A stretch of 64,000 nucleotides of DNA from Chloroflexota bacterium. Lineage in GTDB: Bacteria > Chloroflexota > Dehalococcoidia > Bin125. Of the stretch, positions 1-64,000 are shown one piece after another. The translations under genes were made by a program, and so were the position numbers. Location of the stretch: assembly GCA_026707145.1 (NCBI GenBank), contig JAPOXK010000021.1, positions 311,526-375,525 on the forward strand, read 5' to 3'. The notes beneath the pieces are model-generated. The model saw nothing but the letters and a program-made list of their open reading frames with translations, did not search any database and was not told the origin of the DNA. Numbering within the stretch: position 1 is the first letter of the stretch; each line of letters opens with the position of its first letter.

Positions 1-327
1 GATCGCCGGCAAACGGCGAGCCCAGGCTTGGGCTGCAATACGCAGGGCTGCCTCGCCCTTCTCCGTAAGCGTACACACATTACGCTCCCGGCCGCTCACG
101 GCTTTCCGCTCACAGGCGATCAACCCTTCTGATTCCAAATCGCGGATAGCCGGGTATATCACCCCCGCTGACGGGTCACAGGCGCCGTCGCAGATCGACC
201 GCACACGTTGCGCCAACTCGTAGCCATGTCCCGGCCCGCCCGCCATAGCTGCTAACACGAACATTCGTGAGGCGGCCCGATTGATCGCTGTCTCCCAATG
301 TTCACTGGCCGTTAGGTCGGCTACCAT
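1..327 (-). CDS. PadR-family transcriptional regulator (N-terminal part inside window; runs off the 5' edge)
   Basis: Reverse-complement translation of 1..327 gives MVADLTASEHWETAINRAASRMFVLAAMAGGPGHGYELAQRVRSICDGACDPSAGVIYPAIRDLESEGLIACERKAVSGRERNVCTLTEKGEAALRI.... The GPxHGYEL, IYPAIRDLE and GLI motifs are typical of the PadR winged helix. The ATG is at 325-327. It is absent from the ORF track because it has no stop inside the window. Confidence 0.6.
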   Translation of the reverse strand, partial: MVADLTASEHWETAINRAASRMFVLAAMAGGPGHGYELAQRVRSICDGACDPSAGVIYPAIRDLESEGLIACERKAVSGRERNVCTLTEKGEAALRIAAQAWARRLPAI

Positions 328-441
328 CGCCTCTTCATTTCTAATATATCTGATTCTGATATATCGTTATCATACCTATCCTGTCAACCTCCACATCCCT
401 TTAGTCTGCCATCAAGTTCTCGTTACGAGCGAGGTGTTCCT

Positions 442-951
442 GTGTCCTCGCCCAGCCTTCCGCATCGCGTCACTGTGGAGCGGCAGCGTCTCCGGTTCGC
501 CGCCGGACACTTCGCCGTCCTTAGCCACGCGCTCGAGCCAATCCACGGCCATAACTACGATGTCTTCGTTGACGTGGCCGGCGCCCTCAGCGAGCGCGAA
601 GCCTGGGTCATCGACTTCTCCCTGCTCAAGCGACTAACCCGCGAGATCTGTCAAGATCTCGATCACAAGTTTCTCTTGCAGATGCACTGCTCCCGCCTGA
701 GCATTCGCGACGACGGCGACCACTACGTCATTCAGTACCAGAGCGACCCGGCTTACCGCCTGCCGAAGCGAGACGTTGCCGCGCTCCCCATCGATAACAG
801 CACCGTCGAGCGCTTGGCTGAGTACATCGCCAGCGAGCTGCGGGACAAACTCACAGCAGAAGGGCCCTCCGGCCTGGTCTCACTCAGCGTTGGCGTCGAG
901 GAGATGCCCGGGCAGGCGGCCTGGTACAGTCTCGAACTCTCGATGGGTTAG
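442..951 (+). CDS. 6-pyruvoyl-tetrahydropterin synthase (PTPS/QueD) family protein
   Basis: 169 aa. An HGHNY motif (PIHGHNYDVFVD) precedes a conserved DF..LK segment, which is typical of the PTPS fold. The position normally holding the catalytic Cys upstream of HGH appears to be Glu (LEPIHGH). Confidence 0.55.
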   Translation: MSSPSLPHRVTVERQRLRFAAGHFAVLSHALEPIHGHNYDVFVDVAGALSEREAWVIDFSLLKRLTREICQDLDHKFLLQMHCSRLSIRDDGDHYVIQYQSDPAYRLPKRDVAALPIDNSTVERLAEYIASELRDKLTAEGPSGLVSLSVGVEEMPGQAAWYSLELSMG

Positions 952-962
952 CCGCACTAGCG

Positions 963-1466
963 ATGGCTCGCGTTCTCGTGCTCTACGACGGTCGTGGTCT
1001 CACTCAAGAGCTCGCGCGGGCGGTCCTGCAGGGGGTGCGGGCCGTCGATGGCGCCGAGCCGATCGACCGCCCCCTCGACCAAGCCCAGACGACCGATCTC
1101 CTAGCTTGTGACGCACTGATCCTGGGCTCACCCAATTGGAGCGGCATCACCGGCAAGCTCAAGGGTTGGCTAGATCACAGCGGCGACCTCTGGGAAAGCG
1201 GTGATCTAGCGGGCAAGGTCGGCGCCTGCTTCACCGCGGGCTGGTCGCGCTCCGGAGGTAGCGAGGCGACTCTCCTCCAGTTAATCCACCTGCTGATGGC
1301 GCATGGACTCGTGATCGTCGGGTTGCCTTGGAGCGAGGCGATGCGCGAGTCGGGCTCCTACTACGGGGCCACTGGCCACGGCCAGATCACCGAGCTCGAC
1401 CGCCAACAGGCGCGCGCACTCGGTGCGCGCGTCGCGCGCGTCACTCTGCGACTCAGCCCAGACTAA
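963..1466 (+). CDS. flavodoxin-like fold NAD(P)H-dependent FMN reductase / WrbA-like protein
   Basis: 167 aa. It starts RVLVLY, followed by LILGSPNWSGITGKLKGWLD, a typical flavodoxin-like FMN-binding loop. Confidence 0.5.
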   Translation: MARVLVLYDGRGLTQELARAVLQGVRAVDGAEPIDRPLDQAQTTDLLACDALILGSPNWSGITGKLKGWLDHSGDLWESGDLAGKVGACFTAGWSRSGGSEATLLQLIHLLMAHGLVIVGLPWSEAMRESGSYYGATGHGQITELDRQQARALGARVARVTLRLSPD

Positions 1467-1506
1467 CGACCAAGATCCCCCTGTCCCGCTAACAGTCGAG
1501 ACGCCC

Positions 1507-2712
1507 TCACTCCTCACAGCGGAGGCTTATCTCTTCCAACATCGCTCCGATCCGCGACCGCAGTTCGTCGATACCCCAATGTTTCGCCGCCGAGATCAGC
1601 AGTGTCTGCGGCCGATCTTCCTGTACTTGCGCGGCGAACTGGCGCACCCGCTCCGACGGCCCCGTCTCGTTTGACTCTCCGTCGATCCGGTCGGCTTTAT
1701 TCAGCAGAGTCAGAATAGGCCGCTCCGACAATCCCAGATCCACCAAGGTGTTCTCCACCGTCTGGCTCTGCTCGGCCGCGTCCGGGTGCGCGATATCGAC
1801 CACATGCAGAAGTAACTCGGCCTCGTTCAACTCTTCGAGCGTGGCACGGAAAGCGGCCACCAACTGGGTGGGTAATTTCTCAATGAATCCCACCGTGTCC
1901 GTTAGCAACAGCGAGCGCCCGTCTCGCAAGGCGGTGCGCCGCGTCACCGGATCCAGGGTCTCGAAGAGCCGGTCGTGTGCTCGCACCTCAGCACCGGTGA
2001 GCGCGTTCATCAGAGTGCTCTTGCCCGCGTTGGTATAGCCCACCAACGCCACTACCGGCACGCCGTTCCGACGGCGCCTCCTCCGGTACCGCAGCCGATG
2101 CCGCTTCACCTGCTCGATCTCGCCCTTGAGCCGCTTAATCTGGGCACGCACCAAGCGCCGGTCCGTCTCGAGCTGCGTCTCGCCAGGACCTCGCGCCCCG
2201 ATCGCCCCTTCCATGCGTTCCAAGTGCCCCCACTGACCGGCCAACCGTGGCAGCAAATACTCGTGCTGGGCCAGCGCTACCTGCAGCGCTCCCTCCCGTG
2301 TCCGCGCCCGCTGCGCGAAGATGTCGAGGATCAGAGCCGTTCGATCGATCACCTTGAGACCGAGCGCCCGCTCCAGCACGCGCTGCTGCGCAGGCGTCAA
2401 CTCGTCGTCGAAGATCGCGACGGTGTAGCCCAGCGACTCCCGCGCGTCCACCAACTCCGCGAGCTTTCCCTTGCCGATATACGACCTGCGGTCGGGATGC
2501 TTCAGGCGCTGCAAAACTCGCGCCACAGGTACGGCACCCGCAGTTTCCGCCAACATCTCCAGCTCATCTAGGGAGGCTTGCGCGTTCCAGTGGCGGAGGT
2601 TATCGCTCCGCTCTGTGACGTCGACGCCTACCAGCAGGGCGCGCTCGGGCGTCGTCGTCGCGTACGTCGCGTGCGGGACTCGCTCGATCCTGTACTCCTT
2701 GGGGTTCGCAAT
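1507..2712 (-). CDS. hflX: GTPase HflX (true start upstream of the listed ATG; exact start codon unclear)
   Basis: G-domain motifs VALVGYTNAGKSTLMNALTG, DTVGF and NKAD. Extending the frame 5' of the listed Met gives ...TPERALLVGVDVTERSDNLRHWNAQASLDELE-MLAETAG.... ERALLVGV corresponds to the canonical HflX N-terminal ERAVLVGV block, so the listed ATG at 2554-2556 is internal. No ATG/GTG/TTG occurs in frame between 2557 and the upstream in-frame TGA at 2731-2733, which is the stop of the preceding gene. Confidence 0.8.
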   Translation of the reverse strand: MANPKEYRIERVPHATYATTTPERALLVGVDVTERSDNLRHWNAQASLDELEMLAETAGAVPVARVLQRLKHPDRRSYIGKGKLAELVDARESLGYTVAIFDDELTPAQQRVLERALGLKVIDRTALILDIFAQRARTREGALQVALAQHEYLLPRLAGQWGHLERMEGAIGARGPGETQLETDRRLVRAQIKRLKGEIEQVKRHRLRYRRRRRRNGVPVVALVGYTNAGKSTLMNALTGAEVRAHDRLFETLDPVTRRTALRDGRSLLLTDTVGFIEKLPTQLVAAFRATLEELNEAELLLHVVDIAHPDAAEQSQTVENTLVDLGLSERPILTLLNKADRIDGESNETGPSERVRQFAAQVQEDRPQTLLISAAKHWGIDELRSRIGAMLEEISLRCEE

Positions 2713-2730
2713 ATCGTTAGGGCGCTCGGG

Positions 2731-3894
2731 TCAGCCGGCAGTCCAGTTCGCGATCCGCTGCAATCCTTCCTCAAGCTTGTCGTCAGGGGTTGTCAGGGAC
2801 AGCCGTACGTAGCCTTCCCCCGCCGCGCCGTAGCCGTTTCCGGGCGTCACGACCACTGCTTGGTCCTCCAGCAGCCGCCTTGCGAAATCGATGCTGGTCA
2901 TTCCATTGGGCACTCGCGCCCACACATACATACCCGCCTTCGGCTTCTGAACCCGCAGTCCGATCCTCAGCAAGGCCGCGACGACCCGGTCCCGCCGCCG
3001 CTCCAAGATCGCTGCGCTTTCCGTCGTGACGCTCTGATCACCGCTGATCGCCTCGATCGCCATCCGTTGGATCGCCTGCGGGATCCCACTGTCGATGTTG
3101 GACTTCACTCGCATCAGCGCATTGATCACTTCGCGGTTGCCCACCGCCATCGCAATCCGCCAGCCGGTCATGTTGTACGACTTGCTGAACGAGTGAAACT
3201 CGATTCCCACCTCCCCCGCCCCTTGCGCCTGTAAGAACGAGGGAGGCTCGTACCCGTCGTAGCCGACCTCGCTGTAGGCATTGTCATGACAAACGACTAA
3301 GTCGTGCCGCTTTGCGAAGGCCACCACCTCTTCAAAGAACGCAAGCGACGCCACGGCACCCGTCGGATTATTGGGATAGTTGATCCAGAGGATCGTCGCG
3401 CGCTCCAGCACCTCAGCGGGGATTGCGTCAAGATCCGGCAGCCAGTTGTTCTCCTCCCGCAGCGGCAAGAAGTGCGACTCACCCCCCGCGAACATCGTCC
3501 CCATCGCATAGACCGGATAGCCGGGGTTAGGCACCAGCGCCACCCCGCCCGGATCGATGAAGCACAGCGCGATGTGGGCGATTCCCTCCTTCGCCCCGAT
3601 TAAGGGCAGCACCTCCGTATCCGGATCTAAGTCGATACCGAAGCGCCGCTTGTACCAAGCCGCGATCGCGGCGCGCAGCTCTGAGAGCCCTTCCGTCTCC
3701 GGGTAGCGATGATTCTGAGGATCGTCGGCAGCGTGATGCAATGCCTGCAGGATCGGCGACGGGGTCGGCAGATCGGGGTCGCCGATGCCGAACGTGATCA
3801 CGTCGATCCCCTGCGCCCGCTTCTTCGCGATCGCCTTGCTGATCTCAACGAATAGATAGGGCGGCAGTGACTCCACCCGCTTAGCAACGCGCAT
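2731..3894 (-). CDS. dapL: LL-diaminopimelate aminotransferase (DapL type)
   Basis: 387 aa. N-terminal RVESLPPYLF and the PLP-lysine region SFSKSYNMTGWRIA, plus NPTG, match the DapL family of fold-type I aminotransferases. dapF lies downstream in the same array. Confidence 0.75.
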   Translation of the reverse strand: MRVAKRVESLPPYLFVEISKAIAKKRAQGIDVITFGIGDPDLPTPSPILQALHHAADDPQNHRYPETEGLSELRAAIAAWYKRRFGIDLDPDTEVLPLIGAKEGIAHIALCFIDPGGVALVPNPGYPVYAMGTMFAGGESHFLPLREENNWLPDLDAIPAEVLERATILWINYPNNPTGAVASLAFFEEVVAFAKRHDLVVCHDNAYSEVGYDGYEPPSFLQAQGAGEVGIEFHSFSKSYNMTGWRIAMAVGNREVINALMRVKSNIDSGIPQAIQRMAIEAISGDQSVTTESAAILERRRDRVVAALLRIGLRVQKPKAGMYVWARVPNGMTSIDFARRLLEDQAVVVTPGNGYGAAGEGYVRLSLTTPDDKLEEGLQRIANWTAG

Positions 3895-3984
3895 CGGTCC
3901 CCCATCTCGCAGCTACCCTGCTTATCGCCGTACAGGATGCAAAGCACAGCCAGCGACGGGCTGTGGATCGCGTAGCGCCGCAGC

Positions 3985-4917
3985 CTACCATTTGCCCCAG
4001 ATCTTGCCGACCTTGAAGTAGGTCGAGCTCTTCTCCGCACGCCGCCGCTCGATCTCCGCTTGGTCAACGGGACGCCGGTAGCGCAGTCGCTCCTGTACCC
4101 GGTAGAAACCCAGTGTCTTGAAAAAGGGGGCGGTCGAGAGGTCCGTTGAGAGGCTGACCGTCAACACGCGCCGCCGGGCTTGCCGTCCCCACTCGATCGC
4201 CGCGCTGATCAGCGCGGCGCCCACGTCCTGTGGCCAGCGCGCAGGATCGACGACGAACTCGTCCGCGAACAAGCCTCGCTTTCCCGTGACGACGACGCGC
4301 AGGAATCCCACCAGTTCTCCTTCCACTTCCACCAGCCCCACCCATGCAGCCTCTTCGACGAAGCCGACCGGCAAAGGGGGAGCGATCGCATCCGCACCGC
4401 GCACCGCGGCGTCGAATCGTGCGATCGTTTCGCCGTCCGCCGCCGTCGCATCGCGCACCAGCACGCCCTCGCGGGGAGTGCTGAGTGGCTCGACATCGCG
4501 TATATCGCGACAACGCAGCAGCGACCATTCAAGCTCTTCAAAGGCCGCACCTTGCAAAGCTGGATGCATGAGGTGCCGGTGTCCCGAATCGTTGTAGTCG
4601 AGCACCATCGTCTCGCAGTCGGTGCGCGCAAGTGCGACTACGGCCAAGTCCGTTACCAAGCGACCCAGCTGATCGCGGGCTGCATCCAAGTCACCGAACT
4701 CGTAATAGACGCGCAACTGCCGCCCGGCCGGCAAGCCGAGCACGTAGCCATCGGCACTGTGCGCGACGATCACCCTCCGTTCCTCCACGAGCGCGTCGTA
4801 GTCCGCATCGTCGAGGTTGCGGTAGCGCAGTGCTTGATCGCCCAAGGTGCGATGCAGTTCGCGCACCAGCCCGGGAGCACGGTCCGACTGATGCCGCGAG
4901 TAATCAGGGATGACCAT
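3985..4917 (-). CDS. two-domain GNAT-family N-acetyltransferase
   Basis: 310 aa. The C-terminal half has a GNAT acetyl-CoA-binding signature (VGFLRVVVTGKRGLFADEFVVDP...VGAALISAAIEWGRQARRRVLTV...FFKTLGF). The N-terminal half resembles a second, degenerate GNAT fold. Confidence 0.55.
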   Translation of the reverse strand: MVIPDYSRHQSDRAPGLVRELHRTLGDQALRYRNLDDADYDALVEERRVIVAHSADGYVLGLPAGRQLRVYYEFGDLDAARDQLGRLVTDLAVVALARTDCETMVLDYNDSGHRHLMHPALQGAAFEELEWSLLRCRDIRDVEPLSTPREGVLVRDATAADGETIARFDAAVRGADAIAPPLPVGFVEEAAWVGLVEVEGELVGFLRVVVTGKRGLFADEFVVDPARWPQDVGAALISAAIEWGRQARRRVLTVSLSTDLSTAPFFKTLGFYRVQERLRYRRPVDQAEIERRRAEKSSTYFKVGKIWGKW

Positions 4918-5779
4918 CGTGGGTCCGATCGGTAATCCACTGTCCTTCGAATACCCGTTCCGCCGGTCCCTCGAGCGAAACCGATCCTTCTCCGTCCCAA
5001 GAGAGATCGAGATCGCCGCCCGGCAGCGAGACCGTCACACGCTCACCGACCAGGCCGTGAAGCCGCGCCGCAACCATACCGGCAGCGGCCCCTGAGCCGC
5101 AGGCCAGCGTGGGACCCGCGCCACGCTCCCACACGCGCAGGTGCAGCCGCTCGGGGGATTCCACGTGGACGACCTCGAAGTTCGTCCGTTGGGGGAAACG
5201 ATCGTGCCGCTCCACCAACGGCCCCAGCCGCTCCAACGCAAACGCGCTCAAGGGGCCATCGACGAAGTGCACCGCGTGCGGGTTGCCCAGCGAGACGCAG
5301 GTCACCGCCAGTTCCGTTCCGTTCACTGCGATCGGCAGATTCATGACCGGTCCGGGTCCATCTGCACAGACGGGGATCTCCTCCGGCTCCAAGCGTGGTG
5401 CTCCCATGGACAACCGGACCCGCTCGACCGACTGATCCGCAGCGGTCGCCGTCACGACGGCACTCACTACCCCAGCGCCCGTCTCCACTGCCAAAGCACC
5501 GTCGCGGAGCACGGCACCACCTTGCTCCAGCGCCCATTTGACCACGCAGCGCAACCCATTGCCGCACATCTCCGCCTCGGAACCGTCGGCGTTGAACAGC
5601 CGCATCTGCAGTGCAGCCCGTCCCGACTCCTCCACCACCAGCAAGCCGTCCGCACCTACACCGAAGTGCCGATCACAGATCGACGGGGCGAGTTCTGCCC
5701 AACCGGCCTGAATGGTACGGCCGTCTATCAGCACGAAGTCATTGCCGGTGCCCTGCATCTTGCTGAAGGGAATTTCCAT
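4904..5779 (-). CDS. dapF: diaminopimelate epimerase
   Basis: 291 aa. It has MEIPFSKMQGTGNDFVLID and a second active-site Cys region, GNGLRC. Confidence 0.9.
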   Translation of the reverse strand: MEIPFSKMQGTGNDFVLIDGRTIQAGWAELAPSICDRHFGVGADGLLVVEESGRAALQMRLFNADGSEAEMCGNGLRCVVKWALEQGGAVLRDGALAVETGAGVVSAVVTATAADQSVERVRLSMGAPRLEPEEIPVCADGPGPVMNLPIAVNGTELAVTCVSLGNPHAVHFVDGPLSAFALERLGPLVERHDRFPQRTNFEVVHVESPERLHLRVWERGAGPTLACGSGAAAGMVAARLHGLVGERVTVSLPGGDLDLSWDGEGSVSLEGPAERVFEGQWITDRTHDGHP

Positions 5780-5854
5780 CGTGCGTCGCCTTGCTATCCA
5801 CGGATTGTAAAGGTCCGGCGGCGTACGGCCGATCGGCAGTGCGGCTTCCTTTTC

Positions 5855-6766
5855 CTAACTCTGGACCGTGCGGGCGACGGCCACCAGCGCCAGCGCTTGC
5901 TCCACGTGGCCGAGCCAGTGAATCCGATCGTCACGCCGACGGAACCACCGCTGCTGTCGGCGGGCCAGTTTCCGCGTCGCTTGCTTCACCGCGGTGATCG
6001 TCTCTACCCGGGTGATCTCGCCCGCGAGATGGCGGCAGACCTCCGGGTAGCCCACGCTCTCCAGCGCCGACTCTTTGGAGTCGAGTCCGCTCTTCAGCAG
6101 TGCGCGTACCTCATCGACGAAACCGCGCGCGAACATCGAATCGACTCGCCTCTCAATGCGAGCGTCTAAATCCTCGCGCTCAAGCGCTGGCGCGACGACT
6201 AGCGCCTCGAGTGGGTCACGGCTCTCGTGCCAGCTAGAGATCGGCTTACCGGTCAGAGCGTGGACTTCCAGTGCCCGGATCACTCGACGCACGTTCGTCG
6301 GCGCGATCCGCTGCGCAGCTTGCGGATCGATCGCGATCAGATCGGCATGGAGCTGCCCCGCGCCCTCCCTCATGGAACGCGCCTCCATGTAGCTTCGCAG
6401 CTCCAAATCCGGCTCAATCTCCGGAACCGACCAACCTTCCAACAAAGCCCACACGTACTGACCCGTACCACCCGCGAGTATGGGCAAGCACTGCCGCGAT
6501 CGGATCTCGGCGATCGCCGCCCGCGCCTCTGCGAGAAATCGCACCAGGTTATAGCGCTCCGATGGATCGGTATGGCCGACAAGATGGTGCGGTACTCGTC
6601 CGCGCCGCGCTGGGCCAAGCTGGGCCGTCCCGATGGCCATACCACGATAGACTTGGCGGCTATCGGCACCGATGACTTCACCGTTGAACGCTTGGGCGAT
6701 CGCGAGAGCCCACTCGCTCTTCCCAGAAGCCGTGGGCCCAACCACTGCCACGAGCGGTGGAACCAT
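5855..6766 (-). CDS. miaA: tRNA dimethylallyltransferase
   Basis: 303 aa. It has the P-loop VAVVGPTASGKSEWALAIAQ and DSRQVYRGMAIGTAQ. Confidence 0.9.
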   Translation of the reverse strand: MVPPLVAVVGPTASGKSEWALAIAQAFNGEVIGADSRQVYRGMAIGTAQLGPARRGRVPHHLVGHTDPSERYNLVRFLAEARAAIAEIRSRQCLPILAGGTGQYVWALLEGWSVPEIEPDLELRSYMEARSMREGAGQLHADLIAIDPQAAQRIAPTNVRRVIRALEVHALTGKPISSWHESRDPLEALVVAPALEREDLDARIERRVDSMFARGFVDEVRALLKSGLDSKESALESVGYPEVCRHLAGEITRVETITAVKQATRKLARRQQRWFRRRDDRIHWLGHVEQALALVAVARTVQS

Positions 6767-6775
6767 GGTCGGAGC

Positions 6776-7549
6776 TTAGGCCCTCTTCGCCCCCGCGATC
6801 GCGCGGGTGATCGCGAGAAACTGCTCCGCGTCCAGGGAGGCCCCACCCACTAATGCTCCGTCGAGGTCGGGCTGGGCAGCGAACTCAGCGATGTTCTCCG
6901 CTTTGACGGACCCGCCGTAGAGGATCCGCGCGGATGTGGCGACTGCGTCACCCTGTAGTTCCGCAAGCACGGCGCGGATCAACGCCGCGGCATCCTGGGC
7001 CTGCTCGCCCGTAGCCGGCATGCCGCTGCCGATCGCCCACACCGGCTCGTAGGCCACCACGAAGCCCTCTGGTATATCCAGCCCTTCCAACGCGCCCCAC
7101 AGCTGGCGCTGCAACACGACTTGGGTATGCCCAGCTTGGCGCTCCTCCGCTCGCTCGCCGATCGCCAGGATTGAGTGCAGTCCATGCACGCGAGCGGCTT
7201 CGATCTTGCTCTTCAGAGCAGCGTCGTTCTCACAGAAGTAACGGCGCCGCTCGGAGTGACCCAAGATCACCCAGCTCGCGACCTCGGCCAACTGCCGCGG
7301 ACTCACCTCGCCGGTGAAGGCGCCCGTGGCGGCGAAGTGCATGTTCTGCCCCGCCATCTCAATGCCGCTGCTACGCAAGCGCTCCGCCACTCGCGCAAGC
7401 TGCAAGAATCCCGGAGCCACTACCGTCGTTACCCCGTCGACCTCGGAGAGGCCTGCTAGAGACTCAGCGAGCTGCTCGGCTTCCGCGTTGGTCGCGTGCA
7501 TTTTCCAGTTACCAACGCTGATCGGCGTACGCATCGCGGCCTCAAGCAC
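6776..7549 (-). CDS. tpiA: triosephosphate isomerase
   Basis: 257 aa. It has ISVGNWKMHAT, GHSERR and YGGSV motifs. Confidence 0.9.
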   Translation of the reverse strand: MLEAAMRTPISVGNWKMHATNAEAEQLAESLAGLSEVDGVTTVVAPGFLQLARVAERLRSSGIEMAGQNMHFAATGAFTGEVSPRQLAEVASWVILGHSERRRYFCENDAALKSKIEAARVHGLHSILAIGERAEERQAGHTQVVLQRQLWGALEGLDIPEGFVVAYEPVWAIGSGMPATGEQAQDAAALIRAVLAELQGDAVATSARILYGGSVKAENIAEFAAQPDLDGALVGGASLDAEQFLAITRAIAGAKRA

Positions 7550-8747
7550 CGTACTTGCTGAGTCGGCTGGCGTGGGCCATCAAGAACGGCATCACCGCCG
7601 CCGCCGGGAAGGTGCCCAGTGATCCGTGCGCGCACGACAGCTCGTCGAAGGTGGCGCGCGGATCGGGCCGCGTGTACGGCGAGTGCAGCAGGAACGGCAC
7701 GGAGTGCCAGGAGTGCGCAGCCAAGATCGCGGGAGTGGCATGGTCTCCCGCCACCCCAAGCACATCCGGTTCGAGGTCCAGGAGCACAGGCAGTTGCCGG
7801 TCGAGTTCCTCGATCGCGGCAACTTTGGCGTCGAAGTCGCCGTCTTCACCAGCAGTGTCGGTGCTCTTGTAGTGAACGAAGAAGTAGTCGTAGGCATCCC
7901 AGTGCTGCCGCAAGGCCGTTACCTGTTCATCGAAGCTCGCCGGCCGTCCCAATGCCGTCATTCCCGCCAGTCTGGCCAACCCGCGATACATCGGATAGAT
8001 CGCAGCGCTGGCGGCTTGGATCTTCCAGACGTCTTCGAGCTGCGGCAGCTGCGGCAGCTTGGCGATCCCTCGGAGTAGGAGACCATTGGCCGGAGCAGCA
8101 TCTGTGAGCTGCCGTCTCGCCCCATCACAGAACTGGTTAATCGCTTGCGCCGTGGCGAGTGCGCTGGGGTGAAGCGGCTCGCTGCGAAGGGGCGCAACGC
8201 CAAGTCGCTGCGGGTCGGTTTCACTCACCCGCGCATCGAGATCGGGACCACGCAGCACGAGCACGAAACGATGTTCGCGCACCGGTTCGACGAATACTTC
8301 GATGGCGGGCCCCACGTCGATGGTTCGCAGCCGTTCAACGAGCTTCTGCGCACGCTTCGTGGCGATCCGGCCGGCACGCCGGTCCGTAATGGCGTCGTCG
8401 CGTGCGAGCGTGCAGAAGTTACCGCGTACGGCAACATCCTCAGGAACGAGCGCAAAATCGATGCCAACCGCCTCTAGAACCCCACGCCCCACCTCGAACA
8501 TCAGCGGGTCATAGCCGAAGAGCGCTAAGTGCCCGGGGCCCGATCCCGGCGTGACGCCGGGAGCTACCGGAACGGTCAAGCCCAGATCGCTCTGCGCAGC
8601 CAGCCGGTTGAGGTGAGGCGTACGGGCAGTCTGGAGCTCGGTGCGACGAGTCTGTGGGTGCGACAGGCCGCCAAGACCATCCAGCACAAGCAGGACGATC
8701 TTAGTTTCGGCCGGTCTAGCAAGCAGCCGCGCAAGATCGAGATCCAC
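7542..8747 (-). CDS. apgM: 2,3-bisphosphoglycerate-independent phosphoglycerate mutase, archaeal-type (ApgM family)
   Basis: 401 aa. It has LLVLDGLGG, TPHLNRLA and an AGDHATP metal-site region. It sits between pgk and tpiA, and its start overlaps the tpiA stop. Confidence 0.75.
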   Translation of the reverse strand: MDLDLARLLARPAETKIVLLVLDGLGGLSHPQTRRTELQTARTPHLNRLAAQSDLGLTVPVAPGVTPGSGPGHLALFGYDPLMFEVGRGVLEAVGIDFALVPEDVAVRGNFCTLARDDAITDRRAGRIATKRAQKLVERLRTIDVGPAIEVFVEPVREHRFVLVLRGPDLDARVSETDPQRLGVAPLRSEPLHPSALATAQAINQFCDGARRQLTDAAPANGLLLRGIAKLPQLPQLEDVWKIQAASAAIYPMYRGLARLAGMTALGRPASFDEQVTALRQHWDAYDYFFVHYKSTDTAGEDGDFDAKVAAIEELDRQLPVLLDLEPDVLGVAGDHATPAILAAHSWHSVPFLLHSPYTRPDPRATFDELSCAHGSLGTFPAAAVMPFLMAHASRLSKYGA

Positions 8748-8792
8748 GGCCTATAGCTTCCCCGGTTGACTCTCTAGACGCGATCCCGACGG

Positions 8793-9986
8793 TTACACGA
8801 CGCGGTCGGGCAACACGGCCACGCCGGGAAGCGTACGTCCCTCCAATAGTTCCAGCGCTGCGCCGCCGCCGGTACTGATGTGGTCGATCCGCTCAGCCAC
8901 ACCCGCCTCATGGACGGCCTGAGCCGTCTCGCCGCCACAGATGACGGTAGTCGCAGACAGTCCGGCGAGCACGCGTGCAAGCGCGCGCGTGCCGCCGGCA
9001 AAGGCGGGCTGCTCAAATAACCCAAGCGGGCCGTTCCAGACGATCACGTCCGCAGGGCGCAGGGCTTCACTGAAGCGCTCAACCGTCGCCGGACCGATGT
9101 CCAAGACCTGCCACCCGGACCCCACTTCCTCTTCCGCGAAGGTTAAAGGCCGTGCGCGCGGCGCCAGGTCCGGGCCTTGTCCGATCACCCCATCGACCGG
9201 GAGCTCCAGGATGCAACCGCGGCGGGCCGCCGCCTCAAGGACCGTCCGGGCCTCTCCCACCAGGCCAGACTCGATGAGTGAGGCTCCCAGCGTCAGCCCA
9301 CGCGCCAGTAGAAAGGTATGGGCCATCGCACCGCCGATACAGAGGATGTCGACCCGCTCAATGAGCCGACGCAGCAGCGTGAGCTTGTCGCTAATCTTGG
9401 CGCCGCCGATGAGCGCCGCGCGGGTACCGGCCGCGGCACTGAAAACACTGCCAAGCCGCTCTAGCTCTTCCGCCATCAGTAGTCCGGCAGCGGAGTCGAG
9501 GTAACGGGCCACCCCTTCCGTTGAGGCATGGGCGCGATGCGCGGCGCCGAAGGCATCGTTCACGAAGCAATCGGCAAACGCGGCGAGTTGGCGCGCGAAA
9601 TCAGGGGCGTTCGCCTCTTCCTCGGAATGGAAGCGCAGGTTCTCCAAGAGCAGCAGATCGCCTGGCCGTAGCTGCCGAACCCGCTTTTCGACGGAAGCGC
9701 CGACGCTGTCCTCCGCGACTGTCACCTGTAGGCCTAGCAACTCACTTAGCCGCGCCGCCACCGGTGCCAGTCGCAACTCGTCGCGAACCTGGCCTCGCGG
9801 CCGGCCCAAATGGGCACAAACGACCACAGCGGCGCCCTCGCCGAGCAAGTACCGAATGTTCGGGAGAGCAGCGCGAATACGGGTGTCATCAGCGACGGCC
9901 CCACCCCGCAGGGGCACATTCAAGTCGGCACGCAGCAACACGCGCTTGCCTTGGAGCGGCAAATCTCGAACGGTGCGCTTAACCAT
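8793..9986 (-). CDS. pgk: phosphoglycerate kinase
   Basis: 397 aa. It has VLLRADLNVPL, GGGA and CGGETA motifs. Confidence 0.9.
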   Translation of the reverse strand: MVKRTVRDLPLQGKRVLLRADLNVPLRGGAVADDTRIRAALPNIRYLLGEGAAVVVCAHLGRPRGQVRDELRLAPVAARLSELLGLQVTVAEDSVGASVEKRVRQLRPGDLLLLENLRFHSEEEANAPDFARQLAAFADCFVNDAFGAAHRAHASTEGVARYLDSAAGLLMAEELERLGSVFSAAAGTRAALIGGAKISDKLTLLRRLIERVDILCIGGAMAHTFLLARGLTLGASLIESGLVGEARTVLEAAARRGCILELPVDGVIGQGPDLAPRARPLTFAEEEVGSGWQVLDIGPATVERFSEALRPADVIVWNGPLGLFEQPAFAGGTRALARVLAGLSATTVICGGETAQAVHEAGVAERIDHISTGGGAALELLEGRTLPGVAVLPDRVV

Positions 9987-10009
9987 GCGGCTCCGGCCGT
10001 TATGGGAGC

Positions 10010-10648
10010 CTAAGTCTGTGCCCGGTCGGTTTCACCAGCCAGGAGAGCGCGAATATCCTCCTCACCGACCAAACCGCTGCGCAGCACCTGAGGCTCCGCG
10101 CCCGTGCAATCTAAAATCGTAGAAGGCTTGCCCGCCGGGAGCAGCCCCGACGGCTGTAAGATCTCGACCGTACTGCCGAAGAGTTCCAGGACCGCCTCGG
10201 GCGTCGTGGCGGCAGGTTCCTGGTGGCGGTTGGCACTCGTCCCAGTCAGTGGTGCTCCGACTTTATCGAGCAGGGCGCGCGCGACTGGGTGCGCAGGAAT
10301 ACGCAGTGCAACGGTCTCATAGGGTGCAGCGAGCGAATACCACTGAGGGTTGCGGCGCAGAACCAGGGTAACGGCACCCGGCCAGACCGCCTGCGCGAGC
10401 CGCTGTATGTTGGGGGACACGTCTGTCGCGACGCGGCCCAACCAAGAGTGGTCCGGCAAAAAGATCGGCAAGGCTTGATCATCAGGCCGGCGCTTGAGAT
10501 GGAAGAGCTTCATCATGGCGGCGCCGTTGCTCGCGAGTGCGGCGAGACCGTACTGCGTGTCCGTAGGGAGTGCGACGATGCCGCCTTGGGATAGAACGCG
10601 CGCGGCTTGTTCGGTGGCGCCCTGATCAACTTCCGCTACCGCTGTCAC
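10010..10648 (-). CDS. tsaC: L-threonylcarbamoyladenylate synthase (YrdC/TsaC family)
   Basis: 212 aa. It has GGIVALPTDTQYGLAA and LTGTSANRHQEP (YrdC fold). Confidence 0.8.
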   Translation of the reverse strand: MTAVAEVDQGATEQAARVLSQGGIVALPTDTQYGLAALASNGAAMMKLFHLKRRPDDQALPIFLPDHSWLGRVATDVSPNIQRLAQAVWPGAVTLVLRRNPQWYSLAAPYETVALRIPAHPVARALLDKVGAPLTGTSANRHQEPAATTPEAVLELFGSTVEILQPSGLLPAGKPSTILDCTGAEPQVLRSGLVGEEDIRALLAGETDRAQT

Positions 10649-10758
10649 TACGTACCCATTTCTTGCCGCGACCGCCTCGCAAGCACTTCACCCTTAGGAC
10701 AGGTGTTCTTGACCGTTAGTATACCGTCGCGATACGTTGCCCAACACGAGGAGGCGCA

Positions 10759-12435
10759 TTGGCGGAGTCGAACACGACGGCGCCGATCCCCCGGATCCGC
10801 ACGACCGACGACCTGGAGGTCTCAGGCTACCTGGAAGTAGCGCGTGGCGCACGCGCCGCCGCCGCTTCCCCAACCGACCCTGCGACACCCCTCTCGCACC
10901 AGCCGCGGGAAGCGATCGCCATCATCGACTTCGGCGGGCAAACCAGCATGCTCATCGCCCGGCGCGTGCGGGAGCTCAACGTGTACTGCGAGTTACTCCC
11001 CCACACCGCTCCCTGGGAGCAGGTGCAGGAGCTTAACCCCAAGGGCTTCATCCTCTCTGGTGGTCCTGCGTCGGTATACGGCGAGAGGGCTCCGCGCGCG
11101 CCCGCTTACATCTACGAGAGCGGCTTGCCGGTCCTTGGGATCTGCTACGGCATGCAGGAGATCGCCGTGGCGTTGGGCGGACGCGTCCTACCGTCGCAGA
11201 ACCGGGAGTTCGGTCATGCCGTCTTGCATCGGGCAGAACCTCACACGGCGCTACTTGATGGCCTCCCAGAGGCACTTCCCGTCTGGATGAGCCACGGCGA
11301 TCGGGTGACGGAATTGCCTCCAGGATTCCTGACGCTCGCTTCTAGTGAAGCGTCGCCGGCAGCGGTGATCGGCAACGACGAAGGCATCTACGGGATCCAG
11401 TTCCACCCGGAGGTCGTGCATACCCGCGACGGGCCCCGTTTGCTCGAGAACTTCGTCCGCAAGATCTGCGGCTGCCGGGGCGATTGGACCGCCGGCAGCT
11501 TCAGTGAGCAGAGCGTGCAACGGTTGCGCGATCAGATCGAGGAGGGACGCGTGATCTGCGCGCTCAGCGGCGGCGTGGATTCGGCAGTGGCGGCAGCGCT
11601 TGTGCACCGCGCGGTGGGATCACAGCTGACCTGCATCTTCGTCGATAACGGTCTGATGCGCCGCGAGGAGCCGCAGCGAGTCGTGGAGACCTTCCGCAAG
11701 CATTTACAGATCGACCTGATCCACGTCGACGCGGCGGACCGCTTCCTAGAGGTCCTGGCCAGCGTCACCGACCCCGAAACCAAGCGCAAGCGGATCGGCG
11801 GAACTTTTATCGAGGTCTTCGAAATGGCCGCCAAGGAGCTCGGCGCGGTCGAGTACATCGTGCAGGGCACCACCTACCCCGATGTCGTCGAGAGTGGGCC
11901 CAACAGTGTGACCGCCACGATCAAAACGCACCATAACGTGGGAGGGTTGCCGGAGCGGATGCGCTTCGCACTGGTTGAGCCCCTGCGCTACCTATTCAAG
12001 GATGAGGTACGCCAGGTCGGCCTAGCGCTCGGGCTGCCTGCCGCGATGGTGCAGCGCCAGCCTTTCCCAGGCCCAGGTCTCGCGATCCGGATCATCGGCG
12101 AGGTCACCCGCGAAAAGCTGGAGACGCTGCGCGCCGCTGATTGGATCGTGATGGACGAGATCAAGGCAGCCGGCCTTTACAGTGATCTATGGCAGTCATT
12201 CGCGATCTTGACCGATACACGATCAGTAGGCGTCCAGGGAGACCATCGCACTTACGGGCATGTAATCGCGCTGCGCGCGGTCACCGCCGCGGACGCAATG
12301 ACGGCCGATTGGGCCCGGCTCCCCTACGAAGTGCTGGCGCGTATCAGCAATCGCATTGTTAATGAAGTCCCAGCCGTGAACCGTGTGGTGCTGGACATCA
12401 CATCGAAGCCGCCGGGGACGATTGAATGGGAGTGA
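10759..12435 (+). CDS. guaA: GMP synthase (glutamine-hydrolysing)
   Basis: 558 aa. It has the GATase block [20 protein letters not shown], the catalytic Cys region GICYGMQ, and the ATP-PPase SGGVDSAV. An N-terminal extension of about 50 aa lies ahead of the conserved core (see findings). Confidence 0.9.
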
Positions 12436-12460
12436 GGTCAAGAGAAATCGCGATGCGCCG

Positions 12461-12895
12461 GTGATCATCACGATCTGTGCAAGCATGACCCTTATTGCCC
12501 GCATCCGCGAGGTCCAGCAGACGCTGGAGGCCCTGGGGCACACCGTCTACGTGCCGGTTGAAGTGGAGGAATTCAACTACCACGACGCCACGACCGAGGA
12601 ACGCGCCGACCTCAAGCGCAGCTTCGATCTCATCCGCGCGCACTGGCGCAAGATCCAGCGTTCCGACGCGATCCTCGTCCTCAACGAGACCACCAAGGGC
12701 ATTGAGCGCTATATCGGGGGTAACTCGTTCCTCGAGATGGGATTCGCCCACATCTTGGACCTCCCGATCTTCCTGATGCACCCGGTACCAGCGATGCCGT
12801 ACGCCAGCGAAATGGCTGCCATGGACCCCATCGTCCTCGACGGCGACCTTCGGCGGATTCCGCAGGCGGCCCACGCTGTCGAGGTGCGCGGATAG
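12461..12895 (+). CDS. nucleoside 2-deoxyribosyltransferase (NDT) family protein (start uncertain: GTG 12461, TTG 12422 or ATG 12485)
   Basis: The core IITICASM...GHTVYVP...AILVLNETTKGIERYIGGNSFLEMGFAHILDLPIFLM fits the NDT/Rcl-like signature (a hydrophobic beta1 strand, then the D/G-x-G-[TS]-x-F-E-x-G-x-A motif with the catalytic Glu in FLEMGFA). The listed ORF 12383..12895 overlaps the guaA 3' end. A GTG at 12461 yields MIITICASM.... Confidence 0.5.
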   Translation: MIITICASMTLIARIREVQQTLEALGHTVYVPVEVEEFNYHDATTEERADLKRSFDLIRAHWRKIQRSDAILVLNETTKGIERYIGGNSFLEMGFAHILDLPIFLMHPVPAMPYASEMAAMDPIVLDGDLRRIPQAAHAVEVRG

Positions 12896-12900
12896 TTCAG

Positions 12901-14160
12901 ATGCGTGTGTTGGTAGTCGGCAGCGGCGGTCGCGAGCATACCTTCGCTTGGGCCCTGCACCAAAGCCCGCAGATCGAGCAGCTGTTCTGCGCGCCGGGCA
13001 ACGCCGGCACCGCAGCGCTGGCCGTGAATCTCCCCATCGGCAGCGAACGGATCGACGCCCTCGCCGCCGCCGCCGTTCGCGAGCGAATCGACCTGGCAGT
13101 CATCGGACCGGAGGCGCCGCTAGCTGCAGGGCTTGTGGACGCGCTTCGCGAGCGCGACATTCGCGTGTTCGGCCCCACACGGGCCGCCGCCCGTATCGAG
13201 GCGTCGAAGCGATTCGCGAAATCGCTCATGGAGAGAGCGGGCATCCGCCATGCGCGCGGCCGGAGTTTCCACGAGGCAAGGCCAGCGCACGCTTTCATCG
13301 ACAGCTTCAGGACCCCCCCGGTCGTCAAAGCCGACGGGCTGGCTGCCGGTAAGGGAGTCGTGGTTCCCGCGACTTTCGAGGAAGCCCACGCCAGTGCCGA
13401 TGCCATGCTGGGCGGCAGGTTTGGCGAGGCCTCGGAGATCGTCGTAATTGAGGAGCGTCTGGCGGGACTCGAGGCGAGCGCGATGGCGTTCGTTGACGGG
13501 CGGCAGGTGCAACCCATGCCGTTGTCGTGTGACTACAAGCGCGTTGGGGACGGCGACGTAGGTCCCAACACCGGAGGCATGGGCGCCTATAGCCCGCCTG
13601 GTTTTCTGCCCCCGGAGAGCACGCCGCGGCTGTTCGCCGATATCCACGGGCAGGTCGTGGCGGCGCTTGCTGCCAGGGACGCGCCCTTCCAAGGCGCGCT
13701 ATACGCTGGCCTAATGGTCGATGAGGACGCAGCGTCCGTGCTGGAGTTTAACTGCCGGTTCGGAGATCCCGAAACGCAGGTGGTTCTGCCACGGCTGCGA
13801 ACGGCCCTGCTCACGGTGATGGAGGCTTGCACCGAAGGGCGCCTAGCAGCGCAACCAGTCGAGTGGAGCGAGGATGCCACAGTCGGCGTGGTGCTGGCCA
13901 GCGACGGCTATCCGGGATCCTACGAAACAGGTAAGCCAATCCACGGGCTGAATGCAATCGATGACGACGTGCAGGTTTTCCACGCGGGAACACGCCTCAC
14001 GGAGGAGGGTGCAGTGGTGACGAGCGGTGGACGCGTCTTGACCGTGGTCGCCCGAGCACCCACTCTGGCCGAGGCGCGTGCACGGGCCTACGACAACGTG
14101 CGGCGCATCGACTTCGCAGGCTGCATCTATCGTCGCGACATCGCCGCCCGCGAGATCTAG
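12901..14160 (+). CDS. purD: phosphoribosylamine--glycine ligase
   Basis: 419 aa. It starts MRVLVVGSGGREHTFAWAL and has an ATP-grasp domain. Confidence 0.9.
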   Translation: MRVLVVGSGGREHTFAWALHQSPQIEQLFCAPGNAGTAALAVNLPIGSERIDALAAAAVRERIDLAVIGPEAPLAAGLVDALRERDIRVFGPTRAAARIEASKRFAKSLMERAGIRHARGRSFHEARPAHAFIDSFRTPPVVKADGLAAGKGVVVPATFEEAHASADAMLGGRFGEASEIVVIEERLAGLEASAMAFVDGRQVQPMPLSCDYKRVGDGDVGPNTGGMGAYSPPGFLPPESTPRLFADIHGQVVAALAARDAPFQGALYAGLMVDEDAASVLEFNCRFGDPETQVVLPRLRTALLTVMEACTEGRLAAQPVEWSEDATVGVVLASDGYPGSYETGKPIHGLNAIDDDVQVFHAGTRLTEEGAVVTSGGRVLTVVARAPTLAEARARAYDNVRRIDFAGCIYRRDIAAREI

Positions 14161-14174
14161 ATCGGATATTCCTC

Positions 14175-14636
14175 ATGGCTCTTGTTGCGATCGTGATGGG
14201 CAGTGAATCCGACCGGGCCGTCATGGCCGCAACCAGCAAGGTACTGACCGAATTCGAGGTGGAGCACACCAGCCACGTCCTCTCCGCCCACCGCACACCG
14301 GATGCGCTGCGTGCATTCGTCGTGGGGGCCGAGGAGGCCGGATACGAGGTGATCATCGCCGCTGCGGGCGGGGCGGCGGCGCTTCCCGGCGTCGTCAAAT
14401 CGCACTCCAGGCTGCCGGTGATCGGCGTGCCGCTCGCATCAAGCGAGTTGCACGGCATTGATGCGCTGCTGAGCATTTTGCAGATGCCGCCGCGAGTCCC
14501 CGTAGCCACAGTGGCCGTGGGCGACTGGGGCGCACGCAACGCCGGCTACCTGGCCGTGGAGATCTTGGCGCTGCATCACGCCGCCATTCGTGAGCGTTAC
14601 CGCGCGTTTCGCCGCCGCTTGGCAGAAAGCGGATAA
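14175..14636 (+). CDS. purE: N5-carboxyaminoimidazole ribonucleotide mutase (PurE)
   Basis: 153 aa. It has VAIVMGSESD and IAAAGGAAALPGVVKSHSRLPVIGVP. Confidence 0.9.
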   Translation: MALVAIVMGSESDRAVMAATSKVLTEFEVEHTSHVLSAHRTPDALRAFVVGAEEAGYEVIIAAAGGAAALPGVVKSHSRLPVIGVPLASSELHGIDALLSILQMPPRVPVATVAVGDWGARNAGYLAVEILALHHAAIRERYRAFRRRLAESG

Positions 14637-14647
14637 GGGAGAGGCTG

Positions 14648-14983
14648 ATGGCCGATGCCAATCTGCAAGACCGCGACGCCGTGCGCGATGTGGCCATGGT
14701 CGACAAAGTCACGCGTCGCACGCTCAACCATGGAGACCGGATGTCGCTACACGAGGTCACGATCAAGAAGGGGGGCGTAGTGCCGCTGCACGATCACCCG
14801 CACGAGCAGATCGGCTATCTCGCCTCGGGCCGGGTTCTCTTTATGATCGGCAACCTGCAACGGGAGATAAAGCAAGGGGACTCTTGGATCATTCCCGGCG
14901 GCCTGCCGCACGAGGTGACCGCACTAGAGGATTCCGTGGCCATTGATGTCTTCTCCCCAGTCCGTGAGGAGTACCTCGACTGA
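14648..14983 (+). CDS. cupin domain protein
   Basis: 111 aa. The two-His cupin motifs are G(x)5HxH...(LHDHPHEQIGYLASG) and PGGLPHEV. Confidence 0.55.
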   Translation: MADANLQDRDAVRDVAMVDKVTRRTLNHGDRMSLHEVTIKKGGVVPLHDHPHEQIGYLASGRVLFMIGNLQREIKQGDSWIIPGGLPHEVTALEDSVAIDVFSPVREEYLD

Positions 14984-15011
14984 TGCAGGCCGCAACGCGG
15001 CAGGTGGGGGC

Positions 15012-16304
15012 ATGATCCCGCGCTACTCGCGGCCAGAGATGGCCGCACTCTGGACGGACCAAGCAAAGTACGACCGCTGGCTTCAAGTGGAAGTGGCGGC
15101 CGTGCAGGCCTGGGCGGACGCGGGAGTCATCCCCCACAAAGAAGCCGAGGCCATAACGGCCAAGGCGGCCTTCCAGCTCGCTGACATCGATCGCTACCAA
15201 ACCGAGACCCATCACGAGATGACGGCTTTCCTGCGTTCCGTCAATGACCACGTAGGCGAGGCAGGCCGCTGGGTGCACTTGGGGCTAACTTCTTCCGACG
15301 TTTGGGATACTGCCACGGCGCTACAGCTGCGCGACGCGGCCACCTTGCTGGAGCGCGAACTCGAGCGACTGCTCGCCGTGCTAGAGGCCCGCGCCCAGAC
15401 ACACAGACGCACGCTAATGGTGGGACGAACCCACGGCGTTCATGCCGAACCCACAACCTTCGGATTGAAGCTGTTGGTCTGGGTCGCCGAGGTGCGGCGC
15501 CACCAGACGCGACTGACTGAAGCAAAGCGGATGGTTTCGGTCGGAAAGCTGAGCGGGGCCGTCGGAACGCACGCCACTGTACCGCCTGCGGTTGAGGAAA
15601 AGGTCTGTGCGCGACTCCATCTGACGCCCGCGGCAGCGGCGAATCAGATCATCCAGCGTGATCGGCATGCCCAGTTTGTGAGCACGCTGGCGCTGATCGC
15701 GGCATCGCTGGAGAAGTTCGCCATGGAGATCCGGCACTTGCAGCGCACCGAGGTGCGCGAAGTCGAGGAGCCTTTTCTGCCAGGGCAGACAGGCTCTTCC
15801 GCGATGCCGCACAAGCGCAACCCCGAAAAGTGCGAGCGCATCTGTGGTTTGGCGCGCGTTCTGCGGGGCCACGCGACCACCGCCTTCGAGAACGTCGCTC
15901 TCTGGCACGAGCGAGACATCAGCCACTCCAGCACGGAGCGCCTGATCTTCCCGGACGCCTGTGGCTTGCTGGACTACATGCTGGATCTGTTCACCTGGGT
16001 AATGGAGAACTTGGTGGTCTTCCCGGAGCGCATGCGTGAGAACCTGGACGGTGCCGGGGGACTCCTTTACTCGCAGCGCGTGCTGCTGGCGCTGGTCGAG
16101 GCGGGGATGCAGCGGGAAGAGGCTTACGCACTCGTCCAGCGCCACGCCATGCAGACTTGGAAAAGCAATATCCCCTTGCTCGACCTCCTCTTGGCCGATC
16201 AGACCGTCCAACAGCATCTCGGCGCGGATGCGCTCGAGGAGTGCTTCAACCCTGCTTACTACCTGCGCCATGTCGACGAAACGTTCGCGCGACTCGGGCT
16301 CTAA
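15012..16304 (+). CDS. purB: adenylosuccinate lyase (start at internal Met MIPRYSRPEM)
   Basis: It has MIPRYSRPEMAALW and GSSAMPHKRNP. The listed ORF starts at 14943 and overlaps the cupin gene. The ATG at 15012-15014 gives the canonical N-terminus. Confidence 0.9.
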   Translation: MIPRYSRPEMAALWTDQAKYDRWLQVEVAAVQAWADAGVIPHKEAEAITAKAAFQLADIDRYQTETHHEMTAFLRSVNDHVGEAGRWVHLGLTSSDVWDTATALQLRDAATLLERELERLLAVLEARAQTHRRTLMVGRTHGVHAEPTTFGLKLLVWVAEVRRHQTRLTEAKRMVSVGKLSGAVGTHATVPPAVEEKVCARLHLTPAAAANQIIQRDRHAQFVSTLALIAASLEKFAMEIRHLQRTEVREVEEPFLPGQTGSSAMPHKRNPEKCERICGLARVLRGHATTAFENVALWHERDISHSSTERLIFPDACGLLDYMLDLFTWVMENLVVFPERMRENLDGAGGLLYSQRVLLALVEAGMQREEAYALVQRHAMQTWKSNIPLLDLLLADQTVQQHLGADALEECFNPAYYLRHVDETFARLGL

Positions 16305-16319
16305 GCTCGGAAGGAGGCT

Positions 16320-17258
16320 GTGATGAGCGGGACGACGCACGTTGCGAGTGACGTGCTCATGCAGAGCGACCTGCCGTTGCCGAAGAGGCAGGGCAAGGTG
16401 CGTGATATCTATGATCTGGGGGATCGGCTGCTGCTGGTCGCGAGCGATCGAGTCTCCGCCTTCGACGTCGTGCTGCCCAACGGGATCCCGGACAAGGGCC
16501 GGGTGTTGACTCAGATGTCGGCGTTCTGGTTTGAGGAGACACAGGCGGTCGTGCCGAATCACATGATCCGGGTGATCGACTCGACTGAGAACCCGGACTT
16601 GCCCGTGGAACTGGGGCCCGAGTACATCGGCCGGACGATGCTCGTGCGCAAGGCCGAGCCGGTGATGCTAGAGGCGATCGTGCGGGGAGCGGTTTCCGGC
16701 AGTGGTTGGGCCGCATACCAAACAAGCGGCCGCGTCTGCGGCATCACGCTCCCCCCTGGCTTAGAGGAATCGCAGGCGCTGCCGGAGCCGATCTTCACCC
16801 CTTCGACCAAGGCGGACGAGGGTCACGACGAGAACATCACGTACGAGCAGGCAGAAGCGATTGTCGGCAGGGACGTGGCGAACGTCGTGCGCCTGCGGTC
16901 GCTGGCGCTCTATGCCTACGGCGCCGCCCGGGCGCGACAGTGCGGCTTCATCATTGCCGACACCAAGTTCGAATTTGGCATGGTGGAGAACGAAGACGGT
17001 GACCGGGAAGCGATCTTGATCGACGAAGCGCTCACACCAGACTCGTCGCGTTTCTGGGAGATCGCGATCTATAAGCCTGGCGGCCCGCAGCCGTCCTACG
17101 ACAAGCAGCCGCTGCGCGACTGGCTCACACAAAGTGGGTGGGACAAGGAGCCTCCCGCGCCAGCACTGCCACCCGAGGTGGTGAGCTTGCTGCAGACGCG
17201 ATACCTAGAGGCTTTTCAGCGCATCACCGAGCGTGAACTCCTGCGCCCAGAGGTTTGA
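16320..17258 (+). CDS. purC: phosphoribosylaminoimidazole-succinocarboxamide synthase
   Basis: 312 aa. It has RQGKVRDIYDLGDRLLLVASDRVSAFD, the SAICAR synthetase fold. Confidence 0.9.
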   Translation: MMSGTTHVASDVLMQSDLPLPKRQGKVRDIYDLGDRLLLVASDRVSAFDVVLPNGIPDKGRVLTQMSAFWFEETQAVVPNHMIRVIDSTENPDLPVELGPEYIGRTMLVRKAEPVMLEAIVRGAVSGSGWAAYQTSGRVCGITLPPGLEESQALPEPIFTPSTKADEGHDENITYEQAEAIVGRDVANVVRLRSLALYAYGAARARQCGFIIADTKFEFGMVENEDGDREAILIDEALTPDSSRFWEIAIYKPGGPQPSYDKQPLRDWLTQSGWDKEPPAPALPPEVVSLLQTRYLEAFQRITERELLRPEV

Positions 17259-17530
17259 GCAAGGCGATGGCGCGTTTCAAAGCCGATGTCCACGTGACGC
17301 TCCGGCGGACGGTTAACGACCCCGAAGGTCTCACGATCAAAGGCGCATTGAGCGAGCTCGGTTTCGCAGAGATCGCCGATCTGCGCGCCGGGAAGTACAT
17401 CGAGATCTGGTTGGAGGCGGCCGACGGGGAGACCGCTGCACAGCGCGCCGAGGTGATGTGCGACAAGTTGCTGGCCAATCCGGTGATCGAGGACTACCGC
17501 GTGGAGGTCGAGGAGGTCGACAGGCGTTAA
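17255..17530 (+). CDS. purS: phosphoribosylformylglycinamidine synthase subunit PurS
   Basis: 91 aa: ARFKADVHVTLRRTVNDPEGLTIKGAL...VIEDYRVEVEEV. It overlaps purC by ATGA. Confidence 0.85.
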   Translation: MSKAMARFKADVHVTLRRTVNDPEGLTIKGALSELGFAEIADLRAGKYIEIWLEAADGETAAQRAEVMCDKLLANPVIEDYRVEVEEVDRR

Positions 17531-18117
17531 CGCGTCAGAGTGCCCTTCGTACTGGGAATCGAGGTCTCGGCTTCGGCCACAGCGACGGCGTCACGCAGCG
17601 CGCGGGCGAGGGCCTTGAAGCAGGCTTCAGCGATGTGGTGGTCGTTCTCGCCGCGTAACTGGCGCACGTGCAATGCCAACCGCCCCTCCTGCGCGATCGA
17701 CTCCAGGCAATGTGCCACGAGCTGCGTAGGCAGCTCACCTATCATCGTTCCGGCGAACTGCAAATCGACGGCTGCGTAGGGCCGCCCACTCAGGTCTATG
17801 GCGACGTGGATCAGAGCTTCGTCCAAGGGAACGGTGCGGTCGGCCATGCGCGCGATGCCGGCGCGGTCGGCCAAGGCCTGGTCGAGCGCCTCGCCCAGCG
17901 CCAACCCCACATCTTCCACGGTATGGTGCGCATCACGTTCCAAGTCGCCCTCGGCACGCAGCCGAAGGTCAAACGCGCCATGCTTCGCCAACTGCTCGAA
18001 CAGGTGGTCGAGCATACCGATTCCGGTCTCGACATCGAAGCCGCCCGATCCGTCGAGGTTCAGCCTGCACTCGACAACGGTCTCATCGGTCCGTCGGTGG
18101 ATAACGCCTTCCCGCAT
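17527..18117 (-). CDS. hisB: imidazoleglycerol-phosphate dehydratase
   Basis: 196 aa. It has GIGMLDHLFEQLAKHG and HHTVEDVGLALGEAL. Confidence 0.9.
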   Translation of the reverse strand: MREGVIHRRTDETVVECRLNLDGSGGFDVETGIGMLDHLFEQLAKHGAFDLRLRAEGDLERDAHHTVEDVGLALGEALDQALADRAGIARMADRTVPLDEALIHVAIDLSGRPYAAVDLQFAGTMIGELPTQLVAHCLESIAQEGRLALHVRQLRGENDHHIAEACFKALARALRDAVAVAEAETSIPSTKGTLTR

Positions 18118-18164
18118 GACTCGTCCACTTTGGCACCGAGCGGCAGCCCAAGCCAGCGTCCTCT

Positions 18165-19280
18165 TTACGTGGGCCTTCTGCGCGCGTACAAGTCAGTGCC
18201 GACGACCTCAAGTCGCTCGATGAGGGTCGCGACCTGATCCGGCCGCGGGATGGAGAGGCGCACGCAGTCCCGCAGCCGCGGCAGGTCGAAGTAGCGCACG
18301 AAGACGCCATGCTTGGCCAGTGCCTCCTTGAGCGCCCGTCCGTCGCCGTCCCGAACGCGACAGAGAACGAAGTTGGCATCGGAAGGGTAGGGCTCCAACC
18401 AAGGCAGGGCCTGCAGTCGCTCCATGAGGATCGCCCGCGTCTCGACGATCTTGCGCACTCGCTCATCCAGTACCGCGCGGCGCTGCAGCGACGCAATCAC
18501 AGCCGCCTCGCCTGCGATGTTGATGTTGTAGGGCGGCTTGGCTTTGAGCAGCAGCCCGGCAACGGGTTCCGGGAAGATGCCGAAACCCACTCGCAGGCCC
18601 GCCAGCCCCGCCCACTTGCTGAAGGTGCGCAACAGCATGAGCTGCGGATGCCGCCGGAGTTCGTTCACCAGCGAGCGGCCGGCGAACTCCGCATAGGCCT
18701 CATCGACGAGCAGTGGCACTCCAGTAGCGAGCAGCGCCGCAAGCTCCGTCCTGTCCAGCGCATTGCCGGTGGGGTTATTGGGGGAGGCCAGCACGATCAA
18801 GGCCGTAGCGGGTGTGATCGCCGCCTGCACTGCCTCGGCATGCACGCGCCAGTCTTCGCGCCGCGCAACCTCCACGATCGGGATGCCTGCCAAGCCGGCA
18901 GAGAACCGATACATACCAAAGGTGGGCGGACAGCTGATGATCGATTGCCCAGGCGATACGAGGCAGCGAAAGCAGAGATCGATCAGTTCATCCGATCCCG
19001 CCCCCGCAACGATCCGATCCGGTGGCACCTCCACGTAGTCCGCAATCGCCTGACGCAGACGTCCCTGCATTGGGTCCGGATAGCGCTCGTAGCCGGGAAG
19101 CCGTGCGAGCATCTCCGGGACTACGGGCAGGGGACCGAAGGGATTCTCATTGGCGTCGAGCTTGAGCAGATCCGTCGGCGCCAGGCCCGCGACACGCGCC
19201 AGATCCTCAAGCGGCTGCACGGGTTCATAGCCGGGAAGGTCAAGCAGATCCGGGCGGACGGGCGGCAGTTGGTCAGCCAT
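18165..19280 (-). CDS. hisC: histidinol-phosphate aminotransferase
   Basis: 371 aa. It has the PLP-Lys region RTFSKWAGLAGLRVG and ASPNNPTG. Confidence 0.9.
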   Translation of the reverse strand: MADQLPPVRPDLLDLPGYEPVQPLEDLARVAGLAPTDLLKLDANENPFGPLPVVPEMLARLPGYERYPDPMQGRLRQAIADYVEVPPDRIVAGAGSDELIDLCFRCLVSPGQSIISCPPTFGMYRFSAGLAGIPIVEVARREDWRVHAEAVQAAITPATALIVLASPNNPTGNALDRTELAALLATGVPLLVDEAYAEFAGRSLVNELRRHPQLMLLRTFSKWAGLAGLRVGFGIFPEPVAGLLLKAKPPYNINIAGEAAVIASLQRRAVLDERVRKIVETRAILMERLQALPWLEPYPSDANFVLCRVRDGDGRALKEALAKHGVFVRYFDLPRLRDCVRLSIPRPDQVATLIERLEVVGTDLYARRRPT

Positions 19281-19294
19281 GACGGTTACGGCAC

Positions 19295-20686
19295 TCAGCG
19301 GTCGCGCCGTCGAATCGCCAGCGAGCGAGCGTGTCCACCCAGCCCTTCCGCTTCGGCGATGCGCTCGGCGACGGGGCCGATCTCCTGCAGCGTGCTCTCA
19401 GAGAGGTGGACCAGCGTCGTGATCTTGAGGAAGTCGTTCACCGTGAGCGGCGAGGCGTAGCGCGCGCTCCCACCGGTCGGCATGACGTGGCTGGGACCAG
19501 CCGCATAATCGGCCAAGGCCTCCGGCGAGGCCTCGCCGATGAAAAGCCCGCCCGCGTTCGCGATCCGCTCGGCGCGCCGCTCGGCGGCCTCCACTTGCAA
19601 GGCCATGTGCTCCGGTGCGAATTCGTCCGCGAGGGTGAGGGCAGTCTCTACGTCCTCAGCGAGCACGATACCGCCGCGATTGTGGAAGGCGGCCAGCGCG
19701 ATCGCGCCTCGTTCCATTGTGCGAGCGCGCTCGGGCACGATGCGTGCCACCGCTTCGGCAAGCTGCTCGGACGGAGTGATCAGAATCGGGCAGGCCAGTT
19801 CGTCGTGCTCAGCTTGCGCAAGGAGGTCGGCTGAACAGAGCTCGGGGTCGGCGCTGTGGTCCGCGACGATCAACGTCTCCGTAGGGCCGTAGAGCGCGTC
19901 GATGCCAACATCGCCGAAGACTTGGCGTTTGGCGAGCGTCACGAAAATGTTGCCCGGGCCGAAGATCTTGTCGACCGCGGGGATCGATTCCGTTCCGTAG
20001 GCCAAGGCTGCGATCGCCTGTGCGCCACCAACTTTGTAGACCGTTCGCACACCAGCGATCTCCGCTGCTACGAGCTTGAGCGGCGACACCGCACCGGTGG
20101 CGTCGGCGGGACTGGCGATGCAGACGTCCTCGACTCCCGCGACAAGAGCCGGAATCGCCGTATGCAGCACCGTCGACGGGTACACGACCGCGACACCGGG
20201 CACGTAGAGTCCTACGCGCCGCAAGGGCCGCACGCGCTGTCCTTGACCGTCTTCCATAAACGATCGCACGGCGTGCGCCATCTGCCGTTCATGGAAGCGG
20301 CGCACCTGCTCGGCAGCGAGCTGCAGTGCCTGCAAGGTCTCTGGATCAACAGCGTCTCGCGCCGCGCGCATTTCCGCATCGGAGACAAGCCATTCGGCCG
20401 GCGCCGAGCCCTCGATCGCTTCAGTGAAACGGCGCAGGGCGGCGTCGCCCTCGCCACGGACGGCGGTGAGGATGCGGCGCACCGCCTCTTCCGGCCGGAG
20501 GTCGCGATCGCGCTCCTCCCGGCCGAGCATGCGTCGCAGCGCGCCAGCCATCATGGGAGGGATGGGCGTCTCTTCCAGCGGAAGGCGCTGCAGCAGAGAG
20601 GCGCGCGCCGCCGCCGCGCCTCGCACGATCGGCAACACTTGAACGGCCGCCTCCGGCGGCGACTCAGGACGTGGCGAGGTAGTCAC
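19295..20686 (-). CDS. hisD: histidinol dehydrogenase (N-terminus possibly shorter than the listed ORF)
   Basis: 463 aa. It has AQAEHD and the GPTETLIVAD region. The listed 5' end overlaps the next gene by 23 nt. Confidence 0.85.
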   Translation of the reverse strand: MTTSPRPESPPEAAVQVLPIVRGAAAARASLLQRLPLEETPIPPMMAGALRRMLGREERDRDLRPEEAVRRILTAVRGEGDAALRRFTEAIEGSAPAEWLVSDAEMRAARDAVDPETLQALQLAAEQVRRFHERQMAHAVRSFMEDGQGQRVRPLRRVGLYVPGVAVVYPSTVLHTAIPALVAGVEDVCIASPADATGAVSPLKLVAAEIAGVRTVYKVGGAQAIAALAYGTESIPAVDKIFGPGNIFVTLAKRQVFGDVGIDALYGPTETLIVADHSADPELCSADLLAQAEHDELACPILITPSEQLAEAVARIVPERARTMERGAIALAAFHNRGGIVLAEDVETALTLADEFAPEHMALQVEAAERRAERIANAGGLFIGEASPEALADYAAGPSHVMPTGGSARYASPLTVNDFLKITTLVHLSESTLQEIGPVAERIAEAEGLGGHARSLAIRRRDR

Positions 20687-21422
20687 GCAAGCAGACTACC
20701 GCGCGTTCCGTCACGTCTTCAAAGAACGACTCAACAGAGGCGGTATTCACGCTGCGCAGCGCTTCTTGCAACAGCTCCGGTGTCTGTTCGAGGAAGTCAC
20801 GGAAAGTTTCGGGAGTGTCGATTTGCGCATCGCGCAGATGCCGCGCGGCGACTTTCCTGAAGGCCTCCCAATCGGGCGGGCTCTGGGTGATCTCGGCGCT
20901 CACATCACGCCACTTCTCCAGCGTTGGACGATCGATCAGGTCGCATTCGATTGCAAACGGTCCTTCCCGCAGCTGGCCGTACAGCTCCGCCATGCGCGCG
21001 CGATCCTCTCGCTCTCGCCGATCCAACTCGTACTGCAGCACCCGGTCTAAGAGATTAGCCCGGTCGCTGCCCCCGAGAGGAGAGCGAAGACCGAAATGCG
21101 GCCGGTAGATGGTGTGGATGTAGTGCTCATCCATGATCAGGTGGGTGAGAAAGCCGCAGGTCCAGGCACGCGTTTCCGGATTCAGGCCGGCAGGCTCTTG
21201 TAGACCGGGACAGGCTGCAAAAAAGCCCGCGACGCTATCCTGATGACCAAAATTATCAAGATCGAAGAAATGCGTACGGCCGCGTTCCCAGCGCGTCATG
21301 ACCCGCACGTCTGGGGAAGTTGCGCCGAGGACGTAGGCGCCTGCCGCTCCGCGCAAGGCATCGTCGCGCAGCTGTGCAGCAGCGCGACGGGCGGCGATCA
21401 TGTGACTGACAAGTGGGGGCAT
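20664..21422 (-). CDS. zinc-dependent phospholipase C family-like protein
   Basis: 252 aa. THFFDLDNFGH resembles the PLC zinc-site block (S)HFYDPDN. HLIMDEHYIHTIY resembles the H..GD(x)5H zinc-ligand block. It is cytoplasmic, with no signal peptide seen. Confidence 0.4.
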   Translation of the reverse strand: MPPLVSHMIAARRAAAQLRDDALRGAAGAYVLGATSPDVRVMTRWERGRTHFFDLDNFGHQDSVAGFFAACPGLQEPAGLNPETRAWTCGFLTHLIMDEHYIHTIYRPHFGLRSPLGGSDRANLLDRVLQYELDRREREDRARMAELYGQLREGPFAIECDLIDRPTLEKWRDVSAEITQSPPDWEAFRKVAARHLRDAQIDTPETFRDFLEQTPELLQEALRSVNTASVESFFEDVTERAVVCLRDYLATS

Positions 21423-21497
21423 CGGTCCAGTCCACAGTGTACCGAGGCTTGGAGCCTACCAGCGCGTGCGTATCCATATAATCAAGGAGCACGTACG

Positions 21498-23135
21498 ATG
21501 TGGCACTCGCTGATCAGCAGGACCGCCGGTTCGAAAATCCTGGACTCGGGAAGAGCAGGCGGGCGCCGCCTCGCAGCAACCGTGCTGCTGCTCGGCGGTC
21601 TGATCGCGCTGGCCTGCAGTAGCGACGATGCACCGGTCGGCGCCGTCCACATCAGCACCGTGGACGGCAGCATCACCCCTGTCACGGCCGACTTCATCGA
21701 TCGCGCGCTGGACCGAGCTGAGAAGAATGCAGCCACACTTTGGGTGCTCCTGCTCGACACTCCAGGCGGCCTTGTGACCGCCACCGACGATATCGTCCAG
21801 CGCTTTGAGGCAGCGGAAGTCCCCGTTGCGGTCTACGTCAGCCCACTCGGCGCGCAAGCGGCGTCTGCGGGGACATTCATCACAATGGCGGCCCACATCG
21901 CCGCGATGGCGCCGAGCACACAGATCGGCGCGGCCACGCCGGTGGGCAGTGGAGGCGAGGAGATCGAGGGCGATCTAGGCGCCAAAGTAAAGAACGATAC
22001 GGCTGCCGATATCCGGGGAATCGCGGAACTCCGCGGCCGTAACGCCGATTGGGCCGAACGCGCCGTCCGCGAGGCTGTCTCCGCCACGGCGAGCGAGGCA
22101 CTCGCACTCAACGTGATCGATCTGGTAGCCAGCAGCCGCGACGACCTCTTGGCGCAGGTCGATGGGTGGGTGGTGGAGCTGGGGCCGGGACGGCCGCGTG
22201 TGAGGGTGCAGAGCGCGGAAGCCCTGCGCGTCGAGACGAATATGAATCTCTTGGAGCAGGTGCTGGCCTTGCTCAGCGACCCGAATATCGCCTTCTTGCT
22301 ACTCAGCCTCGGCGGCCTCGCGCTGGTGATTGAAGTGGTCACGGGCTTCGGCAGCAGCGGTGCGGTAGCCGCGTTCGGCATCATCGCGCTGATCTTGGCG
22401 TTCTTCTCACTGGGCACGCTCGACGCCAACCCGGCCGGGATCGCGTTGGTGCTGATGGCGTTCGTCCTGTTCGCAGCGGAGGCGCTCATCGCCGGCTTCG
22501 GGGCCTTCGGTGTCGGCGGCGTGATCTCGCTGATCTTGGGGGGGCTGTTCCTGATCTCCGACACGCCCGATGCGGAAGGTGTCTCGATCTGGGTGCTGGC
22601 CGGCATCGCCGCGGCGATCGCGCTGCTCCTCGCTTGGCTCTATCTGCTGGTGCTGGGGGCGCGCCGCGCGCATGCGATTCAGCCCAGCCAGACCGCACGC
22701 GTCGTGGGAGGAGAGGGGATCACACAGTCCCCATTAGACCCCGAAGGCACGGTCCTCATCTCATCCGAGCTGTGGACGGCGCGCAGTGCCGCAACCCCTA
22801 TTCCTGCGCACACGCGTGTGCGGGTGCTCCGCGTGGAGGAGCTTTGCCTAGTCGTCAAACCGAGCGACGAGAACGTCTCGGAGACTCCCGCAGCACGTGG
22901 ATTGGTAGGCAAGGAGGGGGTAACACGATCCGCTATCGATCCCGCCGGTACCGTCCTCGTCCGATCCGAGTTGTGGACGGCACGCAGCCGAGGCGGCGAG
23001 ATCCCAGCGGAGACCCGTGTGCGCGTAGTCGCGAGCGAGGGACTGCACCTGATCGTAGAGGCGCTTGATGAACCACAGCCGCGGAGCGCCGGTCCTCCTC
23101 CCCCACTCGAGCCGCGACCAGAGGTACAGCGCTAG
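21498..23135 (+). CDS. NfeD-family membrane-bound ClpP-class serine protease with two tandem C-terminal OB-fold domains
   Basis: The ATG at 21498 is preceded by AAGGAG. It has an N-terminal TM segment, a ClpP-like protease core (LLDTPGG, AASAGTFI), multiple TM helices, then two repeats ARVVGGEGITQSPLDPEGTVLISSELWTARS...VRVLRVEELCLVVKP and ARGLVGKEGVTRSAIDPAGTVLVRSELWTARS...VRVVASEGLHLIVEA. The listed ORF 21243..23135 begins upstream and overlaps the divergent gene. Confidence 0.75.
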   Translation: MWHSLISRTAGSKILDSGRAGGRRLAATVLLLGGLIALACSSDDAPVGAVHISTVDGSITPVTADFIDRALDRAEKNAATLWVLLLDTPGGLVTATDDIVQRFEAAEVPVAVYVSPLGAQAASAGTFITMAAHIAAMAPSTQIGAATPVGSGGEEIEGDLGAKVKNDTAADIRGIAELRGRNADWAERAVREAVSATASEALALNVIDLVASSRDDLLAQVDGWVVELGPGRPRVRVQSAEALRVETNMNLLEQVLALLSDPNIAFLLLSLGGLALVIEVVTGFGSSGAVAAFGIIALILAFFSLGTLDANPAGIALVLMAFVLFAAEALIAGFGAFGVGGVISLILGGLFLISDTPDAEGVSIWVLAGIAAAIALLLAWLYLLVLGARRAHAIQPSQTARVVGGEGITQSPLDPEGTVLISSELWTARSAATPIPAHTRVRVLRVEELCLVVKPSDENVSETPAARGLVGKEGVTRSAIDPAGTVLVRSELWTARSRGGEIPAETRVRVVASEGLHLIVEALDEPQPRSAGPPPPLEPRPEVQR

Positions 23136-23941
23136 CTGCCGGCAGCAGGGGCGTAATCGACCACCTCAGCGGCGGTGACCCGCAAAAGTGTCCCTGACTC
23201 TACGCGCAACAACAGCGTGCCGTCCTCCTCGACGCCCTCGGCCAATCCCTCGATCAAGCCATCACTCGTCTGGAGCCTGAGCGCGCGGCCCAGCGAGTCG
23301 AGCCGGGAGCACCAGCCCGTGAAGAGCGTGTCGCTCTCGGCACCGTCGTAGGCGCGTTCCAAGGCGTTGCACAGCGCGGAGAGCAGCGGCTCACGCAGCA
23401 CGGCGCGGCCGCGCTCAAGGGCGAGACTAGTAACGGGCTGAGCCAACTCTTGGGAATATGGGGATGGATCGAAGTTGACGTCCACACCAATGCCTAGAAG
23501 CGCGAAGGTCGGACGCACTCCCTCCCATTCCGCTTCGATGAGAATGCCCGCGAACTTCTTCCCGTCGAGCTGCAGATCATTGGGCCACTTGATCCGGGGA
23601 AAGAGCCCGTAGAGCTGCTCAACCGCGTTGGCGATCGCGACGGCGGTGAGCATGCTCAGGCGCTGGAGCTTGGCGGGGGTCGGCCGCAGAACAACGGTGG
23701 CATGCAAATTCTCCCCGGGAGGCGAGACCCAGGCGCGGCCCTTGGTGCCGCGCCCGGCGCGTTGCTCTTCCGCGAGGACGAGCGTACCGGTGGTGGCGCC
23801 CTTGAGCGCCGCCTTGCGCCCTTCATCCATAGTCGATGTCGTACGGCGTTTGTAGGCGAGTTCGCGGCCGAGCCAACGCGTGCGCAAGCCCGCCTGCACG
23901 GCCTTGAGATTGAGAGTTGCGGACGAGGCTGCCGAGGTCAC
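23132..23941 (-). CDS. birA: biotin--[acetyl-CoA-carboxylase] ligase (no N-terminal HTH)
   Basis: 269 aa. It has LVLAEEQRAGRGTKGRAW and KWPNDL. Confidence 0.85.
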   Translation of the reverse strand: MTSAASSATLNLKAVQAGLRTRWLGRELAYKRRTTSTMDEGRKAALKGATTGTLVLAEEQRAGRGTKGRAWVSPPGENLHATVVLRPTPAKLQRLSMLTAVAIANAVEQLYGLFPRIKWPNDLQLDGKKFAGILIEAEWEGVRPTFALLGIGVDVNFDPSPYSQELAQPVTSLALERGRAVLREPLLSALCNALERAYDGAESDTLFTGWCSRLDSLGRALRLQTSDGLIEGLAEGVEEDGTLLLRVESGTLLRVTAAEVVDYAPAAGS

Positions 23942-23955
23942 CTGATCACCGTATG

Positions 23956-23994
23956 CAAAACGCCGCCTTCGTCAAAGACGAGGACGGCGTTTTG
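23956..23994. terminator. GC-rich hairpin (candidate terminator or attenuator) upstream of birA and 190 nt downstream of the aminotransferase
   Basis: There are perfect 10-bp inverted arms, caaaacgccg and cggcgttttg, separated by about 19 nt. The U-run is weak on either strand. Confidence 0.3.
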
Positions 23995-24180
23995 CGTGTG
24001 GTCGCCAAGAGGGCGGCCAACTAGCCCACGCTCACCTCAGAGGCAAGGCGGGCGATGCTCCGCACTGCTTGGCTTCCACGACAAGCTAAGTCGTCCAGAA
24101 AGCATCACCTCCTTTCCTGCCTGCCACGCTAGCACTGGCGGCCGGAAAGCGGCAACGATGAAGCGCTGGCGCCGCGTGCG

Positions 24181-25533
24181 CTAGGCCCCAGCGGTGACCG
24201 CTTTCACGCCCTCACGGATGATCTCCAGCATCTCATCGACCTGTTGCGCACTGATAATCAACGGCGGCGCGAAGACGACGTGATCATTGCGGAAACGCGA
24301 GACGAGTCCGCGCTCCTTCATGGCCTCAATGAGCTGTGCGCCCATCATCAAGTCCGCATCAAAGCGAATCTCGTTCTCAGGGTCTCGCAGCAGCTCGAAG
24401 GCGCACATCAGGCCGAGGCCTCGCACGTGCCCGACATGGGGCATTTCGGCTAGCGACTGCAGGCCGGCAAGCAGCTGCGCACCACGTCTCGCCGCATTCT
24501 CTACGAGATGCTCCTCCTCAATGATCTGCAGGTTGCGCAGCGCGACCGCCGAGCCAACAGGGTGCCCGCTGGTGGTGTAGGCATGCATGAATTTGCGGTT
24601 GGGGTCGGTTTTGGCGATCGTCTCGTGCACTTTCTGAGACCAGATAGCCGCTCCGAAAGGCAGGTAGCCACTGGTGATCGCCTTGGAAACGGAGACGAGA
24701 TCAGGCTGGACTCCCCAATGATCCAAGGCAAACCAGGTGCCGGTGCGACCAAAGCCCGTGATGACTTCGTCGGCGATCAGAAGGATCTCGTAGTGGTCGC
24801 AGAGCTCGCGGAGCCGGGGAAAGTAATCGTCCTCTGGGGGAAAGACGCCTCCGGCACCCTGCACGGGCTCGGAGAGCACCGCCGCGACCCGGGCGGGGCC
24901 AAGGCGCTCGATCGCCTCGACAATGGCGTCGAGGCAGCCGTTGCACTGGCCGTTCATTCGACAAGAGGGTGCTTGGCATGCCCCCTCCCGCCGCGCGGCC
25001 ACGATCTCAGGGTTGCGGGGCTCGAAATTATCCCAGTAGACCGTCATGCCGGTGGCGCTCATCGCGCCGAGCGTCGTGCCGTGGTAGCCCCAAGCGCGAC
25101 TGATGATCTTGTTCTTCTCCGGCTTACCGTTGAATTCCCAGTAGAACCGGGCGGCCTTGAAGTTCGTCTCGTTCGAGTCCGAGCCGGTGTTGGCCAAGAA
25201 GACGCCCGACATATTGTCATAGGTAAGGTCGAGTAGCTTCGCGGCGAGGCGAATGGCGGGTTCGTTGGCGTAGCCCGCGTAGTTACTGTTGAAGCCCAGC
25301 CGCCGCATCTGCTCCGCGGCAGCGTCCGCTAGCTCCGTGCGTCCGTGCCCGACCGCCACGTTCCAGAGGCCGGAAAGCGCGTCGATATAGCGCTTGCCGT
25401 CGGCACCGAACAGGTGGATCCCATCGCCGCGTTCGTAGACGATGGGCACCTCTTGGACGGCCGGATGGTTGAGCGGATGTACCCAGTGGGCTTGGTCGAG
25501 GCGAACGAGTTCCCGGTACGTCTCTCCGTCCAT
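24181..25533 (-). CDS. class III (aspartate aminotransferase family) PLP-dependent aminotransferase, omega-transaminase-like
   Basis: 450 aa. It has LWNVAVGHGR, ADEVITGFGRTG and a PLP-Lys region SVSKAITSGYLPFGA. It contains a Cys-rich insertion, ACQAPSCRMNGQCNGC. Confidence 0.8.
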   Translation of the reverse strand: MDGETYRELVRLDQAHWVHPLNHPAVQEVPIVYERGDGIHLFGADGKRYIDALSGLWNVAVGHGRTELADAAAEQMRRLGFNSNYAGYANEPAIRLAAKLLDLTYDNMSGVFLANTGSDSNETNFKAARFYWEFNGKPEKNKIISRAWGYHGTTLGAMSATGMTVYWDNFEPRNPEIVAARREGACQAPSCRMNGQCNGCLDAIVEAIERLGPARVAAVLSEPVQGAGGVFPPEDDYFPRLRELCDHYEILLIADEVITGFGRTGTWFALDHWGVQPDLVSVSKAITSGYLPFGAAIWSQKVHETIAKTDPNRKFMHAYTTSGHPVGSAVALRNLQIIEEEHLVENAARRGAQLLAGLQSLAEMPHVGHVRGLGLMCAFELLRDPENEIRFDADLMMGAQLIEAMKERGLVSRFRNDHVVFAPPLIISAQQVDEMLEIIREGVKAVTAGA

Positions 25534-25585
25534 GCCGCTCCTCCCACCTCCCGATAAGCTATCGGGAGACTACAGCATCGTCCTG

Positions 25586-27118
25586 CTAGGTTCGGGCGGC
25601 GAGCAAGGCACGGCTGATCTCACGATCGTCCCAAGCTTGGGTCCGGTCGGCGAAGATCAGCGTCTGCTCCGCACCCTTCCCGGCGATCAAGACATAGTCG
25701 TCCGGCCGAGCGAGATCGAAGGCTCGTGCGATCGCGGCGCGCCGGTCCGGCTCTTCTTCAAAGTCGCGGCCGCGGCGGCGCCCGGCGGCCTCCAGGGCAG
25801 CTGCGATCTCGAGCACAATTGCGGAAGGCTCTTCGGAACGGGGGTTTTCGCTGGTCACCACGCTGTAGTCGGCGTATCGCGCCGCCACGGCACCCATGCC
25901 ACTGCGCCGACCGGGATCACGCTCGCCCGCGCAGCCAAAAACCAAGATCAGCCGACCGCGGAGAAGCGGCCGCACCGACTCCATGACCACGCGCAATGCA
26001 TCGGTAGTGGCCGCTGCATCTACCACCACCGTGTAGGGCTGACCGCAGTCGATCCGCTCCATCCTGCCGGGAACCGTCTGCACGGCGCTGAGGCCGGCCG
26101 CGATCGCCGCAGGCTCGATTCCAAGCGCGTGCGTCGCACCCGCCGCAGCGAGAGCATTGCGCACGTTGAACCGTGCGGGTAACGCGAGCTCGACCCGCGT
26201 ATCTCCGACCGGCGTCCGCAGCGTGAAGGCCGAACCCGTCGCGGATTGGCGGAGATCGGTCACCGTCAAGTCCAGATCCGCCGCGTCCAAGCCGACCCGC
26301 ACTATCGGCGCGGCTGTAGCGGCGGCGAAAAACGCTGCCTCGGCATCGTCCGCGTTGACGACCCCACGCTTGTCCGTTCCCTTATCGGCGGAGAGGTCCA
26401 GTGCGCGGAAGAGAGCAGCTTTCGCGTCGCGGTAGGCAGCGCGTGTTTCGTGAAAATCGAGGTGGTCGTCGGAGAGACCCGTAAAGACCGCGATATCGAA
26501 TTCGCAATGATCGAGTCGATGCAGCGCCAAGCCGTGGGAAGTGGACTCGACTACGGCGTGCGTGACTCCTGCGCCGGCCATCTCCGCGAGCAGCTCCTGC
26601 ACCAAAGGAGACTCGGGGCTGGTCTGCGTGCGATCGTTCATACGCCACTCATTGGCGATCTTGAATTGCACCCCACCGATCAGACCATTGCACCGGCCAG
26701 CCGCTTCGAGAATGGCGGCGATCAGATAGCAGGTTGTGCTCTTACCGTCGGTGCCGGTAACGCCCACGACCGTCATCGATCGCGCGGGATAGCCGTAGAA
26801 CGCGGCGGCAAGGTCGGCCAAGGCGGCACGCGTGTCCGCTACAACCGCAATCACTGCGTGCGAGTACTGGAGAAGGGGCGCCCAAAGCGCGCGCCGGTCC
26901 GCCTGTACAACGAAGGCGCGCGCGCCACGGCGGTAAGCCTCCGTGAGAAACCGGTGTCCGTCGACGTGGAAACCCGGGACAGCAACGAAGCATGCACCTG
27001 CCTCCGCGGTGCGCGAATCTTGTGTCACCGCAGGGATGGGCAGACCGGCCTCGCCATGCCACTGGAGCACGGGCGTCGCAGCGAGAAGATCGGAGAGAGT
27101 ACGTCGCGTTTCCGCCAT
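25586..27118 (-). CDS. murE: UDP-N-acetylmuramoyl-L-alanyl-D-glutamate--2,6-diaminopimelate ligase
   Basis: 510 aa. It has VVGVTGTDGKSTTCYL, the DNADD region and the Mur ligase C-terminal domain. Confidence 0.9.
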   Translation of the reverse strand: MAETRRTLSDLLAATPVLQWHGEAGLPIPAVTQDSRTAEAGACFVAVPGFHVDGHRFLTEAYRRGARAFVVQADRRALWAPLLQYSHAVIAVVADTRAALADLAAAFYGYPARSMTVVGVTGTDGKSTTCYLIAAILEAAGRCNGLIGGVQFKIANEWRMNDRTQTSPESPLVQELLAEMAGAGVTHAVVESTSHGLALHRLDHCEFDIAVFTGLSDDHLDFHETRAAYRDAKAALFRALDLSADKGTDKRGVVNADDAEAAFFAAATAAPIVRVGLDAADLDLTVTDLRQSATGSAFTLRTPVGDTRVELALPARFNVRNALAAAGATHALGIEPAAIAAGLSAVQTVPGRMERIDCGQPYTVVVDAAATTDALRVVMESVRPLLRGRLILVFGCAGERDPGRRSGMGAVAARYADYSVVTSENPRSEEPSAIVLEIAAALEAAGRRRGRDFEEEPDRRAAIARAFDLARPDDYVLIAGKGAEQTLIFADRTQAWDDREISRALLAART

Positions 27119-27139
27119 CCATCACCTGCGTAGCTGGGA

Positions 27140-27520
27140 CTCAAGGGCCAGGTGGCCTGTAAGCCGAGTTCTGTTCCCGCCGCCGCTGCGGCGGGCGGTG
27201 ACCATCTCTCTGGGGCGGCGGTTACCCGCCGCCTCTAGCGACCTACCCGAGGGCGAGCCGAGACTCCCATGGCCCTCCTATGCGGTCTTGCTCCGGGCGG
27301 GGCTTGCCCAGCCGGCCGGTCACCCGACCGCTGGTGCGCTCTTACCGCACCATTTCACCCTTACCTCGCGCCGCCAAGCGGGAGGCGGTTTGTTTCTGTG
27401 GCGCTTTCCTGAGGGTCACCCCTACTGGGAGTTACCCAGCGCCCCGTCTCGGTGGAGCTCGGACTTTCCTCGACCTCCCATGTTCAAGAGGCCGCGGCCA
27501 CCCGGCCACCTGGCCCGTGG
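27140..27520 (-). ncRNA. rnpB: RNase P RNA, bacterial type A
   Basis: The minus-strand sequence contains the universal blocks GAGGAAAGUCCGAGCUCC (the P4 5' strand), GGUAAGGGUGAAAUGGUGCGGUAAGAGCGCACCAG and ACAGAACUCGGCUUAC (the P4 3' strand). P1 pairing is GGGCCAGGUGGCC (5', about 27504-27516) with GGCCACCUGGCCC (3', about 27145-27158). Ends are approximate to within 10 nt. Confidence 0.9.
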
Positions 27521-27566
27521 TGATCGTACACCCGCGGCCCGGCGCGTTGGGACCGAAGCGACGTGC

Positions 27567-27974
27567 TCAGTCTGGCTCTTTACCATCAAGGGCGGCGTTC
27601 GCCAGCGCATCCGCGCGGCGGTTCTGCTCGCGCGGGACGTGGTCAACGCTGAACCGAACGAATTGATCGGAGAGCGTGTCGAGCTCTCGATAGAGGGGCT
27701 TGAGCCGCTCGTGGCGCACGCGATAGCTCCCCTGAAGCTGCCGCACGACCAACTGGGAGTCGAGCCGCAGCTGAAGCTCGGTGGCGCCAAGCTCAAGGGC
27801 GGCGCGCACGGCAGCGATGGCGGCACGGTACTCGGCTTCGTTATTGGTCCCGCGGCCGATCGCCTGTGCAATACGGCGCAACTCGTTCCCATCGTGGTCG
27901 AGGACGACGGCGCCACAAGCGGCCGGGCCTGGATTCCCGCGCGCGGCACCGTCGGCGTAAGCGATCAGGCGCAC
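27567..27974 (-). CDS. rnhA: ribonuclease HI family protein
   Basis: 135 aa with a GTG start. It has YADGAARGNPGPAACGAVV, the NNEAEY and DSQLVV regions, and a C-terminal D in HVPREQNRRADALAN, the RNase H-like catalytic DEDD arrangement. Confidence 0.8.
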   Translation of the reverse strand: MRLIAYADGAARGNPGPAACGAVVLDHDGNELRRIAQAIGRGTNNEAEYRAAIAAVRAALELGATELQLRLDSQLVVRQLQGSYRVRHERLKPLYRELDTLSDQFVRFSVDHVPREQNRRADALANAALDGKEPD

Positions 27975-27979
27975 GCGCG

Positions 27980-29404
27980 TCAGCCACGCAGGACCGTCGT
28001 GATGCCGTCATCGCGGACGATGACCCGCTCCACGAGTTCGCGGAGCGTCGACTGGCGCGCGTCGAATGAGAGCTGATCCCAACTGGTGCGGATGCGCTCG
28101 ACTTGCCGGTCGAAGTGCTTGCGCTGCTCTACTTCAAAAGCGTGAACCGAAGCGCGCTGCTCTTGAGCGCGCAGCTCGTCGGCGGCGCGGCGGCGCTCGC
28201 GGACGAGAAGGTTGGCCGCGGTACGGAATTCGTGGCGCGAGATGCGGTTGTCCGCGAGGCGGTTGAGTTGCTCGGACAAGCGACGATCGAGGGACCGCAG
28301 GCGTCCGCGGGTACGTGCCGCGGCTTGAGCAGCGCCGGCCGCAACCGCTTGCTCATCGCCAGCGCGGATAACAGACGACTGTACCGCACCCGGTTCATGG
28401 CCCCTGATATGACCAACGACCTCGGCCTCCAGATCGTCAGCACGCCGTGTGTGGTAATCACAGACCGATTGGTTGGTGCGAGACTCGCACTGGTAATAGC
28501 GGTACGCCTGTTCCGCTGTGTCGCCGTTGCCGCGCCGCCATTGCTGCTTGCGGGAGACACCGATCATCCGATTACCGCAGTCGCCGCAGTGGGCGAGGCC
28601 GGAGAGGAGGTAGCGGCTCGGATTTCGCGCCGAGGGAGCGGTCCGCCGATCCTGTAGCCGTACTTGGACAGCACGGAACTGATCCTCGGTAACGATTGGG
28701 GGGTGGCTGCCCGGTACCGTGATGCCGAAGCGAGTGTAGGTGCCCACGTAGACGCGATTACGGAGGATGTCCCGAATAGAGACCATGCTCCAGTTCCCGC
28801 CCCGGCGCGTGCGATAGCCCTCTTCGTTGAGGCGACGCGCGATCCGCCGCACACCGAGGTTCTCCTCCAGATAGAGCCGGAAAATATGCCGGACGAGGGC
28901 CGCCTCGTTCTCGACGATCTCCAAGCGGCGATCCGGTCCCACCCGATAGCCGAAGGGTGGACGGCCGAGCGCCGCCCCGGACACCGCGCGCCGCCGCATC
29001 GCCGCGCGCACCTGCTTGCCCAAACGGCCGCCCGGCGCGTCGTTCCAAAATTGGATGATACGTTCGTCGTCTATCGCTCCCTCTGCCAAACTAAGAACGG
29101 AAGCTCCCAACTCCGTGATCTCGTAGAAGGTGCGAATCGCGTCGATCTGGCTGGCACCGAGATGGTTGAACGTCTGGACGACCACAATGCAGAAGTCGGG
29201 AGCGGGGCGCTGGAGGAATGCGAGCATTTGCCGCAGGCCAGGACGGTCACTGCGAATGTCGGCATCAATGAAGGAGGCAGTGGCTTCATAGCCGTGTGCG
29301 CGGCAGGCCTCCAGAAACGCATCGTTCTGGTCGGAGAGCGAAGGGTGGGCACGCTGCGAAGAAGCGTTGGGGAGGTTGCCGCTGAAGTATCCGACTGCGC
29401 GCAT
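27980..29404 (-). CDS. large serine recombinase (resolvase-like N-domain with degenerate catalytic motifs, recombinase domain, zinc beta-ribbon, coiled coil)
   Basis: It has the recombinase domain GRPPFGYRV...ALVRHIFRLYLEENLGVRRIARRLNEEGYRTRRGGNWSMVSIRDILRNRVYVGTY. It has the Zn ribbon LLSGLAHCGDCGNRM...YYQCESR...C and a C-terminal coiled coil. It most likely starts at MRAVGYF; the listed ORF extends to 29473. The expected Y-x-R-V-S-T-x-x-Q block reads GYFSGNLPNASSQ. The expected V-V-x-x-x-D-R-L-x-R block reads VVVQTFNHLGAS. Confidence 0.75.
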   Translation of the reverse strand: MRAVGYFSGNLPNASSQRAHPSLSDQNDAFLEACRAHGYEATASFIDADIRSDRPGLRQMLAFLQRPAPDFCIVVVQTFNHLGASQIDAIRTFYEITELGASVLSLAEGAIDDERIIQFWNDAPGGRLGKQVRAAMRRRAVSGAALGRPPFGYRVGPDRRLEIVENEAALVRHIFRLYLEENLGVRRIARRLNEEGYRTRRGGNWSMVSIRDILRNRVYVGTYTRFGITVPGSHPPIVTEDQFRAVQVRLQDRRTAPSARNPSRYLLSGLAHCGDCGNRMIGVSRKQQWRRGNGDTAEQAYRYYQCESRTNQSVCDYHTRRADDLEAEVVGHIRGHEPGAVQSSVIRAGDEQAVAAGAAQAAARTRGRLRSLDRRLSEQLNRLADNRISRHEFRTAANLLVRERRRAADELRAQEQRASVHAFEVEQRKHFDRQVERIRTSWDQLSFDARQSTLRELVERVIVRDDGITTVLRG

Positions 29405-29408
29405 TAGG

Positions 29409-30107
29409 CTAGGCCACGTACAAGATCCGCTGACAGGAGGGGCACCGAACCGGTTGATCGGCGCGCCGGGCACGGTTGACCGCGTTAATGGGAAGCGTGA
29501 GGCGGCAGCCGCTGCAGGCGCCTCCCACGACGCGCGCGATCACAATGGGCATGAGGCGGCGTTGGGCATCGTAGATCTCCAACTCTTCCGCCTCGATATC
29601 CGCCCGCGCCGCGTTCACTTCCTCCCCAATCGCCGCGATCTCCTCCTCAAGCGCCGTGACTTCCGTCCGAAGCTGCTGCTGCTGTTGCTGCCAGCGCGCG
29701 CGTGACGCTTCGACGAGCTTCTCGAGGTGTGCAGCCGCTGCCTGTGCTTCCTCTTCCTGTTCGATGAGAGCTAGGAGGTGATCCTCTTGCGCCCGAAGCG
29801 CGCGCCGCAGGGCGAAGATCTCCGCTTGAAGGTTGCTGAGTTCTTTGGGGTCCTTGATCTCGCCACCGTAGAGCTTGGCGTCCTCGGCTTGGATCTTCGT
29901 CCGGGCATCTTCGGTACTTTGCTCTAGCGACTGCCTGTGCTCGCGCACTTCGTCAAGAATCTGCCGCTGTGCGCTTTCCTCAGCTTGAAGGCCGGCCGCG
30001 CGCGGATCGTCTCTGGTCTGCCGGAGCTTGTCGTCGCGCTCCTGCTTAAGGGCGTCGAGACGAAGATCGATCTCTTGCAACTCCGACAGGTCGCTCAATG
30101 CGATCAT
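29409..30107 (-). CDS. COG1579-type zinc-ribbon/coiled-coil protein
   Basis: 232 aa. It has a long coiled coil, then a C-terminal C4 ribbon: GGACSGCRLTLP...VRCPSCQRILY. Its stop overlaps the start of the recombinase gene. Confidence 0.7.
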   Translation of the reverse strand: MIALSDLSELQEIDLRLDALKQERDDKLRQTRDDPRAAGLQAEESAQRQILDEVREHRQSLEQSTEDARTKIQAEDAKLYGGEIKDPKELSNLQAEIFALRRALRAQEDHLLALIEQEEEAQAAAAHLEKLVEASRARWQQQQQQLRTEVTALEEEIAAIGEEVNAARADIEAEELEIYDAQRRLMPIVIARVVGGACSGCRLTLPINAVNRARRADQPVRCPSCQRILYVA

Positions 30108-30279
30108 GCGTTCTCCGCTTCGGATAGGCTATCTGAGCTTACGAACCGATGTTCGCTAACGCAATAGTCGCATCCGGCTCAGCGGAGAGGGTAAGGTAGG
30201 AAAGAGAAACGCTGGTGCGCCGTGTGCACAATCAGCCATTCGCCGCGCCCTTCTCTCCTTGTAAGTATGCAGGCCTGTC

Positions 30280-30771
30280 GTGCAATTCAACGTCTCGCAG
30301 CTCATGCAGGAGCCGATCGGCAGCCGACGGAGTTTTCGCCTCGATAGTGCGCCACTCGACATGGAAGGGGTTGCGACTACCGTTAGCGGGGCGGTCGAGC
30401 TTCTGCGCACCGACGGATCGATCCTGGCGACGGTGCGCCTCAGCGCGCCGATCACAGCCGTGTGCAGCGACTGCGCACGCGAGTACATCGCGCCGCTTCC
30501 TCTAACGTTCAGCGAGGAGTTCTGGCCAGAATACGACCACGTGAGCCATGCGCTTGTGGAGATGCCGGAAGGACGCGAAGGTTTTCGAATTGTCCAAGGG
30601 CAACTCGACCTGAGCGAAGCAGCCCGGCAATATGTCGAGATGGCGCGGCCGATGCGGCCTTTTTGCGGTCCCGAGTGCCGCGGCGTGCCAGACGCTTCAC
30701 GACAAGGAAGCCGCGAGGAGCCGGATATACGCTGGGGTACTCTTGAGCAACTGCGTCGCGAGCTGGACTAG
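30280..30771 (+). CDS. yceD: YceD/DUF177 family protein (large-subunit rRNA accumulation protein)
   Basis: 163 aa. It has the C-terminal CxxC...CxxC pattern (CSDCAREY ... CGPECRG) and sits immediately upstream of rpmF. Confidence 0.7.
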   Translation: MQFNVSQLMQEPIGSRRSFRLDSAPLDMEGVATTVSGAVELLRTDGSILATVRLSAPITAVCSDCAREYIAPLPLTFSEEFWPEYDHVSHALVEMPEGREGFRIVQGQLDLSEAARQYVEMARPMRPFCGPECRGVPDASRQGSREEPDIRWGTLEQLRRELD

Positions 30772-30810
30772 CGTAGGGTTTACAGGGTCTGCCGAAGACC
30801 GGTTGGAGAG

Positions 30811-31011
30811 TTGAAAGTGCCACCGCTTCCCAAGCGCAAATACGCGAAGACTCGCCAGCGACTGCGTCGGCAGCATTTGCAGCAGCGCCGCGCGACAGTC
30901 GTCCGCTGCGGAAACTGCCAGTCGCCCATGGTGGCGCATCGCGTCTGCTATACCTGCGGCACATATCGTGGGCGCGAGGTCGTCCGTATCGAGGAGGCGG
31001 ACGGGGAGTGA
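30811..31011 (+). CDS. rpmF: 50S ribosomal protein L32
   Basis: 66 aa. It has PKRKYAKTRQRLRRQH and a CGNC...CYTCG zinc ribbon. Confidence 0.85.
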   Translation: MKVPPLPKRKYAKTRQRLRRQHLQQRRATVVRCGNCQSPMVAHRVCYTCGTYRGREVVRIEEADGE

Positions 31012-31946
31012 GCGCCGTGGCCGAGACGCGCTCGGCCTGGCTATTCCCCGGCCAGGGTTCACAGAAGGTCGGGATGGGGCGTGATCTCTACGAAGCCTAT
31101 CCGGCCGCACGGGCCGTGTTCGACCGCGCGGACAGCGCGTTAGACCGGTCCCTCTCCCGCATCATTTTCGAAGGGCCCGAGGAGGAATTGCGGCAGACGT
31201 TCAACGCCCAACCCGCGATCCTCGTCATGAGTCTCGCCACGCTCGCCGCTGGACGCGAGATCGATCCCCGCCTCCAAGAGGCGCCGGCCTTCGTCGCCGG
31301 ACACAGCCTCGGCGAATACTCGGCGTTGGTCGCCGCCGGCGCACTCAAGCTGAACGACGGGATCCGGTTGGTGCAGGAGCGAGGCCGCTTGATGCAGCGG
31401 GAAGGGGAGAATACTCCGGGGACGTTGGCGGCAGTCCTTGGGCTCGGAGAAGAGGCAGTGGAGGGGATCTGCCGAGAGACGGGGGCCGAAATCTGCAATA
31501 TTAACGCGGCGGCGCAGATCGTGATCGGGGGCACGCGCCCGGCCGTGGCGCGCGCAATGGACTTAGCGAAGGCGCGGGGGGCGCGACGCACGATCCCATT
31601 ACGCGTGAGCGGCGCTTTCCACTCCTCTCTCATGGCGCCGGTCGCCACGGCCATGATCCCGTCCTTTGACAAAGTGGACCTGCGCGAACCTGAGGTTCCT
31701 CTTGTAGCGAATGTAACAGCGGAGGCGATCCGGACGGTGGCAGCGATCCGGGAAGAGCTTGCGCGGCAAGTCTGCACCGCCGTGCGCTGGCAACACTCCG
31801 TCGAGTTCATGGTGTCACGCGGGGTGCGTGAGTTTCTGGAGATCGGACCGGGCACCGTCCTCACCGGGTTGGTGAAGAGTATCGCGGCGGATGTGCAGCC
31901 GACGGTGATCAACTTCAGCGACGCCCGATCGTTCGAGAAGCGCTAA
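31008..31946 (+). CDS. fabD: malonyl CoA-acyl carrier protein transacylase
   Basis: 312 aa. It has FPGQGSQKVGMG and GHSLGEYSALVAAG (active Ser). Confidence 0.9.
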   Translation: MSAVAETRSAWLFPGQGSQKVGMGRDLYEAYPAARAVFDRADSALDRSLSRIIFEGPEEELRQTFNAQPAILVMSLATLAAGREIDPRLQEAPAFVAGHSLGEYSALVAAGALKLNDGIRLVQERGRLMQREGENTPGTLAAVLGLGEEAVEGICRETGAEICNINAAAQIVIGGTRPAVARAMDLAKARGARRTIPLRVSGAFHSSLMAPVATAMIPSFDKVDLREPEVPLVANVTAEAIRTVAAIREELARQVCTAVRWQHSVEFMVSRGVREFLEIGPGTVLTGLVKSIAADVQPTVINFSDARSFEKR

Positions 31947-31951
31947 GGGTT

Positions 31952-32413
31952 GTGGCAAGCTTCCATCACAAAGGGCGCATCCGCGCGTTTGAAGTCTTGT
32001 TCGAAGCAGAGTTCGCGTTAGCAGCAGCAGCGACGGTTCTCCAACGGCGTCAAGCAGGCGAACCGCTGGGATCGGGAGACGCCGCCTTCGCGGAAGATCT
32101 CATCCGCGGCGTCGTCGCTCACCGCGCCGAGATCGATACCCGTCTGCAAAAAGTCGCCCCGGACTGGCCCTTGGCAGACGTTTCGGCTATCGATCGGACG
32201 ATCCTGCGCGTTGCGCTCTACGAATTGCTGTTCAATAATGCCGCCGTTCCGAGTGCCGCCGTCATCAACGAGGCGGTGGAGATCGCAAAGCGCTACGGGA
32301 GCGATGCGAGCCGTCGGTTTGTGAACGGGGTGCTGGGAACCGTGAGTCGCGAGCGGATCACTCAACGCGGCTCGAGCACAACAGAGACGGAGGAGGTCGG
32401 TGGCCCTGTTTGA
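31952..32413 (+). CDS. nusB: transcription antitermination factor NusB
   Basis: 153 aa. It has [13 protein letters not shown] and [14 protein letters not shown], the NusB fold. Confidence 0.8.
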
Positions 32414-32657
32414 GCGCGTACGCGGCATTATTGAGAACCAGTTGGGCGTGGACGCAGATGATGTGACGCTTGAGGCATCGTTCATCGACGACCTAGGAGC
32501 GGACTCACTGGACTTGGTCGAACTCATCATGGCTTTTGAGGACGAGTTCAAGGAAGAAGTCCCTTCTCTCGAGATCTCGGACGAGGAGGCGGAGGGAATC
32601 GCCACAGTCGACGACGCGATCGAGTTCCTCAAGAGCAAAGGTGTCCCCGAGAGCTAG
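32400..32657 (+). CDS. acpP: acyl carrier protein
   Basis: 85 aa. It has [20 protein letters not shown], the Ser phosphopantetheine attachment site. Confidence 0.9.
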
Positions 32658-32769
32658 CTCGAGGACCGGGATCTGCCAAGTACCATCACCCCAGACATCG
32701 CCTTGAGAGGGCGCTGGGGCCCCTTTATCGTTTAACTGCCATATCGTGAACGCGCGGGAGGCCTGATCC

Positions 32770-33300
32770 GTGGAGATCTTCGGCGTTGGCTTCTTCGAAA
32801 TCGTGGCGGTGCTGCTGCTGGCCGCGATCATCTTCGGCCCGCACCGCTTGCCGGAGTTGGCAGGCCAGATGGGACGCGCGGTGCGTGAATTGCGTGAGTA
32901 CGCACGCGATTTCCGCGACGAGTACTTGGTGGACTTCGAAGAGGTAAAGGAGGAATACCTCGAGATCCGGCATGAACTTCAGACGGAGAGCCAGGAGTTC
33001 CAGGCCGAGCTGGAGGCGGCGGATTCCGATATTCGCGCCAGCCTGAAGGAGATCGAAGGCGACACGCAGCAAGCGATCGCCGAGGCGAAGCGCGGGGAAT
33101 CGAAGGATAGCGCGCGTACGGACAGCAAGGCAGAGCAGGTAGTGCATACGCAAGAGGGAACGGAGACGATCGCTCGGGAACCGACCCGGAGGGGAGTGGG
33201 GCGCCGGGGTCGAAACGTTCGCCGCCGGGCACAGCAGGCTCCGGTAGCACGGCCGAGCAATGTGATCTCGCTGCACCGGCGGCGCGGGAAGGAGTCCTAG
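32770..33300 (+). CDS. tatB: twin-arginine translocase subunit TatA/TatB family (TatB-length)
   Basis: 176 aa with a GTG start. It has GFFEIVAVLLLAAIIFGPHRLPELAGQMGRAVRELR (TM helix plus amphipathic helix) and an acidic/charged tail. Confidence 0.75.
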   Translation: MEIFGVGFFEIVAVLLLAAIIFGPHRLPELAGQMGRAVRELREYARDFRDEYLVDFEEVKEEYLEIRHELQTESQEFQAELEAADSDIRASLKEIEGDTQQAIAEAKRGESKDSARTDSKAEQVVHTQEGTETIAREPTRRGVGRRGRNVRRRAQQAPVARPSNVISLHRRRGKES

Positions 33301-33306
33301 CCCGCG

Positions 33307-34119
33307 ATGGCTTCGCGCGCCGCGCCGGTCGAAGATCTCTCCCCAGAGCAGGTCGAGGCCGCCAAGCGCGGCGATAAGATCGTCTCGGTTGGCGAGCATC
33401 TGCTGGAGTTGCGCAACCGGATTACGGTCGCAACGCTCACCCTCGTCCTGACGACAGTGCTGGCGCTCGTGTTCGCCCAGGACGTGATCGACTACTTGCT
33501 AGAGCCCGGCCGTCGTGCCGATCCCAACTTCCGGCCGATCTTCACAGAGCTGTTGGGATTTTTCGGGTCGTACCTCAAGGTTTCGTTGCTGATCGGCCTC
33601 GCATTCGCAATGCCAATGATCCTGTACCAGGGCGTGATGTATCTGAATCCAGCGCTCACGACCGGTGAGCGGCGTTGGACAATACCGCTCATCCTCTTAG
33701 CCACCGTTTCGTTCGCCGGCGGCGCAGCGTTCGCGTTTTACGTCGCCTGGCCACCCGCGCTGAACTTCCTGCTGAATTTCGGACAGGATGTCGCCGACGC
33801 CCAAGTCACTATCAACGACTACGTCAACAAATTAACGCGGTTCATGTTCTGGACGGGCATTGTATTCGAGACGCCGCTGGTGCTGATGGGGCTGGGCTTT
33901 CTGGGAATCGTCAGTTCGCGCGCCCTCAAGCGTGCTTGGCGGTGGTCGATCATTGGATCGTTCGTCATGGCAGCGATCATCACGCCATCCGTGGATCCGG
34001 TGACGCAGGCGGCCGTGGCGCTGCCATTGATCGCCCTGTATGGCCTGGGAATCTTGCTGGTGAAGCTAGTGGAACGTCACCGTGGTGAGCTAGAAGCAAC
34101 GGCACCGGTCGAGGCGTGA
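33307..34119 (+). CDS. tatC: twin-arginine translocase subunit TatC
   Basis: 270 aa, six TM. It has EHLLELRNRI near the N-terminus. Confidence 0.85.
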   Translation: MASRAAPVEDLSPEQVEAAKRGDKIVSVGEHLLELRNRITVATLTLVLTTVLALVFAQDVIDYLLEPGRRADPNFRPIFTELLGFFGSYLKVSLLIGLAFAMPMILYQGVMYLNPALTTGERRWTIPLILLATVSFAGGAAFAFYVAWPPALNFLLNFGQDVADAQVTINDYVNKLTRFMFWTGIVFETPLVLMGLGFLGIVSSRALKRAWRWSIIGSFVMAAIITPSVDPVTQAAVALPLIALYGLGILLVKLVERHRGELEATAPVEA

Positions 34120-34505
34120 TTGTTCCCGCACAGGGGCTGGCGCTCTTCCGTTCCCTTCGCGTCCGCGCCTTCAGTACGGGCCTGATCGGCGGGTTCTTCA
34201 GCGGGCTCACCGGTATAGGTGGCGGCACTCTCATGGTGCCGCTGCTAGCTGGCTACGTCCGCCTCCCCCAACATACCGCCCACGGTACGAGTGTGTTGAT
34301 CGTAGTGCCGATCGCCGCCGCCGCCGCCGCGAGCTACATCTGGCGCGGAGATGTCGAGTGGGACTTGGTGGGAGCCTTACTCGGCGGATCGATCATCGGC
34401 GCCTATGTCGGCGCCGTGTTGATCATGCGCTTCCGCGCCCGCGAGCTGCGGCTGATCTTCGCCGCAGTGCTCGTTGCCGCAGGAATCCGGCTCTTGCTTA
34501 CGTAA
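34116..34505 (+). CDS. TauE/SafE (DUF81) family transporter, N-terminal half-gene (4 TM)
   Basis: 129 aa. It has GLIGGFFSGLTGIGGGTLMVPLL, a typical TauE repeat. It ends with TAA at 34503-34505. Confidence 0.65.
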   Translation: MIVPAQGLALFRSLRVRAFSTGLIGGFFSGLTGIGGGTLMVPLLAGYVRLPQHTAHGTSVLIVVPIAAAAAASYIWRGDVEWDLVGALLGGSIIGAYVGAVLIMRFRARELRLIFAAVLVAAGIRLLLT

Positions 34506-34513
34506 AGGCATTC

Positions 34514-34939
34514 ATGGAAGACGTGTTGATCGCACTAGTGATCGGTTTGGTGGGGGGGCTCGCAGCAGGCCTGCTGGGTATCGGTGGCGGTGCCGTCTTC
34601 GTGCCGGGCTTGGTGATCCTGATCGGCACGGAGCAGGTCGTGGCCCAGGGAGTTTCCCTAACAGTGATCATCGTGACAGCGGCAGTAGCCGCGTTCCGGC
34701 ACCGGCATAACCGGACGATCAACTACCACGTTGCGCGCTGGACGGTCGTGCCGGCGATTGCGCTGGCGGTGGCGGGTGCGCTGGTGGCCAATGAGATCGA
34801 CGGAGACATATTGCGCCGCATTTTTGGCGGCATGCTGCTGGTAGTCTCAGCACGAATGGTGTACCAGACGGCCCGTACTTGGCGCGCAACGAACGAGGCA
34901 GCGACGCCCCTAGGATCCGCTGGCGACTCGCCACGATGA
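34514..34939 (+). CDS. TauE/SafE (DUF81) family transporter, C-terminal half-gene (4 TM)
   Basis: It starts MEDVLIAL after an AAAGG-like RBS. It has GLVGGLAAGLLGIGGGAVFVPGLVIL, the second TauE repeat. The listed ORF begins earlier at 34358, inside the first half-gene. Confidence 0.6.
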   Translation: MEDVLIALVIGLVGGLAAGLLGIGGGAVFVPGLVILIGTEQVVAQGVSLTVIIVTAAVAAFRHRHNRTINYHVARWTVVPAIALAVAGALVANEIDGDILRRIFGGMLLVVSARMVYQTARTWRATNEAATPLGSAGDSPR

Positions 34940-35568
34940 ACCCGGACGTCCTCGCCGAGCTGAATGCGCGCATCGCTTCTTGCACTGCCTGCGCCCTGCA
35001 CCAGGGTCGGACGCAGACCGTCCCGGGCGACGGCGATCCGAACGCCGAGGTGCTGTTCATTGGGGAAGCGCCCGGCTTCCACGAGGATCAGCAGGGCAGC
35101 CCCTTTGTCGGGCAAGCAGGACGGGTCCTCGACCAACTCTTGCTGGAGATCGGCCTCACGCGCGCGGATGTCTTTGTCGCCAATGTGATCAAGTGCCGTC
35201 CCCCAAACAATCGCGATCCACTGCCCGAGGAGATCGCGACGTGTGAACCGTTCCTCACGATGCAGATCAGCGGGATCCGCCCCAAGCTCATCGTGACACT
35301 AGGAAGGTTCGCCTTGCAGTACTTCCTCCCTGGCACATCCATCTCTCGATCCCGAGGGAAAGTGATCCGCAGCGACCCTTATCTCCTCTACCCGCTATAC
35401 CACCCCGCCGCCGCGCTGCGGCAGAGCCGTCTTTTCCAGGTGCTGCGGGACGACTTCCAGCGCATCCCGCAGATCGTCGCGGGTGCGGAGCGTCCCGACG
35501 TCCGCGCGACTGCGTCCGCAGCGGCCGTTCAAAAAGAGGACAGCGCCACCCAGTTGCAGCTCCTCTAA
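34936..35568 (+). CDS. uracil-DNA glycosylase, family 4
   Basis: It has the 4Fe-4S motifs CTACALHQGR and LFIGEAPG, a GQAGRVLD region and NVIKCRPPNNRDP. The start MNPDV overlaps the preceding stop by ATGA. Confidence 0.8.
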   Translation: MNPDVLAELNARIASCTACALHQGRTQTVPGDGDPNAEVLFIGEAPGFHEDQQGSPFVGQAGRVLDQLLLEIGLTRADVFVANVIKCRPPNNRDPLPEEIATCEPFLTMQISGIRPKLIVTLGRFALQYFLPGTSISRSRGKVIRSDPYLLYPLYHPAAALRQSRLFQVLRDDFQRIPQIVAGAERPDVRATASAAAVQKEDSATQLQLL

Positions 35569-35578
35569 GGATCGCCCG

Positions 35579-37249
35579 TTGCGTGACGATGTCCCCACCG
35601 ATGGCGTCCGCCTGATCCCGCTGGGCGGCCTGGGCGATATCGGTCGCAACATGATGGTGGTGGAAACGGCCGACGATCTCGTGGTCGTGGACGCCGGCAT
35701 TATGTTCCCTCCGGAAGAACTGCTGGGGGTCGATTTCATCATTCCGGACGTCTCTTATCTGCGCCAGCGGGCAGCGAAACTGCGCGCGTATCTGGTCACG
35801 CATGGCCACGAGGATCACATCGGCGCGCTGCCGTACCTGCTGCCCGAACTCCCTGCGCCGATCTACGCGACGCGGCTAGCTCAGGGCCTCTTGGGGTTAA
35901 AGCTCAAGGAGGCAGGCCTGGACAGCGCCGTTCGCGTCACAATCGACGAGCAGTCGACGAGCGAACTCGGCAGCATCCAAGCCGAGTATTTCCCCGTGGC
36001 GCACTCAATCCCGGACGCGGTAGGCATTGCCCTACGGACCCCGGCCGGGCTCTTAGTGCACACGGGCGACTTCAAGATCGATCACACCCCTGTGCTGAGC
36101 TCTCCTACAGACCTACCGCGCCTCGCCGCTTACGGCAGCGAAGGCGTGCGCGTGTTGATGAGCGACTCCACCTACGCCGACCACCCCGGGCACACACCGT
36201 CGGAACAGGTCGTGGGCGACGCGCTCCAGCAGATCATGTTCAGCACGCCGGGGCGAGTGATCATCGCCACGTTCGCGTCGCAGATCGCGCGCCTGCAGCA
36301 GATCATCGACGGAGCGGAGGCAGCAGGCCGTACGGTTTTTGTGACTGGTCGGTCCATGGTGAACAACGTACGGATGGCACGCGATCTGGGCTACGTCACC
36401 ATCGCGCACGGCGGGATTCGCCACATCAACGAGCACGACGGCTTCCCCGATGACGAGGTCGTGATCGTCTGCACCGGCGCCCAGGGTGAACCGATGTCGG
36501 CGCTGGCACGGATGGCAACAGGCGATCATCGCGAGGTGATGATCAAGGCCGGAGACACGGTGGTGCTATCGTCCAGTCCGATTCCAGGAAACGAAGCCGC
36601 GGTGAACCGGACCATTGACAACATCTTCCGTCAGGGTGCGGTCGTGCGATCAGTGGGAAGCGGGGATCCCAACGTCCATGTGCGCGGTCACGCGGCACAG
36701 GAAGAGCTCAAGACCGTGCTCAATCTCACCCGTCCCGAACTCTTCGTCCCGGTGCATGGCGCCTTCCGGCACCTAGCGATGCACGTGGACCTCGCGCAGA
36801 GTTTGGGCGTGCCGCAAGAGAACTGCCATCTCCTGCTAGACGGCGATGTGCTCGAGTTGACCAACGAAGCGCACGCGGTTGTCGATACCGTACCGGCGTC
36901 GTACGTGTCCGTCGACGGACTGAGCGTGGGCGGGGTGGATCACACGGTCTTACGCGACCGGCAGCATCTCGCGACCGAAGGCATGGTGGTTGTGGTCGTG
37001 CCGGTAGACCACCGAACCGGGCAGATCGCGGGGCAGATCGACGTGGTGTTCCGCGGCTTTGCCATCAGCCAAGACTCCGAAGCATTACGCAAGCGGGCGG
37101 TGGAGCAGGTGCGAGAGACCCTCCTGGGAAAGGATCACCCCGTGGAGTGGACTGTGGTCCAAGAGTTGTTGAAGAGCAGCATGTCGCAGTTCTTGTATCG
37201 CGAAACACGCCAGCGTCCTATGATGCTACCCGTGGTTGTGGAAGTCTGA
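35579..37249 (+). CDS. rnj: ribonuclease J
   Basis: Metallo-beta-lactamase HxHxDH (VTHGHEDHIGALP), beta-CASP and C-terminal domains. The TTG at 35579 is preceded by AAGGA. The listed ORF starts at 35483, overlapping the UDG gene. Confidence 0.85.
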   Translation: MRDDVPTDGVRLIPLGGLGDIGRNMMVVETADDLVVVDAGIMFPPEELLGVDFIIPDVSYLRQRAAKLRAYLVTHGHEDHIGALPYLLPELPAPIYATRLAQGLLGLKLKEAGLDSAVRVTIDEQSTSELGSIQAEYFPVAHSIPDAVGIALRTPAGLLVHTGDFKIDHTPVLSSPTDLPRLAAYGSEGVRVLMSDSTYADHPGHTPSEQVVGDALQQIMFSTPGRVIIATFASQIARLQQIIDGAEAAGRTVFVTGRSMVNNVRMARDLGYVTIAHGGIRHINEHDGFPDDEVVIVCTGAQGEPMSALARMATGDHREVMIKAGDTVVLSSSPIPGNEAAVNRTIDNIFRQGAVVRSVGSGDPNVHVRGHAAQEELKTVLNLTRPELFVPVHGAFRHLAMHVDLAQSLGVPQENCHLLLDGDVLELTNEAHAVVDTVPASYVSVDGLSVGGVDHTVLRDRQHLATEGMVVVVVPVDHRTGQIAGQIDVVFRGFAISQDSEALRKRAVEQVRETLLGKDHPVEWTVVQELLKSSMSQFLYRETRQRPMMLPVVVEV

Positions 37250-39620
37250 CCCGTGGCGGGGTGACCGGACTTCTCGAAGGAGCCCGCTCCCCATGGCACG
37301 TGCGGAGGCTCGCCGCCGCCGCTCTCCCTCGCACTATCGCTTCGCACTGCGACTCCCGCGGCAGCGGCTGGCGTTTCTACCGGTACTAGGTGCGATCTGT
37401 GTCCTCGGCACAGCAGCACTCATCAACTGGATCGTAGCTCCATCGGGCGTGGTCGGCGCAGTCCGCGAGAGCGCCATTGAGGCGATCGGCGTGGGCATTT
37501 TCCTGGTGATCGCCCTGGTGATGATCGTCGGATTGTGGCTGATCACGGGCGCACGCTGGCAGCCGGGCCTGGCTGGGATTCGCCGCATCGCAGGGATCTG
37601 CGCGCTCGCCCTCTTCGCCTGTGGTATGGGCGGCTTGATCCGGCCCGATTGGACTTTAGGAACCGTAGACTTGAGCCGGGTCACCGCCGGTGGCGCCCTG
37701 GGTGATACGCTGACATCGCCCGGCGGTGCCTTTGTCATGCTGGCATTGGCGCTCGCAGCCGCGCTGATCCTCGCCCCACGGCCCAGCGTGCAAGGCGGGC
37801 TGTGGACCGCCCAGGCGCTCGCCATGATTGCCGCGACGCAACCACTGCGACTCTCTCGCAGGGCGTGGCGGCGCGGTTTCATCACGACCCGCGCCGCACC
37901 GGCCTCCGAAGCGACGGCCGATGCCAACGACACAGCGAACGACTTTCCGGCCGCTCCAGACGAAACGGAGGCGGCAGCAGAGCCGCCTCCAGAAAAAGAG
38001 CCAGCCACCGACCTTCCCGGCAACGCGCCAGCGAAAGTAGACGACGAGAGCCGCGCCAACGGACGACAGCGGCGACGGAGTGAAGACGGCTGGCAGCTGC
38101 CGCCGCTCACGCTGCTCCGCACCGAAGCGGCAGCGAAGCGGAGCGCTCAATCACAGGAGCAGGCGAAACGGATCATGCACACCTTGGAATCGTTCGGCGT
38201 CGATGCCAAGGTCGTGCATATCAACGAAGGCCCGTCCGTCACGCAATTCGGCATTGAGCCCGGCTGGGAGGTGAAAACGCGGACCGTCTTGGAGCGAGAC
38301 GCGCACGGTCGAACCGTGAATGCCGCAAACGGGCAACCGCAGACCCGCGAGGAAGAAGTCTCGCGGACGCGGGTGCGTGTGAGCAAAATTACACGACTCG
38401 CCAACGACTTGGCGCTGGCGCTCGCCGCGCCGTCGATCCGTGTCGAGGCTCCCATTCCCGGCAAGCCCGTCGTCGGCATTGAGGTGCCCAACGCGAAGAC
38501 GCGCCTGGTAGCACTCCGGGGAGTGCTGGAGTCGGGAGAGTATGTCCAGGCGGTGCGAGAAGCGGCAGTGCCGATCGCGTTGGGGCGCACGGTCACGGGC
38601 AAGGCCGAAGTCCAAGACCTCGCACGGATGCCACATCTCCTCATCGCGGGCGCCACCGGGGCCGGGAAGAGCGTGGCGATCAACAGCATCATCTGCGGCT
38701 TATTGATGCAATTCTCCCCCGCCCAATTGCGCTTGGTGTTGGTTGACCCCAAGCGCGTGGAGTTGACGAACTATGCAGCTATTCCCCATTTAGCGTTTTC
38801 GCACGTGGTGACCGAACCGGACGAGATGGTGGGCGCCCTGCGAGTAGTCATCACCGAGATGGACCGCCGCTACCGCCGGTTCGAGCAGACGGGCGAGCGC
38901 AACATCGCGTCCTACAACGCCAGTGCCCCACCAAACGGGCCGCTGCCCTACTGGGTCGTGGTGATCGATGAGCTGGCCGATCTGATGATGGCGGCGCCCG
39001 TCGAGGTGGAGCAGCAACTGGTGCGACTGGCCCAACTCGCCCGCGCGACGGGCATTTTCCTGGTGATCGCGACGCAGCGACCATCGGTAGACGTAGTCAC
39101 CGGGTTGATCAAAGCCAACTTCCCTACGCGGATGGCATTCGCGACCACGTCACAAACAGATTCCCGCGTGATCATCGACCAAGCTGGCGCGGAGAAACTG
39201 GTGGGGAGAGGCGATATGCTGTTCCTCGCGACGGATTCGCTCAAACCGCGCCGCATTCAGGGGACTTATGTCTCTGATGAGGAGATCGCGCGCCTAGTCA
39301 AGTTCTGGACGCAAGGCCGCCACCGATCCAGTACCCCTCCCGATCTGGACGAGCAACTGGAAACCGCCGCCGCTCAAGCGAGCGCAGGCATTGAAGAGGC
39401 CGCTGACAGCGAGGCGCGCGACGCTCTCTACGAGCAGGCACGAGCGCTTGCAGCGGAGCACTCGCGTGTCTCGGCGTCAATGCTGCAGCGCCGACTGCGG
39501 ATCGGCTATCCAAGGGCGGCTCGCCTGATCGACACGCTCGAAGCGGAAGGGGTCGTCGGAGCAGCCACAGGCGGACAGTCACGGGAGGTGCTGGCGGCCG
39601 CGAAGAGCGAGGCACACTGA
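37236..39620 (+). CDS. ftsK: DNA translocase FtsK/SpoIIIE
   Basis: 794 aa. It has an N-terminal TM domain, a low-complexity Ala/Pro/Glu linker, the ATPase GATGAGKSVAINSI, LVIATQRPSVDVVTG and a C-terminal gamma (wHTH) domain. The start may be the internal MARAEARRR at 37293. Confidence 0.85.
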   Translation: MWKSDPWRGDRTSRRSPLPMARAEARRRRSPSHYRFALRLPRQRLAFLPVLGAICVLGTAALINWIVAPSGVVGAVRESAIEAIGVGIFLVIALVMIVGLWLITGARWQPGLAGIRRIAGICALALFACGMGGLIRPDWTLGTVDLSRVTAGGALGDTLTSPGGAFVMLALALAAALILAPRPSVQGGLWTAQALAMIAATQPLRLSRRAWRRGFITTRAAPASEATADANDTANDFPAAPDETEAAAEPPPEKEPATDLPGNAPAKVDDESRANGRQRRRSEDGWQLPPLTLLRTEAAAKRSAQSQEQAKRIMHTLESFGVDAKVVHINEGPSVTQFGIEPGWEVKTRTVLERDAHGRTVNAANGQPQTREEEVSRTRVRVSKITRLANDLALALAAPSIRVEAPIPGKPVVGIEVPNAKTRLVALRGVLESGEYVQAVREAAVPIALGRTVTGKAEVQDLARMPHLLIAGATGAGKSVAINSIICGLLMQFSPAQLRLVLVDPKRVELTNYAAIPHLAFSHVVTEPDEMVGALRVVITEMDRRYRRFEQTGERNIASYNASAPPNGPLPYWVVVIDELADLMMAAPVEVEQQLVRLAQLARATGIFLVIATQRPSVDVVTGLIKANFPTRMAFATTSQTDSRVIIDQAGAEKLVGRGDMLFLATDSLKPRRIQGTYVSDEEIARLVKFWTQGRHRSSTPPDLDEQLETAAAQASAGIEEAADSEARDALYEQARALAAEHSRVSASMLQRRLRIGYPRAARLIDTLEAEGVVGAATGGQSREVLAAAKSEAH

Positions 39621-39703
39621 AAGTTCAACAGGGACGCTGCCTGTCTGGCTAAGATGGGATGGGAGCGTCCGATGCCGCGAATTCGCCTGACTGAGCTCCG
39701 ATC

Positions 39704-41524
39704 GTGATGCGCGCGCTTGCCGACGCGGTTGCGCGCTGGCGTACCCCCAAACCCCAGCCACCACAGCGGGGGGAAGAGGAAACGCCCTGCGTCCTCTGTG
39801 GCTCCGACACGTCCACCATGCAGAGCTACGCAACGCTGGGCGTGTGCTCTGCCTGCAACTACCACCACGCGATCTCGGCCTGGCAGCGGATCAGGATCTT
39901 GGCGGACGGCAATAGTTTCCGCGAAATTCACGCGTCCACCACTTCGATCGACCCGCTCTCATTCCCGGAGGGCGGCGACTATCGGGACAGCTTGCGTGAA
40001 GCGTTCCGCCGGACGCGGCTCCGCGAAGCAGCGATCACAGGCGTATGCAAGATCCAAGGGCGGCCGACTGTCCTCATCATCCTCGACTTCGGCTTCCTGG
40101 GCGGCAGCATGGGCGTGGTGGTGGGAGAGCGCGTGGCCCAAGCCTTCGAGTACGCCAGTAACCGAGGGTTGCCCGTCGTGTCCGTGATTACCAGCAGTGG
40201 CACGCGCGTGCAGGAGGGGGTGCTGGCGCTGATGCAGATGGCCAAGACGTCCGCCGCCGCCGGCCAGCACAGTCGCCGCCGACTGACGCACGTGACGATC
40301 CTTGGCAACCCATCGACCGGCGGGGTCTTTGCATCGTTCGCGAATCTGGCCGACGTGATCGTCGGTGAACCAGGCGCCCTCGTGGGACACGCCACTTTGC
40401 GGGACGTGGAAGAGGCCGAGCGCGGAGAACTCCCGCCCGAGACGCACACCGCAGAGTCCCACCTGGCACATGGGTTGATCGACCAAGTGGTCGCGCGCGG
40501 ACGGCAGCCGGACCTGTTGGCATCGCTCTTGGATCTGACGGCGCCCAAGCCACGTCTCAGGATCAAGCGCGGGCTGAAGCTACTCGACTGGCACCCCTCG
40601 CGCGCGATCAATCCCTGGCAGGAGGTGCAACTCGCTCGACACGAGGGCCGCCCCGGCGCATTGGATTACATCGGGCGGATCGCGGACACGTTCGTCGAGC
40701 TGCGCGGCGATCGCGAAGCGGGCGACGACTCGAGCGTCATCACGGGCCTAGCTGACCTTGGCGGGCAACCCGTGATGCTGATCGGACAAGAGCGCTCTCG
40801 CTCCGAGAAGCGCCAGCCACCGCTCATCCGGCCGGAGGGCTTTCGCAAGAGCCTCCGCGCCATGCGGTTGGCGCAGAAGTTCAAGCTCCCTCTCGTCACG
40901 CTGGTAGATAGTCAAGGAGCCGACCCAAGTCGTGACGCCGAAGAGCATGGATTGGGCCATGCGATCGCGGAAAATCTCGCCATGCTGGCAGGGCTGCGGA
41001 CGCCGGTGATCGCGACGATCATCGGCGAAGGAGGGGGCTCCGGAGCGCTCGCGTTCGCAATCGCAGACCGCGTCTTGATGCTGGAGCACTCCATCTTCTC
41101 GGTTGCGTCACCTGAACGGGCGGCGGCGATCCTCTACCGCGACCAGAGCCGGGCGGAGCGGTTGGCCAAAGCGCTCCGCCTCACCGCTGCTGATGCGCTG
41201 GAGTTAGGTGTCGTGGACCGGGTTGTCCGTGAGCCGCGGGGAGGAGCACATGAGGATCACGACGCAGCGGCGGCACAGCTCGCCTCGGCTATCCGGGAGG
41301 CGCTTGGCGACGTGAGTAACGTGCCCGTGCGCAAACTGGTGAGGCAACGCTACCAGCGCTACCGCAAGGTCGGAATCTATCAGAGCTTTTTCCAAGTCAG
41401 CCTGCGCCGCAATCTCGCCGACTTGCAAGACGACATGCGCGGGCGATTCTCTCAAGCCTTTCGCAAGGGAATGCGCGGCCCACGCGACCGGGACGAAGAG
41501 GCGCCCGGCATCGCTTTCGATTAA
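39704..41524 (+). CDS. accDA: acetyl-CoA carboxylase carboxyltransferase, fused beta (AccD) and alpha (AccA) subunits
   Basis: 606 aa. The N-terminal half has the AccD Zn finger CVLCGS...CSACNYH and FGFLGGSMG. The C-terminal half has AccA blocks (FVELRGDR, QPVMLIGQER, PEGFRKSLRAMRLAQKFKLPLVTLVDSQGA, IIGEGGGSGALA). Confidence 0.85.
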   Translation: MMRALADAVARWRTPKPQPPQRGEEETPCVLCGSDTSTMQSYATLGVCSACNYHHAISAWQRIRILADGNSFREIHASTTSIDPLSFPEGGDYRDSLREAFRRTRLREAAITGVCKIQGRPTVLIILDFGFLGGSMGVVVGERVAQAFEYASNRGLPVVSVITSSGTRVQEGVLALMQMAKTSAAAGQHSRRRLTHVTILGNPSTGGVFASFANLADVIVGEPGALVGHATLRDVEEAERGELPPETHTAESHLAHGLIDQVVARGRQPDLLASLLDLTAPKPRLRIKRGLKLLDWHPSRAINPWQEVQLARHEGRPGALDYIGRIADTFVELRGDREAGDDSSVITGLADLGGQPVMLIGQERSRSEKRQPPLIRPEGFRKSLRAMRLAQKFKLPLVTLVDSQGADPSRDAEEHGLGHAIAENLAMLAGLRTPVIATIIGEGGGSGALAFAIADRVLMLEHSIFSVASPERAAAILYRDQSRAERLAKALRLTAADALELGVVDRVVREPRGGAHEDHDAAAAQLASAIREALGDVSNVPVRKLVRQRYQRYRKVGIYQSFFQVSLRRNLADLQDDMRGRFSQAFRKGMRGPRDRDEEAPGIAFD

Positions 41525-41585
41525 CTGCGACGGGGGACGGAGGGCTGGAGGCCGGACTGGCCGATCGCGGTATTGGTCTGAAGCG

Positions 41586-42308
41586 TTACGGAAGTGTGAA
41601 GGGCGTAAAGCGAGTATCGTCGGTCCACTCGAGCTGGTAGAGGTGCTCCCGCCCGGGAAGTCCACGCAGGCGCCTCATCCCGCGGTCCACCCAGCGGTCC
41701 TCAGGCACGAGCGCGGCGACTTCTTCGTGGACCCGGGCGGAGAGCCAGATCTCCTCACCCAAGCTCTTGCCCAAGATTCGCTCTGCAACGTTCACGGTAC
41801 GGCCGAGAATGTCACCGCCCCAGCGCAACATCACATCGCCCGTGTGCATCCCGATGCGCACGCGTACGGGCCAATCGGAACGCCGGCTGGCTCGCATGCT
41901 GACGTCACGCTGCACGCTAATGGCGCAGAGCACAGCATCCAGTGCTTCGGCGAAAGCGACGAGGAAGCCATCACCGGTGCTTTTGACCTCGAAGCCCGCA
42001 TAGCGGTCAATGGCAGTGCGAATGAGACGATTATGCTCATCAACAAGCTGGGCCCAGAACGCGTCGCCAAGGCGTTCGTTCAAGCGAACCGAGTCTTCAA
42101 TGTCAGTGAAGAGAACGGTAAGCGAGCGGCCTCCGGCAGGGACGAGAGTTGCGCTGAGGGCCGAGCCGTCCCGAGGACAGAAGGCCGATCCTGCCGGCGC
42201 TTCTTCACCGCAGAAAGGGCAGCTATGGAGCGCGTGCTCCTGCTCGTCCGGGAGGAGCCAGCCAGGCGTGCGAGGTCGCCGCGGCCGAGTGTCGTCCACA
42301 GTGCTCAC
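41586..42308 (-). CDS. class III nucleotidyl (adenylate/guanylate) cyclase catalytic domain with N-terminal zinc ribbon
   Basis: 240 aa. It has the ribbon CPFCGEEAPAGSAFCPRDGS. The cyclase core has LTVLFTDIEDS (metal Asp), FEVKSTGDGFLVAF (Lys plus metal Asp) and GRTVNVAERI (Asn/Arg transition-state residues). Confidence 0.7.
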   Translation of the reverse strand: MSTVDDTRPRRPRTPGWLLPDEQEHALHSCPFCGEEAPAGSAFCPRDGSALSATLVPAGGRSLTVLFTDIEDSVRLNERLGDAFWAQLVDEHNRLIRTAIDRYAGFEVKSTGDGFLVAFAEALDAVLCAISVQRDVSMRASRRSDWPVRVRIGMHTGDVMLRWGGDILGRTVNVAERILGKSLGEEIWLSARVHEEVAALVPEDRWVDRGMRRLRGLPGREHLYQLEWTDDTRFTPFTLP

Positions 42309-42431
42309 GAAGGTCCTCGCCCGGTCCGCGCCGCTTTTCCCGGTGCGCAGGTGCTGCCCAATCGCATCACTCTACGAATCTCACCGCGGCGAGCCAGCGT
42401 CTAGGCATCCCCGACTCGCCTGGGTATTCTG

Positions 42432-44519
42432 TCAACTTCCCGTGCGCCTGCTTGTTCCTCTGCGTTTGATCGAGCGCCGATCGCGCCGACCATAAGAATC
42501 CGCAACCCATTCGGAGAGATCGGCCTCATCTCCCAGAAGCTCGCGACGCAGCTCAACGATCTGATCGCGCAGAAGCGCCGCGCGCTCGAATTCAAGGGCT
42601 TTCGAGGCGCGCTTCATCTGCTTTTCAAGGTCTTTGACCAGCCGGGCGATCTCGTCTCTGGGAATGTTGGCTGTGTCGACAGGCGCCTTGACATCGTAGG
42701 CCGCGCGCTCTTCCGCAACTTGCTTCACCTGATCTGTTATGTCCCGTATGGCCTTGCTGATGCTGACCGGCGAGATGCCATGCTTCTCGTTATAGGCGCG
42801 CTGAATGCTGCGGCGCCGATCGGTCTCATCGATTGCGGCGCGCATCGAATCCGTGACGGTGTCGGCGTACATGATCACGTGCCCGTTCACGTGGCGGGCG
42901 GCACGGCCGATGGTCTGGATCAGCGAGCTTTCGTTGCGGAGGTACCCCTCTTTGTCGGCGTCCAAAATCGCGACCAAGCTCACTTCGGGGAGATCTAACC
43001 CCTCCCGCAGGAGGTTGATCCCGACCACGCAATCAAAAACACCGAGCCGGAGGTCCCGAAGGATCTCGACACGCTGAAACGTATCTTGCTCACTGTGGAG
43101 GTGGTGCGTCTTGATGCCGAGTTCACGCAGGTAGTCGGCCAAGTCTTCGGCCATCTTCTTGGTCAACGTAGTGACCAAGGCGCGCTCGCCACGCTCGACA
43201 CGCCGATGAACCTCATCGAGCAAGTCGTCGATCTGACCTTCCGTCTTACGAACCTCCACTGCGGGATCGAGGAGGCCGGTGGGACGGATCACTTGCTCCA
43301 CAATCTGGGTGGAATCGCCGCGCTCGTAGTCTCCCGGCGTAGCGGAGACGTAGATCACTTGATCAAGGTGAGCGTTGAACTCCTCGAAGCTGAGCGGCCG
43401 GTTGTCAACGGCGGAAGCGAGACGGAAGCCATGGTCGATGAGCGTCTGTTTACGGTTGACATCGCCGAAGTACATCCCGCGCACCTGCGGCAGTGCCATG
43501 TGACTCTCGTCGATAAAGAGCAACCAGCGGTCTGGGAAGTAATCGAGCAGGGTCCAGGGCGGGCTGCCGGCAGCACGCCGGGCGAGGTGCCGCGAGTAAT
43601 TCTCGATACCGGAGCAATAACCGGTCTCGCGCAGCGTCTCGATGTCGAAGCGGGTGCGCTCCTCAAGTCGCGCTGCCTCGAGAATGCGGCCCTCGCCGCG
43701 CAGCGTCTCGAGGCGCTGGGCTAACTCCGTCTCGATATCACGCAGAGAGGCTTCGAGCCGCGCGGCGGAGGTGACGAAGTGCTTCGCAGGATAGATGTCG
43801 ACCCGGTCACGCTCGGCCAGGACTTCCCCGGTAAGCGGGTCGAGCTCCACGATGCGCTCAACTTGGTCGTCCCAAAAGTCCACCCGCACCGCCAGTTCCT
43901 CATACGAAGGTTGGATGGTGAGGGAGTCGCCACGGATACGGAACTTGTTCCGGCTGATGGTCATCTCGTCGCGTTCATACTGAACATCGACGAGGTGGCG
44001 GAGGATGCGCCGCCGCTCGATGCTTTCGCCGACTTTCAGCGTCAACACAAGCGACTGGTACTCCTCCGGCTCGCCGAGACCGTAGATACAGGAGACCGAG
44101 GCAACGATGACAACGTCCCGGCGCTCGAAGAGAGCGCGAGTCGCGGCGTGGCGCAGCTTGTCGATCTCGTCGTTGATCGCCGCGTCTTTCGCGATATAGG
44201 TGTCTGTGCGGGGAATGTAGGCTTCGGGCTGATAGTAATCGTAATAGGAGACGAAGTACTCGACCGCATTGTTGGGCAAGTACTCCTTGAATTCGGTGGC
44301 GAGTTGTGCGGCCAGCGTTTTGTTCGGCGCAAGCACCAGCGTGGGACGGTTCACGGCCGCGATCACGTTCGCCATGGTGAAAGTCTTGCCGGATCCGGTA
44401 ACGCCCAACAACGTCTGGGCGCGATCGCCACGCTGGATGCTCTCGACAAGCGCCGCGATCGCCTCCGGCTGATCACCAGTAGGCACGTGGGCGCCGCCGA
44501 TTTCAAAACGCTGCAGCAT
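42432..44519 (-). CDS. uvrB: excinuclease ABC subunit B
   Basis: It has [27 protein letters not shown], the helicase motifs, and the C-terminal UvrB/UvrC interaction domain. The probable start is [18 protein letters not shown], 14 aa before GDQP as in characterised UvrB. The listed ORF extends to 44705. Confidence 0.85.
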
Positions 44520-44841
44520 GAACTCCCGCGTGGAGGAGTATCGCAGCGGCGGCCGGTCAGATGACGACTCGTCGCTGCCCGTATCAGCCATCGACAGCGA
44601 CGCTACAGGTGCGCCCTGTCGTCTCGGCAGCATAGAGGGGTCCATCAGCCATCCGCATCTCTTCCACCGCCGCACCTGGGCCAAGCGCGCACCCGGAGAG
44701 TGCATCGGGAGAGCATGGTTGCCCCCAACCGGTGTAGAGCCACCGCAGCACTTGCGCAGTGGCTACGGGCTTTCCCTCGATCACCAGCGCTTCTGCTCGC
44801 CGCTTACAGGAGGAGCAGCCACTTGCAGCCACCCAATCGGC

Positions 44842-45492
44842 TCAGGTTCTGTCTGCAAGGAGATCGAAGACAGCGCGCAGAACCACTTCGGTATCGGCCG
44901 CCGGCACTTCCGAATCAGGCTTCGGCAGAGCACCCGCGGCCTCACCGACCCAAGCCTTAGCCTCCCGGCGTCCGTAACCGAGCGCCACGAGCGCTTCGAT
45001 CGCGTCGCTCAGCGCGCGCTCGCGTTCGGGAGCGGGGGAATCAGCAAGGCCAGGGTAGTGCTCGTCGACGAGTAGAGCCTCTTCAAGCACCTTCCCCCTG
45101 AGCTCGGCGACGATCTGTCCAGCCTGTCGTGCGCCGATGCCAGGCAGCCGGCGCAGCGCCGCCTTGTCCTCATCTTCGATCCAGCGAGCGATAGTCGAAA
45201 TGGAAGTCGCCAGTGCGCGGCGCGCCGTGGTCGGCCCCATTCCGTGGACGCGCATGAACTTTCGAAAGAACTCGCGTTCCGTAGGGCGTAGAAAGCCCAC
45301 CAGCACCGGCGTCGGATTGCGATCAGGCACGTGATAGTAGATGAAGAGTTCGAGCGTGTCTGGGTGTGGATCCAACGCCCGCCAAGCGTAGGCAGGTAGT
45401 TGGACTTCATAGGAGATGCCACCAACGTCGATCTCGACACTTTGTGCGTTCGGGTCCCAGGAGCGGGCACGCCCGTGAATTCGCGATATCAC
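44842..45492 (-). CDS. ruvA: Holliday junction branch migration protein RuvA
   Basis: 216 aa. It starts MISRIHGR, with HhH motifs LPGIGARQAGQIVAEL. Confidence 0.85.
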   Translation of the reverse strand: MISRIHGRARSWDPNAQSVEIDVGGISYEVQLPAYAWRALDPHPDTLELFIYYHVPDRNPTPVLVGFLRPTEREFFRKFMRVHGMGPTTARRALATSISTIARWIEDEDKAALRRLPGIGARQAGQIVAELRGKVLEEALLVDEHYPGLADSPAPERERALSDAIEALVALGYGRREAKAWVGEAAGALPKPDSEVPAADTEVVLRAVFDLLADRT

Positions 45493-45502
45493 GATCGGTC
45501 AG

Positions 45503-46009
45503 TCATGGCTGCGGCGCTGCGGTCATCGCGAGACGCTGGCTTAGCAGGTGGCAGTAGGCGACGGCGAGTGCATCCGCCGCATCAGACGGTTCAGGAAGCT
45601 CCGGGAGCGCCAATTCCATGTACAGCAGTTGCGCCATCGCTGCTTTCTCCGCACCGCCGTCGCCAGCCACCCGGTGCTTGATCTCGCGAGGCGCGTATTC
45701 CGCTACCTCCAGGCCGTGACGGGCAGCGGCGATGAAGGCCGCTGCTTGCGCCTGGCCCAGCGCCATCGCCGCCCGGACATCCTCCTTGACGAAGGGGCGC
45801 TCCACAGCAACGACATGTGGCCGCTGCGATCGGATAGCCGTGCTGAGCCCTTCCATGAGCTCCCCGAGCCGCTGCTCGACCGACCCGCTCCGCTTCGGCT
45901 TAATCAGCCCCCACCGTGCCTCAAAGCGCTGTCCCTCTTGCGCGACAAGGGCCCAGCCAGTGGCCTGCAAGCCGGGGTCTACCCCAAACACCCGTAGGAT
46001 CGAACTCAC
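45503..46009 (-). CDS. ruvC: crossover junction endodeoxyribonuclease RuvC
   Basis: 168 aa. It has RVFGVDPGLQATGWALV and the acidic catalytic residues. Confidence 0.85.
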   Translation of the reverse strand: MSSILRVFGVDPGLQATGWALVAQEGQRFEARWGLIKPKRSGSVEQRLGELMEGLSTAIRSQRPHVVAVERPFVKEDVRAAMALGQAQAAAFIAAARHGLEVAEYAPREIKHRVAGDGGAEKAAMAQLLYMELALPELPEPSDAADALAVAYCHLLSQRLAMTAAPQP

Positions 46010-46356
46010 CGAAAGAGCCGTCCTAACCCGCGCCCGGTGAGCCGCCCCGCAGCGCGCCGCCGAACGGCCTGGATATCCCCCAGTAGTGCGGCAAGTAGGT
46101 AGAGGAAACTACGAAATCCAGTCATAGCGTATCACTATCTTCACTCGCTACTTATCTTGCTGAACCGAGACGCGCCCCAGGCAAATACAAAGAGCTTCTT
46201 AACTCTAGGAAGCCATCCCGTGCACCGTACACCGCGCGGCCGGCTCGGGATTACGCACAGTCTCCCTTCCTTCACGCCGACACCCATCTGCCGAGCCAGC
46301 ATCTGTCTCTAGCGATCAGGGCAAGCACATGGACGGGGGAGCGCACGCCGCGTTGC

Positions 46357-47103
46357 CTAGAGCTCGGTCAACACAGACTCGGGAAGGTCGGCGTTGCTGT
46401 GAACGGACTGGATATCGTCAAGCTCTTCCAATTGCTCGACTAAGCGAAGGAGCGTGCGCGCGTCCGCCTCTTCCAAGGCGATCTGGTTGAGTGGTCGCAT
46501 GACGGTCTCAGCGGACGCGATCGCAACCCCGGCCCCGCTCATGCCGTGACGGACCGCTTCAAGATCGGCGAGAGCGGTGCGGACTTCGACCAGCGTCTCG
46601 TCGATCGTGACGTCAGCCGCGCCGGCATCGATCGCCTCAAGCGCCACGTTATCGGCGTCGACACCTTCCGCAAGATCGACGACCACGATGCCACAGGGCT
46701 CGAAGGCCCAAGCGACACTGCCGGTTGCACCCAAATTGCCGTTGTACTTGGTCAGCGCCGCCCGAACGTCAGCGGCCGTCCGGTTGCGGTTGTCGGTGAG
46801 TGCGTCGATCAGGAGGGCGACGCCACCGGGACCGTAAGCCTCGTAGCGAATCTCCTCCCAGTCTTCGCCGCCCCCCGCACCTGCGGCACGCGCCAGCGCC
46901 CGCTCAATGGTGCCCTTGGGCATGTTGGCTTGCTTGGCGCGCGCGAGGGCGAGCCGCAGCGAGGGGTTGTCGTTGGGATTCAAGCCACTCCGACGGGCAG
47001 CTGCTTGGATCTCCCGGCCGATTTTGGTAAAGAGCTGGCCGCGCTTCGCGTCTGCGACGCCCTTCTGACGCTTGATCTGGGACCACTTAGAATGACCGGC
47101 CAC
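46357..47103 (-). CDS. yebC: YebC/PmpR family DNA-binding transcriptional regulator (GTG start at MAGHSKW)
   Basis: It has AGHSKWSQIKRQKG and KGTIERA. The listed ORF adds a 15-aa leader ending at 47148. Confidence 0.85.
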   Translation of the reverse strand: MAGHSKWSQIKRQKGVADAKRGQLFTKIGREIQAAARRSGLNPNDNPSLRLALARAKQANMPKGTIERALARAAGAGGGEDWEEIRYEAYGPGGVALLIDALTDNRNRTAADVRAALTKYNGNLGATGSVAWAFEPCGIVVVDLAEGVDADNVALEAIDAGAADVTIDETLVEVRTALADLEAVRHGMSGAGVAIASAETVMRPLNQIALEEADARTLLRLVEQLEELDDIQSVHSNADLPESVLTEL

Positions 47104-47172
47104 GCCTTCGCCCCTGCCACAGTCGCACGAACGTTCGGATAGTACCACGCAGGCTTCGACCGTCCGGGAGCG

Positions 47173-48036
47173 TTATACGAGAGGGACGGCGTCCTTTTGC
47201 ACGCCCAGCCACACGTTATCGATCAGGCGTGCGCCGCCGACTCGCACGGCCAGCGACAGCAGTGCCGTCGTTTGTACGCGCTCAATCTCACGCAACGTGG
47301 GAAGTTCGGCGCAGGAGACATACTCAGCGCGCAGCAGGGGCTCCCGCTCCAAGGCTGCGGCGACAGCAGCGCGCAGCGCGGCGGCGGCACGCTCACCGCC
47401 CGCGAAGCGTGCCTCCGCCTGCTGAAGGCCGCGGGAGATGGCCCGCGCGGCTTCCCGCTCTTCCGGTGTGAGGTACTGGTTGCGGCTGCTCATCGCCATC
47501 CCGTCCGCCTCGCGTACCGTAGCGACGGGAACGATCTGGACATCGATATCCAAATCGCGCACGCATTTGGCGATGACGAGAAGCTGTTGCGCATCTTTCA
47601 TGCCAAAGTAGGCGCGGGCCGGCTGCAGGATGAAGAATAATTTGCTCACCACGGTGGTAACGCCAGCGAAGTGGCCGGGACGGGCGGCACCCTCTAGGAC
47701 GGCAGTGAGTGGCCCATCCACCTCGACTTTGGTAGCGAATCCCTCCGGATAGATCTCGTCGACTTGCGGGAAGAAAAGAGCATCGATCCCGATCTTCGCG
47801 AGCTTAGCGCTGTCGCTTTCCAAGTCCCGGGGATAGCGATCGAGGTCCTCGTTGGCACCGAACTGGAGCGGGTTTACGAAGATGGAAGCGGCGACGTGAT
47901 CGTTCTCAGCGCGGGCCCGGCGCGCGAGGGTCAGGTGACCCTCGTGCAGAGCGCCCATAGTGGGGACGAGGCCAAGGGACCCTGGAAGACCGCGCCGCCA
48001 GGCACGTACCTCCGCGACCGTCGTCAGTATTTGCAC
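47173..48036 (-). CDS. panC: pantoate--beta-alanine ligase
   Basis: 287 aa. It has LVPTMGALHEGHLTL and FVNPLQFG. Confidence 0.9.
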   Translation of the reverse strand: MQILTTVAEVRAWRRGLPGSLGLVPTMGALHEGHLTLARRARAENDHVAASIFVNPLQFGANEDLDRYPRDLESDSAKLAKIGIDALFFPQVDEIYPEGFATKVEVDGPLTAVLEGAARPGHFAGVTTVVSKLFFILQPARAYFGMKDAQQLLVIAKCVRDLDIDVQIVPVATVREADGMAMSSRNQYLTPEEREAARAISRGLQQAEARFAGGERAAAALRAAVAAALEREPLLRAEYVSCAELPTLREIERVQTTALLSLAVRVGGARLIDNVWLGVQKDAVPLV

Positions 48037-48082
48037 AGATGCCGTTATCGTGAACCAGCGGTCTCAGTAACGAGTGCGCGAC

Positions 48083-48964
48083 CTACCAATCGAAAGGCCC
48101 GACCCCGGTAACGCCTGTGGCTTCGCCCGTCAGGTGACGGAGTTCCTCAAGCGCATCTTGGTCAAGCTCGAAAGCATGGTCGAGTGTAGGGAAAGAGCCG
48201 TCGATCACCTCACGTTGGTAGCTGGCCAGGGCGTTGCGGGCACCTTCAGCAAGTGCCGCATAGTGCTTCGTGTGCCGCGGCAGGAAATCCGGCAGCAAGC
48301 CGAGCATGTCGTGCCAAACCTGGATCTGACCATCGCAGCCGGGCCCGGCACCGATGCCGATGGTAGGCATGGCCAGGCGTTCGCTGATGAGGGCGGCGAC
48401 CGGCGCGGGAATGCCCTCCAGGACGATGCTGAAACAGCCAGCGGCCTCCAACGCCAAACCATCATTGAGAAGCTTGACCGCAGCGGCTGCGGTCTTGCCC
48501 TGAATTCTATGGCCGCCGAGTTGATTCACGGATTGGGGAGTGAGACCGATATGACCCATGACTGGGATGCCGACCTCGACCAGGCGGGTCACCGTCGAAG
48601 CGATGTGCGCACCCCCCTCAAGCTTCACAGCCGTCGCCTCCCCCTCCTGCATCAGACGAGTGGCGCTGCGGATCGCATCGTCAGGACTCGCTTGGTAGGA
48701 GCCGAACGGCAAGTCCGCCACGACGAAAGCGCGCTCGGTACCGCGCACAACCGGCTTCGTATGGTGGATGACCTCCTCTAACGTGACCGGCACCGTGCTT
48801 TGGTAGCCAAGCACGGTTGTGCCCAGCGAGTCGCCGACCAGAACGCCAGGGATGCCGACTTCATCGATTAACCGAGCCGAGGGATAGTCGTAGCAAGTGA
48901 CGAGGGCAAAGCGCTCGCCACGCTGCTTCATCGCCTTGAGAGAATGCACGGAGCGCCGGCCCAT
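48083..48964 (-). CDS. panB: 3-methyl-2-oxobutanoate hydroxymethyltransferase
   Basis: 293 aa. It has FALVTCYDYPSARL, VGDSLG and GHIGLTPQS. Confidence 0.9.
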   Translation of the reverse strand: MGRRSVHSLKAMKQRGERFALVTCYDYPSARLIDEVGIPGVLVGDSLGTTVLGYQSTVPVTLEEVIHHTKPVVRGTERAFVVADLPFGSYQASPDDAIRSATRLMQEGEATAVKLEGGAHIASTVTRLVEVGIPVMGHIGLTPQSVNQLGGHRIQGKTAAAAVKLLNDGLALEAAGCFSIVLEGIPAPVAALISERLAMPTIGIGAGPGCDGQIQVWHDMLGLLPDFLPRHTKHYAALAEGARNALASYQREVIDGSFPTLDHAFELDQDALEELRHLTGEATGVTGVGPFDW

Positions 48965-49142
48965 GGCAGCTTCCTTTCGTCTGCGCCCGCTTAGGGGTCA
49001 CAGCGCTGGATATCAGCCCCGGCAGCACGCGATGCCCGCAGGTGGAGGTGGCGTCTCCAGTGAGCGCTCACCGCCGCGCGAGGCGGTCGGCTGCGACCCC
49101 AGGCTAGGAAGCATAGGCGTGGACTGTCAACGATCCTTGCCG

Positions 49143-50210
49143 TCAAGGATGGCGGGTCCACTCGTGGACAGTAGGGACGTCACCCAGTGCAGTAGCGGCA
49201 GTGACGCCCCGCTGAATCGCCAGCGAAATCGTCTCAGCGGCCATCACACCCAGGAGCACGATACGGTTGAGGGTCATCGGAGTGCGGTCGTCACCGGTCG
49301 CCAGCACGAAAATACTGTCCCCATCAAGCGGCGTATGTGCGGGACGAATGGCGCGACCGAGACCATCGTCGGCCATGATCGCAAGCCGCGTCGCCTGAGC
49401 CTTGTCGAGGCGCGCGTTGGTCGCAATGACGGCGATAGTGGTGTTCGTGGGCCCTTCAGACGCCGGGGCACTCTCGGTCGACTCCAGGTCGATGCCGGTC
49501 GCATCAGCATCGCGAACCGCACTCTGGGCCACGAGATCTGCGGCAACGCACATCTCGCCCGGCCGCCGACCGCGGGGAGCCGCGATCAGCTTGCCGCCGG
49601 TGTCGTGGACATCGCCGATGCAGTTCACAGCGGCGAGCGCTCCCACGACAAGTCCAGACCCGTGAGCCAGGGCAGCACTCCCGATTCCCCCCTTGAGCGC
49701 CGTCTCCAATCCGCCCGTCTTAGCGACCGTGCAGCCGACGCCTGCGCCGACGCTCCCCTGGGACACGACGCCGTCCCGCGCTCCCTCCGTGGCGCGGCGT
49801 CCTGCAGCAGCGTCCGGAAAAGCCTCGGCTGAACCGATACGCAGATCGAAGAGGACGGCTCCGAGCACGATCGGAATGCGCGGCACGCCGACAGCGAGCG
49901 CCTGTCCGACCCCACGGTCGCGTAGCGCCTCACGCACCCCTGTGGCGGCGGCGAGTCCGAAGGCGCTGCCACCCGTGAGGAGCACGGCGTGGGCACGCGC
50001 GATGGTGTTCTCCGGCTTGAGGAGTTCCGTCTCGATCGATCCGGGTGCGCCTCCTAAGGAGCAGTAGCCCGGGACGGCTCCTCGATCACACCGCACCACC
50101 GTGCAGCCCGTGATTCCGGCAGTGTCGCTCCAGTGCCCGACGCGAATGCCGGGAACAGCGGTGATGGCATCAGGGTCGGCGGCGCTAAGCACGCGAGGAA
50201 GGAGGCGCAT
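49143..50210 (-). CDS. DmpA/peptidase S58 (P1) family L-aminopeptidase/D-esterase-like protein
   Basis: Probable start MRLLPRV.... It has ITAVPGIRVGHWSD, LLTGGSAFGL and the self-processing GxT-type region (VGAGVGCTV). The listed ORF (start 50447) overlaps the SDR gene by about 260 nt and is probably over-extended. Confidence 0.65.
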   Translation of the reverse strand: MRLLPRVLSAADPDAITAVPGIRVGHWSDTAGITGCTVVRCDRGAVPGYCSLGGAPGSIETELLKPENTIARAHAVLLTGGSAFGLAAATGVREALRDRGVGQALAVGVPRIPIVLGAVLFDLRIGSAEAFPDAAAGRRATEGARDGVVSQGSVGAGVGCTVAKTGGLETALKGGIGSAALAHGSGLVVGALAAVNCIGDVHDTGGKLIAAPRGRRPGEMCVAADLVAQSAVRDADATGIDLESTESAPASEGPTNTTIAVIATNARLDKAQATRLAIMADDGLGRAIRPAHTPLDGDSIFVLATGDDRTPMTLNRIVLLGVMAAETISLAIQRGVTAATALGDVPTVHEWTRHP

Positions 50211-50988
50211 CAAGGGACCATTTGGCCCAGCCGCCGGAGACTTCGAGAGAGGCGCCGGTAACGTTGCGCGCGGCATCCGAGAGCAGATAAACGACGGCGC
50301 CCGCGGTCTCGTCCGGCTGGGCGAAACGGCGCATCGCCGTGTGCATCTCGTTGCGCTCCACGTACCAGGCAGGGAGCTTGCTTGTGAAATCACTCGCCAC
50401 CCAACCAGGCGCCACGCAGTTGACGCGAATGGGCTGGGCAGGCGCATGCGCCCATTCCGCAGCGAAGCTCTTAGCCATCGCCTCGACCGCGCCGCGTGTC
50501 ATCGCGTAGGCGGACAGCCGTGCCGCGCCGGTATGGGCGAGCACCGAGGAAACGATGACGATCGCCCCGCCCGTTCCACGTTCCAGCCAGCGCCGCGCGA
50601 CAGCGGTGGTAAGGAAGAACGTACCGCGCTGGTTGATACGGACCATCTCATCGAAGTGCGCGGGCGCCAGCGTTTCAGCGCGGGCGAAGCTGGGGCTGAC
50701 GCCGGCGACGCTGACGAATCCGGTGAGGGCGCCTGCCTCTGCTTCCACACGGCTCAGGAGATCGTCGTGATCTTCGATGGCGCCGGCATCGGCCGGATAG
50801 GCCAAGGCGCGTCCGCCAGCGGCGTTGATCGTCTCTGCAGCCGTCTCAACTTGCTCCGTGGTGCGCGCAGTGAGCGCAACCGTCGCGCCCGCCGTCGCGA
50901 TCAGCTTGGCGCACTCGAAGCCGATCCCTCGGCCGGCGCCGCTGACCAACACGATCTGGCCTTCCAGGGAAAATGGATTCTCAGGCAT
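50185..50988 (-). CDS. SDR-family short-chain dehydrogenase/reductase
   Basis: 267 aa. It has VLVSGAGRGIGFE (TGxxxGxG-like), NAAG and the catalytic YAMTRGAVEAMAK (YxxxK). Confidence 0.8.
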   Translation of the reverse strand: MPENPFSLEGQIVLVSGAGRGIGFECAKLIATAGATVALTARTTEQVETAAETINAAGGRALAYPADAGAIEDHDDLLSRVEAEAGALTGFVSVAGVSPSFARAETLAPAHFDEMVRINQRGTFFLTTAVARRWLERGTGGAIVIVSSVLAHTGAARLSAYAMTRGAVEAMAKSFAAEWAHAPAQPIRVNCVAPGWVASDFTSKLPAWYVERNEMHTAMRRFAQPDETAGAVVYLLSDAARNVTGASLEVSGGWAKWSLDAPPSSRA

Positions 50989-51015
50989 CGAGAGGCAGTG
51001 TATGGCAGCGCGCCT

Positions 51016-51837
51016 TCACGGACAGAGATTGGGGTCGCGTCCGCCGCGCTCGCCGCCGCGGAGGCGTGAGTAGAGCCAGATCAAGTCGCGCGAGGCTTGG
51101 CTGATCGCTCCCACGGCGAGCGCGAATTGCTCGATCTGCTTCTCGTCGATAGTGAGGGCGTGCGTCGCGATGCGGTGCCGCTTCTCTTCCAGCACCATTA
51201 GCGCCACTTGATCGGGATTCATGGAGCGGTCCGGCAGCCATTCCAGCGTGTTGGTCAGGGTCGAGGATCGCTCCAAGCCATCGGCGAGTAGAAGCACCGC
51301 TTCCTGATCCGCCTTGGTAGCGCGCTGCAGCCCCTTCACGACGGACGCCAGTGCAGCGCAGAGCTGGCGATAGTCGCTCTCGGAGAGACCATCCCGAGCC
51401 GCATCAATGTCGGTGCGGGTGGGGAGGCCGAGGTCGCGCAGGATCTGATCGGGGGAACGGCCCAGCACGGCGCGATTGAAGGCGGCGACGGAGCGCGTCG
51501 TGAGGCGGTGAGCCATGAAGCTTGCGAGGACGGGAGTCTTGCGCCGTGCGCGGAGGGCGGTGAACAGCGCGGTGAGGCTGGCCACAGCGTCGAGATACTC
51601 CTCAACGATGCGTATGCCGAGGATCTTGCGGTGGTCGGGCGGTGCGAGAACCAACTCGCGGAAGAGCGCTTCAGAGACGACGCGGGGCGCAGTAGCACCA
51701 AAGCGCGCGTAGTTCTCCAAAAAGGGAAGCTCGAGACCATCAAGGTAGGCGCGGAACTCGCGGTCGAGCGCGGTCTCGGCGCCAAGATCGACGAGCGGGG
51801 ACTGGGAAACTTTGGGCGCGTGGGGATTGGCCATCAT
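51016..51837 (-). CDS. hypothetical protein (all-alpha; no family recognised)
   Basis: 273 aa, a soluble protein with no TM helices and no obvious signal peptide. It keeps clean coding periodicity between two well-supported genes. I recognise no motif. Confidence 0.4.
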   Translation of the reverse strand: MMANPHAPKVSQSPLVDLGAETALDREFRAYLDGLELPFLENYARFGATAPRVVSEALFRELVLAPPDHRKILGIRIVEEYLDAVASLTALFTALRARRKTPVLASFMAHRLTTRSVAAFNRAVLGRSPDQILRDLGLPTRTDIDAARDGLSESDYRQLCAALASVVKGLQRATKADQEAVLLLADGLERSSTLTNTLEWLPDRSMNPDQVALMVLEEKRHRIATHALTIDEKQIEQFALAVGAISQASRDLIWLYSRLRGGERGGRDPNLCP

Positions 51838-51879
51838 GCGCGCTCCCTCACCGCCGCAGTGTAGGCCGCGCGGGCGGCG

Positions 51880-52764
51880 TCAGGCGCGGGCGGTTGCCCG
51901 TGCGTTTTTACGAGGCTTCCGTCTTGGCTTGCGCATCGCTTGGCGCGCGGGCTGACATCGGGGACACCAGTGCGAGGCGCGTCCACCGACGACGGTGCGT
52001 TGAATCGTGCCGCCGCAGCAGTCGCAGGGCTGGCCCGTGCGACGGAAAACGCGCACGAAGTGCTGCTGGTTGCCGTCCCTGCCGTCGGCATCCGTGTAGT
52101 CGCGAAACGAGGCGCCCCGGTGGGCAATCCCCTCACGCAATGTCTGCTCAATAGCGGCGTGAAGGCGGGCGCACTCCTCGGCGCGCAGCGATCCCGCGGG
52201 AACGGAGGGGTGGAGCCCGGCGAGGAAGAGCGACTCGTCCACGTAGATGTTCCCGAGGCCAGCGACACGGCGCTGATCGAGAAGGACGGACTTGAGAGGC
52301 GCTTGCCGCCCCGCCACCACGGTGGCAAGCACGTCCTCGGTGAAGGCGAGCGTGAGCGGCTCCGGGCCGAGCCTGCTGGTGACGGCGGCGATGTCATCAA
52401 CGACTTCGAAGGTGCCGAACTTACGGATGTCCGTAAAGCGCAGCTCAGCGCCATCATCAAGGGGAACGACGGCACGGAGGAAGTCATCGGGCGGGGCGTC
52501 CTGGGGGCGGTGGCGCAGCGAGCCCGTCATGCGCAGATGCACGACCCAGCTAGCACCGTCGTCGAGATAGAAAAGCAGATATTTGCCCGCCCGGCCCACG
52601 GCGTCGATACGACGGCCGCTGAGCCGGTCGCGCAATTGCTTTTGAGGCACACCCAAGAGAAGGCGGCTGGCCCCACGCTTGACGTGGAGACCGGTGATGC
52701 GCCGACCGACGACCTGTGGACCGAGGTCGCGGCGAATGGTCTCGACCTCAGGGAGCTCGGGCAT
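51880..52764 (-). CDS. mutM: formamidopyrimidine-DNA glycosylase (Fpg/Nei family)
   Basis: 294 aa. It has MPELPEVE (catalytic Pro2/Glu3), an H2TH region, and the zinc finger CDCCGG...CPRCQ. It ends in a basic tail, RKPRRKPRKNARATARA. Confidence 0.85.
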   Translation of the reverse strand: MPELPEVETIRRDLGPQVVGRRITGLHVKRGASRLLLGVPQKQLRDRLSGRRIDAVGRAGKYLLFYLDDGASWVVHLRMTGSLRHRPQDAPPDDFLRAVVPLDDGAELRFTDIRKFGTFEVVDDIAAVTSRLGPEPLTLAFTEDVLATVVAGRQAPLKSVLLDQRRVAGLGNIYVDESLFLAGLHPSVPAGSLRAEECARLHAAIEQTLREGIAHRGASFRDYTDADGRDGNQQHFVRVFRRTGQPCDCCGGTIQRTVVGGRASHWCPRCQPARQAMRKPRRKPRKNARATARA

Positions 52765-52773
52765 GCTGGCAGG

Positions 52774-53631
52774 CTAAGGCTCGATGCCGCGGTAGGCGGT
52801 GGGGCCAGGAGCGTAAGCGTCGCGGAGCGTCTCTTCGGGGAAGAAGTCGGGAGGCACGTCTTCGGCAACGTGCTCGTACAAGGCCGCCTTAAAGATGCCC
52901 TCGAGCGTCGAGACGATCGCGAAGACGAGCCCGATCAGCGCGACGCCGGCGACGATCGCGGCGACCGGCGAGATGGCGGCCAGAACCACGATCGGGATCG
53001 CCGCGATGATGCCGGCAAGGATGTAGATGATCCCGAAGCCGAAGCTAGCGACGAGCTGCTCTCCCCAAGTGCGTTTAAAATAGCCGCCTGAACGCTTGAT
53101 GGCCTCGATCGGCCCCACCCCTTCGACGATCAAAACGGGCAGCACGAAGAAGGTGAGGTAGCCCCAAGCCGCGCCGACCAAGCCGATCAAAATGTCCGTG
53201 ATGAAGCTACGGCTTTGGCTGCGCGCGTACTGCAGCAGCATCCAGATGATGACGGCGATCAAAGTCCAAACGAGTAGCTGCGGGAGGCGGCGGTTGACGG
53301 CGGCGAACCCCGTCCAGACGTTGGGGTCGCCCCCGCGCAGGCGATGCCGAGCGGCCGCGATCAAGGCGCCGTTGTTGTACATGACGATGAAGAAACCGAG
53401 ATAGAGCGCGGCGAAGCCGATGATGAGGTCGCCCGCGTTAATCTCGGCTTGGCCCGAGCTGTCCAAGCGATCGAATGTGCCGATCTGCGAGAAGATGCCG
53501 GCCGTTACCCCGGCGATGATGGCGACGCCGATCGCCGACATGATCGGGAAAAAGAGCAACTCCTTGTCCTTCTGCAGGACACCCCAGGAGATCTTGATGA
53601 GGTTCCAAGTGTTGCCGAAGGTACGAAACAC
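52774..53631 (-). CDS. DUF6159-like integral membrane protein
   Basis: 285 aa with about 6 TM helices. It has an N-terminal WGVLQKDKELLFFPIMS block and a C-terminal acidic tail. Confidence 0.4.
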   Translation of the reverse strand: MFRTFGNTWNLIKISWGVLQKDKELLFFPIMSAIGVAIIAGVTAGIFSQIGTFDRLDSSGQAEINAGDLIIGFAALYLGFFIVMYNNGALIAAARHRLRGGDPNVWTGFAAVNRRLPQLLVWTLIAVIIWMLLQYARSQSRSFITDILIGLVGAAWGYLTFFVLPVLIVEGVGPIEAIKRSGGYFKRTWGEQLVASFGFGIIYILAGIIAAIPIVVLAAISPVAAIVAGVALIGLVFAIVSTLEGIFKAALYEHVAEDVPPDFFPEETLRDAYAPGPTAYRGIEP

Positions 53632-53658
53632 GATGCCCGAATCGTAGCACGCGAACGG

Positions 53659-56421
53659 TTAAGCCAAGTGATAAGGCTTCATGTCGCCCCAGTTGGAGCC
53701 GCTCTTGAGATCGATCTTGAGCGGGACGATCATCTCGATCGCGTTGGGCATGATCGCTTGCAGCAGCACGGCGATCTCGGGCACTTCAGCCTCGGGGAGC
53801 TCGAAGATCAATTCGTCGTGGACGGACAGGACCATGCGGCAGGCCGTGTTGCGCTCGGCGAGAGCAGCAGCGATCTGGAGCATGGCGCGCTTGATGACGT
53901 CGGCGCCGGTGCCCTGCACGGGCATGTTGACGGCGACGCGCTCGGCAGCGGCGCGGATTTGAAAGTTGGGTGAGCGGATCTCGGGGACGTAACGCCGCCG
54001 GCCGAGCAGGGTTTCAGCGTAGCCGCGCTCCTTGGTAGAAACCTTGGTCTCCTCCAGCCATTCGGCTACGCGTGCGAAGCGGCCGAAATACGCGTCGATG
54101 AAGCCGCGGGCCTCCTTGCGACCCATGCCAGAACGCTGGGCAAGGCCGAAGTCGGTGAGACCGTAGATCACGCCGAAGTTCATCATCTTGGCGATCCGGC
54201 GCATCTCCGGGGTGACGGCTGCTGGGTCGACACCGTAGGTGGCAGCGGCAGTCGCAGCGTGGATGTCCTCGTCGCGGTGGAAGGCTTCGATCAGGTGCGC
54301 GTCCTCAGAGAGATGGGCGAGCACGCGCAGCTCGATCTGGGAGTAATCGGCGGCGAGAAAGACCGCATCCTCGCTATTTCGAGGGACAAAGGCGCGACGG
54401 ATGGCGCGGCCGGTCTCCGTGCGAACGGGAATGTTCTGGAGATTGGGATTCTCCGACGAGAGCCGCCCCGTGGCAGCGACCGCTTGGTTGTAGTCGGTGT
54501 GGATGCGACCGGTGACGGGATGAACAAGCGCGGGGAGCGTATCAATATAGGTCGACTTGAGTTTGCTGACCTCACGGTACTGCAGGATCTGTTCGACGAT
54601 GGGATGGAGGCCGATCAGCCGTTCGAGTGCACGCGCGTCGGTGCTGTAGCCATGCGTAACCTTTCGACTCTTCGGCAGCCCCAGCTCCTCGAAGAGGATC
54701 TGACTGAGCTGCTTGGGCGAGCCGATGTTGAATTCGTGGCCAGCGGATCGGTATACGGCTCGCTGGTACTGGTCTATCTCTTTCTCTAGCTCCGCAGCCA
54801 TCGCCCTGATCGCGTCCCCATCCAGGGCAACGCCCAGCAGCTCCATCTCCGCCAGCACGGCGCTGAGCGGCAGCTCGACCTCGGTATACAGCCGATGGAT
54901 CTGCGGCTCCTCGTCGAAGCGCGTGGCGCAGTCGGCTTGAAGACGGAGGATGAAATCGGCGTCCCTACAGCCGTACTCCGCCGCCGCCGCCGCCGGCGCG
55001 TCGCAGAGGGAGATCTGCTTCTGACCGGTACCAAGAAGTCTCGTCAGCAAGGGGATCTCGTGCGCGAAACGCTCCAACACCAGCGCGTGCAGGGTCACCG
55101 AAGGCTCCCCTAACAGATAGGCGCCCAGCATGGTGTCGTCCTGCACGCCCCGCAGCGTGACACCGCACCGTTGTAGAAGCTTGGTAGCGAACTTGGCGTT
55201 GTGAAGCACCTTAGGGCGCGACGCGTCCTCGAATAACGGCCTGAGGAGATCGAGTGCGTACCCCGGGGTGATCTGGGACTCACCGTCAGAAGCGTGAGCA
55301 ACGGGGACGTAGACGGCTTTGCCGGGCCGATCCGCCAGCGCATAGCCAGCGATTTCGGCCCGCATCGCGTCCTCGCCGGCAGTGGCGATACTCACGGCGA
55401 CCAGGGGCGCGCTGGCAGTGGCGTCGAGCCAAGCCCGCAGATCTTCATCTGTGCGAAGCACCTTGTAGTCGTCGTCGATGGCAACCTCTTCGGTGCTACG
55501 TGATGTGGTGCCTTTTCGGGGACCGGCCTCTGGCAGGCGAGTGATGAGGCTGCGGAATTCGAGGTTGCGGAAGAGCTCGATGACAGCGCCGCGGTCGTAG
55601 TCCTGCAGCTCGGCGCCATCAATGTCGAGCTCTACGGGCACGTCGTGGCGGATGGTCGCCATCTCTTTCGAGTGGAAGGCGGCGGCGCGATTTTCGGTCA
55701 GGGCTTTCTGTGCCCGTGCCGGCGTCACTTCGTCGAGGTGGTCGTAGATCGCCTCGATCGTGGGGTACTGATTCAGAAGTTTGACGGCGGTCTTCTCGCC
55801 GATGCCCGGAACGCCGGGGATGTTGTCCGAGGCATCGCCCTTGAGGCCCTTGAAGTCGATCATTTGCGGCGGATCGATGCCGTAGCGATCACGGACACGC
55901 TCCGCACTGTCGTAGAGCACCGTGTCGCGCTGGTACGGCCGGTACATGAACACATTGATGCTGGGGCGGACGAGTTGGAGGAGATCACTGTCGAGAGTGG
56001 CGATCCAGGTCTCGATACCGGCCGCCGCGCTCTGATCGGCGAGGGTGGCGAGCACGTCATCTGCCTCGAAGCCAGGAACCTCGTAGATCGGAATGTTGAA
56101 CGCCTTGATAACGTCAATAGTCCGCTCAATCTGCGGGGGGAGATCGTCCGGGGTCTCTTGGCGGTGCGCCTTATAGGTGGCGTCGGCTTCGTGACGGAAG
56201 GTGGGGCCCGGCGGGTCCATCGCCACGGCAATATGCGTCGGATGGAGCTCATCAATGACGCGCAGAAGCGTGTTGGTAAAGCCGTAAACCGCCGTAACGG
56301 TTTCCCCCGTGCGCTGGACGATCAGGGGCTCGCGGACGGCGAAGTAGGCTCGGTAGATGATGCCGTGGCCATCAAGGATGACAAGCCGGCCCGCGTTCTG
56401 TCCCTTAGCAGCCAGCACCAT
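53659..56421 (-). CDS. polA: DNA polymerase I
   Basis: 920 aa. It has a 5' nuclease domain (ILDGHGIIYRAYFA), a 3'-5' exo-like domain, and polymerase motifs A (DYSQIELR), B (RRIAKMMNFGVIYG) and C (VHDE). Confidence 0.9.
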   Translation of the reverse strand: MVLAAKGQNAGRLVILDGHGIIYRAYFAVREPLIVQRTGETVTAVYGFTNTLLRVIDELHPTHIAVAMDPPGPTFRHEADATYKAHRQETPDDLPPQIERTIDVIKAFNIPIYEVPGFEADDVLATLADQSAAAGIETWIATLDSDLLQLVRPSINVFMYRPYQRDTVLYDSAERVRDRYGIDPPQMIDFKGLKGDASDNIPGVPGIGEKTAVKLLNQYPTIEAIYDHLDEVTPARAQKALTENRAAAFHSKEMATIRHDVPVELDIDGAELQDYDRGAVIELFRNLEFRSLITRLPEAGPRKGTTSRSTEEVAIDDDYKVLRTDEDLRAWLDATASAPLVAVSIATAGEDAMRAEIAGYALADRPGKAVYVPVAHASDGESQITPGYALDLLRPLFEDASRPKVLHNAKFATKLLQRCGVTLRGVQDDTMLGAYLLGEPSVTLHALVLERFAHEIPLLTRLLGTGQKQISLCDAPAAAAAEYGCRDADFILRLQADCATRFDEEPQIHRLYTEVELPLSAVLAEMELLGVALDGDAIRAMAAELEKEIDQYQRAVYRSAGHEFNIGSPKQLSQILFEELGLPKSRKVTHGYSTDARALERLIGLHPIVEQILQYREVSKLKSTYIDTLPALVHPVTGRIHTDYNQAVAATGRLSSENPNLQNIPVRTETGRAIRRAFVPRNSEDAVFLAADYSQIELRVLAHLSEDAHLIEAFHRDEDIHAATAAATYGVDPAAVTPEMRRIAKMMNFGVIYGLTDFGLAQRSGMGRKEARGFIDAYFGRFARVAEWLEETKVSTKERGYAETLLGRRRYVPEIRSPNFQIRAAAERVAVNMPVQGTGADVIKRAMLQIAAALAERNTACRMVLSVHDELIFELPEAEVPEIAVLLQAIMPNAIEMIVPLKIDLKSGSNWGDMKPYHLA

Positions 56422-56516
56422 CGCCGCCGACTCTTTCGAGGCCGCATTGCCGCCCGTGGAAGGGTGGTGGCTTGCGGCGGAAGGCCTTCGCCGTGGTGGT
56501 ACGCGCCATTACGGGC

Positions 56517-56544
56517 TTGACGGAGGTCACGCACGAAGTATACG
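56517..56544 (+). promoter_or_regulatory. candidate sigma70-type promoter for uvrA (TTGACG-N16-TATACG)
   Basis: A -35-like TTGACG lies at about 56517-56522 and a -10-like TATACG at about 56539-56544. They sit 118 nt upstream of the uvrA GTG, which has an AAAGGAG RBS. Confidence 0.25.
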
Positions 56545-56661
56545 GGCAGGAGGGAGGCCCCGCGTTGCGCGCCGGTATTCGGTCGAGCGCGACAGAGGAC
56601 GACCGCAAGGCAGTGGTAGGCTCGTGCTCTGAGACGCCATTCACCAGGTAAAGGAGTATCT

Positions 56662-59600
56662 GTGCCGCTGGACCGGATCGTCGTTCGCGGCGCGCGCGAG
56701 CACAATCTCAAGAATATCGACGTCACGATCCCGCGCAACCAGCTCGTGGTGATCACGGGCGTCTCGGGATCTGGTAAGTCCTCATTGGCATTCGACACGA
56801 TCTACGCGGAGGGGCAACGGCGCTACGTCGAGTCGCTCTCAGCGTACGCGCGGCAGTTCCTGGGACAGATGGAGAAGCCCGACGTCGACTACATTGAAGG
56901 GCTGTCCCCCGCGATCTCGATCGACCAGAAGTCGCGCAGTCACAATCCCCGCTCCACGGTTGGCACCGTCACAGAGATTTATGACTACTTGCGACTGCTG
57001 TTCGCGCGTGCCGGGCAACCGCACTGCCCCAAGTGCGATAAGCCGATCACCCGCCAGACGGTCCAGCAGATGGTCGACAGCATCCTAGAGCTGGCGCCCG
57101 GCAGTCGCCTATTGGTGCTCGCACCCGTCATCAAAGACCGCAAAGGGGAGCATACCCAGGTCTTCACAAGCGCTCGCCAAAGCGGGTTCGTTCGTGTGCG
57201 GGTCGACGGGGAAGTGCAGTCGCTGGACGAGGAGATCTCCCTGGCGAAGAACCGCCGCCACACGATCGATATCGTGGTCGATCGTGTCGTCCTACCGGCG
57301 GTGGAGAACGAGGAAGCGCGTACGGCGCTCGCCGGACGCTTGACGGACAGTGTTGAGCAGGCATTGAAGCTGGGGGCTGGCTCGATGCAGGTCGCAGCGG
57401 TAGGGAGTGCGGAGCAGCTCTTCTCGGAAGCGCTCGCCTGTCCAGAGGATGGCTACTCGCTCGGCGAGATCGCGCCGCGGAACTTCTCCTTCAATAGCCC
57501 ACACGGCGCTTGTCGCGATTGCACCGGTCTGGGGCAGAAGATGGAGGTTGACCCCGAACTGGTCATCCCGAACCCCGACCTCTCGCTCAGCGAGGGTGCG
57601 ATCGTGCCCTGGACGCGGGCAGCAACGACCACAGCTTGGTACGGCCGGCTGTTGGAGGCGGTCGGCGAGGCGTACGGCTTCGACTCGAAGACCCCGATCA
57701 CCGAGCTGCCCGCCGACGCGCTTGATGTGATTCTGTACGGCTCCGACGAAGAGATCGAAGTGCGCTACCGAAGTCAGGCGGGCCGCAGCCATCGCTATAA
57801 GACGGCCTACGAGGGTGTGGTGCCCAATCTCATGCGCCGGTATGGGGGGACCGATTCCGAGTGGCAGCGGAGCGAGATCGAGCGCTACATGACCGCAGTG
57901 CCGTGCCCGGCCTGCCGGGGAGCGCGTCTGCGGCCCGAAACGCTTGCGGTTCTCATTGATGGGATCAACATCACAGACGTGACGGCGATGTCCGTCCGTC
58001 AGTCGCAAGCCTGGGCGGAGCGGATGGCGAGTGCAGACACCCCGCTCAACGCGCGCGAACAACTGATCGCACGGCAGATCCTCAAAGAGATTCGCGAGCG
58101 ACTGACGTTTCTCGTCGACGTGGGGCTGGATTACTTAACGCTCGAGCGCGCCGCCGGCACGCTAAGCGGCGGCGAGTCGCAGCGTATCCGGCTGGCGACG
58201 CAGATTGGGTCGTCGTTGTTGGGAGTGCTCTACGTCTGCGACGAACCGTCGATCGGTCTGCACCCGCTGGACGACGACCGATTAATTCGCACACTCCAGC
58301 ACCTGCGTGACGTCGGCAACACGGTGCTGATCGTCGAACACGACGAGGCAACGATGCTGGCCGCGGACCATATCATCGACATGGGCCCGGGCGCCGGGGA
58401 GCAGGGGGGCGAAATCGTCGCGGAGGGCACGCCCGAGCAGATCATGGCGCAGCCCCAGTCACTGACGGGTGCCTACCTAGCGCAACGTGAGCAGATCCCC
58501 CTACCGGCATCGCGCCGGCAGGGCAATGGCCAAACGCTGAAAGTGCTCGGGGCAGCGGAGCACAACCTCCAAGGGATCGACGTGACGCTCCCACTGGGCA
58601 CGTTCATCTGCGTGACCGGCGTGAGCGGATCGGGCAAGAGCACGCTCGTCGAGGCGATCTTGTATCGGAAAGTGGCGCAATACCTGCACAACTCCAAGCT
58701 GCGTCCCGGCAAAGTCCGCAAGATCGAAGGTCTGCGGCATATCGACAAGATCATCGATATCGACCAATCGCCGATCGGACGGACGCCGAGGTCGAATCCA
58801 GCGACCTACACAGGCGTGTTCACGCCGGTGCGAGAGCTGTTCGCATCGGTCCCGGAGTCGCGGGCGCGCGGCTACAAGCCGGGACGCTTCTCGTTCAACG
58901 TCAAGGGTGGGCGCTGCGAAGCCTGCCGGGGGGACGGCTATAACACGATCGAGATGCAATTCCTCCCCGACGTGAGCGTGCCGTGCGAGATCTGCCGGGG
59001 GAAGCGCTACAACCGCGAGGCGCTGGAGATCTTATACAAGGGCAAGTCGATCGCCGAGGTCCTCGACATGACCGTCGATGAGGCGGCGGAGTTCTTTGAC
59101 GCCCTGCCGGCAGTCCGGCGCCGGTTGAGGACGATCCAGGCCGTGGGACTCGGCTATATCAAACTGGGGCAACCAGCGACCACGTTGTCCGGAGGGGAAG
59201 CGCAGCGGGTCAAACTCAGCACGGAGCTCTCGAAGCGCAACACCGGCCGGACTCTCTACTTGCTGGACGAGCCCACGACTGGGCTGTCGTTCCACGACAC
59301 GGCAGCGCTCTTGCGGGTCCTGCAAGAGTTAGTCGACGGAGGGAACACCGTCGTGGTCATCGAGCACCATTTGGACGTGATCAAAAACGCCGACTACATT
59401 ATTGATCTCGGGCCGGGCGGAGGAGCCAACGGCGGGCGCTTGGTCGCGACGGGCACACCTGAAGCGATCGCAGCGAATCCAAACAGCCACACCGGGCGGT
59501 TCTTAGCATCGAAGCTGGAAAGGTCGGGAGGAAACGCAACGACGGAAGCGAGTGGCGCCGCGCTGGACGACCGGTTATCCGAGCGCGGGAACGGCCATTC

Positions 59601-59667
59601 GCGGGTGCGCCAAGGACGGCAGCAGGGCGAGAAGCGCGGGCCCAAGCAGCGAGTCCGAGCGACCTAA
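56662..59667 (+). CDS. uvrA: excinuclease ABC subunit A
   Basis: 1001 aa. It has two ABC ATPase modules ([12 protein letters not shown]; [11 protein letters not shown]), zinc fingers ([21 protein letters not shown]) and an LSGGE signature, doubled. Confidence 0.9.
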
Positions 59668-59884
59668 ACCGGCAAGCAACCAAGAAGCGAACGCCCGGCG
59701 CCGCGAGCATTTCGCCGACGATCCAAACCAGCCGCGCGCGGCCAAGAATGAGGAAAGTCTACGAACCGCTGCGTTCTTCGTGGCGGGATCGGAGGTGCCG
59801 TCCCCGTTTTCCATGCGCCCGATCAGCCTGATCGCCCACACGCCGCAGCCGAATTTAACATTCGAGGAAACCACACGACGGCAG

Positions 59885-59912
59885 TTGCCTAGACAGTGGC
59901 TCGGGTATATAA
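59885..59912 (+). promoter_or_regulatory. candidate promoter for the ferredoxin gene (TTGCCT-N16-TATATA)
   Basis: A -35-like TTGCCT lies at 59885-59890 and a -10-like TATATAA at 59906-59912. They sit about 60 nt upstream of the ferredoxin ATG, with a GGGGAGA RBS. Confidence 0.3.
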
Positions 59913-59971
59913 GAGGGAACGGAGCCGGTCGAACCCCGGACGGGAGCGACGTTCGGGAGCGGGGAGAAGCT

Positions 59972-60256
59972 ATGACGTACGTCATCACCGAGCCATGTAT
60001 CGATGTGAAAGACCAGTCCTGCGTAGAGGTATGCCCCGTTGACTGCATCCACGACGATGGCGACGACGATCGGATCCTCTACATCCATCCGGATGAGTGC
60101 ATTGACTGTGGCGCTTGTGAGCCCGCTTGTCCCGTGACGGCGATCTTCGCTGAGGATGACGTACCCGAAGAGTGGGCCGGCTACACGGCAATCAATGCTG
60201 ATTGGTACGAAGACAAAGACGGCGCCCGTGCCAAGGTCGCGGAGATCGCCCCTTAG
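59972..60256 (+). CDS. fdxA: 7Fe (3Fe-4S plus 4Fe-4S) ferredoxin, FdxA type
   Basis: 94 aa, MTYVITEPCIDVKDQSCVEVCPVDCIHDD...CIDCGACEPACP. It has the CxxxxxxxCxxxCP and CxxCxxCxxxCP motifs. The listed ORF starts at 59552, but the RBS and homology support the ATG at 59972. Confidence 0.85.
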   Translation: MTYVITEPCIDVKDQSCVEVCPVDCIHDDGDDDRILYIHPDECIDCGACEPACPVTAIFAEDDVPEEWAGYTAINADWYEDKDGARAKVAEIAP

Positions 60257-60293
60257 CAACCCGTCCTTCCGCCCTCGCCTCCGACCCGCTTTC

Positions 60294-61076
60294 TCAGCGG
60301 CGTCCCACGCTACTCCCCAGCGGCACTCGCGCCCAGCGGACGCCGGTCTCGGGACCGCAGTCCACAACGATGGCCGCCATCTCGAACTCTCGCCGCGCGA
60401 GTGGTACCGGTGCACCCGAATACACCGCGACCACTGGCTCACTGGCCACATCGGCATGGTGTTCCCAGTGTCCGAGCGCGACGTAGTCCCAGCCGCTCCT
60501 GTCGATCTGGCTCGGCTCGATCAGCATGGAGCGATGGGCGTCGCCCGGACCGCGGACGAGGTGGCCGTGCGCAAGCGCAACATGCCATGAGGCCGAATCC
60601 TCACGGGCGGGCAGACCATCCAGAGGGCGGAAGTCCAGATCCGACTCGTGGAATCCTCGGCCCCAGCAAACCAACCCCAGATCTGGCAACGTGAACGTCT
60701 CGCCTTCCTCTTCCAAGAGAAATGTGAGGTTTTCGACGCCCGCCAGATCGTGGCGCGTATAGACGGAACCGTACCCCAAGGCATCGTGGTTGCCGTTGAT
60801 CGCAACCACCGCCGTTGGCGCAATGGCAGCGCAGCGATCAAGAAACCACTCCACCGTTTCGGCCTGGGCACGATTGGAATCGAAGATGTCTCCAGCGATG
60901 AGCAGCGCGTCTGCCTTCGCCTCTTGCGTCAGGGACAGGACGGCTTCGAAACCCACACGGATCTGCGCGCGCCGATCGACCCATATGGGATCATCGACGC
61001 CGACATAGGCGTCGAGGTGCAGGTCGGAAGTATGGACGAAGCGGAGTGGCCGCTGCGGCATGAGAGAAGCTAGCAC
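60294..61076 (-). CDS. metallophosphoesterase (calcineurin-like phosphoesterase) family protein
   Basis: 260 aa. It has the signature blocks FVHTSDLHLD (DxH), IAGDIFD (GD), INGNHD (GNHD/E) and, further on, GHWEH. Confidence 0.7.
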   Translation of the reverse strand: MLASLMPQRPLRFVHTSDLHLDAYVGVDDPIWVDRRAQIRVGFEAVLSLTQEAKADALLIAGDIFDSNRAQAETVEWFLDRCAAIAPTAVVAINGNHDALGYGSVYTRHDLAGVENLTFLLEEEGETFTLPDLGLVCWGRGFHESDLDFRPLDGLPAREDSASWHVALAHGHLVRGPGDAHRSMLIEPSQIDRSGWDYVALGHWEHHADVASEPVVAVYSGAPVPLARREFEMAAIVVDCGPETGVRWARVPLGSSVGRR

Positions 61077-62395
61077 TCCAAGCGCATACGCAGCGCATCG
61101 ACCAGATCCTCTACCCGCACGCGTTCCTGTGCCTGATCATCGCGATCGCGGATCGTGACTGCGTGGTCATCAAGGGAATCAAAGTCGACCGTGACGCAAC
61201 AAGGGGTGCCGAGCTCGTCCTGACGCCGGTAGCGGCGGCCGATACTCTGGCTGTCGTCATACTGCGTAGCCCAGTGGGAGCGCACGCGGCTCCAGACGTT
61301 GCGCGCCATCTCGACTAAGGGCTGCTTGCGGCTAAGCGGCAGCACTCCAACTTTGTAAGGCGCCAGCCGTGGGTGAAACTTGAGGACGACGCGATCATTG
61401 CCGTTTTCGTCTGGTTCGACCGTGTAGGCGTCGACCAGGAAGGCCAGCAAGGCTCGATCGGCGCCGGCAGATGGCTCGATCACATAGGGAACGACATGCT
61501 GACCGCTTTCTTGATCGAAGTAGGAGAGCCGCTGGCCGCTGGCTTCGGCATGGGCCTTGAGATCGAAGTCGGTGCGGTTGGCGATCCCTTCGAGCTCGGC
61601 CCATCCTTGAGGGAAGCGATATTCCAAGTCCGTGGTGCCGGCGGAGTAGTGGGAAAGCTCTTCCTGGGGATGAACGCGCCGACGGAGATTCTCAGCGCGC
61701 AGACCCAGATCCACGTACCACTGCTCGCGAATCTCGATCCAGCGCGTGTACCACTCGGCAGCCGTATCCGGATGGACGAAGAACTCGATCTCCATCTGCT
61801 CGAACTCGCGCGTGCGGAAGATGAAGTTTCCGGGCGTGATCTCGTTTCGGAAAGCTTTGCCCTGCTGCGCGATGCCGAAGGGGAGCCGACGACGAGTCGC
61901 TGTCAGCACATTGCCAAAGTTGACGAAGATCCCCTGCGCCGTCTCGGGACGCAGATAGGCCAACGCGCCCTCGTCCTCCACGGGACCAACATGCGTTTTG
62001 AACATCAGGTTGAACTGCCGAGCACTGGTGAAGCCTTCGCTCGAACCACAGGTTGGACAAGCGTCTTGCTGCAGTTCGTCTTCACGAAAGCGTTGCTTAC
62101 AGCTCAGGCAGTCGACCAAGGGATCGCTGAAACTCGCGACGTGGCCGCTGGTCTCCCAGACGCTGGGTGACATCAGAATGGCCGCATCCAAGCCGACGAT
62201 GTCATCACGCTGGCGGACCATGCTGCGCCACCAGGCATCCTTCACATTGCGCTTGAGCTCAACGCCCACGGGGCCGTAGTCCCAGGTAGATCCGAAACCC
62301 CCATAGATCTCGCTGCTCGGGAAGATGAAGCCCCGGCGCTTGGCCAGCGAGACGATCGCCTCCATCTTGACGCTGGCGGGCGTATCAGTGGTCAC
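61070..62395 (-). CDS. glyQS: glycine--tRNA ligase (homodimeric alpha2 class II type)
   Basis: 441 aa. It has FIFPSSEIYGGFGSTWDYGPVGVELKRN and the class II motifs. Confidence 0.9.
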   Translation of the reverse strand: MTTDTPASVKMEAIVSLAKRRGFIFPSSEIYGGFGSTWDYGPVGVELKRNVKDAWWRSMVRQRDDIVGLDAAILMSPSVWETSGHVASFSDPLVDCLSCKQRFREDELQQDACPTCGSSEGFTSARQFNLMFKTHVGPVEDEGALAYLRPETAQGIFVNFGNVLTATRRRLPFGIAQQGKAFRNEITPGNFIFRTREFEQMEIEFFVHPDTAAEWYTRWIEIREQWYVDLGLRAENLRRRVHPQEELSHYSAGTTDLEYRFPQGWAELEGIANRTDFDLKAHAEASGQRLSYFDQESGQHVVPYVIEPSAGADRALLAFLVDAYTVEPDENGNDRVVLKFHPRLAPYKVGVLPLSRKQPLVEMARNVWSRVRSHWATQYDDSQSIGRRYRRQDELGTPCCVTVDFDSLDDHAVTIRDRDDQAQERVRVEDLVDALRMRLEC

Positions 62396-62479
62396 CCGTA
62401 ATGGCCTCCGCTCGGTGCTCGCCCCACGCTATCAGCGGCCCGATCGTCCGGGCAATCACTCGAGAGGCAGCGGGAGGCG

Positions 62480-62508
62480 TTGACCGGGATGGCAGCCCTG
62501 AGTAGGTT
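62480..62508 (+). promoter_or_regulatory. candidate promoter (TTGACC-N17-TAGGTT) preceding a small ORF
   Basis: TTGACC lies at 62480-62485 and TAGGTT at 62503-62508. A GGAGAG RBS at 62526-62531 sits 4 nt before the ATG at 62535. Confidence 0.3.
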
Positions 62509-62534
62509 GCGAGGCGCGGTTGAACGGAGAGCAG

Positions 62535-62675
62535 ATGCGGTTCCTGATCGGATTCGTGCTCGGGGTGACACTCGGCGCTGTGGCCGTGACGCTGGCGACG
62601 GGACAAGCAGGCGCGCTGCTGCGCGCCCAACTCGCGCAGCAGCGCGCGGAATGGACACTATTCGACGAATCCTGA
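62535..62675 (+). CDS. candidate small membrane protein (46 aa): MRFLIGFVLGVTLGAVAVTLATGQAGALLRAQLAQQRAEWTLFDES
   Basis: It has a good RBS and promoter-like hexamers, plus one predicted TM helix followed by an amphipathic/charged tail. It lies in a 530-nt gap between glyQS and the pyrophosphatase gene. It falls below the ORF-track length cutoff. Confidence 0.35.
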   Translation: MRFLIGFVLGVTLGAVAVTLATGQAGALLRAQLAQQRAEWTLFDES

Positions 62676-62929
62676 CGTTCGTCATCGTGGTTGAAAGCCG
62701 CACCGCCACGGCGAGCGGCGCGGCTCAACAGGTCCGTCTACTAGGAATCGAGCAGCACAAGCGGTTTCCCGCGTCCGACACCGGACGATCCTTGCCATCC
62801 GTGTAAGGCGTGGGCAGCCAATGTCATCATCGATCTTTGGCACAGGACGTATGCGAGGACGGGCGGAACTCCTGCAGTACGCCCCCTACCGCGATTGGGT
62901 GCAACCGCTGCGGCGCTTCACGGAGCACG

Positions 62930-64000
62930 CTAGAGGAAAAGGGGACCGAAAACGACTGCAACGATCGCCATCAGCTTCAAAAGGATGTTCAGCGACGGAC
63001 CGGAAGTGTCCTTGAAAGGATCACCCACGGTGTCGCCGACGACGGCAGCCTTATGCGCTTCAGAACCCTTGCCTCCGAGGTTGCCCTCTTCAATGTACTT
63101 TTTGGCATTGTCCCAAGCGCCTCCGGCGTTGGCCATCATGATGGCGAGCATGGAGCCAGCCGCAATGGATCCGATAAGCAGGCCCCCGAGGGATTCCGCC
63201 CCGATCACCGCTCCCACGAAGATCGGCACGGCGACCGCAATGACACCGGGAATGACCATCTGGCGTAGCGCGCCATTGGTCGAGATGGCGACGGCGCGGG
63301 CGTACTCGGGTTGCTCCGAGCCATCCATGATGCCGGGGCGCTCGCGGAACTGGCGCCGCACCTCCTCGACCATGGCCATAGCTGCGCGGCCCACCGCGCC
63401 CATGCTGAGGGCGCTGAAAAGGAAGGGCATCAGCGCGCCAAGCAGGATGCCGATCATGACCTCGAAGTCAAGGAGGTTGAACTCCTGGACGCCAGTGGTA
63501 ATGGAGTAGGTCGCGAGTAGCGCCAGAGCCGTGAGCGTGGCGGAGCCGATCGCGAAGCCCTTGCCGGTAGCGGCGGTCGTATTGCCGAGTTGGTCGAGAG
63601 CATCGGTGCGCTCGCGGACCTCTGCAGGCAAGCCGGCTTGCTCGGCAATACCGCCGGCGTTGTCGGCCACGGGGCCGTAGGCGTCGGTTGCCAGGGTAAT
63701 GCCGAGCGGCGCCAGCATGCCGACCGCCGCCAAGGCGATGCCATAGAGCCCCGCCAGTTCGTGGGTTAGCCAGAGAGCCAAGACGATGGTGATCAAGGGC
63801 ACAGCGGTGGACAACATGCCCAAGCTGAGGCCGCCGATAATCACCGGCCCCGTACCAGACTCCGCCTGATTCGAGAGGCTGATCGTCGGGCGGTAACGGA
63901 AGGGGCCCACGGCGAATCCCTCCGATGAGGTGAACCCCTCGGTCACCGTCGCAATAATCTGCCCCGCTAGCAGCCCAACCAGGATCGCCAGGAAAATGTT
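62930..64000 (-). CDS. hppA: membrane-bound H+/Na+-translocating pyrophosphatase (C-terminal part; N-terminus beyond window)
   Basis: Conserved V-PPase blocks: DNAGGIAEQAGL, GDTVGDPFKDTSGPSLNILLKLM and the C-terminal TM helices. The reading frame remains open to the window edge. Confidence 0.85.
   Translation of the reverse strand, partial: NIFLAILVGLLAGQIIATVTEGFTSSEGFAVGPFRYRPTISLSNQAESGTGPVIIGGLSLGMLSTAVPLITIVLALWLTHELAGLYGIALAAVGMLAPLGITLATDAYGPVADNAGGIAEQAGLPAEVRERTDALDQLGNTTAATGKGFAIGSATLTALALLATYSITTGVQEFNLLDFEVMIGILLGALMPFLFSALSMGAVGRAAMAMVEEVRRQFRERPGIMDGSEQPEYARAVAISTNGALRQMVIPGVIAVAVPIFVGAVIGAESLGGLLIGSIAAGSMLAIMMANAGGAWDNAKKYIEEGNLGGKGSEAHKAAVVGDTVGDPFKDTSGPSLNILLKLMAIVAVVFGPLFL

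What the first reader, a model, noticed from the sequence alone, without database searches (positions are those of the whole stretch)
27140..30107. rnpB locus operon: COG1579 zinc-ribbon protein, an apparently catalytically dead large serine recombinase, and RNase HI
The pairing of a COG1579 ribbon protein with RNase HI is a conserved arrangement known from Actinobacteria, and here it abuts the RNase P RNA gene. A full-length large serine recombinase (about 475 aa) is wedged between the two. Its start overlaps the ribbon gene's stop, and its stop sits 6 nt from the RNase H start. The tight coupling suggests co-translation in one operon rather than a recent mobile insertion, and no phage or IS genes or obvious att repeats flank it. 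By eye the N-terminal catalytic domain has lost the hallmark residues. The Y-x-R-V-S-T block reads GYFSGNLPNASSQ. The V-V-x-x-x-D-R-L-x-R block reads VVVQTFNHLGAS, which would replace Asp67, Arg68 and Arg71 (gamma-delta numbering) with N, H and A. The recombinase, Zn-ribbon and coiled-coil DNA-binding domains look intact. This would be a domesticated, DNA-binding but recombination-dead serine recombinase recruited into an RNA/DNA-hybrid-processing operon.
Basis: partly seen in the sequence, partly recalled or inferred. Interest (0 to 1): 0.7.

Follow-up and report, generated by a model that had tools for sequence, protein, structure and literature searches.

The report
Dead serine recombinase kept as housekeeping gene
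A full-length "integrase" gene that has lost its cutting residues but is strictly conserved has become a fixed, single-copy chromosomal gene in hundreds of Chloroflexota species. It is always welded to an RNA-polymerase-associated zinc-ribbon gene and almost always followed by an RNase H gene, so it is a domesticated DNA-binding protein and not a mobile element.

Summary
On the minus strand lie a COG1579/CT398 zinc-ribbon gene (30107-29409), a 474-aa large-serine-recombinase (LSR) homologue (29404-27980), RNase HI (27974-27567) and rnpB (27513-27144).

The LSR homologue keeps the whole LSR architecture. The positions of the Ser nucleophile, Asp67, Arg68 and Arg71 read N, N, H and A. In 190 orthologues these columns are hypervariable, whereas 24 nearest canonical relatives in the same alignment keep them in 23-24 of 24 sequences.

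The gene is under purifying selection (dN/dS about 0.08, N-domain 0.1) and has host composition and no flanking repeats. It occupies the same housekeeping locus in at least 80 Dehalococcoidia/Chloroflexota species (325 hits).

The ribbon gene lies immediately upstream in 78/78 non-redundant loci. An RNase H gene follows in 77/78: HI in 64 and, by in-situ displacement, HIII in 13. Divergent dead members usually keep the ribbon partner. Active relatives sit in phage/IS contexts.

Most likely it is a non-catalytic nucleic-acid-binding partner of the ribbon protein, tied to RNA:DNA-hybrid handling. This function is inferred, not shown. I found no description of it in the searched papers. Corrections: a 4-nt gap, not an overlap, at the start; rnpB has its own promoter.

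The parts
29409..30107 (-). COG1579 / CT398-FlgZ family protein (232 aa). It has an acidic coiled-coil hairpin and a C-terminal C4 zinc ribbon (CSGC...CPSC).
   Evidence: PF02591 48 bits and PF24481 34.2 bits, both above their cut-offs. phmmer matches to CT398 (4ILO) and MSMEG_4306 (5Y05). Present immediately upstream of the dead LSR in 78/78 non-redundant loci.
27980..29404 (-). Catalytically dead large serine recombinase homologue (474 aa plus stop). The ATG at 29404 lies 4 nt after the ribbon stop.
   Evidence: PF07508 and PF13408. AF2 model with pLDDT 82 whose best Foldseek matches are the SPbeta, Bxb1, PhiC31 and A118 integrases. Full-length orthologues at 45-97% identity.
28976..29404 (-). 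Degenerate resolvase-type N-terminal domain plus basic alpha-E region (aa 1-143). Nucleophile position = Asn10; D67/R68/R71 equivalents = Asn80/His81/Ala84.
   Evidence: PF00239 38.2 bits when scanned alone. hhalign against gamma-delta resolvase. Column tallies in 190 orthologues and 24 canonical controls. dN/dS 0.09-0.11.
28625..28975 (-). Recombinase domain (RD, aa 144-260). It is the most conserved part of the protein and strongly basic.
   Evidence: PF07508 at residues 188-276 of the 497-aa ORF. Mean frequency of the commonest residue is 0.79, against 0.58 for the N-domain. Net charge +12 against +7 in canonical relatives.
28370..28624 (-). Zinc-ribbon domain (ZD, aa 261-345) with all four Cys (C273, C276, C306, C315).
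   Evidence: PF13408 52.4 bits. Cys tallies.
27980..28369 (-). Coiled-coil motif (aa about 346-445) and C-terminal beta-hairpin (aa 446-474).
   Evidence: AF2 helices 351-384 and 390-444, strands 458-472.
27567..27974 (-). RNase HI (135 aa, GTG start), related to the Rv2228c N-domain and archaeal-type RNase HI. The DEDD residues are visible in the alignment.
   Evidence: PF13456 89.5 bits and PF00075 44 bits. NF005567 148.9 bits over the N-domain. 3HST 113 bits.
27144..27513 (-). rnpB, bacterial RNase P RNA class A.
   Evidence: RF00010 290.5 bits, full model 1-367.
27523..27528 (-). Putative rnpB -10 box (TACGAT), 9 nt upstream of the RNA 5' end.
   Evidence: A TAnnnT/TATACT-like hexamer sits at the same distance from the rnpB 5' end in about 60 related loci. 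It was not flagged by the consensus scan.
30136..30164 (-). Putative promoter of the ribbon-LSR-RNase H unit (TTGCGT-17 nt-TAAGCT). Low confidence.
   Evidence: Read from the sequence. Similar boxes are seen in close relatives L003/L006/L007, and clear TTGC..TATAAT promoters occur at the same place in other clades. It was not flagged by the consensus scan.

Best explanation
The gene at 29404-27980 is a domesticated large serine recombinase that can no longer carry out the phosphoserine chemistry. It is kept as a chromosomal housekeeping protein in a large clade of Chloroflexota (Dehalococcoidia).

Shown here:
- It retains the whole LSR scaffold: resolvase-fold N-domain, basic alpha-E, recombinase domain, zinc-ribbon domain and coiled coil.
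- The nucleophile and the Asp/Arg catalytic constellation are gone and evolve freely.
- All domains are under purifying selection.
- It is not in a mobile element.
- It is genetically welded to a COG1579 (CT398/FlgZ/MSMEG_4306-type) zinc-ribbon gene, with a spacer of 0-7 nt in most loci.
- In the core clade it is followed directly by a gene for RNase H activity, either HI or HIII.

Inferred:
- The protein acts as a non-catalytic nucleic-acid binder, specific for a sequence or a structure. It would use the RD and ZD, which are unusually conserved and unusually basic, and the dimerising N-domain, much as resolvase subunits act at accessory sites.
- It works in stoichiometric partnership with the ribbon protein. 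The ribbon family is reported to associate with RNA polymerase and DNA.
- Together they would position or regulate RNA polymerase and/or RNase H where RNA:DNA hybrids form.

Likely origin (inferred): an LSR-bearing element integrated between the anciently linked COG1579 and rnhA genes. Everything but the integrase gene was lost, and the integrase was exapted.
For: Architecture.

Catalytic loss:
- One search gives the register against gamma-delta resolvase.
- tallies 190 unique orthologues. The S10 column reads T30 P28 S24 A21 Y17 Q13 C13 N10 and others. The R68 column reads S61 R32 H28 G23 and others. The R71 column reads A41 D28 R27 G25 and others. Structural positions G5, Y6, L16, Q19, L69 and G70 are nearly invariant.
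- One search is the control in the same alignment: 24 canonical relatives have S10 24/24, R68 24/24, R71 24/24, D67 23/24 and R8 23/24.

Selection: one search gives dN/dS 0.07-0.09 overall and 0.09-0.11 in the N-domain.

Not mobile:
- Identical housekeeping synteny (YceD-L32-FabD-NusB-ACP-Tat upstream, MurE downstream) at 50-61% protein identity.
- No flanking repeats.
- GC and GC3 equal to the neighbours'.
- By contrast, a canonical relative (P0174) sits among small hypothetical ORFs, an HTH_3 gene and an IS605 OrfB.

Partnership:
- The ribbon gene is directly upstream in 85/85 loci, with a gap of at most 28 nt in 84.
- It is also upstream of divergent dead members whose other neighbours differ.

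RNase H link:
- RNase HI follows in 64 and RNase HIII in 13 of 78 non-redundant loci.
- The ribbon-RNase HI pair matches mycobacterial Rv2229c-Rv2228c.
- COG1579-rnhA adjacency is reported in several phyla (PMC3372290).

Ribbon family and RNA polymerase:
- MSMEG_4306 co-purifies with the RNAP beta subunit and with DNA (PMC7092591).
- AF3 models place ML1638 and CT398 on the beta' shelf/jaw (bioRxiv 10.64898/2026.07.15.738315).

The RD is the most conserved domain (0.79) and more basic than in canonical LSRs.
Against: - No binding site was found. No non-coding k-mer is conserved across the loci, and the upstream regions show only promoters.
- A physical ribbon-LSR interaction is inferred from gene order alone.
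- One lineage (L089/L090) keeps the dead LSR in the same synteny without a ribbon or RNase H gene next to it. Divergent members lack an adjacent RNase H. The RNase H link is therefore clade-specific.
- About a quarter of orthologues have lost three of the four ZD cysteines, so canonical ZD-DNA recognition is not universally required.
- The RNA polymerase association of COG1579 proteins rests on pull-down data and predicted models in other phyla.
- Thr or Ser occurs at the nucleophile column in 54 of 190 sequences. Inactivity is inferred from non-conservation, not measured.
Confidence: 0.6

Rival explanations
1. It is primarily a transcription factor. A dead LSR dimer would bind an operator, for example at its own promoter or the rnpB promoter, and regulate the operon or RNase P RNA synthesis. 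The ribbon protein would be the contact to RNA polymerase. RNase H adjacency would be inherited synteny.
For: - rnpB lies downstream on the same strand in 63 of 73 informative core loci, at a median of 538 nt.
- It still lies within 1-3 kb in divergent loci L088, L089 and L091, whose other neighbours differ.
- The rnpB promoter abuts the end of the operon.
- COG1579 proteins are reported or predicted to bind RNA polymerase.
Against: - No conserved operator-like sequence was found upstream of the ribbon gene or of rnpB.
- rnpB is absent from, or inverted in, 10 informative loci.
- This reading does not explain why RNase HI was replaced in situ by RNase HIII rather than simply lost.
Confidence: 0.15
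2. It binds RNA or RNA:DNA hybrids rather than duplex DNA. It could act as a chaperone or assembly factor for RNase P RNA or another structured RNA, or as the substrate-recognition subunit for RNase H.
For: - Persistent linkage to rnpB and RNase H genes.
- Very basic alpha-E, RD and coiled-coil segments (pI 11.4-11.7).
- HP0958, a ribbon-family member, is described as having a possible RNA-chaperone role for flaA mRNA (PMC3372290).
Against: - RD and ZD are known only as duplex-DNA-binding modules (solved complexes).
- No LSR is known to bind RNA (background knowledge).
- rnpB linkage is not universal.
Confidence: 0.08
3. It is a decoy or immunity protein against LSR-encoding phages. It would occupy an attB-like site, or co-assemble with incoming integrases into dead tetramers, blocking integration.
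For: - The closest active relatives are phage/IS-borne LSRs sharing the GYFR...SL..Q N-terminal framework.
- The N-domain fold and coiled coil needed for subunit contacts are retained under selection.
Against: - It is a single-copy core gene in a fixed housekeeping locus with slow, uniform evolution. Defence genes typically show patchy distribution and rapid turnover (background knowledge).
- The invariant pairing with COG1579 and the RNase H linkage are not explained.
Confidence: 0.06
4. It is still an active recombinase with a relocated nucleophile (for example invariant Tyr6, Cys34 or Tyr39). It would carry out a programmed chromosomal rearrangement, like XisF or SpoIVCA.
For: - The best NCBIfam match is XisF (82 bits, far below the cut-off of 375).
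- Y6, C34 and Y39 are invariant or nearly invariant.
- Pseudoenzymes sometimes have migrated catalytic residues (PMC10211241 abstract).
Against: - Not only the Ser but also the phosphate-activating R68 and R71 and D67 are hypervariable, and R8 is lost in 40% of sequences.
- Y6 is also invariant in canonical enzymes, where it is not the nucleophile.
- No interrupted gene, repeats or excisable segment was seen at the locus.
Confidence: 0.05
5. It is an ordinary integrase of a resident mobile element, or a decaying relic of one.
For: NCBI annotates members simply as 'recombinase family protein'.
Against: - Same locus in 80 species representatives.
- dN/dS about 0.08.
- Host-like composition.
- No repeats and no phage or IS genes.
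- Intact reading frame at 45-97% identity.
Confidence: 0.01

Closest known systems
Large serine recombinases / serine integrases (Bxb1, PhiC31, A118/LI, SPbeta SprA; by NCBIfam XisF, CcrB)
   Same: Same five-part architecture and fold: resolvase-type N-domain, alpha-E, recombinase domain, zinc-ribbon domain, coiled-coil motif. The nearest active relatives share the N-terminal framework AVGYFR...SL..Q.
   Different: The Ser nucleophile, D67, R68 and R71 are lost and unconstrained. It is a chromosomal housekeeping gene with no att sites and no mobile element. The conservation pattern may also differ: here RD is more conserved than the N-domain, which I recall being the reverse of typical LSRs, but I did not measure per-domain conservation in canonical LSRs.
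Mycobacterial Rv2229c-Rv2228c (MSMEG_4306-MSMEG_4305) gene pair, and COG1579-rnhA(-rnpB) linkage in other phyla
   Same: The ribbon protein matches CT398 and MSMEG_4306. The RNase HI matches the Rv2228c N-domain best of all solved structures. Adjacency of COG1579 genes to rnhA, and to rnpB in Borrelia, is described in PMC3372290.
   Different: Here a 474-aa dead LSR is wedged between the two genes. The RNase HI lacks the CobC-type phosphatase domain fused to it in mycobacteria (135 aa; the match covers only positions 2-134 of the 378-position model).
Non-catalytic resolvase subunits at accessory sites (Tn3/gamma-delta res sites II-III, Sin regulatory complex)
   Same: This is a precedent for serine-recombinase dimers acting purely as architectural DNA-binding units (structures 2r0q and 5cy1 appear among the fold matches; PMC2428073 listed). 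It is what the protein most plausibly works like.
   Different: Those subunits are chemically competent proteins used non-catalytically in one context. Here the protein itself is permanently dead and is not part of a recombination system.
CT398 (CdsZ) / HP0958 (FlgZ) / ML1638 family as RNA-polymerase-associated factors
   Same: The partner gene belongs to this family. The family is reported to bind sigma54-holoenzyme or RNAP beta' and to associate with DNA.
   Different: None of the described members is paired with a recombinase-derived protein. Whether the Chloroflexota protein binds RNA polymerase is untested.

Membership tests
Large serine recombinase (functional enzyme family) | N-terminal resolvase-fold catalytic domain | tested here: met
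   PF00239 38.2 bits (cut-off 23.3) on the isolated domain, and 21/21 family members match. AF2 gives a beta-alpha-beta fold, and Foldseek matches the TP901-1, gamma-delta and Sin catalytic domains.
Large serine recombinase (functional enzyme family) | Ser nucleophile in the Y-x-R-V-S-T motif | tested here: not met
   Asn10 in the window protein. The column is hypervariable in 190 orthologues but Ser in 24/24 canonical relatives in the same alignment.
Large serine recombinase (functional enzyme family) | Catalytic Asp/Arg constellation (R8, D67, R68, R71, gamma-delta numbering) | tested here: not met
   These positions read S8, N80, H81 and A84 in the window protein. The columns are hypervariable in the family and 23-24/24 conserved in canonical controls. 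D36 and R45 equivalents are largely kept (D47, R54).
Large serine recombinase (functional enzyme family) | Recombinase domain (PF07508) and zinc-ribbon domain (PF13408) with four Cys | tested here: met
   83.8 and 52.4 bits. C273, C276, C306 and C315 are present. Note that 49/190 orthologues have lost three of these Cys.
Large serine recombinase (functional enzyme family) | Coiled-coil motif emerging from the ZD | tested here: met
   AF2 helices 351-384 and 390-444, followed by a return beta-hairpin.
Large serine recombinase (functional enzyme family) | Residence in a mobile element or excisable segment bounded by att sites | tested here: not met
   Conserved housekeeping synteny in 80 species representatives. 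No flanking repeats. Host composition.
Large serine recombinase (functional enzyme family) | Site-specific strand exchange activity | not testable with these tools
   Requires biochemical or genetic assays.
COG1579 / DUF164 (CT398, HP0958, MSMEG_4306) zinc-ribbon proteins | Coiled-coil hairpin followed by a C4 zinc ribbon with two CxxC pairs | tested here: met
   PF24481 34.2 bits (cut-off 27) and PF02591 48 bits (cut-off 29.1). CSGC and CPSC are in the sequence. Full-length alignment to CT398.
RNase HI | RNase H fold with DEDD catalytic residues | tested here: met
   PF00075 and PF13456 above their cut-offs. The alignment to Rv2228c (3HST) shows conserved ADG, NNxAEY, DS and AD motifs. Activity was not tested.
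Bacterial RNase P RNA class A | Match to RF00010 over the whole model | tested here: met
   290.5 bits, model positions 1-367/367.

The most novel reading that the evidence does not exclude
The dead recombinase and the COG1579 ribbon protein form a two-subunit adaptor associated with RNA polymerase. The recombinase-derived subunit would anchor the complex to specific DNA sites or structures, for example at heavily transcribed stable-RNA genes such as the neighbouring rnpB. The ribbon subunit would contact RNAP beta'. The co-encoded RNase H (HI or HIII) would be delivered to co-transcriptional R-loops. This would be the first serine recombinase exapted as a targeting module for genome maintenance. 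It would also give the widespread, unexplained COG1579-rnhA linkage a mechanism.
Probability: 0.15. Interest if true: 0.85.

Novelty: new variant of a known kind. Interest (0 to 1): 0.7.

Why it matters
Serine integrases are studied almost only as mobile-element enzymes and genome-engineering tools. A dead LSR that is under selection, spans a large clade and sits in a core operon would be a clear bacterial case of recombinase domestication into a pseudoenzyme. The searched literature did not hold a description of one.

It also bears on an open annotation problem. COG1579 proteins are widespread, essential in M. tuberculosis under some conditions according to PMC8469502, and repeatedly linked to rnhA, dnaG and sigma genes, yet their mechanism is unknown. 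A lineage in which this protein has acquired an obligate DNA-binding partner, and in which RNase HI and HIII swap in place, offers a tractable handle on that function.

Practically, several hundred database entries named 'recombinase family protein' in Chloroflexota should not be counted as integrases or taken as evidence of prophages, and they are poor candidates for LSR tool mining.

Tried and rejected
1. Search for the binding site. 12-mers shared across 78 loci all fall inside the LSR gene (NWSMV, YRYYQC, NKMIGV codons) or inside rnpB; none is non-coding. Alignment by eye of the YceD-ribbon intergenic regions shows only promoters and, in the window's sub-clade, a conserved leader CCTAATCGAAGCGGAGA. 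The regions upstream of rnpB show only a -10 box. No target site can be proposed.

2. Charge complementarity between the acidic ribbon coiled coil (net -16) and the LSR coiled coil. The window protein's coiled coil is basic (pI 11.5), but the family median net charge is only +1. I rejected this as a general argument for a coiled-coil/coiled-coil interface.

3. AF2 on a ribbon-linker-LSR fusion. The sequences were prepared but not submitted.

4. rnpB as part of the operon. The linkage is common but not universal, and rnpB has its own promoter.

5. Consensus promoter/terminator scan. There were no promoter hits, and the terminator-like hits were at shuffle level.

6. Literature searches for inactive, domesticated or pseudo serine recombinases, and for Dehalococcoidia plus serine recombinase, found nothing relevant.

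7. Flanking att-like repeats. Only short chance matches of 64-93% identity (mostly below 85%) were found in GC-rich sequence; the one long inverted repeat is the rnpB P1 stem.

Full report
**Anatomy**

All four features lie on the minus strand.
- A 232-aa COG1579/CT398-type protein is at 30107-29409. It has a coiled-coil hairpin (PF24481) and a C4 zinc ribbon (PF02591).
- A 474-aa homologue of large serine recombinases (LSRs) follows, starting at the ATG at 29404 and ending at 27980.
- RNase HI follows, starting at the GTG at 27974 and ending at 27567.
- A full-length class A RNase P RNA gene is at 27513-27144 (290.5 bits).

The spacers are 4 nt (ribbon stop to LSR ATG), 5 nt (LSR stop to RNase H GTG) and 53 nt (RNase H stop to rnpB). 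The mechanical ORF list offers a longer GTG start at 29473 that would overlap the ribbon gene. All 120 listed homologues begin MRA[VI]GYF, which fixes the ATG.

The ribbon protein's solved relatives are CT398 and MSMEG_4306. The RNase HI's best solved relative is the N-domain of M. tuberculosis Rv2228c (113 bits; NF005567 148.9 bits over the N-domain). The outer two genes therefore reproduce the mycobacterial Rv2229c-Rv2228c pair, with the LSR homologue wedged between them.

**Is the recombinase dead?**

The protein has the recombinase domain (PF07508, 83.8 bits) and the zinc-ribbon domain (PF13408, 52.4 bits). An AF2 model (pLDDT 82) shows a beta-alpha-beta N-domain, the two DNA-binding domains, a long coiled coil (helices 351-384 and 390-444) and a C-terminal hairpin. 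Its best structural matches are the SPbeta, Bxb1, PhiC31 and A118 integrases.

The N-domain scanned alone is still a significant PF00239 match (38.2 bits). The same is true of 21/21 family members. The scan of the longer 497-aa ORF did not list it.

Profile-sequence alignment to gamma-delta resolvase gives these equivalences.
- G5-Y6 align with G5-Y6.
- Asn10 aligns with Ser10.
- D47 aligns with D36.
- R54 aligns with R45.
- N80, H81 and A84 align with D67, R68 and R71.

In an alignment of 190 unique orthologues, the columns of S10, D67, R68 and R71 are hypervariable. For example, the S10 column reads T30 P28 S24 A21 Y17 Q13 C13 N10. R8 is kept in only 114 sequences. Structural positions G5, Y6, L16, Q19, L69 and G70 are almost invariant.

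The decisive control came from the search of 1.84 billion representatives with the N-domain profile. That search also retrieved canonical LSRs that share the framework AVGYFRVST...SL..Q...DRFGR. In one joint alignment, 24 of these have S10 24/24, R68 24/24, R71 24/24, D67 23/24 and R8 23/24. Thirty further divergent dead members are as scrambled at these columns as the core family.

The loop that replaces the nucleophile segment varies in length and is the low-confidence part of the model (residues 14-18). Loss of the canonical chemistry is therefore a family trait and not a misalignment. Inactivity itself is still an inference from non-conservation.

**Pseudogene or mobile element?**

Neither.
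- Against two close orthologues (97% and 93% identity), dN/dS is 0.07-0.09 overall and 0.09-0.11 in the dead N-domain.
- GC (0.644) and GC3 (0.74) equal those of the neighbours and of the window.
- There are no att-like repeats around the gene.

A pattern scan of one genome per GTDB species found 325 species encoding a relative. The best 80 are all full-length matches at 44-97% identity (best segment), and all are Dehalococcoidia/Chloroflexota MAGs. Every named member in the protein collection is 'recombinase family protein [Chloroflexota bacterium]'.

In these loci the gene sits in one housekeeping neighbourhood. Divergently upstream are YceD, L32, FabD, (FabG), NusB, ACP, TatA/C and UDG. Downstream are rnpB and MurE. 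In contrast, the canonical relative P0174 lies among small hypothetical ORFs, an HTH_3 repressor-like gene and an IS605 OrfB.

**What is linked to it?**

- The ribbon gene is directly upstream in 85/85 loci, with a gap of -1 to 28 nt in 84 of them and mostly 1-4 nt.
- Among 78 non-redundant loci, the next gene downstream is RNase HI in 64.
- In 13 of the 78 it is instead a 315-aa RNase HIII at the same position (TIGR00716 183.7 bits against a cut-off of 161.2; PF01351 110 bits).
- Only one locus (L009) has neither.

RNase HI and HIII are unrelated in sequence but share substrate class (background knowledge). An in-situ swap therefore argues that selection keeps RNase H activity next to this pair, not a particular gene.

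The ribbon partnership reaches further than the RNase H link. Three divergent dead members (P0257, P0193, P0213; 56-71 bits to the N-domain profile) have the ribbon gene 3-57 nt upstream, although their other neighbours differ and no RNase H is adjacent. One lineage is an exception. L089/L090 (Chloroflexota MAGs) keep the dead LSR in the YceD...rnpB-MurE synteny with no ribbon or RNase H gene beside it.

rnpB lies downstream on the same strand in 63 of 73 informative core loci (median 538 nt). It lies within 1-3 kb in L088, L089 and L091. It is missing from seven loci and inverted or upstream in three. Across about 60 loci a TAnnnT hexamer sits 7-10 nt before the rnpB 5' end (TACGAT at 27528-27523 in the window). 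rnpB therefore has its own promoter, and calling the whole unit an rnpB operon is not justified.

**Conservation pattern**

The recombinase domain is the most conserved part: the mean frequency of the commonest residue is 0.79, against 0.58 for the N-domain, 0.68 for the ZD and 0.57 for the coiled coil. It is also more basic than in the canonical relatives (median net charge +12 against +7).

In ordinary LSRs the DNA-binding domains diverge with their att sites (background knowledge). Strong conservation here suggests one conserved ligand across the clade.

I could not find that ligand. No non-coding 12-mer is shared across loci, and the intergenic regions show only promoters. About a quarter of orthologues (49/190) have lost three of the four ZD cysteines together, so the zinc site is dispensable in one sub-clade.

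**Mechanism proposed**

Shown:
- a complete but chemically disabled LSR scaffold;
- purifying selection on every domain;
- a fixed chromosomal position;
- obligate gene-order coupling to a COG1579 gene;
- coupling to RNase H activity in the core clade.

From the literature:
- COG1579 genes are frequently next to rnhA, dnaG and sigma genes, and next to rnpB in Borrelia (PMC3372290; PMC8469502).
- MSMEG_4306 co-purifies with the RNAP beta subunit and cross-links to DNA (PMC7092591).
- AF3 models place ML1638 and CT398 on the RNAP beta' shelf/jaw, with the coiled coil reaching the sigma-binding region (bioRxiv 10.64898/2026.07.15.738315).

Inferred:
- The dead LSR acts as a non-catalytic nucleic-acid-binding subunit. 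It would probably be a dimer through the retained N-domain and alpha-E, as resolvase subunits are at accessory sites.
- It works with the ribbon protein at the interface of transcription and RNA:DNA-hybrid removal.
- It most likely arose when an LSR-bearing element integrated between the anciently linked ribbon and rnhA genes and only the integrase gene survived.

I put about 0.9 on 'domesticated, chemically dead, selected partner of the ribbon gene' and about 0.4-0.5 on the specific adaptor role.

**Rivals**

- A plain transcription factor for the operon or rnpB. This is compatible with the rnpB linkage, but no operator was found, and it does not explain the HI/HIII swap.
- An RNA or hybrid binder. 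The basic surfaces and the rnpB/RNase H linkage fit, but RD and ZD are known only on duplex DNA.
- An anti-integrase decoy. The distribution and evolutionary rate look like a core gene, not a defence gene.
- A still-active enzyme with a relocated nucleophile. Y6, C34 and Y39 are invariant, but the phosphate-activating arginines are gone and no rearranging segment is visible.
- An ordinary integrase or a relic. This is refuted by synteny and selection.

**Novelty and verdict**

Searches for inactive, domesticated or pseudo serine recombinases, and for Dehalococcoidia with serine recombinase, found no description. Databases name the members generically.

I classify it as a new variant of a known kind: an LSR-derived pseudoenzyme recruited into a conserved COG1579-RNase H module.

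Interest is 0.7.

Noticed in passing
L025, L033, L035, L037, L040-L042, L052, L054, L056, L059, L061, L062, L079 (e.g. L042:6427-7374): In 14 related loci (13 non-redundant) the gene after the dead LSR is a 315-aa RNase HIII (TIGR00716 above its cut-off) instead of RNase HI. This is an in-situ non-orthologous displacement.
   Followed up: yes
Orthologue alignment, window protein positions C276, C306, C315 (window 28577-28579, 28487-28489, 28460-28462, minus strand): 49 of 190 orthologues have lost three of the four zinc-ribbon cysteines together (to S/G/T/N, S/N/A and G), while C273 stays invariant. These include the loci with a longer (20-25 nt) ribbon-LSR spacer, such as L009-L011, L015 and L026.
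   Followed up: partly
L089:5001-6368 and L090:5001-6368 (GCA_009391875.1, GCA_027622315.1): A divergent dead LSR sits in the same YceD...rnpB-MurE synteny with no ribbon gene (73 nt to YceD in L090) and no RNase H. An ABC transporter operon lies between it and rnpB.
   Followed up: partly
window 27523-27528 (minus strand) and the equivalent position in about 60 loci: A conserved -10-like hexamer (TACGAT here; TATACT, TAGACT or TATAAT elsewhere) lies 7-10 nt upstream of the rnpB 5' end. rnpB therefore has its own promoter abutting the end of the RNase H gene.
   Followed up: partly
window 27980-29473 versus 28976-29404 (minus strand): hmmscan of the 497-aa ORF did not report PF00239 even at E <= 0.1. 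The isolated 143-aa N-domain scores 38.2 bits, E 1.8e-9. The cause (filters or bias correction) was not investigated.
   Followed up: no
window 30111-30130 (minus strand); same in L003, L006, L007, L009-L011, L015, L026: A leader CCTA(A/T)(T/C)CGAAGCGGAGA directly upstream of the ribbon start codon is conserved across a sub-clade whose proteins are only 38-56% identical. It may be just the RBS region, or a small regulatory element.
   Followed up: no
L010, about 140-60 nt upstream of the ribbon start: A tandem repeat of about five copies of GCGGTGGTGCTT/GCGGTGGTGCCC lies in the YceD-ribbon intergenic region of one relative.
   Followed up: no
P0239 (1002 aa), residues 561-705: A 1002-aa representative carries an N-domain-like segment in its middle (59 bits) and a canonical-looking resolvase start at its N-terminus. 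It may be a tandem or fused recombinase.
   Followed up: no
L001:8172-8813; L088:10716-11398: Tyrosine-recombinase (Phage_integrase/Xer-like) genes lie a few kb downstream of the dead LSR in two unrelated loci. In L001 the gene directly follows rnpB.
   Followed up: no
L091:6499-7326: In one divergent lineage the gene following the ribbon-dead LSR pair encodes an OGG_N (8-oxoguanine glycosylase-like) protein, with rnpB directly after it. This is another DNA-maintenance neighbour.
   Followed up: no
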